DNA of 30,124 bases, from IMG/VR virus record IMGVR_UViG_3300030109_002488, positions 1 to 30,124 of that record; one strand, given 5' to 3'. Source of the stretch: a virus (taxonomy: Duplodnaviria; Caudoviricetes). A program made the position numbers and the translations under genes. This document shows positions 1 to 30,124 of this stretch, in pieces. Positions within the stretch are counted from its first letter, which is position 1, and each line of letters begins with the position of its first letter. A model generated the notes under the pieces. That model had not been told where the DNA came from. It was given only the letters and a program-made list of their open reading frames with translations, and made no database searches.

Positions 1-514
1 CATCACCTCTAACCGCTCCTGAAAATACAACTGTTGAACCTGCTGTAGCATCACAAACTGGGTTTATCCAATCTGGTTTTACTAAAGAAGCATCTTCAAA
101 TGCTGTTTTAATTAAAGCGTCTGCAGCTGTATTTGCTGTAGAAGCTGCAATTGCTGTAGTAAAAGTAAAAAACTCTTGTCTAGGACCTGAAGTTTTTACA
201 AGTTTTAATACTAAATCGCCAGCAGTTCCTGATGTATTTGCAATAGTATCAGTAACTGTACATGCTTGTTGATCAACATAGCTTTTACCACTATAGTTAA
301 TTACATCTTTACCGTAAATCCAAGGAGTTACAATATTTTTTCCATCTTTACCTCCACCTACAATTCTAATCATAGGAGCATCTACTATAGAGTCTCCTAA
401 AACTAAATCAGTTGGTCCAGATGCGCTCATTTTTTGTATAGTGATTGCACCGTCCTCAACAGGATTAGCTGTAGATCTTGTAGCACCATCACCAATAATT
501 AAATGTCTTGCCAT
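1..514 (-). CDS. Partial virion structural protein (N-terminal part; runs off window), possibly the crAss-like auxiliary capsid protein
   Basis: Not in the ORF track. ATG at 514 opens MARHLIIGDGATRSTANPVEDGAITIQKMSASGPT... with no stop to base 1. It is Ala/Thr/Gly-rich and is the third gene after the MCP in the conserved crAss capsid block. Confidence 0.75.
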   Translation of the reverse strand, partial: MARHLIIGDGATRSTANPVEDGAITIQKMSASGPTDLVLGDSIVDAPMIRIVGGGKDGKNIVTPWIYGKDVINYSGKSYVDQQACTVTDTIANTSGTAGDLVLKLVKTSGPRQEFFTFTTAIAASTANTAADALIKTAFEDASLVKPDWINPVCDATAGSTVVFSGAVRGD

Positions 515-539
515 TTTTTTATTTTTTTAAAATTAATAT

Positions 540-1685
540 TTATTCATTTTTACCTACCTCAGCTTCGTGAGTTTGGTATCGAGGGTCACTAATTCCCTCT
601 AATATACTGCTTACTGCCATATCCACAATCGTTTGATGAGTATGGTCTGGTAGCTCACAATCAATTCCCAAAGATAGTGAAATTTTCTTTGGATTTCTTA
701 TATATGTTATTTTCACTGCGTCTATTATAAATATATCATTCGTGTATATATCTATGTTGTTTCCACGTATAGTAGTAAGAGGATCTGTTTTTTTAGTTGT
801 ATTAAACGGATCGTGTAATAATGTAAATACATCATCATGCTGAACAAATGTATTACTCACTGTATTAGTAATTGTACCTGAAGAATGATGACTAGATACT
901 CTTTTTTCATTGTAATCTAATGTTGCATTATTACCTGTAGCTGTTTTTAAAACTGTTGATGTAGAATCTAAAGCTGCTAAAGTAGAAACTGTACCTACAG
1001 AAGCATCCCATTCAAACCATGAAATTACATCTGTATTTATTAAAACAATAAATTGTCCTGGAAAATGTAAAGTATTAAATTGTTCCCAATAAATTTCAAT
1101 TCCTGCAGGAGGATTAGCTACTACATTTGTAATTAGTTGTCCAATATCTTGAGGAAACTGATAATTATTAGTATTACTCCAAATAGTTACTTGACCTGTT
1201 GTAGCGTCATTTATATCTTCATATAAAACTAAAGAATCTGCAATTTGACTATTATCATTACAAACAAATTCACTTAAGCCTATTGCAAAATAAGGTTTTA
1301 AAGCTTGTGTATTTATAGAATCTAAATGATAATTTATAGATCTACAATTTTTTCTTGACACAACTTTAGATAGTTGAGATACTAAATACATATAATTTGA
1401 AGGCAAAGAAAATGTATCAACAAAAATATTTGTAGTTAACTGCTCTTTAAATGTAGCAGTTCCTTCAAATTCTGTTACTAAATTTCTAAGATCATCAATT
1501 CTTTTTTGACTTTCTTCAAAACCTTTTCTATATATATTATTTTTACCGTATCTAGTATTTATATACTTACTTACGGCTTTATTTAACTCAATATCTATTT
1601 CTTCTCTTAAAAGCGTATCAGCCTGGAGTGAATTAATTTTATCCACTCCTTGCTGAATTGCCAGATGCATTTGTTGTACATTCAT
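540..1685 (-). CDS. crAss-like head-tail connector/tail ring protein
   Basis: N-terminal EEIDIELNKA...GFEESQKRIDDLRNLV and C-terminal YIRNP...CELPDHTHQTIVDMAV resemble crAss ring proteins. Second gene downstream of the MCP. Confidence 0.7.
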   Translation of the reverse strand: MNVQQMHLAIQQGVDKINSLQADTLLREEIDIELNKAVSKYINTRYGKNNIYRKGFEESQKRIDDLRNLVTEFEGTATFKEQLTTNIFVDTFSLPSNYMYLVSQLSKVVSRKNCRSINYHLDSINTQALKPYFAIGLSEFVCNDNSQIADSLVLYEDINDATTGQVTIWSNTNNYQFPQDIGQLITNVVANPPAGIEIYWEQFNTLHFPGQFIVLINTDVISWFEWDASVGTVSTLAALDSTSTVLKTATGNNATLDYNEKRVSSHHSSGTITNTVSNTFVQHDDVFTLLHDPFNTTKKTDPLTTIRGNNIDIYTNDIFIIDAVKITYIRNPKKISLSLGIDCELPDHTHQTIVDMAVSSILEGISDPRYQTHEAEVGKNE

Positions 1686-1686
1686 A

Positions 1687-2499
1687 TTATGTTAAAGATA
1701 ATTCTTTAAGCTTTGCTCTTAGTATAGTTAATTTTCCAGAATTCTTTTTATCTTTAAGATAAACAATTGTGTCTTCTACTGTATCTCCTAACACTTCATC
1801 TATAAAGATAACTTGATTTCCAATTTTTCTTAAAACTCCAGCTGAAACTAATTCATCAATTTCTGCTCTTAGCTCTAAATTTTTATCAGTTGCAATTCTA
1901 ACAAATTTCTTTGGGTTAGAATTTTTTAACTCATAAAGAGAATTTTCAATTTGGTCTTCAGTCATCCTATCAGGATTAGTGCTAGACATTAATCGTAAAA
2001 TTCTTTTCATATTTTTTAGATCTGAAGAAACTTTAATAAATTCTTTATCCGCATCTTTTTTAAGTTTAATAGAGTTATTTTTAACTTTATCTTCTCTTGA
2101 AAGATCTTGAATATAGAATTTTTTAGTAGCGCTTGAAGTCATTTCTTCTTTAGTTAGACCAACATAAGGATGTTTAATAGCAAAATTATATTTAATAAAA
2201 TCCATAATGCTTATTGGTGTACCATCTTCATGTTTACCTATTTCAAGTTCAACTCCTGTAAATCCTACAGGTATTGTCATATCTGCCCAGAATCTTTTAG
2301 AATGTTTAGGCCAATCTACGTGCTCTGGCGAAACATCTAAAATTCCTTGCATATATTTTTTCTCATCTTCAGGACTAAATCCCTTTAATGGCTGCCTATT
2401 TACATAGACACTACTAAGCCTTGTTCTTGCTTCGGCTCTTACTGCTTTAGGTAGATGACCTCCTAGGTCTTTTCTCCTTAAATACACTTTTTTACTCAT
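1687..2499 (-). CDS. Conserved crAss-like protein immediately downstream of MCP (gene 75-like)
   Basis: 270-aa ORF. Synteny and the C-terminal LGDTVEDTIVYLKDKKN pattern are typical of this family. Confidence 0.65.
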   Translation of the reverse strand: MSKKVYLRRKDLGGHLPKAVRAEARTRLSSVYVNRQPLKGFSPEDEKKYMQGILDVSPEHVDWPKHSKRFWADMTIPVGFTGVELEIGKHEDGTPISIMDFIKYNFAIKHPYVGLTKEEMTSSATKKFYIQDLSREDKVKNNSIKLKKDADKEFIKVSSDLKNMKRILRLMSSTNPDRMTEDQIENSLYELKNSNPKKFVRIATDKNLELRAEIDELVSAGVLRKIGNQVIFIDEVLGDTVEDTIVYLKDKKNSGKLTILRAKLKELSLT

Positions 2500-2566
2500 A
2501 ATAATAGTTCTTTTAAAGTCTTAGTTAGTTGGATGTAAAGAATAACTCTCCGTAAGATAATCAATT

Positions 2567-2592
2567 AAAGAAGTAGGGGATTGCTCCCCTAC
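2567..2592 (-). terminator. Rho-independent terminator after MCP
   Basis: Minus strand reads GTAGGGGA-GCAA-TCCCCTAC followed by TTCTTT: an 8-bp stem with a GNRA loop. Confidence 0.8.
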
Positions 2593-2636
2593 AACCTTAA
2601 TTAAAAACCAATATATAGACGCACGTTAATGCCAAA

Positions 2637-4037
2637 TTAGGACGCTACACAAGTTATATCAAGCGAAGTATCAAATCTCTTAAGAGCGATACCAGCTGTT
2701 TTTAACATGTGAACGCTTGCCCCGTCAACATCAGATGCTCTTGTGTCTGTGCTAGAAAATCCTCTAGGAACTACAGAACCAGCAACACACCATCTCATAG
2801 ACTCACGACCTTTCTTAGAGATCATTTGTAAGTTGTTTTGACCGTCATAGTTTGACTGATCAACAAATACCATTCTATAAGACTCAAGAGAGTATCCAGT
2901 TGTTGGGTGCTTTGCACGAGCCTGAGCTACTGCACCATGATCAAATAATGGAAGTTTTACAACATTCACATTATGTCCATCTACATGCTCGTACGAAGTA
3001 AAGTAACCAGTTACTTTCCAAGTATTACCTGAGAAGTGTGATTTAAGAGCTTCATCAAATTCACGAGCTCCACCAGTACCAGTGTAAAGAGTTATCTGCT
3101 TTTGAGCAGCATCAGTCATTGAATAGAATAAATCACCGATGATGTTCTTAAGTTTTGTTTCAGTCATTGTAGAGTAAGTGTCAGTTTCAACAATTTGCTC
3201 TAAAAGACCAGGACCTACGATTACAGGCTGTCCATTCTCATCTTTCATGTAAGTATGTCCATTTGCATCATAAGTTTTTTGACCATACCAGTAATACATT
3301 TCACACTCTTCTTTAAAGTCAAGCATGTGTAAGTACTCTTCGTAGTCCATCCAAAGTTTAGTAGTAGATCCACCTTTTTTAGGTAGAGAAAACTCTGCTA
3401 CATAATCTTTAGCGTTTCCAGACATGTGGTAAGATTTTCTAACTGTAGTTAGTTTGTTTCTTACTTTACCTGGAGTTTCCCAGTTAGAAGCGTTACCTCT
3501 AGAGAAGTCAACTCCTACTGGTGCATACATTTGCGCAAAAAGCGCTCCTGCAATAACGTCAGCCGCTGGCATAACTGCCGTAGCTGAAGGGTTAATTAAT
3601 TGTAAAGTGTATTTCCATGAAGATCCTCCTGCTACTTGCTCTGGTTCTTTCATAATACGTGCTTGTGTACCTGATTGAGATACTAATACGTATGGGAATA
3701 CAAAATGTTTGTCAGGAAATTCAACCTCAAAAGTTGCTCCTCCTAATCCAATGCTACTTCCTGTTGGTCCTGCCGCTGCTACTGGTCTCGTTCTCATTCT
3801 ATGTGTTGCCACACGATACTCATATTCTAACCTGTCAATAGACTTTGTGTTACCAACTCCTTCTGTTAAGAAAGATAAAGGAAATCTTTTATCGTCTTTA
3901 CCTGCTAAATGAGTAATAATCGGAGACAGTTCAGTAGGCTTTGCCAACAATGCATTTGACAAACTGTTCATGTCTGTCATTTGTGAATCGTTGTAAAACG
4001 TTTTTTGAACGCTTATATTTGTTCCGTTAATTGCCAT
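2637..4037 (-). CDS. Major capsid protein (crAss-like, HK97 fold)
   Basis: 466 aa. Contains FPLSFLTEG, VRNKLTTVRKSYHMSGN, GPGLLEQI, YTGTGGAREFDEAL and HPxTGYSLESYRMVFVD, characteristic of crAss-family MCPs. Followed by a strong terminator. Confidence 0.92.
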   Translation of the reverse strand: MAINGTNISVQKTFYNDSQMTDMNSLSNALLAKPTELSPIITHLAGKDDKRFPLSFLTEGVGNTKSIDRLEYEYRVATHRMRTRPVAAAGPTGSSIGLGGATFEVEFPDKHFVFPYVLVSQSGTQARIMKEPEQVAGGSSWKYTLQLINPSATAVMPAADVIAGALFAQMYAPVGVDFSRGNASNWETPGKVRNKLTTVRKSYHMSGNAKDYVAEFSLPKKGGSTTKLWMDYEEYLHMLDFKEECEMYYWYGQKTYDANGHTYMKDENGQPVIVGPGLLEQIVETDTYSTMTETKLKNIIGDLFYSMTDAAQKQITLYTGTGGAREFDEALKSHFSGNTWKVTGYFTSYEHVDGHNVNVVKLPLFDHGAVAQARAKHPTTGYSLESYRMVFVDQSNYDGQNNLQMISKKGRESMRWCVAGSVVPRGFSSTDTRASDVDGASVHMLKTAGIALKRFDTSLDITCVAS

Positions 4038-4086
4038 TTTTTATTATAATTTTATAGGGTACCTATTTCCCTGTTCAGGTAGTTAT

Positions 4087-5163
4087 TTAGATATTAAGAT
4101 CTAACTCATCAATATCAAAATTCTTTTTTCTTCTAGATGATTTACGAGCACTTTTTACAGCCTCTTCATTTCTAGAGATTTTATCTTTTAAAGATTTAGT
4201 ATTTTTTGTTCTAGCTTTTGTATTTATAATTTGGTCTAAATTAAATCCTTTAAACATTAAATAATCAATAGCTAGTTTTTTATCCATTTCTGCATTTGCA
4301 TGATCTAAATCTCTTTGCGTATATCCTTCTTGATTAACTGGTTTAGAAATATAATTAAAAAACTTAGTTTTTTCTCTTTCTGGAACTGTTAATCCTGCAA
4401 ATTCTTGAGAGTTTTCAATAGTATCAGCTACACCACTCCAAAATTGTTGTTGATTTTGATACTCTTGAGCTCTCATTTGTTTTTGTTGTTCAACCATTTG
4501 AGATTGTCTTTGTTGTTGAACTTTACCTAAAGCTTCTCTAGCTTGCTCTGCCTTACTATGTAATTTTCCAGAATCTGAATAATCTGTAATCATTTCATTT
4601 GTAAAATTTCTATCATGTCCTTTTAAATTAAAATATTCTGCTAATACAGCTTTTTGACTTCTAATATCATCTTGCTCTATTGTTATTTTATTATAATCTA
4701 AATTAGGATCATAAGCTTGCATAAACTGTTGAGATTCTCCTCCATTTAAAACATATTCTAAATGTTGTCTTACTAAAGGAAATTTATTCATAACTTCATT
4801 TACTTGCTCATCTGCTAAAGTTTGAGCTATATCTTTAGTCATGTTAATTAATCCTTCAGATGTGTCTGCATATTCTTCATCTGTTTCATATCCAAATGCA
4901 GATAAAATTTCTGATACAACAGTTGCATCTTCATCTGATTCTACATCATCATCTTCTAGACTATCATCTTCTTCAGCTTCTTCCTCAACAACATCTCCTT
5001 GTTCTCCTTCTTCTTCAATAACTTCTTCTTCTTTTTCTTCTATTTCTTCATTTACTACTTCTTGCACTGGTGCTTCGGGAGTAATTGTTTCAACGCCTTC
5101 ACCTCCAATTACATCATCAAAGGTAATGTCGTCTAATTGTATTTTTTCATTTTCTGGGTCCAT
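4087..5163 (-). CDS. Putative capsid scaffolding/assembly protein (crAss gene 77-like)
   Basis: Very acidic N-terminus, Gln-rich coiled coil and basic C-terminus. Lies directly upstream of the MCP. Confidence 0.65.
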   Translation of the reverse strand: MDPENEKIQLDDITFDDVIGGEGVETITPEAPVQEVVNEEIEEKEEEVIEEEGEQGDVVEEEAEEDDSLEDDDVESDEDATVVSEILSAFGYETDEEYADTSEGLINMTKDIAQTLADEQVNEVMNKFPLVRQHLEYVLNGGESQQFMQAYDPNLDYNKITIEQDDIRSQKAVLAEYFNLKGHDRNFTNEMITDYSDSGKLHSKAEQAREALGKVQQQRQSQMVEQQKQMRAQEYQNQQQFWSGVADTIENSQEFAGLTVPEREKTKFFNYISKPVNQEGYTQRDLDHANAEMDKKLAIDYLMFKGFNLDQIINTKARTKNTKSLKDKISRNEEAVKSARKSSRRKKNFDIDELDLNI

Positions 5164-5191
5164 ATTTATTGTTTTTATTGGTTTTTATAAG

Positions 5192-5203
5192 TTACAAATT
5201 TAA
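5192..5203 (-). promoter_or_regulatory. Bacteroidota-type -7 promoter element upstream of scaffold/MCP
   Basis: Minus strand TTAAATTTGTAA contains TAnnTTTG. The identical 12-mer occurs upstream of portal. Confidence 0.55.
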
Positions 5204-5266
5204 TAATTATATCAATATTTTTTATACTTTTTTTATTTTTAATTTTTACATTATTGTATAGCACTC

Positions 5267-7612
5267 TTAATACAATTTACGTCTTGCTTTTTTTAATTTT
5301 TTTCTCACACCTCCTTTTTTAGCTTGCATTGTGTTAAAACTAATATCATCAGAAATACTGTTTGGATCAGTTTGAGCAATAGTATTCATAAGGTTTATAA
5401 TATCTTCATCTGAATATATTTTAAATAATCTTTGGTGAACTCCGTCTGTATTTTTAGCTTTCTTTAAATGTTTCTTTTTAAATTCTTTAAATTTTTTTCC
5501 AGTTGATTTAAATATTCCTGCTTTTTCTAATTCATATCTTAATTGTATTAAATCTGCTCTAGTTTCATTTGCAGCAGCATCATGGTGATATGCATCTGGC
5601 CGGCTAGGGTCAGCATAACCTATACGACCTTCTTGTACAAGTTTATTTTTTGATAAAATATAATTCTGTACATCATCATCCGAAGTAATCCAATTTTTAT
5701 CAGTATGTCCTAACTCATGAGCTAAAATACTATCATGTGTCATATTTACACCCGGTATATATGAAATTTCTTTGTGTGGTATACCCATTGCAATTTTACC
5801 TGTACTTTTATCATAATGAGATCCTACGTCACCAGTATACCTATAAAAAATATTTCCAGCAGGATTTTCCATAAACTTTTTTTGTTCATAATCTGCTGCC
5901 ATCGTAAAAGCTCCAGGCCTAGCTCCTGGATCAATTAGACTTACTGAATAATCAATTTCTCCCCAAGAAGGATGTCTGTACCCATACATGTCGTTAGGAT
6001 AACCTGCAATGTCAGAAGTTCGTTTTAATAATTCTTGATACTGACCACTATTAAGATAATTACCAAACCAATCTATAGCTCCTTGATAATCTGCTTTTTT
6101 CTCTTCTTCAATTGACTGACCACCTTTTTGATATTTTTTTCTTAATCCTCCTTTCTTAGCCATTACAGTTCCACTTCTATCATCTATTATTTCATTTTCC
6201 ATTGCAACTGTATTATGAATATTTATAATGTTTTCTCCATCTTCCCCGTATCTTTCTATCATACGTTCAAATGTTATATTTTCTATTCCATTTTCTTTAT
6301 CTTGTTTATACTTAGTAACTAATTGTTTCCATAATTTTGGAGTTAATTCTTGATCAGGAGTCCACGCACTGCCGTCTGAATTTGTTAAATTTTGATGTGC
6401 AAAAAATCTCATACCTATTAAATCTGCGTAAGATTCTGAAGCTCCTATATCATGAATAGGACCCGTTTTTTGTAATCCAATAGTCATTTGATCACCTGTA
6501 GGGTAACCTTTTGTCAGTGCATCACTTTCCATAAAAGCTTTTTGTAAGTTTTCTGCTTTTTCATTTGCATCTTTAAATTCTTTACTGTCCCTACCATAAA
6601 GCTCTCCCATTTCTCTTGAATACATAAGAGCTTGTTGCCATGTAGTCATTTGACTAGCTACGTCTTCTAAATTTATATTATCAGAAGAATAGTTTGTAAA
6701 ATTAGGATTAGGTGCATATACATTATTATTAGGATCTACTTCTATAAGAGCTCCGTCATCACTTAATAGATTATCTTTTAAAGTAGGATAAAATACATTT
6801 CGAGTTACAGGAAAGTAATACCCTCTTTGGTCTTTATCAGCATATCCTAAAGTACCAGGCTGATGAGTATATCTAGGGCTTCCGTCATCGTTTGTCATCC
6901 TAAGTCCCAAAACATCTTGATATTGCAGAGTTCCTATAGTTGTCATTGGACCAGTAGGCTCCCAAGGAGCATCTTGCCATTTTTTATTTAAAGTATTAAG
7001 TAAGGATGCGTCTTGAAAATTAAGAGCTTTATTAGCTACAATTCTGTCTGTTGAAGTCCTAAAATCTGGTCCTCCTTTTGTTGGAGGTCTTTTAGGAAAA
7101 GATCCCCCTATATTATGTCCCACTTCATGAGCGTATACTGTACCAAATTGATCGTTCATGGATGTAATTTGATTAGCGTCCATTAATATCTGACCTGAAC
7201 CTGGAGCAGTCATAGATCCAGATCTCCTCATATTAGCTTTCCACGTGGCCCATTTTTTCCCGCATTCTCCTGTAAGAATTTGATAACCATCTTCATCCCT
7301 ACATTCTTGAGGCATAGTAAAAAACATATCATCCATACTTTGTAATCCTTCAGTTTCTTGTACTTGAATATTTTTAAGAGCATCTAATCTTAATTGTTGT
7401 GTATTTTTTGGATCAGTATATCCTTGATTAGTTAATCTATTTAAATATGTAGGGCTTTGTAAATAGTTAGATAACATTTGATCTACATTACTGTATATTA
7501 TCTGTCTTGCAGGATCTGTTGGTATTCCTATATCTGCTGATCCTAAAATACTATCTGTTCCACCAGTTTGATATATTTTACGTCTTGATTTTGTTAATTT
7601 TTTCTTTTTCAT
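5267..7612 (-). CDS. Tandem zincin-like (HExxH) metallopeptidase-domain protein, putative virion cargo/polyvalent protein
   Basis: Two homologous modules: HEVGH (7115-7129)...ESYADL..MRF...INIHNTVA and HELGH (5705-5719)...ETRADL..LRY...INLMNTIA. They are bracketed by YQxGG/KKGG motifs. Confidence 0.7.
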   Translation of the reverse strand: MKKKKLTKSRRKIYQTGGTDSILGSADIGIPTDPARQIIYSNVDQMLSNYLQSPTYLNRLTNQGYTDPKNTQQLRLDALKNIQVQETEGLQSMDDMFFTMPQECRDEDGYQILTGECGKKWATWKANMRRSGSMTAPGSGQILMDANQITSMNDQFGTVYAHEVGHNIGGSFPKRPPTKGGPDFRTSTDRIVANKALNFQDASLLNTLNKKWQDAPWEPTGPMTTIGTLQYQDVLGLRMTNDDGSPRYTHQPGTLGYADKDQRGYYFPVTRNVFYPTLKDNLLSDDGALIEVDPNNNVYAPNPNFTNYSSDNINLEDVASQMTTWQQALMYSREMGELYGRDSKEFKDANEKAENLQKAFMESDALTKGYPTGDQMTIGLQKTGPIHDIGASESYADLIGMRFFAHQNLTNSDGSAWTPDQELTPKLWKQLVTKYKQDKENGIENITFERMIERYGEDGENIINIHNTVAMENEIIDDRSGTVMAKKGGLRKKYQKGGQSIEEEKKADYQGAIDWFGNYLNSGQYQELLKRTSDIAGYPNDMYGYRHPSWGEIDYSVSLIDPGARPGAFTMAADYEQKKFMENPAGNIFYRYTGDVGSHYDKSTGKIAMGIPHKEISYIPGVNMTHDSILAHELGHTDKNWITSDDDVQNYILSKNKLVQEGRIGYADPSRPDAYHHDAAANETRADLIQLRYELEKAGIFKSTGKKFKEFKKKHLKKAKNTDGVHQRLFKIYSDEDIINLMNTIAQTDPNSISDDISFNTMQAKKGGVRKKLKKARRKLY

Positions 7613-9114
7613 CTTCTCTGATTAAATAAAGGTATATTAAGCCCTACTTTAAATCCTGGCTGTTTAGTATTTACATTATAACTATATTCTCCAGTAACAG
7701 GCCCGTATCTTCCACTTAATCCCACATTAAAATTTGGTCGTAAAGATTGTTTAGTTCCATACTCACCAAATGCACTTATATTCCACGGCAATACAGGGGC
7801 TGTATAACACATTCCTCCAAAACAACCTGCTGCTCCAGGTCTACCAACTCCTAAATTTAATCTTGCGGATGCATCTAAAGGCATTTTAAAATTATTAGAT
7901 GAAGATTGAGTAACAGCATCTTCTACAGGTGGTTCGTTATTCCATCCACTAGGATCTGCCATTCTAGCAGACAAATTCATATTATTATTATCATTTTGAT
8001 GTTGTGTCCAACCTTTTCCAAGTTCTCCTTGAAGTGACCCCATAAATCTTGTATCATAATCTCTTAAATTACGACCACTATTTCCAAATCTTAAATTAAA
8101 ATTACCTCCTGCAAACCCATGACTATTCCAATAATCTTGACCTTTTTGTGGTGTACTATGAGATCCAATTATTCCTCCCACATCTAAATTACCCATTCTA
8201 TAAGTAGGAGATGCAAATAATCTTCCACCTCTATTACCAAATTCTAATCCTGTGTTTAAACCTAATCCACTACCTCCTCCATACTGATATTTTTTAACTC
8301 CTCCTTTTTGGTATCCAGGTCCGTACTTTTTAGTTTTGTATGGAGAATCTGGTCCTGCCCATTTAGCAGCCTCTTTTTCTGTATCAAATATATAAATTTC
8401 TCCTTTTCTTCTAGCCTCGTCATAATTTCCAGGATAAAAATTACCCGCATCGTCTTGGAACAGCGTAGGGTAAACATGATATTTATTATCAACTTCTGCG
8501 TATTCCATTATATGTGTAGATTCGCTTCCGTCAGGATTAGCTTGTACTCCTTTTCTAGATCCTTTTATTTTAGAAATAAGTTTAGATCGTCTAATTCCTC
8601 CATCAAAACCAATATTAGTAATTTTTTTATTTCCATTAAAGTTTTTTGCCGTGTCCATCATACGATCTAAACTTTTAGTAGCTCTTTTAACACCACCTGT
8701 TTGGTATCCTGCTGGAGATTCTATTATAGTTCCTTTATATGGTCCTGTTGGTAAATCCTGTATTCCTGGAGGTACATTTTTATAACTTTCTACTAAATGA
8801 CCTTGTTCGTCAACTTTATCAATATTAATAGGAGCTTTCATTCCCACAGTGTTAAAAGATTGTCCAGGCTGTACATTAGGAAAAGCCATACTAGCTTGAG
8901 TATTGCCCATAGCATGCTGTTCTCTTAATCCTACTTCTTGTTCTTGTGGAGTATTAGCAATTTGCATTTGCTGCTCTTGCATTTGTTGTTGCTCAAATTG
9001 AGAAATTAAATCTACACCTTGATCAGCAGCTTGAAACACCTCAACTATACTTCCTGGAAAATTAGAAGCTTTAATTCTATTTAAAAGCTCTCTTCTAGTT
9101 TGATTTGTTGGCAT
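7609..9114 (-). CDS. Modular protein: DUF192/COG1430-like N-terminal domain, central unknown domain, C-terminal beta-strand-rich (OMP-like) domain
   Basis: IANTPQEQEVGL...SMAF...SFNTVGMKAPINIDKVDEQGHLV..YKNVPP...TIIESPAG parallels the DUF192 pattern. The C-terminus has Gly-rich alternating strands ending GFKVGLNIPLF. Confidence 0.6.
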   Translation of the reverse strand: MPTNQTRRELLNRIKASNFPGSIVEVFQAADQGVDLISQFEQQQMQEQQMQIANTPQEQEVGLREQHAMGNTQASMAFPNVQPGQSFNTVGMKAPINIDKVDEQGHLVESYKNVPPGIQDLPTGPYKGTIIESPAGYQTGGVKRATKSLDRMMDTAKNFNGNKKITNIGFDGGIRRSKLISKIKGSRKGVQANPDGSESTHIMEYAEVDNKYHVYPTLFQDDAGNFYPGNYDEARRKGEIYIFDTEKEAAKWAGPDSPYKTKKYGPGYQKGGVKKYQYGGGSGLGLNTGLEFGNRGGRLFASPTYRMGNLDVGGIIGSHSTPQKGQDYWNSHGFAGGNFNLRFGNSGRNLRDYDTRFMGSLQGELGKGWTQHQNDNNNMNLSARMADPSGWNNEPPVEDAVTQSSSNNFKMPLDASARLNLGVGRPGAAGCFGGMCYTAPVLPWNISAFGEYGTKQSLRPNFNVGLSGRYGPVTGEYSYNVNTKQPGFKVGLNIPLFNQRR

Positions 9115-11524
9115 CGTTATCTTTTGCTTCTACTTGTTTATCTGCTATATCTTTTTTTGCTTGTATATCTCTATTAGCTGTATCTCTTTTAATATACTCA
9201 CTTTCTCTTTTTGCTTCATTACTTTCAATATCACTAGCACGTTTCATCTCATTTAACTCTCTAGTAATTTGATTTTTTTCTCTTTCTATCTCTTCTTTAG
9301 ACTGGTCTCCTCTACTTTTTTCCATTAACTCTAACTCTTTTAGTTCAAGTTCTTTTTCTTTAATTTCAAACTCTCGCATCATTTTTTCTAATTGTAAAGA
9401 CTCAGTACCCGTTGCTGCTTGCTGTTTAGATTCAGCATTAATTAAAGCTATTTCAATATCTTTTTGTCTGTCTTTTTCATTTTCAATATTTTCAGCTTCT
9501 AATTCCATTTGTTTCATTTGAACTTGTTGTTGCTGAGCTTCTTGTTGAGCTTGTTGTTGTGCTTGCTCTAATTGAGCTGCCATTCTATCTGCCTTTTTAA
9601 GATTACTTTTAATTTGTGAAAAACTATCTAAATCTAACATCTCAGCTATATCACCTGGTTTAGCACCATTTTGCATCATAGCTTGAGTTAATCCTTTAAT
9701 ATTTTGTAATTTTTCAGCATCTTTACCAGCATCTGAAACAAATATTCCATAATTAGTTTCCATATGTGTCATAGAATCTATATCTAAAAAGTCAGTTGTG
9801 CCGTCAGGCATTACATACATACTCTTTTTTCCTGTTAACCATGCTTCTTTAGAATAATCTAATAATGCTTGAAAGTCTCTTTGTTCCATTCTTTCAAACT
9901 TTCTAAACAAATCTTCTGTAATATGTGATGATTGTAGTATAGCTTGTTGTGACGAAGCTTTACCTTCATATGCCCCAATTTCACCTTGTCTTTGTCTACT
10001 TACTCCAGATATTTTTTCCCATTCTACTAAAATAGATTCTAATAATGTAATATATTGCTGAATAGTCTTAATTGACATATCCATTACAGATTGATGTTGT
10101 GGATTTAATTGTATTCCTTCTTTATTATAATCTACCCATGCAATACCTGTACCTTCTACGTAATACATAAATTTATCCATATCCCATTTTTTTGGAATCA
10201 TGTTAATGTCAAATTGAGCAATAATATCTTTTGATTTTGCAATAGATAATTCTAATCTATATTTATAAATGTTATAATTTAATTGATAAGGTATTCCTAG
10301 TTTAACTAAAGAAATATTAGAAGCATTTATATCTGAGTATCTTCTACCATTAATAGGTAATTTACATTTTGATGGATTATCTATAGACAATCTTTGATTT
10401 GGAATAGGATTTATATTTATATATATTCTACCATCTATTCTTGTTCCTTCCCACACTTCATTTACCCACTTCCATTCTAAAACAGCTCCTATATCTTTTA
10501 ATTCTTTAGGCATTCTAAATCCATCAGCTACTTCTTTTTCTTCTATAGAACCAGTCATAGGATCTAAGTATGTTACAAATCCTATTCTTTTTCTAGACTT
10601 CCAATACACATTTACAACTTCAAGTAATCTGTTTCTATGTGCGTTTACATCTTTATTAGAAGATTGAGCATATAAAAATGACACATCTGTTTCCATATGT
10701 CTAGGTTCTTCTAATTCTAAAATTTGCTGCTCTGATAAACTGTCATAATATAAATCAATAACGCTAGAAGCATGTGCATATTTTCTAGTTAAAGCCCAGT
10801 CTCCATCTTCTACAAATTCTAGATCAGGATCAAGATCATAATCTACATCTACAGGATTAAGAATTTCATAAAAAGGTTCTCCATTTCTTACACCTCTATG
10901 TGTATACGCTTCTCCAGATACTAGATAATGAAACCAAGCTTTTTGTATTTTATCATACACTTCTTGTTCTTGCATTACATAGTTTAAAGCTTTTTCTCCT
11001 AAAATAGCTCTTTGATCTACATAACTATCCTCAAACATTTCTGCTATATGTTGTGGCATTGGATTTTCTTGTGCAATTTGTTCTGGGCTTAATCCCATCT
11101 GCATACCTTGTATTTGAGCAGCTTGCATAAATTGCATTTGTAAGTTTTTAAAAATAACTTCTTTTTTAGCTTCTTCTTTTTTGCTAATAGTGTCAGAATT
11201 TTGTACTGTAACGGTATAATTGAGAGGTCTTTTAGATTTTTCCCCTAGAAGAAGATCAATTATGGGTTTGATGATAGGGTAATTACGCATTTCAGAAGGG
11301 AAGTTCTTACGAGATTTTCCGTAAGGTTTTAATACGTAACGATAATCAGCCTCATCAATTACACCATTATAGTAATCATATAATATTTTAAGCTCATCTC
11401 TTCGTTTAGAGTAACCTGAGCCTGCATCGGAAAGATCTATAAATGCTTCTACACATTCTTCTCCCCATTTTTTAGTTTTTTTTGAAATAGGCAGTTTTTG
11501 CCTAGGTATTTTATCGTATCCCAT
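9095..11524 (-). CDS. Portal protein (crAss-like)
   Basis: 809 aa. IPRQKLP..KKTKKWGEECV, YDYYNG, RNYPIIKPIIDLLLGE, WVNEVWEGTRI and SGVSRQRQG motifs, with a C-terminal coiled-coil barrel. Directly follows TerL. Confidence 0.92.
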   Translation of the reverse strand: MGYDKIPRQKLPISKKTKKWGEECVEAFIDLSDAGSGYSKRRDELKILYDYYNGVIDEADYRYVLKPYGKSRKNFPSEMRNYPIIKPIIDLLLGEKSKRPLNYTVTVQNSDTISKKEEAKKEVIFKNLQMQFMQAAQIQGMQMGLSPEQIAQENPMPQHIAEMFEDSYVDQRAILGEKALNYVMQEQEVYDKIQKAWFHYLVSGEAYTHRGVRNGEPFYEILNPVDVDYDLDPDLEFVEDGDWALTRKYAHASSVIDLYYDSLSEQQILELEEPRHMETDVSFLYAQSSNKDVNAHRNRLLEVVNVYWKSRKRIGFVTYLDPMTGSIEEKEVADGFRMPKELKDIGAVLEWKWVNEVWEGTRIDGRIYININPIPNQRLSIDNPSKCKLPINGRRYSDINASNISLVKLGIPYQLNYNIYKYRLELSIAKSKDIIAQFDINMIPKKWDMDKFMYYVEGTGIAWVDYNKEGIQLNPQHQSVMDMSIKTIQQYITLLESILVEWEKISGVSRQRQGEIGAYEGKASSQQAILQSSHITEDLFRKFERMEQRDFQALLDYSKEAWLTGKKSMYVMPDGTTDFLDIDSMTHMETNYGIFVSDAGKDAEKLQNIKGLTQAMMQNGAKPGDIAEMLDLDSFSQIKSNLKKADRMAAQLEQAQQQAQQEAQQQQVQMKQMELEAENIENEKDRQKDIEIALINAESKQQAATGTESLQLEKMMREFEIKEKELELKELELMEKSRGDQSKEEIEREKNQITRELNEMKRASDIESNEAKRESEYIKRDTANRDIQAKKDIADKQVEAKDNDANKSN

Positions 11525-11528
11525 AATC

Positions 11529-11540
11529 TTACAAATTTAA
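11529..11540 (-). promoter_or_regulatory. Bacteroidota-type -7 promoter element upstream of portal
   Basis: Minus strand TTAAATTTGTAA (TAnnTTTG) a few nt before the portal ATG. Confidence 0.5.
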
Positions 11541-11606
11541 TTAAATTTATTCCAGCTTCTACCTCTAAAATAAATTTTGGTTGTATATTTATAAATATAA
11601 CATTGT

Positions 11607-13571
11607 CTAATAATAGTTTTGTTCAAACCATTTGTCTGTAGACCTGTCTTCTAATATATCTTTAACTTCTGAATTATATAATTCTCTTGTATGATACATA
11701 CCAATCATTAACGCCATCACTCGGTCAAAGTTTCCTTTGTGGTTAAATTTAATTAACTCCATTAATAATCCTGGATCATATATTTTGTGCAAATTTAATA
11801 ATTTATTTCCATTTTCATCTGTACGTCTTACTGTATTTAGCCAATCTCTTATATATATCTCACCTTGACGCTTTCTTGCTTCTGTCATATGCATACCATA
11901 TTGACGTTTTACCGTTTTACTTCTAAGTTCTCTTTTGTCTAACATTTCAAACTCTTCTTGTAATTTATGCATTTTTCTATATCTTTTTGCGTAAGCTATA
12001 ACCTCACCACGATCATTTTCAAATCCTATTTTACATCCATAGTAATCAGCTAGTAAAAATAAATTTCTATTATATTCATCTTGTGTTTTAGGTCTACCTA
12101 CATAAGATGCTACAATTATGTCATCTGGTTGTGATAAATTATTAGGGCGTTTTAATACGTATGCTGCACCTAACGAAGAGCTATCTGCAGATTGATTTTG
12201 GCCATAAGGGTCATGACATATTACATACATGTTCATAGGTATTTGCTGCTTTTGATTTTTATAAGGTGCTTCATAAATAACTACTGCTCCTTCTGTATCA
12301 TCATCTTTTCTGTGTGGAAATTTTAATATTTGTTTTAAATCACCATCTAATTTAAATTTAACTTGACCTTTTGTGTCTTGATACAGCCTTCCCACAGTTC
12401 CAATTGAATGTAAACTATTAGCTTTAATATTATTGTACTGTTCTTGCAAAGTTGCAACATCAAATAAATTAGCTGTTACTTGTAAAGTAGCTTCTTGAGG
12501 AGAAAAAGGATGCTCGGCTATATACTGGTCTAATGATTTAGCATCTGCAGCGCCCTTTTTCTTTTCCCTCATTGTGCCTTCATATTCTACAGCAGAATCA
12601 GACAAAGAATTTCCCTCATCATCTATAAATCCATCTAAATTTTTTTGTATAGGTATAAAATAACCACATTTACTTCCTAATGCTCCTTCATCCCAAATAT
12701 TATCATAATCCATACAATCATATGCCTCTGGATTGTAAAATATTTCTTCCATTGCTTCAAAATCCGCACCTTCTGTACCACCTGTACCAAATGCAATCAT
12801 TAATCCTAATGTTTTTGCACCTTGTCTCATTGTAGGCATAGTTACTTCCCACGCTTTTAGTAATCCTGGAAAAGATCCGGCCTCTTCAAAAAATACTAGC
12901 TCACCTGCTTTACCCCTTACCTTATCTGGGTTGTCTTTTAGTGATACCCCCATTATTTGAGACTTCATACCCATTTCAATTTCTAATCCATTTACTTTTT
13001 TCTTGTATCCTGACATTTTATGCATTTCTCTATCCCTTAATCTAGGTTGAGACCATGCAGTGTGGTCATCTATAAAAGATAAAAACTCCCAAGCTTTAGA
13101 TAATAGACCATCACCAATTAAATATTCTTTTTGTGCGGCAAATACAAAGTTTTTAGAGTTACGTACAAAAAAATAGTTACGAGCAAGCATAGATCCAGCC
13201 TTATAGGAGTATCCTTTACGTCTAGCTTTTAAAACAATCATATGTTTATTACTAGATCTAGCTTTATCTATTTCTTGAAAGTATTCCCAATCACCGTCAT
13301 AAAATCTAGGAAAGGTACGCTCACGTTTAGACTGTATACTTCCGTCCGGCAACTCCTCATCTACAGCTCTATCAATAGGGCAGTAGTTTAAATAAAAATA
13401 ATGAAATCCTGTAACATGTAATTCGTCTGTTTGATACCCATATAAACACCTTTTCCTCTCTTCATCCCAAAAATCATAATAATCTTTAGTGCCTGGAAGA
13501 GAGGTAGTATAATAACCTGTTTCTTTAAAGGTTATAGCAGCTTGTCTAACTCTGTTTGTGTTTTTAAACAT
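11607..13571 (-). CDS. terL: Terminase large subunit
   Basis: Walker A KARRKGYS, Walker B VFFEEAG, coupling motif FGTGG, nuclease motifs CHDPY and GNFDRVMA. TGFHYFYLNY is typical of crAss TerL. Confidence 0.95.
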   Translation of the reverse strand: MFKNTNRVRQAAITFKETGYYTTSLPGTKDYYDFWDEERKRCLYGYQTDELHVTGFHYFYLNYCPIDRAVDEELPDGSIQSKRERTFPRFYDGDWEYFQEIDKARSSNKHMIVLKARRKGYSYKAGSMLARNYFFVRNSKNFVFAAQKEYLIGDGLLSKAWEFLSFIDDHTAWSQPRLRDREMHKMSGYKKKVNGLEIEMGMKSQIMGVSLKDNPDKVRGKAGELVFFEEAGSFPGLLKAWEVTMPTMRQGAKTLGLMIAFGTGGTEGADFEAMEEIFYNPEAYDCMDYDNIWDEGALGSKCGYFIPIQKNLDGFIDDEGNSLSDSAVEYEGTMREKKKGAADAKSLDQYIAEHPFSPQEATLQVTANLFDVATLQEQYNNIKANSLHSIGTVGRLYQDTKGQVKFKLDGDLKQILKFPHRKDDDTEGAVVIYEAPYKNQKQQIPMNMYVICHDPYGQNQSADSSSLGAAYVLKRPNNLSQPDDIIVASYVGRPKTQDEYNRNLFLLADYYGCKIGFENDRGEVIAYAKRYRKMHKLQEEFEMLDKRELRSKTVKRQYGMHMTEARKRQGEIYIRDWLNTVRRTDENGNKLLNLHKIYDPGLLMELIKFNHKGNFDRVMALMIGMYHTRELYNSEVKDILEDRSTDKWFEQNYY

Positions 13572-13822
13572 CTATTTTTAATTTTAACTAACTCAGCACA
13601 TTTTTCATATTCTTCTGTGCTTGTAAAATACTCTATAACTACATCTATTACATCTTCACTTCTCCCATCTTCGTGCATAGGATCAAAAGGTAATGGTAAT
13701 CTATCTATTTTACCTTTTTCTAGATCGTAATAAATGTCATCTAAAGTTTTTTTCTTAGTTATAATCTCATAAGCATTTTTCATTGCTTCTTCATAGAGTT
13801 CCATGTCTTCTAAAAAATCCAT
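13532..13822 (-). CDS. Small protein with UVR (UvrB/UvrC) coiled-coil motif
   Basis: C-terminal FTSTEEYEKCAELVKIKNR matches the UVR motif. Translationally coupled to its neighbours. Confidence 0.6.
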   Translation of the reverse strand: MDFLEDMELYEEAMKNAYEIITKKKTLDDIYYDLEKGKIDRLPLPFDPMHEDGRSEDVIDVVIEYFTSTEEYEKCAELVKIKNRCLKTQTELDKLL

Positions 13823-14343
13823 TACATACTATATTTATTTACTTCAATTCCACCCCTATTTGAATTAGCGGCTTGTTCTTCTTTTTTAACTATATCTTCT
13901 AGTCTAGTTAAACCGTCTACAACTTTACCCATATTAGATAAGTTAGCTATTAAATCTTTAGCGTGAAATATAGGTTTACCGTGATCATCCATTAAATGTA
14001 AATCTATATCTCTAAAATATTTTTCTAATTTTACAATTGATGTTCTTGCAGCTTTTAATAATCTAACTGCAGATGTTTCAATTAATTTTTCATACTTATC
14101 ACAAGCACCTAGTACTGTAGGTGACGGTTTCCATTTCTTTTTTTCGCCAAATATACTGTTTTTTACTTCAATAACACGTTGATCCCATTCATATACAGCA
14201 AACGGAGATCTATGATCTACCATAAAATATACAAAAGCTAAATCTGTAACAGATAGATTTTTAAATTCTAAAATAGTTAAAGCATACGGGCTTGGAACAG
14301 CTACTCCATCATTTATATGAATTAAATCTTTACTTAGACTCAT
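13822..14343 (-). CDS. Conserved crAss-like protein upstream of TerL, putative terminase small subunit
   Basis: 173-aa helical protein (LAFVYFMVDHRSPF...LLKAAR...DDHGKPIF...RGG) in the usual TerS position. The function is inferred. Confidence 0.55.
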   Translation of the reverse strand: MSLSKDLIHINDGVAVPSPYALTILEFKNLSVTDLAFVYFMVDHRSPFAVYEWDQRVIEVKNSIFGEKKKWKPSPTVLGACDKYEKLIETSAVRLLKAARTSIVKLEKYFRDIDLHLMDDHGKPIFHAKDLIANLSNMGKVVDGLTRLEDIVKKEEQAANSNRGGIEVNKYSM

Positions 14344-14548
14344 TTTTTAATTTATTTATATGTTTAACTCGTTTAGGATTAACAGAAAATTTACCAAAAT
14401 ATGGTAAACGAATAACTTCAAACTTTCCTGCCTTAATAACATTGCTTGTATATTTAAATTGATAGTTTACTATTTGTTCAACTTTTTTCAAAGGTAAATT
14501 ATATTTATTAGCTAAGCTATATATAATTTCTTTTTTATTTTTTTTCAT
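14330..14548 (-). CDS. HU/IHF-like DNA-binding protein
   Basis: KKEII..LANKYNLPLKKVEQIV...IRLPYFGKFSV matches the HU/IHF signature. Probable start is ATG 14548 rather than 14623. Confidence 0.8.
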   Translation of the reverse strand: MKKNKKEIIYSLANKYNLPLKKVEQIVNYQFKYTSNVIKAGKFEVIRLPYFGKFSVNPKRVKHINKLKNESK

Positions 14549-14804
14549 TATATTGTGGTTTCCACTTATTTTCTGGGCAGTCAGCTGTTTTCCACTTAGC
14601 TTTATATTCCATTTTACATCCACATGTTGTACACCTCATAACATTACGTTTTAAAGACGGACAAGCTAAACATGTTTCTAATCTTTTTTGATAATCTTCT
14701 GGTGATACATTAGGAGATCCATTAGCAATATATGTTCCTACCTCTTTTGTAAAATTACTTATCATTTTAAATACAGAAGGGTATAAATTATTTTTTTTAC
14801 TCAT
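14535..14804 (-). CDS. Cys-rich putative zinc-binding protein (DUF6171-like)
   Basis: RLETCLAC-x7-CTTCGC-x4-K-x6-CPENKW pattern. Confidence 0.65.
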   Translation of the reverse strand: MSKKNNLYPSVFKMISNFTKEVGTYIANGSPNVSPEDYQKRLETCLACPSLKRNVMRCTTCGCKMEYKAKWKTADCPENKWKPQYNEKK

Positions 14805-14907
14805 CTTTTTCTATTTTTAACTTCATTAATTCTCCATCTTTATCTTGAATTATAATTATTGTGTACGGATACGCTTCAAAAAAAGTAACAACTAATCCAA
14901 AAAGCAT
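14797..14907 (-). CDS. 36-aa hypothetical protein
   Basis: MLFGLVVTFFEAYPYTIIIIQDKDGELMKLKIEKDE*. Fills the gap exactly, with a TAATG overlap upstream and an overlap with the next start. Confidence 0.55.
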   Translation of the reverse strand: MLFGLVVTFFEAYPYTIIIIQDKDGELMKLKIEKDE

Positions 14908-15236
14908 TATATTTTATTTATTTTAATTTCTACTGCGTCTGTGTCAGGATGTAAAAAAGGATTTAAAGTATAAGAGTCATTTTTTGATATTACACCTTTA
15001 TCTTTAAAACTTTTTACATAATTGTTTAAAGTGTTGTAATCTTTTATGCCTACAATTTTTGCAACTTCTTTTTTATTCTTTACACTACAAATGTTTGAGT
15101 CTTTTGTAGTAAGATTTACATCTATAAATGCAGACAAAATAGTTAATTCTTTTTCTGTAAGTTTAAATATACCATTCCACAATTGTAAATACTTGTATGT
15201 AGAGTTTATATTAACTGTTATTTTCTTTTTCTTCAT
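14907..15236 (-). CDS. Winged-helix DNA-binding protein
   Basis: LTEKELTIL...KEVAKIVGIKDYNTLNNYVKSFKDKGVI...YTLNP is a wHTH (RepL/MarR-like) pattern. Confidence 0.65.
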   Translation of the reverse strand: MKKKKITVNINSTYKYLQLWNGIFKLTEKELTILSAFIDVNLTTKDSNICSVKNKKEVAKIVGIKDYNTLNNYVKSFKDKGVISKNDSYTLNPFLHPDTDAVEIKINKI

Positions 15237-15468
15237 TTAATTTAATTTGTATTCTTCCGTTAGTTACTGTAATTTTAGATGTCTTAGATTGTCTGTTAAA
15301 TTCATCTATGTAAGATTGTATGTCAACCTTATCATATATAAATGATAAAAATACTTGTATTTCTTTAGCTGCTAGTTTAGTAGATTCTTCTAAATTTTTA
15401 GCGTTTATACTAGCGTCAAGTAAAGCGTGATAATCTTTAATAGATATAGTAACAGATCCTTCTACCAT
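15211..15468 (-). CDS. Hypothetical protein
   Basis: 85-aa ORF overlapping both neighbours in the operon. Confidence 0.7.
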   Translation of the reverse strand: MVEGSVTISIKDYHALLDASINAKNLEESTKLAAKEIQVFLSFIYDKVDIQSYIDEFNRQSKTSKITVTNGRIQIKLNEEKENNS

Positions 15469-15725
15469 TTACCTAATAGTTGATGTTCAGAAATCATAAT
15501 GTATTGCTTATCGTCTACATCTACAATTATAGCTTCTGATCTAGGGTCAACCATTACGGTTTCTCCAGTTTTAACAAAATGGCATTGAGGACCTACAGCA
15601 AGTACTTCGAGTATATTAGTATTTAAACTCTTTGCTGTTTTCTTATCTAAAATAATTCCTGAATCTGTTTGTAGTTTACTTGGGTCTGGAAGGACAACCC
15701 ACGATCCGTTTGGTTTAAAATTCAT
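15462..15725 (-). CDS. groES: Co-chaperonin GroES (Cpn10)
   Basis: FKPNGSWVVL...TDSGIIL...EVLAVGP...VKTGETVM...YIMISEHQLLG is the Cpn10 pattern, including the mobile loop. Confidence 0.88.
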   Translation of the reverse strand: MNFKPNGSWVVLPDPSKLQTDSGIILDKKTAKSLNTNILEVLAVGPQCHFVKTGETVMVDPRSEAIIVDVDDKQYIMISEHQLLGKW

Positions 15726-15743
15726 AGTCTATATATTTTTCGA

Positions 15744-15776
15744 CAAAGATATAAACTATTTTTTTATAAATCCAAA
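15744..15776 (-). promoter_or_regulatory. Bacteroidota sigma70 promoter for groES operon
   Basis: Minus strand TTTG (15776-15773), 21-nt spacer, TATCTTTG (15751-15744): the -33/-7 consensus. Confidence 0.8.
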
Positions 15777-15809
15777 TATTTTTTATAATTTTTCAAAAGG
15801 ATATAACTT

Positions 15810-16035
15810 TCCCCCTTGAAAAATCTATTTCAAACTTGGATTTCACTTTAGCAGTGCTCGGGGACCCAAGGATAGTAAGACTGATGTTAATTCACCGCAC
15901 ATACCTGTGTGCAATCTATCCTAACTAAAGTTTATACACTCGTTCTTTTGCAACTACCGGAGAAAACTCTATCTTTATTTAAGACTACAATCCGATGTCT
16001 TTGCCCTTTTTTGGTTACCGAGGGCTGAATATTGT
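15810..16035 (-). ncRNA. Candidate structured non-coding RNA (unassigned)
   Basis: ORF-free, GC-enriched segment with nested stems. It begins just downstream of its own TATCTTTGCA promoter element. Boundaries are approximate. Confidence 0.5.
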
Positions 16036-16040
16036 TGCGG

Positions 16041-16050
16041 TGCAAAGATA
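16041..16050 (-). promoter_or_regulatory. Bacteroidota -7 promoter element
   Basis: Minus strand TATCTTTGCA preceded by a T-rich tract. No clear -33 element. Confidence 0.65.
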
Positions 16051-16189
16051 AAATAAAATAAATGGAATAAAAAAATAAAATGCCAAAAATTTTTTTTGAC
16101 CAGGATTTGTGAACGTGTGAACCACTATCATCAAAGACCCCACCTTAGTTCCGATAATTTTATCACCCAACCTTAAAACATATAATAAC

Positions 16190-16414
16190 ATGGACACACC
16201 TCACAACACTATGGTTCAGATAGAATCATTCATCGGAACAAAGAACCCTAACTACTTCATCGTAACCTTCAAGGATACTGAGGTAGAGGTAGATAATGAA
16301 CTACATGTAACTCAATACGATACTAGACTTATTTTAAAATCTAATAAAGATAAGTATGAGAAACTCATTAACAAGGGTACCATTGTCAAAATGAATACAA
16401 CTCCTAGAGATTAG
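16190..16414 (+). CDS. Hypothetical early protein
   Basis: 74-aa ORF with an A-rich leader, followed by a terminator. Confidence 0.65.
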   Translation: MDTPHNTMVQIESFIGTKNPNYFIVTFKDTEVEVDNELHVTQYDTRLILKSNKDKYEKLINKGTIVKMNTTPRD

Positions 16415-16429
16415 GGGTTGTATTTTTTT
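16394..16429 (+). terminator. Rho-independent terminator
   Basis: AATACAACTCCTA-GAGAT-TAGGGGTTGTATT followed by a T-run. Confidence 0.8.
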
Positions 16430-16577
16430 ATTGTTATGTCTTTGAAACAAAACTTTCGAGACATTCATAATACTTGTTGTGAACTTTGTGTGTGAGTGTG
16501 ACAATCACGTCACATTCACCACATTTTCCCACAATTTGACACTTAACTAGAATACTAATATAAGATAATATAACATT

Positions 16578-16736
16578 ATGGATAAAAATACAATAACATT
16601 AGATGATAATATCTATGTTAAACCAAAGAAGAAGACTAAAGATGAATTATACACTGAACTATTCTCTTTGTTAGATAAACAGATACAAAATATGACTGAT
16701 AAAGAATATCAAGAATATAAAAGAAGAAGACAATGA
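16578..16736 (+). CDS. 52-aa hypothetical protein
   Basis: MDKNTITLDDNIYVKPKKKTKDELYTELFSLLDKQIQNMTDKEYQEYKRRRQ*. ATGA overlap with the next ORF. Confidence 0.55.
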   Translation: MDKNTITLDDNIYVKPKKKTKDELYTELFSLLDKQIQNMTDKEYQEYKRRRQ

Positions 16737-16825
16737 AAATAATAATCAAATCAATACAATACATACTAATCATAACAGGACTATCATTAGGTATCCTGTT
16801 TTGGTTATGTATAATGTATGTATAA
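16733..16825 (+). CDS. 30-aa single-TM peptide
   Basis: MKIIIKSIQYILIITGLSLGILFWLCIMYV*. Coupled to the upstream ORF. Confidence 0.45.
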   Translation: MKIIIKSIQYILIITGLSLGILFWLCIMYV

Positions 16826-16860
16826 CTAATCAATTAATCATTAACTAAACATTATCAATC

Positions 16861-17151
16861 ATGAACAAAGAAAAACGATTTACATCCTATGATACAGAAG
16901 GTCCAACTGACTTCGACTATGTTGGATTCCATCTAGACACAATAGATGATATATTAAAACTAATAAAAGAATGTTACACAATTGTTGGGACAGGTTATAG
17001 TCCATGTACATCTGAGAAACTAGATGAATTAAAACATTACACTGATAAACTAAAAGGATATGTTGGACAAGGTCCTTATCATGTTTATCACTCTCAACCT
17101 TTACCAAAAGGTGGAAAAGAATTAACAGTTAAAGTCTTTCCAAGAGATTAA
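16861..17151 (+). CDS. Hypothetical early protein
   Basis: 96-aa ORF with an A-rich Bacteroidota-type leader. Confidence 0.7.
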   Translation: MNKEKRFTSYDTEGPTDFDYVGFHLDTIDDILKLIKECYTIVGTGYSPCTSEKLDELKHYTDKLKGYVGQGPYHVYHSQPLPKGGKELTVKVFPRD

Positions 17152-17325
17152 AACATAACACCTGAACATGTATTCAAACTGTTCATTTAGGTATTTATAG
17201 ACTAACCTTGTTTTCTAGATAAACAAAACTAATCTTGACACTGGATCTTAATGGGATCGATACCATTAAACCACATTCTTGAAATAACATACTTTGATAT
17301 GATTTATTTAGTAAGTAAAGGTGTC

Positions 17326-17376
17326 CTTATATTGTGATGTGTATCACAACTGATGATTCCGAAAGGATGAAATAAG
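17326..17376 (+). ncRNA. Hammerhead ribozyme, type III
   Basis: CTTAT-A, stem I TTGTGAT/ATCACAA, core CTGATGA, stem II TCC-GAAA-GGA, core GAAA, with ATAAG pairing CTTAT (stem III). Predicted cleavage after AUA at 17331. Confidence 0.85.
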
Positions 17377-17410
17377 AAAAACTAACTTCAGGGTTCGAAA
17401 CCTGTAGGAA

Positions 17411-17795
17411 GAACTAGTAGACAATAAAGGTCTTGTGGGAACAAGGGACTGAGTCAACTGATTAATCACCTAGATGTGATGTCCTATAAATGTAGGATGT
17501 CTGTCCTTTTAACAAAGGAATCAGGGTAACTGTGAAAAACAATTAAAACTTAATTGTAACTTCGACACTAATTATTCAAATGGTATACCATTACCACAGA
17601 GTAATATAACATTAATTGTAGTAATTTATGTAATGTATAGTAATATATAAACATATCTGTTGAAAGAAATGTTATGTGTCAAGAAATCTAGAGGGTAGAA
17701 CCTCATTGGTCACAGTTTGTAGTCGAAGGACTACCTAGTTCGTGTTTTAAAGTCACCAATGGAGGTCACAAGTCCTCATATAAAAGACTGAGTGG
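17411..17795 (+). ncRNA. Candidate large structured ncRNA with pseudoknot (unassigned)
   Basis: ORF-free, with more than 10 compatible stems. Long-range pairs include GAACTAG/CTAGTTC and AACTGTGA/TCACAGTT, plus a crossing CATTGGT/ACCAATG. Confidence 0.6.
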
Positions 17796-17832
17796 AACAT
17801 TTAAATAAAATACTAACTAAACACAAACAATC

Positions 17833-18030
17833 ATGACAACAGAAAAAGAATTAAGACACTTACCAATTAACAGTATAAATTATACTGAAGAACAAAAGAT
17901 TCGATCTAAAAACTTAGAACTAACGAGAGCACTACAAGATGTTGATAGACTGACATCAGATAATGTTCAGTTTAAACTTCAGATTATTGAGTTAAAACAA
18001 AAGATAAAAGAGTTAGAATCAACTAACTAA
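17833..18030 (+). CDS. Small coiled-coil hypothetical protein
   Basis: 65 aa with a heptad pattern and an A-rich leader. Confidence 0.65.
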   Translation: MTTEKELRHLPINSINYTEEQKIRSKNLELTRALQDVDRLTSDNVQFKLQIIELKQKIKELESTN

Positions 18031-18094
18031 ATAATTAAACATTTATTACGACAAATAAACTAATTAATTATAAACATTTAAAACAACAAACATT

Positions 18095-18310
18095 ATGAAA
18101 ATCAAATTAAAAGGAGTAACAGTAGACATTAGAAGAAATGATTTAGACGAACTGATTAAACTACAACACATTATCACTAAAGAAATCAAAACAAACAAAC
18201 GTAAAGTTAGGGGACAATTACTTGAGTTGTCATTAGATTTAGTTAACACAAGAATATCAGACATATCATATGATCTTGCATATTCTGAAGAATTACACAC
18301 AATAGTATGA
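18095..18310 (+). CDS. Hypothetical protein
   Basis: 71-aa ORF with an A-rich leader. Confidence 0.65.
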   Translation: MKIKLKGVTVDIRRNDLDELIKLQHIITKEIKTNKRKVRGQLLELSLDLVNTRISDISYDLAYSEELHTIV

Positions 18311-18426
18311 AAAAGTTTAACATTGAATTTACACCATTCCTAGGAATAGGAATTGGTGTAGCTTGGGTAGATAAACTATTTATAATATTATTACCATTTA
18401 TAAGTATAGAAATAAAAATTAATTAA
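18307..18426 (+). CDS. 39-aa hydrophobic peptide
   Basis: MKKFNIEFTPFLGIGIGVAWVDKLFIILLPFISIEIKIN*. ATGA overlap with the upstream gene. Confidence 0.55.
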   Translation: MKKFNIEFTPFLGIGIGVAWVDKLFIILLPFISIEIKIN

Positions 18427-18486
18427 CAAGGTTGATAGTATACCTTTATTAAACTATCAAATAATCAATTAAACATTAAATAAATT

Positions 18487-19092
18487 ATGGAAACAAACAC
18501 AGGAACAGTAGAAACATTAAAGAATGGAGAATGTCTATTAGTAGACGCAAGAGTTGTAGCAAATGATAAAATATCACTACAATTTGCAGAAGTAATTAGA
18601 CCAGAAAACGAACAAATGAGTTTATTAGCATATTCTAATCGCTATGATGACTCATTCTCAAATAAAGCTAGAAGATCATGGTTAATAACTGACAGACAAG
18701 CTGCAACAGAAGATTATGGGGTAGATTTTACAGATGCTAATTCAAATTGGTATGAAGGTCCTAAAGGTACAATGTTAGACTTAAATATATTAAATCCTAC
18801 ATTAAATGGATTTAATGTTAGACTAGCAATTAAAGAAACAACTGAACCAACACCATGGCAAGAGCAAAACTATGAGACTGCTGCTAAAAGACGTGGTAAA
18901 AATGGACCTCACATGTTACACAATGGTGAGTATATCTTTAGCAATGTAATTGTTGTTGGTATAAAAGGTGACCAAGAGGTTAAACATACAAGATTAGAAG
19001 CTGATTCTATAGATGTAAAAGAGAGTCAAGTTGAATTAACGACATCAAACGAAATGGTTGGTGAGTTACAGTCAAATGAAATAGGACTGTAA
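18487..19092 (+). CDS. Hypothetical protein (201 aa, beta-rich with acidic tail)
   Basis: Clear ORF with a strong leader and its own terminator. Function not recognised. Confidence 0.8.
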   Translation: METNTGTVETLKNGECLLVDARVVANDKISLQFAEVIRPENEQMSLLAYSNRYDDSFSNKARRSWLITDRQAATEDYGVDFTDANSNWYEGPKGTMLDLNILNPTLNGFNVRLAIKETTEPTPWQEQNYETAAKRRGKNGPHMLHNGEYIFSNVIVVGIKGDQEVKHTRLEADSIDVKESQVELTTSNEMVGELQSNEIGL

Positions 19093-19101
19093 ATTATCTA
19101 T

Positions 19102-19143
19102 AATATCAAGGGGAGAGAATATCTCCCTTTGATATTTTATTTA
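19102..19143 (+). terminator. Rho-independent terminator
   Basis: AATATCAAGGGGAGA-GAATA-TCTCCCTTTGATATT followed by a T-rich tail. Confidence 0.85.
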
Positions 19144-19163
19144 TTAATTTAAAATATAAAATT

Positions 19164-19415
19164 ATGTCATACATGGGCTGGATAGCACAAATGGTAAGTG
19201 ATAATACTTATCAAGAATTTAAAGATTTATACATAAAAGCACACGAAAATAACCAAGAAAGTTTTATATTTGGTAATGAAAAATGTGATACAGTTTTGGG
19301 TAAACATGTGTGTAATTATGTAGACACATATTTAATGGATCACTATGATAATCATCTGATTAAACAAGCAGAATTACAGAACGAATACGAAGATTTAATA
19401 ACTAAAGGATTTTAA
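19164..19415 (+). CDS. Hypothetical protein
   Basis: 83-aa ORF ending 1 nt before polA. Confidence 0.75.
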   Translation: MSYMGWIAQMVSDNTYQEFKDLYIKAHENNQESFIFGNEKCDTVLGKHVCNYVDTYLMDHYDNHLIKQAELQNEYEDLITKGF

Positions 19416-19416
19416 T

Positions 19417-21327
19417 ATGATTTATACAGTTGGTATAAAAACACTTATACCTAAAACAGAATTTGCACAATGTAACATAGAAGATGTTGCAAGATATTGT
19501 GAAACAAAAAAAGTGTTAGGTGTAGACACAGAAACAGAAGGATTTGATTTCACATGTAAAAAAATGATTATGTTTCAGATAGGTGATGAAGAAAACCAAT
19601 TTATAATTGACACTAGATTTATATCATTAGAACCTATACGACACATCTTAGAGTCTAAAAATATAATAAAAATACTTCATAACGCCAAGTTTGATTATAA
19701 ATTTATAAAAACAACATCAAATATAAAACTTGAGTGTGTCTATGACACCTTTCTTACTGAAAGAATATTAAATTGTGGTAAGGATGGAATGAAGTATGGA
19801 CTCAAAGATGTTTGTAAAAAGTATTTAAATGTAGAAATAAACAAAGACGTAAGAAACCAATTTATTAATCTAGAAGGTCATCCATTTAAAGCTGATCAAA
19901 TAGTTTATGGTGCTAAAGATGTAGAATATCTTGTAGGTATACGTGAGCATCAGTTACCATTAATAGATAAATATAAACTAAATAACGTTGTAGATCTAGA
20001 AAATGAGGTAGTATTATCATTTGCAGATATAGAATGTAATGGTTTAGATTTAGATACTGAGCAGTGGAAGACACTTGACGAGATAAATAATACTGAAGCA
20101 ACAGCATTACAATTAAACTTAGATGAAATATTAACAGAAAATCATAAACTAGAAAAGTTTGTATCTAAATATGTGCAAGCTGATATGTTTACACCAATTG
20201 AAGAATTAAGAAAAGTAAATGTTAAGTGGACATCACCTAAACAAGTGCTTGAAGTATTTCAATGTCTTGTACCTGATTTAGATAATGTTAACGGTAAAGC
20301 AATGTATAAACATAGATTTAGCCATGAAATTATAGATACATATGTAAAATATAAAGAAGCTATGAAATTATGTACATCATATGGCCATAAATTCTTTGAT
20401 AATTTAGCAGGAGATAATAGAATACACACCAATTTTCACCAAATACTTGACACAGGTAGAGTTAGCTCATCCAAACCTAACATGCAGCAGATTCCTGCTG
20501 ATAATAGATTTAGAAACTGTTTTACTGCACCGATAGGATGGAGCTTTGTAAGTGCTGATTACTCAAGCCAAGAGTTAAATGTAATTGCCTTTGGATCTAA
20601 GGATCCCGTATGGTTGAAAGCCTTAGAAGAAGGACAGGACTTACACTCTACATGTGCTGAGTTGGTGTATGGTGATGAATGGTTAAATGCTGCTGAAGAC
20701 GACTGTGTATACATGACTAAAAAATTAAAATGTAATTGTAAACAACATAAAAAACTTAGAACCAATGTCAAAACCATTAATTTCGGTCTTGCTTATGGCA
20801 TGGGCCCTCATAAGCTTTCTGATACTCTTAATATCAGTGTGGAAGGAGCTAAAGAGCTCATCGAAAAGTATTTCCAAGCGTTCCCATCGATCAAAGGGTT
20901 CTTAGATAAACTAGGTAACTTTGGTAAAAGATATGGGTATATTAAAACATTTCCTCCTTATAATAGGAGGAGATGGTTTACTAGCTGGTATCCTAAAATA
21001 TGGGACAATAAGTCAGCTAGTATGCAATTAGGTACAATTGAACGTGCATCTAAAAATACACCTATACAAGGAGCTAGTGCTGATATGACTAAGCGTGCTT
21101 TAATAATGATGCGTGACTATATTAAAGTTACAAGTAAATTCTATGATGAACCTCCTGTTAAATTAGTGATGACTGTACATGATCAGATAGATACAATATG
21201 TAGAAATGATTATTTAGATATATGGACAGAAACTATGAAGAAATTAATGGAAGAAGCAGCATTAGAGATAGTAACAAATGGTTTGTTAAAAGCAGAAGTA
21301 TCAGTAAGTAATTGTTGGGAAAAATAA
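19417..21327 (+). CDS. polA: DNA polymerase family A with 3'-5' exonuclease domain
   Basis: Exo I DTETEG, Exo II HNAKFD, Exo III YGAKD. Polymerase TGRVSSSKPNMQQIP, motif A ADYSSQEL, motif B RTNVKTINFGLAYG, motif C TVHDQI. No 5'-3' exonuclease domain. Confidence 0.97.
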   Translation: MIYTVGIKTLIPKTEFAQCNIEDVARYCETKKVLGVDTETEGFDFTCKKMIMFQIGDEENQFIIDTRFISLEPIRHILESKNIIKILHNAKFDYKFIKTTSNIKLECVYDTFLTERILNCGKDGMKYGLKDVCKKYLNVEINKDVRNQFINLEGHPFKADQIVYGAKDVEYLVGIREHQLPLIDKYKLNNVVDLENEVVLSFADIECNGLDLDTEQWKTLDEINNTEATALQLNLDEILTENHKLEKFVSKYVQADMFTPIEELRKVNVKWTSPKQVLEVFQCLVPDLDNVNGKAMYKHRFSHEIIDTYVKYKEAMKLCTSYGHKFFDNLAGDNRIHTNFHQILDTGRVSSSKPNMQQIPADNRFRNCFTAPIGWSFVSADYSSQELNVIAFGSKDPVWLKALEEGQDLHSTCAELVYGDEWLNAAEDDCVYMTKKLKCNCKQHKKLRTNVKTINFGLAYGMGPHKLSDTLNISVEGAKELIEKYFQAFPSIKGFLDKLGNFGKRYGYIKTFPPYNRRRWFTSWYPKIWDNKSASMQLGTIERASKNTPIQGASADMTKRALIMMRDYIKVTSKFYDEPPVKLVMTVHDQIDTICRNDYLDIWTETMKKLMEEAALEIVTNGLLKAEVSVSNCWEK

Positions 21328-21333
21328 TAATAT

Positions 21334-21426
21334 AAATAGAGAGAGAGTAAAGACAGAGCGCAGTATACAAAAAAGAGGATAAAGCTGACGACACCTTCAA
21401 GTCCACCTCTCTCTCTCTATTTTTTA
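21334..21426 (+). terminator. Long-loop inverted repeat with T-tail after polA (terminator-like structured element)
   Basis: AAATAGAGAGAGAG (21334-21347) pairs with CTCTCTCTCTATTT (21409-21422) around a ~60-nt loop. Confidence 0.45.
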
Positions 21427-21437
21427 AAACAAATAAT

Positions 21438-21785
21438 ATGGATAAAGAATTAGTAAAAGCATTTGTGCAAGAATGTAAAGACTATCGTGACTGGCAAGAA
21501 AGAATTAAAGCTAATCAAATAGATATGGATGATTGGTTTAAATATAGTGGTGAGGTAGAAGAATACACTGATGAGTATAAAGAGTTCTTAAAATACAATG
21601 GATTTAGTTGGCTTAAAGCTAAACGACATGGATCTATATTACCTATGAGTAGAGATAGAAAAACATACTATAAACAATATTGGCACGATGTAGTAAAACC
21701 TAAACAACTTTTAAAACACTTAGAAAATGAAAGAAATATTAGATATGAACAAAATAAAGGACGTACAACAGAGGAAAGCTCTTAA
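21438..21785 (+). CDS. Hypothetical protein
   Basis: 115-aa ORF with an A-rich leader. Confidence 0.7.
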   Translation: MDKELVKAFVQECKDYRDWQERIKANQIDMDDWFKYSGEVEEYTDEYKEFLKYNGFSWLKAKRHGSILPMSRDRKTYYKQYWHDVVKPKQLLKHLENERNIRYEQNKGRTTEESS

Positions 21786-22890
21786 TTGTTGGGCCAACTC
21801 TGGATTTAAAGGCTCAATTATAGCAGGTACTGGTTTTGGTAAGTCTAGATGTGGTATACTTGCAATAGATTACGCATTAAGAACAGGAACTAAAGCATTA
21901 ATACTAGTTCCTACCATACAACTACAAGATCAATTCCGTGAAGAATTTTATAAATGGGATTTAGGCCACTGCTTAGATAACGTTGAAGTACTGTGTTATC
22001 AGAGTGCGTATAAATTGCAAAATGAGCATTATAGTATTGTAGTGTGTGATGAAATACATTTAGGTTTAAGTAAAGAGTATAAAAAATTCTTTGATAATAA
22101 TACTTATGATAAATTATTATGCATGACTGCTACAGTGCCTGAAGAACAAGAATACGCTAGTTATTTAAATAAACTAGCACCTACAGTATATAAAGTTACA
22201 CTAGACCAATGTGTTAAACTTGGTTTAGTATCTCCTTATAAAATACAATGTATACCTGTAGAATTAACAACTGATGAAAGAGCTGCATATAAAGCTATTA
22301 ATAATCAGTTTATTAGATCTAAATATGTATTAGGACAATTTGATGCATTTAGTAGAGCTAAATATATTATGAGTACACCAGATGCTACACCAGAAGACAG
22401 ACGAGCTGCTGCTCAGTTTTATCAATCTATTAGAGAGCGTAAAGCTATTATAGATTTTGCTGAAAATAAAGTAAAAATGTTTAAAGAGCTAGTTATAAAT
22501 AACTTAGACAAAAAAATACTTGCATTCAGTGGAGCAAATGATTTTACAGATCAGTTAGCAGAGTCAGTGTCACCACTAGCTATGTCATACCATTCAGGTA
22601 AAACTAAGAAACAAAGAGAGCTAATACTAGACGCATTTAAAAATGACACAATTAAAGTATTATGCTCAACAAAAGCTTTAAATCAAGGTTTAGACGTCCC
22701 AGATGCAAATATGGGTATAATGTGTGGTATTACTAGTAAAGCTTTACCTATGATACAACGTGTAGGTAGACTTGTAAGGTTTAAAGAAGGTAAAACTGGT
22801 GATATAATAATACTTTATGTTAAAGATAGTCAGGAGGAGAAGTGGCTAAAAAATTCTACAAAGAATTTGGATAACGTAAATTGGATATAA
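21727..22890 (+). CDS. Superfamily 2 DNA helicase (SSL2/UvsW-like)
   Basis: GTGFGKS, VPT, DEIH, MTAT, QGLDVPD and QRVGRLVR motifs. Start may be 21745. Confidence 0.93.
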   Translation: MKEILDMNKIKDVQQRKALNCWANSGFKGSIIAGTGFGKSRCGILAIDYALRTGTKALILVPTIQLQDQFREEFYKWDLGHCLDNVEVLCYQSAYKLQNEHYSIVVCDEIHLGLSKEYKKFFDNNTYDKLLCMTATVPEEQEYASYLNKLAPTVYKVTLDQCVKLGLVSPYKIQCIPVELTTDERAAYKAINNQFIRSKYVLGQFDAFSRAKYIMSTPDATPEDRRAAAQFYQSIRERKAIIDFAENKVKMFKELVINNLDKKILAFSGANDFTDQLAESVSPLAMSYHSGKTKKQRELILDAFKNDTIKVLCSTKALNQGLDVPDANMGIMCGITSKALPMIQRVGRLVRFKEGKTGDIIILYVKDSQEEKWLKNSTKNLDNVNWI

Positions 22891-22909
22891 AAAATAATTA
22901 AATAAAAGT

Positions 22910-22939
22910 TTTGTATTATGAAAAAGATTTGTATATTTG
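22910..22939 (+). promoter_or_regulatory. Bacteroidota-type promoter for replication genes
   Basis: TTTG (22910-22913), 18-nt spacer, TATATTTG (22932-22939). Confidence 0.6.
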
Positions 22940-22976
22940 TACCCATGTTCCGTTTAATTATAAAAGAATTTTTGAT

Positions 22977-23534
22977 ATGAAGATAAATATAGATTTTGAA
23001 ATATTGACACAAACAAATATGAGTGCTGATGATTTCACGTATTTATTTATAATCTATCGAAAAGGATTTAACTATTTAAACAATCTTAATTTAAAGCCAA
23101 ATTTAGACGAATTGCAAAAGCAAGGATACATAAAGCTCGGTGAAACTCCTGATAATCATGTGATTAGACAAGAGTTCATCGATCTTTTTGTTTCTGACTT
23201 TGATTCTATGTTTGCTGAGTTAATCAGTAAATATCCTATGAAAGTCAATTCGTCTACACGTGGCGTTAGGGTATTGCATGCTAAAGATCCAGATGCTATG
23301 GCTAATAAAAAAGCCAAAACTAGGTACAAAAAAATTGTAGATAATAAACTATACAAACATAAATATATTATGAAATGTTTGGATAAACAACTACTAATCG
23401 AAAGAAATAATCTTGAATATTTACAAAATTTAGAAACCTGGATTAATAACCATACTTGGGAAAAGTATGAAAACTTAGACGAAAATGCAATACAAAAAGA
23501 CCCCCTTAAACCAAGAATCACAAGATCTTTATAA
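22977..23534 (+). CDS. Putative replication initiator/helicase-loader-like protein
   Basis: FAELISKYPMKV...YLQNLETWINNHTWE resembles the C-termini of phage replisome organisers. Precedes dnaB. Start moved to ATG 22977, downstream of the promoter. Confidence 0.6.
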   Translation: MKINIDFEILTQTNMSADDFTYLFIIYRKGFNYLNNLNLKPNLDELQKQGYIKLGETPDNHVIRQEFIDLFVSDFDSMFAELISKYPMKVNSSTRGVRVLHAKDPDAMANKKAKTRYKKIVDNKLYKHKYIMKCLDKQLLIERNNLEYLQNLETWINNHTWEKYENLDENAIQKDPLKPRITRSL

Positions 23535-24435
23535 GAGTAGAGGATTTAAAAGCATAGAACAGTCTGTAACAACTTCTATTAATGAGGTTAGAACTGGTAT
23601 GCTAGGTAAACGACCTGTCTTTCCAACTAAATGGGCAAGACTAAACAAAAATTTATTAGGTGGATTACAACCTGGTAAAATGTATGTAATTGCTGGTAGA
23701 CCTGGTGTAGGTAAATCAGCATTTAGTAATCAAATGATATTTGACTTGTTAGATCATGAACTCAAAGAAAAAGTTGTAGTATTATACTGGAGCTTTGAGA
23801 TGCCTGGCCATCAACAAATATTACGTGCAGGCTCTAAAGATGTTAAAAAGCAAGTGTTAGATTTATTATCTGTAGAAGAAAAATTAAGTGAAGAGGACTA
23901 TGAATTATATAAGAATAAAGTATCTAAATATAAAAAGTATCCTATTTATTTTAACAATATACCTAGAAATATAGAGTATATTAAAGATGCTAATGTAGAA
24001 ATAACTAACAGAAATCCTGATGCTAGGATTATAAATATCTTTGACCACTCACGTCTTGTTGTAGGTAAAGCAGAGTCAGAACTACAAAGACTAAATGAAT
24101 TATCTAAAGGATGTATGTGGATGCAAGCTAAAATGGGAGTTATAAATATACTTCTATCGCAGCTTAACCGTAACATTGAACAAGAACACCGTGCAAAGGC
24201 GCAGTATCAGCCATTACTAACAGATTTATTTGGTGGTGATAGCATTGGTCAAGATGCACACGTTGTTATGATGTTACAACGACCATATGATTTATATGGT
24301 ATAACAGAATCATACTGTAATGAGGATCCTGTAGGACTGTTAGCTGTTCACGTAGAAAAGAATCGTGACGGTCTATTAGGTATGATCCCATTTGAAGCAG
24401 ATATGTCAACATTTACAATTAACGAAAGAAATTAA
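23485..24435 (+). CDS. dnaB: DnaB-like replicative helicase (ATPase domain only)
   Basis: AGRPGVGKS, SFEM, LSQLNR, DLFGGDSIGQDAHVV and KNRDG motifs. Confidence 0.93.
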   Translation: MQYKKTPLNQESQDLYKSRGFKSIEQSVTTSINEVRTGMLGKRPVFPTKWARLNKNLLGGLQPGKMYVIAGRPGVGKSAFSNQMIFDLLDHELKEKVVVLYWSFEMPGHQQILRAGSKDVKKQVLDLLSVEEKLSEEDYELYKNKVSKYKKYPIYFNNIPRNIEYIKDANVEITNRNPDARIINIFDHSRLVVGKAESELQRLNELSKGCMWMQAKMGVINILLSQLNRNIEQEHRAKAQYQPLLTDLFGGDSIGQDAHVVMMLQRPYDLYGITESYCNEDPVGLLAVHVEKNRDGLLGMIPFEADMSTFTINERN

Positions 24436-24438
24436 ACT

Positions 24439-24636
24439 ATGAAAGAAAAAGCAATAGAGATAGTAAAAAACTTAACAAGAACAATTAATAAAATAGGTGC
24501 AAAAATACATAATGTGCACAATTTAACTAGAGAAGATATGTTTGCTAATCCAACAGCATCTAAATCTAAATTAGAGAAAAAAAGAAAAGAAATAATAACA
24601 AAGTATAATTTAAAACAAAAAGAATGGAAATACTAG
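24439..24636 (+). CDS. Small basic hypothetical protein
   Basis: 65-aa ORF starting 3 nt after dnaB. Confidence 0.65.
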   Translation: MKEKAIEIVKNLTRTINKIGAKIHNVHNLTREDMFANPTASKSKLEKKRKEIITKYNLKQKEWKY

Positions 24637-24728
24637 CAGCAGCAATTATATACATAGCTGGTATAGTTACTGGCTTGTATGCTGCATCTCAAATGGAAAA
24701 AGATATTGATAAAAGAATAAAAAAATGA
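24624..24728 (+). CDS. 34-aa single-TM peptide
   Basis: MEILAAAIIYIAGIVTGLYAASQMEKDIDKRIKK*. Overlaps both neighbours (ATGA). Confidence 0.6.
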   Translation: MEILAAAIIYIAGIVTGLYAASQMEKDIDKRIKK

Positions 24729-24943
24729 TAGATACTATAATTATAATTTTAGTAGTACTTTTCTTGGTAGTATATGCATATTGGATTACAATATATGCGC
24801 ATAATAATAAAGAACTAATTAAAAACTTAGAAGAATATGACAAAAAAGAGAAAGCTGAACAGCAAAAATCCAAAATACATGGACAAAAGCAAGTTAAAAG
24901 AAAAGATAATAAAACGAAAAGAACTCGCTTGTACCACAACTAA
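24725..24943 (+). CDS. N-terminal TM small protein
   Basis: Hydrophobic first ~24 aa followed by a basic tail. Confidence 0.65.
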   Translation: MIDTIIIILVVLFLVVYAYWITIYAHNNKELIKNLEEYDKKEKAEQQKSKIHGQKQVKRKDNKTKRTRLYHN

Positions 24944-24969
24944 TGGTGTAAAAGTATATAAAGTGTGGT

Positions 24970-25152
24970 ATGAATAGTACAAGTTTATTAATAGAATTAT
25001 TAGCGTGTGGGTTTTTCTTTGTGTTAGGATGGTTAGTAGGTATTGAAAGAAATAACTATTTAACTAAAGAATTAACATTTTGGAAAGCATATACAAAAGA
25101 ATTAGAAAAAAATGAAAACGATGGAATTACCAAAAACAAAGGTAAAGGCTAG
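24970..25152 (+). CDS. N-terminal TM small protein
   Basis: LLIELLACGFFFVLGWLVGI followed by a charged helix. Confidence 0.6.
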   Translation: MNSTSLLIELLACGFFFVLGWLVGIERNNYLTKELTFWKAYTKELEKNENDGITKNKGKG

Positions 25153-25819
25153 CCGTAAATCGCCTAAAAACATGATAATATATGGTCCGCCAAAGATTGG
25201 CAAGACTACAGTATTATCACAATTAGATAACTGTTTAATAATTGACTTAGAACAAGGTTCTGACATGATTGACGCTTTGAAAATCAAAGTAAATAATCTT
25301 ACAGAACTTACAAACGTAGCTAGAGAAATAATTAAACAAGAAAAACCATATAAATATGTTGCTATTGACACTATATCTAAACTAGAAGAATGGTGTGAAA
25401 ATGAAGGCAAAAAAATTTATATGAAAACTCCTATGGGTAAAAACTTTGAAACTAAAAACCCAGGAATGTCAATACTATCATTGCCTAATGGCGCAGGCTA
25501 TTTGTACTTACGAATGGCATACAAAAAATGGATAGACAGACTAAACCTGTTAGCAGATCATGTTATCTTAGTTGGCCACTTAAAGGACAAAATGCTTGAA
25601 AAGAAAGGTAAAGAGGTTGCTGTAAAGGACCTTGACTTAACTGGTAAAATCAAGCAGATTACATGTGCTAACGCTGATGCTGTTGGTTATATATATAGAG
25701 AAGAAGACAAAACTATGGTTAGTTTTAATTCTCTCGATGATATAACTGCTGGTTCACGTTGTGCACATTTAAAGGGTAAGACCATGCCTATGAATTGGTC
25801 AGATATATATATAGATTAA
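25112..25819 (+). CDS. Sak4-like/AAA_24 P-loop ATPase (single-strand annealing family)
   Basis: YGPPKIGKTT, IIDLEQGS, VAIDT, ILVGH and ADAVGY motifs. Near the SSB gene. Confidence 0.85.
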   Translation: MKTMELPKTKVKASRKSPKNMIIYGPPKIGKTTVLSQLDNCLIIDLEQGSDMIDALKIKVNNLTELTNVAREIIKQEKPYKYVAIDTISKLEEWCENEGKKIYMKTPMGKNFETKNPGMSILSLPNGAGYLYLRMAYKKWIDRLNLLADHVILVGHLKDKMLEKKGKEVAVKDLDLTGKIKQITCANADAVGYIYREEDKTMVSFNSLDDITAGSRCAHLKGKTMPMNWSDIYID

Positions 25820-26325
25820 TTAAACGTAAAAAAATGATTGAAATGAAAAAACACGTAGAACCAGGCAAAACGCCTGCAAAAATTACTGTTTCTATGATTG
25901 ATCAAGATCTTAAAGATGGGATCAGTAAATCAGAGATGACTGTAAAATATGGTATTAAACCTTGGGAGGTAGATGAGATGTTTAAACATCCATTTCTTAA
26001 AGGTAGAAGACCTAGTAGAAAAAAAGCTTTATCTTTTACTTTTGTAGACGACATAGAACCATTAAATAGTGGTGATATTGCTGTAGAGCAAGCTGAAGAA
26101 GTAGATCCTAATCAAGTAACTTTGCATGATGCTATAGATGAAGCTATAGATTCAGCTCAACAAGCTAAAGATGAAATTACAAAAGCTGAACAGTCTATTG
26201 TAGATTTGCTTGGACCGCATACTCAAACTCCAGAAGAAACAATTAAAGAAGCAGCAGAGTGGTCAGCTAAAAATACAAATGATGAAGAAGAACTAGAAAT
26301 GGACGATAATACGTTCGAGTTATAA
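25795..26325 (+). CDS. Hypothetical protein with HTH-like N-terminus and acidic tail
   Basis: DLKDGISKSEMTVKYGIKPWEVDEMFKHP suggests an HTH. The true start is probably the downstream ATG (MIEMKK). Confidence 0.65.
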   Translation: MVRYIYRLIKRKKMIEMKKHVEPGKTPAKITVSMIDQDLKDGISKSEMTVKYGIKPWEVDEMFKHPFLKGRRPSRKKALSFTFVDDIEPLNSGDIAVEQAEEVDPNQVTLHDAIDEAIDSAQQAKDEITKAEQSIVDLLGPHTQTPEETIKEAAEWSAKNTNDEEELEMDDNTFEL

Positions 26326-26352
26326 ACCAATTAATAATTAAAAACAATAAAT

Positions 26353-27135
26353 ATGGCAATACAAAGTAATGCGAGTACAGAAGAAGTTGTAGGTGGAATT
26401 AAAACCTACTCAGGTTTAACTAATGTAAAAGTTATGGCTGTAAACCCAACAATGAGGGAATTACATGACATGGACATTAATGTTAAACAAGAACCTAATT
26501 ATAAAGTAGAATTTAGTGGTGAAGAATATAATAAAGTTGTATTTTGGCTAGCTAATTCAGACGGTAACTTTAAATTAGAAATATTAATGCAAAATAAACA
26601 CAGAGTGTCTCAATCAGGTAAACACCAATGGATGAATAATATTGGTCAGTCTACATGGTCAGAAGAAGAGCCTACATATGACTGGTGGAAAGCAGAAGGT
26701 CAGAGAAAAGCTTACACAGGTGAGGAAACTCTTATTAATTTTGTTAAAGCTTGGGCTAACGTAGCTGCTGGTGATAATGTATATTTTGAAACAGTATCTG
26801 CAATAGCTAATGGTAATATAAATGAGCTTAAAGCTTTAGTTCACACACTTTCAGGCAATGAGGTAAGAGTTCTTATTGGTGTAAAAGATGATAAATATCA
26901 GCAAGTATATACTAAATACTTTGGTAGAGTAAAACCTCAGCGTGATGATTTATTTATTAAAGCACTTAATGATGACTATGGTTCATTTAATGCTGATTTT
27001 AATGCTGATCTAAAGTGGGGGACACATGTGTCTACTGCCGCACTAGTTACTCCTGACACAATCAATGAAGATGAAGATTGGACTGGAGAAGCTACTACTG
27101 CAGAAGCTCCAGCTAAACAAGATCTTCCCTTCTAA
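26353..27135 (+). CDS. Putative single-stranded DNA-binding protein
   Basis: Acidic tail ending DLPF, located between the Sak4-like ATPase and primase. Confidence 0.65.
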   Translation: MAIQSNASTEEVVGGIKTYSGLTNVKVMAVNPTMRELHDMDINVKQEPNYKVEFSGEEYNKVVFWLANSDGNFKLEILMQNKHRVSQSGKHQWMNNIGQSTWSEEEPTYDWWKAEGQRKAYTGEETLINFVKAWANVAAGDNVYFETVSAIANGNINELKALVHTLSGNEVRVLIGVKDDKYQQVYTKYFGRVKPQRDDLFIKALNDDYGSFNADFNADLKWGTHVSTAALVTPDTINEDEDWTGEATTAEAPAKQDLPF

Positions 27136-28121
27136 TGATTAATTCTAGAAGCAGCGAAGATCATTTGCATACAGATGTCATACTTAGTAAAATTACTGAG
27201 TATGACATTTTTGCATATTATTGTTCTAGTTTTAAAACTTTAAATAAAAAGTTTTGTAGCGAGTTAAGAAAAGATGAAACACCGTCTGCTTCTATAGTGA
27301 TGTGGAGTGGTAACCTATTATATAAAGACTTTGGTTATCCTGATCACACATTTAACTGTTTTAGTTATGTTCAATTTAAGTACGCAATTTCTTTTATAGA
27401 CGCTTTAAAAATTATCGATTGTGATTTTAATTTAAATTTAAGTTCTAAAAAAGAAGAAAGATTATTTACTATGGGGTATCTTGGTAGTACAAAACCTCAG
27501 CCTAAATATGTAGAAAAACCAACAATCATTCAAAAACGAGCAAGATCTTGGAATAAAGATGATGCGAACTTTTGGCGAAAATATTTGGTAAGTAAAAAAA
27601 TACTTAATACTTTTGCAGTTGAACCAATAAGTCACTACTGGGTAAACAACAACAGATTTACTTGTAAATCAATTACTTATGTATTTAAGTTTAAAAATCG
27701 ATATAAAATCTATTCTCCTTACGAAGAAAAAAATAAGTGGTTAAGCAATACAAAAAAGACAGATGTTCAAGGCTATAATCAACTCCCGAATAAAGGTGAG
27801 AGACTTATCATTACTTCTTCCCTCAAAGATGTTATGTGTTTATATGCTGCAGGCTATCATTCGATAGCTATGCAAAGTGAAATGCAAATACCTAATGAGA
27901 AACTAATAAGTGAGCTAAAACAACGATTTAATATAGTAGAAATTTTATATGATAATGATTTTAACAATGTAAATAACCCTGGCCAAAACATGGCTAAAAA
28001 GATATGTGATTTATATGGTTTTAATAACATTTGCATACCTCAAGAGTATGAAGTCAAAGATCCATCAGATTTAATATTTAAGGTAGGCAATTTTAATGAA
28101 CTTAAAAACATATTAAAATGA
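27135..28121 (+). CDS. dnaG: DnaG-like DNA primase (TOPRIM)
   Basis: SELRKDETPS, YKDFG, ITSSLKDVM, YDND and KDPSD motifs typical of crAss primases. Confidence 0.88.
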   Translation: MINSRSSEDHLHTDVILSKITEYDIFAYYCSSFKTLNKKFCSELRKDETPSASIVMWSGNLLYKDFGYPDHTFNCFSYVQFKYAISFIDALKIIDCDFNLNLSSKKEERLFTMGYLGSTKPQPKYVEKPTIIQKRARSWNKDDANFWRKYLVSKKILNTFAVEPISHYWVNNNRFTCKSITYVFKFKNRYKIYSPYEEKNKWLSNTKKTDVQGYNQLPNKGERLIITSSLKDVMCLYAAGYHSIAMQSEMQIPNEKLISELKQRFNIVEILYDNDFNNVNNPGQNMAKKICDLYGFNNICIPQEYEVKDPSDLIFKVGNFNELKNILK

Positions 28122-29287
28122 CACGAGATGAAATTATTGAAAAATTTAGAACACGTAAAGGATTTTTAAAAAAAGGAGCACAATGGTTAGCAGACAAATG
28201 GGAAGTAGATATAGCTATTATTAAAGATTGTAAAAAACTTGTAACGTCTGAAGAATGGGTACAAGAAAGAATGAATAATGATAATGGTCATGAACTTACT
28301 ACAAGTCAAGCTTTTCAAAAACACTTACTAGACAATGGATTAACAATGGCAGACGTAAAGTCTGTTAAGTTTTGGCAAAACTTTAATGGAGAACAAAGAT
28401 ATAGTATAGTAACACATAATCAGTGGCATGAACAGCCTCAAGTTAAAGAAGAGTTACTTAAATATATAAAAACAAGATCAACTAAAGTACCAAAGCTTAA
28501 ATACAAAAAACCAAAAGACCCTATTTGCTATGAAATATCTTTACCAGATATACATTACGGTAAAATAACTGACGAAGGGCCAGAAGCATTAGAAAAACAC
28601 TATATACAAATTATTCAAGATCTGCATAGAAAAGCAGACGGTTTAGAAATTGAACGATTTCTTTTACCTGTAGGTAATGATGGACTTAATTCTGAAGGTA
28701 TGAGTCGAGCTACAACTAAAGGCACACCTCAACAAGATAGTATGCGTTGGCGTCAGTCTTTTAGAGGTTATTGGCATTTAGTTACAAAAGCAATTGATTA
28801 TTTATCACAATTTGCACCTGTAGATGTATTAGTTGTGCAAGGTAATCATGACTTTGAACGTATGTTTTACGTTGGAGAAGTTTTAGACGCATTGTATCAT
28901 AATAATAAAAATGTAAGTATAGACAATAGTTTAGAGTCACGTAAATATTATGAGTATGGTATAAATATGATTATGTTTACACACGGTGATAAAGAAAAGC
29001 CTCAAGAGCTTCCACTATTAATTGCTACTGAGCAACCTGATATGTGGAGTAGATGTAAAGTTAGAGAAGTACACTGTGGACATAAACATAAAGAAATGTT
29101 AAACGAATATATGGGTACTAAAGTTAGATTTATACCTAGTATATGTGCTAATGATACTTGGCATAAAACACAAGGATATGTAGGAACACTAAGATGTGGA
29201 CAAGCATACATATGGAATAAAAATAGAGGACTAGAAGGATATTTACAAACTAATGTAATGAACTATGAAGAAAAGAAAATATGTTAA
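28118..29287 (+). CDS. Calcineurin-like metallophosphoesterase/nuclease
   Basis: PDIHYG, GND, GNHD, HGD and GHKH metal-binding motifs. Confidence 0.88.
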   Translation: MTRDEIIEKFRTRKGFLKKGAQWLADKWEVDIAIIKDCKKLVTSEEWVQERMNNDNGHELTTSQAFQKHLLDNGLTMADVKSVKFWQNFNGEQRYSIVTHNQWHEQPQVKEELLKYIKTRSTKVPKLKYKKPKDPICYEISLPDIHYGKITDEGPEALEKHYIQIIQDLHRKADGLEIERFLLPVGNDGLNSEGMSRATTKGTPQQDSMRWRQSFRGYWHLVTKAIDYLSQFAPVDVLVVQGNHDFERMFYVGEVLDALYHNNKNVSIDNSLESRKYYEYGINMIMFTHGDKEKPQELPLLIATEQPDMWSRCKVREVHCGHKHKEMLNEYMGTKVRFIPSICANDTWHKTQGYVGTLRCGQAYIWNKNRGLEGYLQTNVMNYEEKKIC

Positions 29288-29711
29288 AAGGAAAGGTAGA
29301 ACCAAAGTAAAAAATGCTAAAAAATCTACCTATGATGGTAAACATTTTCAGTCTAATTTAGAACTGTATTGTTACAAACAACTAGAAGAAGCAAAAATAC
29401 CAGTAGAGTATGAACAACACACATTTACTATATTTCCTGCTACTGTGTACCCACAAGCTTGTTATGAGGGTACATCTAAAAAGTTATATAACAAAGGATC
29501 TAAAATTAGACCTATAACATATACACCTGACTTTGTAGATCCTGATGGTAAATTTATTATAGAAACAAAAGGTTATGCAAATGAATCTTTTCCATTAAGG
29601 TGGAAATTATTTAAAAAACATCTTAAAGATAAGCAACATCGTTATGTCTTGTTTATGCCTAGAAATAAAAAACAAGTTGACGAGGTTGTAGATATTATAA
29701 AACAACTATAG
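29265..29711 (+). CDS. PD-(D/E)xK endonuclease (T7 endonuclease I/DUF1064-like)
   Basis: FQSNLE...YTPDF...IIETKG...LRWKLFK. Confidence 0.85.
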   Translation: MKKRKYVKRKGRTKVKNAKKSTYDGKHFQSNLELYCYKQLEEAKIPVEYEQHTFTIFPATVYPQACYEGTSKKLYNKGSKIRPITYTPDFVDPDGKFIIETKGYANESFPLRWKLFKKHLKDKQHRYVLFMPRNKKQVDEVVDIIKQL

Positions 29712-29715
29712 ATTG

Positions 29716-29783
29716 AGGGGAGGTTAGTAATTTAATTAATAACTGAGCGGTTATACTTTGTGTGCAATTACAATTCCTCCCCT
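29716..29783 (+). terminator. Long-loop structured element with T-tail (terminator-like)
   Basis: AGGGGAGG pairs with CCTCCCCT, enclosing GTAATT/AATTAC and an ATAACT-GAGC-GGTTAT hairpin. A T-run follows. Confidence 0.5.
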
Positions 29784-29815
29784 TTTTCTTTTTATTAATC
29801 AATTAAACAAAAATT

Positions 29816-30034
29816 ATGAATTACGATCAATGGAAATTAAGTAACCCTATAGATGATGGGTACGGATACGAAATGGTAAGCGATTGTTGCGGAGCAAAAA
29901 TGGATGAAGACAGAGGTCTTTGTTATCAATGCAAAGATCATTGTGAACCTATGGAAGACTACGAATATGAAGCTGCTAGAGAAGAAGCATACAAAGAAAT
30001 GATGGCAGACGGAGAAAGGGATGAAGGCCTATGA
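29816..30034 (+). CDS. Small zinc-finger-like protein
   Basis: SDCCGA...CYQCKDHC motif; 72 aa. Confidence 0.7.
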   Translation: MNYDQWKLSNPIDDGYGYEMVSDCCGAKMDEDRGLCYQCKDHCEPMEDYEYEAAREEAYKEMMADGERDEGL

Positions 30035-30124
30035 TAAATAAGGTCACTAGAAAGTCTATGCTTATTAGACCTTCAGGTAGATCTACAGATTTTATTAGTC
30101 CAAGTTTTGGTTATGGCTGTTTAT

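Follow-up and report, generated by a model that had tools for sequence, protein, structure and literature searches.

The window, i.e., the whole stretch of 30,124 nucleotides that was analysed, belongs to a crAss-like phage, as the preliminary description had proposed. Its closest relatives are Crassvirales, with 30% identity for MCP and 42% for TerL, and MCP, portal and TerL of the crAss type are all present. The capsid, portal and terminase genes lie in the left arm on the minus strand, and the right arm, on the plus strand, starts with small ORFs that are followed by replication genes. In a 98%-complete relative, G005, MCP and TerL are 82% and 87% identical, respectively, to those of the window. 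The giant virion RNA polymerase, which is described as a hallmark of Crassvirales (PMC10136315), falls outside the fragment, and G005 has an ORF of 4625 aa that matches the virion RNA polymerase of phi14:2 (PDB 6VR4, E 6e-22).

Some other features of the phage deserve mention. A phage-encoded GroES is found at 15462-15725 (minus strand), and two TATCTTTG sites at 15744-15751 and 16043-16050, also on the minus strand, face the structural genes; we take TATCTTTG to be a Bacteroidota-type promoter motif. Neither sigma-70 promoters nor TAnnTTTG motifs were found in excess, and the plus strand of the cassette described below contains no TAnnTTTG motif. A 781-aa tail protein (5267-7612, minus strand) is unmatched in the sister phage G001 and in four other relatives; at this locus, G001 carries ~3.2 kb of other sequence, which likely reflects a swap of receptor-binding functions. 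A 52-aa ORF with its flank (16578-16860) is absent from G001 and from all other records compared.

The locus of interest lies on the plus strand between the structural and the replication arm, a position that agrees with the early region proposed before, where "early" is read from the gene layout. It comprises a non-coding leader (17188-17325), a type III hammerhead ribozyme (17326-17376), a large structured non-coding RNA (17381-17748) and a twister ribozyme of type P1 (17744-17798). The first gene after the twister, a 65-aa ORF at 17833-18030 on the plus strand, has no assigned function. Copies of the 6-bp repeat CATTTA, at 17184-17189 and 17798-17803, mark the limits of the cassette. The preliminary description reported only the hammerhead and omitted both the twister, which lies 370 nt downstream, and the structured RNA in between.

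The 5′ part of the hammerhead consists of CTTAT (17326-17330), A17331, which is N17, and stem I (17332-17338 with 17343-17349) with a GTGT loop; the 3′ part comprises CTGATGA (17350-17356), T17357, stem II with its loop (TCC-GAAA-GGA, 17358-17367), T17368, GAA (17369-17371) and ATAAG (17372-17376). The full core had been placed at these positions before, and every element was found there, with one correction: within the GAAA at 17369-17372, only GAA is core, and the last A is A15.1, which is part of stem III. The core CUGANGA and GAA, the canonical A15.1-U16.1 pair and an N17 other than G are those of a type III hammerhead, whereas positions 10.1-11.1 form U·U instead of a base pair. The topology also agrees with type III, with stems I and II closed and stem III open, all kept by covariation (see below), and the cut is predicted, as before, between 17331 and 17332. 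When both strands of the window were searched with a type III descriptor, this site alone matched, and in 300 dinucleotide shuffles, also searched on both strands, there were two loose matches and none equally good. Thus, the hammerhead is unique in the window and beyond chance.

Some results from general models and thermodynamic folding speak against this reading. The Rfam hammerhead models, which had been suggested as a check, gave no match in the window at E≤5, and RF00008 gave five matches in 20 related loci, at 28-38 bits and all below 48.5. Taken in isolation, the 86-nt hammerhead region has no advantage in folding over shuffles (z +0.47). In secondary-structure predictions, stem I is stable (pair probability 0.73-0.93), stem III is weak (0.02-0.19 in five windows), and stem II loses to competing pairings in the full-length fold (0.10).

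A search of IMG/VR for the core pattern yielded 25 loci, 18 of which are type III; among the others, L006, L010, L011, L015, L023, L024 and L028 have a U·U core yet are not type III, and several look like type I. L024 contains several hammerhead-like motifs within 1.4 kb (1271-1320, 1501-1523 and 2574-2631). In BLAST searches, the region matched 66 Pseudomonas phages in 76 records, and among the matches listed the hammerhead alone was aligned. One of these phages is PaP3, whose hammerhead is located at the genome end and is 83.7% identical to that of the window over 43 nt. It shares the 7-bp stem I, the GUGU loop, CUGAUGA, U10.1·U11.1, the UCC/GGA stem II and A at N17, and differs in the triplet, which is AUA in the window and GUA in the hammerhead of PaP3/LUZ24. 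The latter is followed by an ORF, whereas a non-coding RNA follows the hammerhead of the window, and the hosts would differ as well: Pseudomonas for PaP3/LUZ24 and, presumably, a marine member of the Bacteroidota for the phage studied here.

These relatives alter the view of three details that had been called unusual. Sixteen of the 18 type III hammerheads retrieved from IMG/VR have A at N17 and five have the AUA triplet, and PaP3 displays both U10.1·U11.1 and a stem II of 3 bp. In Perreault et al. (2011; PMC3088659), the PaP3 RNA is named a type III hammerhead located at the genome end and is listed among active core variants, U10.1-U11.1 is given as a tolerated natural variant, and a U15.1-A16.1 variant is described as slower; PaP3 is probably the U-U example meant there.

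Covariation was assessed in 19 sequences, i.e., the window, L061, L001 and 16 of the 18 type III copies, two near-duplicates being left out. In stems I and III, 11 of 12 pairs show double changes and 98.6% of the cells pair, a result reached in none of 500 shuffles; stem II and the core were fixed by the search pattern in 16 of the 19 rows. At the top of stem I, U is found in all 19 sequences, opposite A or G. This U is a candidate for a U-A contact between loops I and II, for which a literature search yielded no paper. Relative to the homologous hammerhead of L061, 11 positions differ, which amount to five compensatory pairs plus N17, and no pair is broken. Conservation in the homologous cassettes, also suggested as a check, gave a divided answer: CUGAUGA and GAA are kept, but the 15.1-16.1 pair is inverted to U15.1-A16.1 in L061, L065, L322 and the contig from sequencing run X9. 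This inversion and the weak stem III might indicate a relic that cleaves slowly or not at all. We consider this very unlikely, as compensatory changes have preserved each of the three stems and the window copy has A15.1-U16.1. The hammerhead is a genuine one, with nothing out of the ordinary for its phage subtype.

The leader is common to L061, L065 and L322; in L322, leader and hammerhead are matched together (nhmmer E 1.4e-6). Within it, GACAC (17237-17241) is able to pair with GUGUC (17321-17325), immediately upstream of the hammerhead. Its fold is weakly supported (z -1.4, with alternative folds) and the central hairpin is variable. A candidate pseudoknot in the leader was dropped, as it is not kept in L061 or X9. 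By eye, 17225-17300 resembles the P6 domain of the large RNA (17545-17615), a likeness for which blastn gave no match, and 17233-17241 is complementary to 17676-17684.

Downstream of the hammerhead cut, the segment 17332-17749 folds far better than shuffles (z -4.1, reached by 0 of 100 shuffles) and contains no plus-strand ORF of more than 20 aa. The first hairpin after the hammerhead is P0 (17389-17404), the loop of which contains a palindromic hexamer (17394-17399). The remainder (17411-17741) is enclosed by P1, in which 17411-17417 pairs with 17735-17741 (pair probability 0.94). Inside P1 are P2 and a four-way junction, the long-range arm P4, which bears a multibranch domain that includes P6 (17564-17568 paired with 17676-17680), and a last hairpin. 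A pseudoknot of 3-4 bp between a P6 loop (17587-17592) and the linker before P4 (17705-17711) is possible, with one apparent compensatory change in L344.

This RNA belongs to an uncatalogued family, which presently consists of 14 contigs with an RNA of about 365-395 nt each, and the longest plus-strand ORF in nine members measures 14-41 aa. Clade A comprises the window, L060, L061 and L065 (88-96% identity) and clade B the other ten contigs (67-99% identity among five compared), whereas identity between the clades is only 46-51%. Both have the same order of elements: P0, P1, P2, four-way junction, multibranch arm, last hairpin and twister. Double changes occur in 9 of 107 pairs among the four clade A sequences, and in 32 of 117 pairs among five clade B sequences as compared with 0-4 in slid controls; these five clade B sequences served both for predicting the structure and for this count. 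All seven pairs of P1 are formed in 13 of 13 sequences listed, in six sequence variants, and all five pairs of P6 in 13 of 13 sequences printed. When the two clades were aligned together with MAFFT, P1 and the 5′ half came out misplaced, and no pair counts were taken from these alignments. However distant, the clades can be linked by a model: built from the 5′ half of eight clade B sequences, it finds the window with 35 bits, as compared with 12.7 for the best unrelated match.

The family was delimited by several searches. A profile search of 54 loci of related phages found distant homologues in six, five of them among the 36 loci with at least 3 kb upstream. A family pattern search gave 14 matches, 11 of which were true, and added four contigs; L363, L364 and L370 were dropped as chance matches. 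A 5′ pattern was true in one of five loci in IMG/VR, and the 30 loci that a scan of IMG/VR with a 15-mer produced included no homologue. A 3′-end pattern and, in GTDB genomes, the 5′ pattern each yielded at least 120 loci, and none among the matches listed was homologous by nhmmer. In cultured phages, the RNA body was absent and matches concerned the hammerhead or the twister alone. The Rfam models, including those for GOLLD, ROOL and OLE, did not match the body of the RNA in the window or in 15 further loci scanned. A tRNA or tmRNA identity was rejected, as none was detected, and so was a T-loop reading of P0, which is T-loop-like in clade A and not in clade B. No tRNA lies beside the RNA in the window; in L060, a tRNA-like match of 30.5 bits is located ~630 nt downstream of the twister (2968-3035).

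In the literature searched, which left most subscription papers outside its scope, we found no description of the large RNA, nor of such ribozymes in Crassvirales. In PMC10690425, 8495 short motifs of 29-151 nt are reported as predicted from IMG/VR. Six supplementary files of that paper gave no match to the motifs searched for, and single hairpins of the large RNA may be listed elsewhere in the set.

The loop of P0 is palindromic in all 14 members, as UUCGAA in the four of clade A and UUGCAA in the ten of clade B. Thus, CG and GC are swapped between the clades inside the palindrome, and the swap counts as one evolutionary event. In bioRxiv 10.1101/2024.12.08.627333, the same GC/CG swap is taken to support a symmetric kissing loop of GOLLD, and changes of this kind have been used for the kissing loops of OLE as well. 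The palindrome of P0 bears the signature of such a loop, an interaction that we infer from the letters, and formation of an oligomer of the large RNA through it is conceivable, though rather doubtful.

The twister is a full-length match to Rfam RF03160 (37.2 bits, E 8e-5), which lies below the gathering score of 67.2; the twisters of relatives score 42-57 bits, and five other matches in the Rfam scan of the window were due to chance. The match spans P1, P2, P4 and the conserved loops, and the conserved UAA, GGUC-CAAG and GAG elements are kept. As compared with RF03160, P3 is very short, the ribozyme is fixed behind a large RNA, and the pseudoknots are CAC/GUG and AC/GU instead of the consensus CCC/GGG and GC/GC, with pairing apparently kept. 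The letters are complementary for both pseudoknots in 13 of 13 sequences printed. The cut is predicted between 17748 and 17749; this site and the assignment of the loop-to-loop pseudoknots follow the twister literature. The twister is identical in the window, L060 and L061, although the flanks diverge, and is present behind the large RNA in all 14 contigs.

The hammerhead is less constant. It directly precedes the large RNA in three of the 14 contigs and lies ~1.1 kb ahead of it, with genes in between, in L322; in the other ten, some of which have little upstream sequence, it was not found upstream. L060 is one of those with large RNA and twister and without hammerhead. Thus, as judged from these sequences, the window joins two modules: leader plus hammerhead, and large RNA plus twister. 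As no such hammerhead was seen upstream in these ten members, the large RNA can do without it. Other elements were noticed upstream in clade B: L365 and L367 share a conserved, structured-looking intergenic motif ~190-330 nt upstream of the family pattern match, L365 and L368 share another one just upstream of the large RNA, and L366 has a G+C-rich stretch at that position. The upstream intergenic motifs of these contigs (L365-L368) have no match in Rfam. The early region of clade B phages may carry a set of swappable RNA modules.

The cassette as a whole is variable. Three sister phages (L002-L004), found via the next conserved gene and ~96% identical in nearby flanks, all lack it: identity to their empty allele stops at 17189, and ~610 bp, from 17190 to 17797-17803, are missing, with CATTTA on both sides. 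The absence of the whole cassette from these three close sisters is the other part of the divided answer on conservation given above. A contig from DNA run X4 has the same empty allele, in which the 65-aa ORF is present too, and in DNA run X2 a third allele is seen from 17188 onwards (a loose end of 241 letters). As this third allele starts at the same point, the site at 17188 is regarded as an insertion hot spot. On the right side, a contig of X9 stops matching at 17800. The cassette was present in at least 20 runs from at least 11 studies, one run possibly being the source of the window, and the runs that hold it are marine or aquatic; homologues of the whole cassette are found in L061 (90%) and L065 (88%). 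Its presence in many runs and these homologues argue against an assembly error.

Presence and absence between 96%-identical phages, a 6-bp repeat at the limits, and the same cassette limits in other flanks are what would be expected of a selfish, retrozyme-like element copied via the excised RNA. However, the cassette extends 140 nt past the hammerhead cut and 50 nt past the twister cut, so that the excised RNA cannot template it. In addition, none of five related records contains a reverse transcriptase, and each record has a single copy, which invariably lies in the early region. This explanation is already weakly refuted, and we regard it as extremely improbable. Since the limits lie outside both cut sites, they point to module exchange by recombination rather than to spread through RNA; module exchange at shared AT-rich ribosome-binding stretches (families D2-D3), via the Sak4-like annealing protein of the phage, would be simpler.

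What, then, might the two ribozymes do? Cleavage by hammerhead and twister ribozymes near their own 5′ ends is established chemistry. Our preferred reading, which we hold to be probable, is that hammerhead and twister cut a stable 417-nt RNA from the early transcript, which acts in trans, likely as a homo-oligomer; the processing step taken by itself is also judged somewhat probable. Both ribozymes would cleave co-transcriptionally, each five or six bases from its own 5′ end, and free 17332-17748. Each cut would finish the 3′ end of the upstream piece and let the downstream piece start with a 5′-OH, protected by a hairpin. The twister would thus make the 3′ end of the RNA, a cyclic phosphate 7 nt past P1, while transcription would run on into the early genes. 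It would be the fixed partner (14/14), and the hammerhead an optional, swappable 5′ cutter (3/14). The 5′-OH hairpin and the cyclic phosphate may render the ends resistant to decay, and the released RNA would function in trans, most likely after assembly into a homo-oligomer by way of the palindromic loop. The sequence, its covariation, the family, the varying occurrence among phages and the contigs in RNA libraries are observations, whereas cleavage, ends, stability and oligomer are what we infer. The preliminary idea that the hammerhead cuts an early transcript is retained but was incomplete, as a structured non-coding RNA and a twister, not mRNA, lie beyond the cut.

The hammerhead could alternatively be an ordinary mRNA punctuation for the upstream message with its leader. 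The same subtype elsewhere would have such a role: in all 18 type III copies from IMG/VR, an ORF follows at 16-28 nt, and in 11 of the 18 a strong hairpin lies just upstream. Its adjacency to the large RNA would then have arisen by loss or shuffling of genes between independent modules, and the 5′ end of the RNA would be made by host nucleases. The arrangement in L322, with genes between leader-hammerhead and large RNA, and that in L060, without a hammerhead, fit this explanation, but in L061 and L065 (88-90% identity), as well as in X9, the large RNA likewise follows the hammerhead directly. We consider it a serious possibility, albeit not the expected outcome; it would leave the large RNA and the twister as described.

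Contigs from RNA libraries bear on both explanations. Four of six RNA runs, one per study, were examined and contain contigs that cover 17419-17684, 17419-17697, 17419-17685 and 17345-17564, i.e., all inside 17345-17697, with neither loose ends nor joints; one more RNA-run contig covers 18061-18211. They are a weak hint of expression of the large RNA, as neither ends nor strand nor abundance can be read from contigs and DNA may be present in RNA libraries; absence of RNA cover on the flanks was not counted as evidence. Three of them start at 17419, 87 nt past the predicted cut and excluding the P0 hairpin, which would suit a 5′ end made by host nucleases, whereas the contig of X18 extends back to 17345, inside the hammerhead, which argues against it. 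DNA runs X2 and X9 continue through 17419. As this position lies just past the 5′ strand of P1, the shared start may reflect either a halt of reverse transcriptase at P1 or additional processing of the RNA. A contig of X19 (depth 2) shows three compensatory pairs, and six of its changes recur in X9 (depth 9.5).

Returning to the excision of a 417-nt RNA by both ribozymes, the predicted 5′-OH and 2′,3′-cyclic-phosphate ends are of the kind joined by RtcB. If host RtcB joined them, a 417-nt circular RNA would result, a natural counterpart of the two-ribozyme design by which RNA circles are engineered, and RtcB is present in a Bacteroides control genome. However, no joints were seen in any of the four RNA runs, the contigs of which reach neither end of the RNA, and no ligation stem (complementary stretches of at least 7 bp) exists between the ends. 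RtcB is encoded in none of five related virus records, which are 50-98% complete, and the 5′ ribozyme is missing in ten of the 14 members. Circles from clustered phage hammerheads were sought and not found, according to PMC3088659. Circularization is therefore decidedly unlikely.

The large RNA might also act in cis, as a sensor of twister cleavage and, hence, of the stability or translation of the early genes. P1 ends 2 nt before the twister, and the first ORF starts 34 nt after it in the window and 27-42 nt after it in 13 of the 14 members. On the other hand, the gene downstream of the twister differs among family members and is unchanged in the empty allele, no conserved alternative pairing that sequesters the twister was found, and the RNA contigs lie over the body, not the twister. 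We deem a role as sensor unlikely.

Among 37 ORFs of the window, compared across six records, none goes with the large RNA. In four genomes, exact 12-nt antisense matches to the own genome were close to shuffled counts (4 versus 4.3, 10 versus 6.4, 11 versus 6.5 and 3 versus 5.6), and no target was common to the four. Because phages can do without the RNA, its neighbours are variable early genes and no protein goes with it consistently, we tentatively propose, as the weakest step, that it is an accessory early scaffold or a decoy against a host factor. Equally speculative is the broader picture of a new class of self-maturing large phage RNA, carried by marine crAss-like phages in a swappable cassette in which ribozymes free an ornate RNA of 370-420 nt without host nucleases and a kissing-loop, RNA-only complex acts on the host early in infection.

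These considerations touch upon a wider question, namely what self-cleaving ribozymes do in DNA phages, which PMC6765202 describes as open. A twister that is tied to one product in all 14 members suggests a concrete role, i.e., to generate a terminus of a stable non-coding RNA. Bacteria and phages have few large ornate RNAs, which often prove unusual in structure or chemistry, and this family, which has no Rfam entry, is represented in marine RNA libraries of four studies. Moreover, natural plus/minus phage pairs with ~96% identity and the two clades provide ready compensatory controls.

Several known systems are comparable. In clustered phage ribozymes, as described in PMC3088659 and PMC6765202, two ribozymes on one transcript likewise excise a defined piece, but this piece is a gene, whereas it is a conserved structured non-coding RNA in the window. 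Paired ribozymes on one transcript also occur in L322 and in L017, where a hammerhead of the same subtype (30-84) and a twister-P5 (463-521) surround a single gene. Retrozymes, too, are non-coding, ribozyme-bounded and variably present (PMC6765202); in contrast to them, the cassette has no LTRs, two different ribozymes, no detected reverse transcriptase and limits that do not coincide with the cut sites. The theta (HDV-like) ribozymes behind phage tRNAs, for which making the 3′ end of a stable RNA in cis is postulated in PMC10879173, offer a parallel for the end-making, although the twister does not have the HDV-like fold and its product is not a tRNA. Finally, GOLLD, ROOL and OLE are likewise large, multibranched, phage-borne and dispensable, and loop L21a of GOLLD is palindromic with a GC/CG swap (PMC5737381; bioRxiv 10.1101/2024.12.08.627333). 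The RNA of the window is smaller (370 versus 580-800 nt), matches none of their Rfam models, has no adjacent tRNA and, as predicted, has its ends made by ribozymes. Ribozyme punctuation and ornate phage RNAs are both known, and the family of large, ribozyme-terminated RNAs described here is a variation on these two kinds.

Follow-up and report, generated by a model that had tools for sequence, protein, structure and literature searches.

A 371-nt structured RNA with a predicted twister ribozyme at its 3′ end in the early region of a putative marine crAss-like phage

The early region of a putative marine crAss-like phage carries a structured RNA of 371 nt that, judged by comparison of its homologues, is a real, uncatalogued phage RNA with a built-in 3′ ribozyme. 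The RNA is optional. On balance we consider it probable that a twister ribozyme frees its 3′ end, that the resulting tail pairs with the 5′ leader, and that a loop mediates dimer formation; the product may serve as a scaffold or decoy towards host proteins, resembling GOLLD and ROOL.

The stretch of DNA analyzed here (the window) comprises 30,124 nt of the IMG/VR record IMGVR_UViG_3300030109_002488, a virus record that is 35% complete. Its capsid protein is ~30% identical to capsids of crAss-like phages, PHROGs names other genes as portal, terminase, polymerase A, helicases and primase, and the sequencing runs holding window sequence are marine or aquatic. The large RNA is encoded on the + strand, in a stretch of small unannotated ORFs that precedes the replication genes. 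We infer that this locus is the early region of a marine crAss-like phage, by analogy with the crAss-like phage phi14:2, for which early intergenic long ncRNAs of obscure function have been reported to be abundant and persistent (10.1101/2020.03.07.982082). Homology to these RNAs was rejected, as the best covariance-model score was 14 bits and nhmmer gave no match. The early intergenic region of phi14:2 (L511:4031–4502, NC_021806.1) contains a tmRNA match (E 5.4e-16, 46 bits, cut-off 47). Terminator-like strong hairpins at 16393–16425 and 19102–19136 flank the block of small early ORFs and ncRNAs in the window, and a scan for sigma-70 promoters yielded 15 sites versus 22 in shuffles, i.e. fewer than in shuffled sequence. 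A GroES co-chaperonin (phrog_3188) is encoded at 15462–15725; GroEL is found in the carrier record G005.

The large RNA is part of a cassette between two small ORFs:
16861..17151, + strand: small early ORF upstream of the cassette site; encodes 96 aa, has no PHROG and is found whether the cassette is there or not
17193..17807, + strand: optional cassette of RNA A, hammerhead, large RNA and twister, missing from the 96–97% identical relatives L001–L003
17833..18030, + strand: small early ORF downstream of the cassette site; encodes 65 aa, has no PHROG and is found whether the cassette is there or not

The empty site is present in wild populations, where contigs of the DNA run X3 jump from 17198/17205 to 17842; in DNA run X2 the region 16821–18300 is covered continuously. 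Among 46 distinct relatives whose sequence extends at least 2.5 kb upstream of the anchor gene, 6 carry the large RNA. Each of five carrier records holds a single copy, with region and strand constant. An ORF starts 16–46 nt downstream of the RNA in 15 of the 16 loci checked; this downstream ORF varies widely between carriers, and we found neither a constant neighbouring gene nor a mobility gene associated with the RNA. Several short sequences recur at the locus. An A-rich gene-start repeat (16832–16880 and 17804–17852, 76% over 49 nt) may drive swapping of early modules. A motif starting ACCTGAACA (17160–17185) lies at the left indel edge directly after the stop of the 16861 ORF, with variants upstream of the large RNA in L173, L177, L228 and L308. 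A recurring 60-nt motif beginning AGTGGATAAAT, with a possible pseudoknot and no Rfam match, adjoins the large RNA upstream in L177, L262 and L295.

Homologues were collected from loci fetched around relatives of the 201-aa gene at 18487 and around sequence patterns. A profile search (nhmmer) of 506 loci identified 22 distinct homologue groups, of which 16 had been reached without using the twister. A covariance model of the 5′ part (R1, 5′ 153 positions only) added L217, a distant member (E 7.9e-7) that can be aligned along the entire RNA body and brings the total to 23 groups; applied to 99 twister or pattern loci, the same model found no new member. Sequence identity of the large RNA between deep branches is 46–60%. 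As the carrier G005 has no match to the capsid and polymerase of the window phage (terminase and portal belong to the same PHROG families), the RNA is, by this sequence comparison, present in at least two phage lineages. In a blastn search of 50,697 GenBank phages with the RNA the hammerhead alone matched, and the L141 homologue gave nothing meaningful against GenBank phages; a twister-tail pattern matched once in 185,579 GTDB genomes, with no large RNA upstream. A pattern scan combining hammerhead and T-loop was discarded as too loose (120 loci, 0 homologues).

The RNA, its parts and the adjoining ribozyme have the following limits:
17378..17748, + strand: large structured ncRNA, 371 nt (homologues and covariation; RNA-run contigs within 17345–17697)
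17378..17382, + strand: 5′ leader, predicted partner of tail 17744–17748 after the twister cut (leader/tail covariation)
17389..17404, + strand: first hairpin with palindromic loop UUCGAA (17394–99), a predicted intermolecular kissing loop (palindrome, covariation)
17411..17741, + strand: outer helix 17411–17/17735–41, closing domain I, domain II and hairpin 17719–34 (covariation)
17420..17524, + strand: domain I, an interrupted hairpin (17420–55) and a four-way junction (17458–17524) (alignment)
17528..17717, + strand: domain II, nested multi-way junctions (17564–68/17676–80; 17606–13/17668–75) (alignment)
17742..17800, + strand: type-P1 twister ribozyme, predicted cut U17748/A17749 (RF03160 match, covariation)

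Leader, palindromic hairpin, outer helix, domains I and II, last hairpin and a short tail follow one another from 5′ to 3′. An earlier reading of this DNA, made from the letters alone (the sequence-only reading), had set the limits at 17411 and 17795 and thereby omitted the 5′ hairpin and included the twister at 17742–17800; the RNA itself extends from ~17378 to 17748. The region was rightly described as ORF-free, as no ORF of at least 50 aa overlaps.

We aligned 15 of the 21 full-length sequences, after setting aside two near-copies and the four that contain a 40-nt insert. A two-hairpin 40-nt insertion in domain II of L200, L207, L285 and L311 marks a tolerant site. The consensus fold comprises 120 pairs in 20 helices; 94.7% of its cells are paired (35–45% in slid controls) and 87 of the 120 pairs show compensatory changes. 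None of 500 shuffles came as high, although these numbers favour the structure since the consensus was derived from the same alignment. A separate check was provided by RNA contig X19, which departs from the window by seven substitutions in domain I: six constitute three compensatory pairs and one turns a G-U into an A-U pair. This covariation, and not folding energy, is the real support for the RNA. The region folds better than shuffles (z −3.8, 0 of 100), but the z-score was rejected as proof, because the reverse strand yields −3.35 and, of 16 control windows taken from other parts of the genome, 3 fall below −3.5 as well. Comparing all columns with each other for tertiary pairs produced only noise at 15 sequences.

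All stems proposed earlier were located at their positions, and their fate in the homologues differed. The outer helix GAACTAG/CTAGTTC is 100% paired in the 15 sequences with compensatory changes in 4 of 7 pairs, and the hairpin TCCTAT/GTAGGA proved to be 10 bp long, all ten compensatory. The homologues also support CCTTT/AAAGG, GACAC/GTGTC, GAGG/CCTC and the hairpin 17719–34; all 7 counted pairs of ATAACATT/AATGTTAT are compensatory, and the helix closing domain II (17528–35/17710–17) shows a compensatory change in L477. CTTGT/ACAAG is conserved, with one-sided changes only. The ACAATTAA/TTAATTGT stem falls into a length-variable stretch outside the consensus. ATCAC/GTGAT had been placed in the wrong register, as the family keeps a 3-bp stem (17465–67/17473–75) instead. 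The proposed crossing pair 17704–10/17755–61 had to be given up: its register is lost in homologues and its 3′ half takes in pseudoknot bases of the twister. The second GACTGAGT, read as a repeat, is the twister core.

Strong structural selection at ~50% sequence identity speaks against a selfish or neutral passenger RNA that spreads by recombination between the repeated early gene-start sequences, and so do the single copy in each of five records, the constant region and strand and the lack of a mobility gene there. Such a passenger would account for the patchy distribution (6/46), the clean indel, the motif repeated at 16832 and 17804 and the occurrence in a second phage lineage (G005); we nevertheless give this explanation very little credence.

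The 3′ end of the RNA leads directly into the twister. RF03160 matches at 17744–17798 over its whole length (1–68 of 68) with 37.2 bits and an E-value of 1.1e-5, below the cut-off of 67.2; the twisters of the homologues reach 42–57 bits against the same model. Having recognized no known family, the sequence-only reading was right about the body of the RNA and missed the match at its 3′ end. The features of RF03160, namely all helices, the two pseudoknots and the U-A cut site, are present and covary, whereas one pseudoknot pair is A-U and not G-C and the 5′ strand of P1 is at the same time the tail of the large RNA. In 12 distinct sequences P1, P2, P4 and both pseudoknots are paired in 100% of 216 cells, with 11 of 18 pairs compensatory, and the bases U, A, A and GAGUG are invariant in 17 of 17. 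We take the cut to lie between U and A and the conserved A and G to have catalytic roles. The predicted cut site is 7 nt behind the outer helix. This ribozyme is found at the RNA 3′ end in 22 of the 23 homologue groups with all helices and both pseudoknots, and the twister pattern in none of 40 RNA-less relatives. We consider it highly probable that it cuts at 17748/17749 during early transcription, which would leave a cyclic-phosphate end.

The exception is L217, which possesses the whole fold and no twister. A tRNA-like element is located 10 nt behind its RNA (L217:1901–1992), with a 7-bp acceptor stem, a canonical T-arm and two hairpins where a tRNA has its D and anticodon arms; ARAGORN and Rfam made no call on it. 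RNase P would presumably cut at its start. As L217 swaps the twister for a tRNA-like element, what stays constant appears to be the need for a defined 3′ end, for which the twister would be the usual tool. In MALAT1/mascRNA, which is eukaryotic and protected by a triple helix, RNase P cutting at a tRNA-like element sets the 3′ end of a long RNA; the likeness of L217, one of 23 homologue groups, is in logic alone, a tRNA-like element behind a long RNA. Theta ribozymes, which are HDV-like, have been postulated to trim phage RNA 3′ ends (PMC10879173). As is predicted for the twister described here, they cut at their own 5′ side and would thereby trim the upstream phage RNA, with a tRNA as client in gut phages instead of a 371-nt RNA in marine phages (PMC10879173).

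The tail left by the predicted cut is the twister's own P1 strand. Because this freed tail covaries with the 5′ leader, the ends of the RNA likely pair after the cut. The leader/tail column is A-U in 7 and G-C in 6 of the 15 sequences and unpaired in the window and L477, where the leader is shifted by one column; on a tree built without these columns the pair requires 3 changes, at least 2 of them forced. The leader–tail stem is 9 bp long in the same register in the twister-less L217 and only ~4–6 bp in twister-bearing members, in which off-register matches of 5–6 bp occur too. With good probability the tail would swap from the ribozyme to the leader, releasing the spent twister and closing the molecule against exonucleases.

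The leader and the 3′ strand of twister P1 share the tail bases as partners, and all three covary. The same competition would be expected of a cis switch or natural aptazyme with the large RNA as sensor, in which the fold sets cleavage and the expression of the downstream early gene, and the nearby ORF start at 15 of 16 loci would suit such a device. However, the downstream ORF differs widely between carriers, the gene downstream in the window is retained in cassette-less relatives, and L217 keeps fold and stem in the absence of a ribozyme. We thus regard a switch as improbable and prefer closure of a released RNA.

The loop of the first hairpin points to an association between molecules. All 22 sequences have a palindromic hexamer here (UUGCAA in 19, UUCGAA in 3), and 5 of 5 pairs in the hairpin stem are compensatory. 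The switch between GC and CG suggests an intermolecular contact, because adjacent bases cannot pair within one loop; such a switch marks the intermolecular kissing loop L21a of GOLLD (10.1101/2024.12.08.627333). The tree allows one or two origins of the switch, and an AU test does not reject one (p 0.43). Predicted duplex energies are −4.1 and −4.5 kcal/mol for like palindromes and +0.6 kcal/mol for UUCGAA with UUGCAA. UUCGAA in the window also fits a T-loop, a reading that was rejected as L140, L162 and L469 cannot form the closing pair. These features suggest that the large RNA forms a homodimer via the first loop; we rate the chance of a loop–loop homodimer or higher oligomer as slightly better than even.

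Two further elements lie upstream of the large RNA:
17228..17327, + strand: RNA A, a separate small conserved RNA closed by GACAC/GTGTC (4 distinct sequences)
17326..17376, + strand: type III hammerhead, predicted cut 17331/17332 (core CUGAUGA/GAAA/U16/H17, covariation)

The hammerhead was already noted in the sequence-only reading and is genuine. It contains the listed hammerhead core (C3 U4 G5 A6 N7 G8 A9, G12 A13 A14 A15, U16, H17; PMC3088659), and its three stems are paired in 45 of 45 cells with 8 of 15 pairs compensatory, in three sequences only. Among the variants reported as tolerated are the U15.1-A16.1 found in L477 and L140 and U-U at the stem II base (PMC3088659). Rfam gave no match to the hammerhead at E up to 10, and blastn found a weak match (E 0.01) in intergenic DNA of Pseudomonas phages. 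The expectation that it co-occurs with the large RNA did not hold: the window and the 88%-identical L477 are the only cases in which it adjoins the large RNA, and in L140 it is located 1.1 kb and three ORFs upstream. Instead it goes with RNA A, whose four distinct sequences match their own profile with E ~1e-22 and have no Rfam match; RNA A followed by a type III hammerhead is found in three of them (window, L477, L140). Since the hammerhead always lies directly after RNA A, it is likely the 3′ trimmer of RNA A, and the 5′-OH on the large-RNA precursor would be a by-product. The earlier picture of a large ornate ribozyme-matured phage ncRNA is supported in part; the constant maturing element would be the 3′ twister and not the hammerhead.

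In L347 an HDV-like fold, recognized by eye only, follows RNA A ~60 nt upstream of the large RNA. Weaker relatives of RNA A are followed by an HDV-like fold and then GOLLD in L160 and L171; this minimal fold (L160:3118–3175, L171:2620–2677) precedes the Rfam GOLLD match by ~300 nt, its first helix covaries between both and it has no Rfam match. The HDV-like descriptor missed L347 and has a background of ~1 match per 5 kb. Type I hammerhead-like motifs were observed in the RNA-less relatives L129, L130, L132, L135, L143, L151, L166, L189 and L235, upstream of the 201-aa gene and in L166 downstream, with two each in L143 and L235. The 5′ end of the large RNA is likely set by an upstream ribozyme and trimming where one is present, and otherwise by a host nuclease.

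Contigs of 6 of 6 RNA runs (4 studies) lie within 17345–17697, between the predicted cuts, which hints at a discrete transcript. The runs were chosen for containing the cassette and are available as contigs only, which give no strand and reach neither predicted end; RNA A, the twister and the flanking genes have no RNA-contig cover, which is not evidence of absence. An extra 151-nt piece in run X8 lies in a gene (18061–18211). Contigs of three studies (X8, X16, X19) start at exactly 17419, an invariant A, where reverse transcriptase may have stopped, the RNA may be nicked or the assembly may break.

Taken together, the two predicted cuts in the window and L477 would leave ligatable ends, the 5′-OH of the hammerhead and the cyclic phosphate of the twister, so that a 417-nt piece (17332–17748) could be excised and closed into a circle by a host RtcB-type ligase. 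The predicted proximity of the RNA ends and the by-eye HDV-like fold upstream in L347 would fit a circle as well. The other homologues carry no adjacent hammerhead, however, and an RNase P cut leaves a 3′-OH, which would then be the end produced by the L217 trailer. RtcB was found in none of five carrier records, two of them at least 90% complete, although hosts may encode one; no back-junction was seen in the contigs of the six RNA runs, none of which reaches the RNA ends. A circular RNA seems quite improbable to us, and a linear molecule with paired ends is preferred.

Size, junction complexity and invariant unpaired bases in loops and junctions could also denote a catalytic RNA of a new kind, or one that serves as a subunit of an enzyme of phage or host, and the shared contig start at 17419 could be an internal break. 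Against this, invariant bases are few overall, the longest unpaired run is 8 nt and leaves no long single-stranded template, a reverse transcriptase (PF00078) is missing from five of five carrier records (two at least 90% complete), with none named among the 36 window proteins, and no neighbouring gene is constant. We consider this reading, too, quite improbable. We found no partner protein or target of the large RNA, and the best antisense match in the remaining window was 13 nt (E 0.13).

A host-facing scaffold or decoy fits best, because the RNA is optional, ORF-free, conserved in structure and early. The role itself, for example titration of a defence or RNA-binding protein, is a tentative proposal, and the scaffold or decoy is a guess, backed indirectly by the palindromic loop and by those relatives that hold GOLLD in this region. 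GOLLD occupies the early region in 3 of 46 relatives with 212–226 bits (L146:3250–3632, L160:3471–3840, L171:2973–3342); partial GOLLD matches were seen in L247, L248, L254 and L255. Large RNA and GOLLD never co-occur, which is not significant at 6 and 3 of 46 loci. Like the large RNA, GOLLD (RF02032) and ROOL are big multi-junction phage ncRNAs of obscure function and low sequence conservation; both form RNA-only nanocages (10.1101/2024.12.08.627333), and GOLLD shares the palindromic loop with the GC–CG switch (10.1101/2024.12.08.627333). The large RNA is smaller (371 nt versus ~580 for ROOL and often >800 for GOLLD; 10.1101/2024.12.08.627333), and unlike them it has a built-in 3′ ribozyme, no supported pseudoknot and a single candidate intermolecular contact, where five or more are reported for GOLLD/ROOL.

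None of these families is recognized in the RNA itself. Rfam gave no match in the window at gathering level, nothing from Rfam 15 (ROOL, OLE, raiA, IMES, RAGATH and others) over 17378–17741 at E up to 10, and in 17 homologue loci the body stayed unmatched at E up to 1. The GOLLD model RF02032, which covers the conserved 3′ domain, did not match the window or the homologue loci, with L146, L160 and L171 as positive controls. In line with the sequence-only reading, no match to RNase P, tmRNA, tRNA or group I or II introns was obtained (no ARAGORN call, no Rfam match); its call for homologues and covariation was answered by the 23 groups and 87 of 120 compensatory pairs. A group I intron match (53.6 bits) was seen in the relative L170 (10221–10448). 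We found no description of the family in the literature, covering few subscription journals; supplementary motif tables or the database of a 2026 preprint could hold it unnamed, and passages of 10.64898/2026.10.21.760802 mention neither twister nor crAss.

Possibly, if doubtfully, the elements combine into a self-maturing RNA-only assembly, in which the twister cut would act as a folding switch that hands the P1 strand to the leader, the palindromic loop would build a dimer or cage, GOLLD would be swapped in one early slot as an anti-host RNA tool, and twister, hammerhead, HDV-like folds and tRNA mimics would be interchangeable 3′ trimmers.

Most twister and hammerhead ribozymes of bacteria and phages are reported to lack an assigned job (PMC6765202), and for GOLLD and ROOL structures are available but no function; the large RNA family joins the orphan-ribozyme and orphan-RNA questions. 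The twister gains a testable job at the 3′ end of a large RNA, with the tRNA-like element of L217 as a natural control. With 371 nt the RNA is a small candidate for an RNA-only oligomer, and UUCGAA and UUGCAA constitute a natural palindrome pair in which like should dimerize with like. As near-identical phages with and without the cassette exist, the effect of the cassette on the phage is testable.
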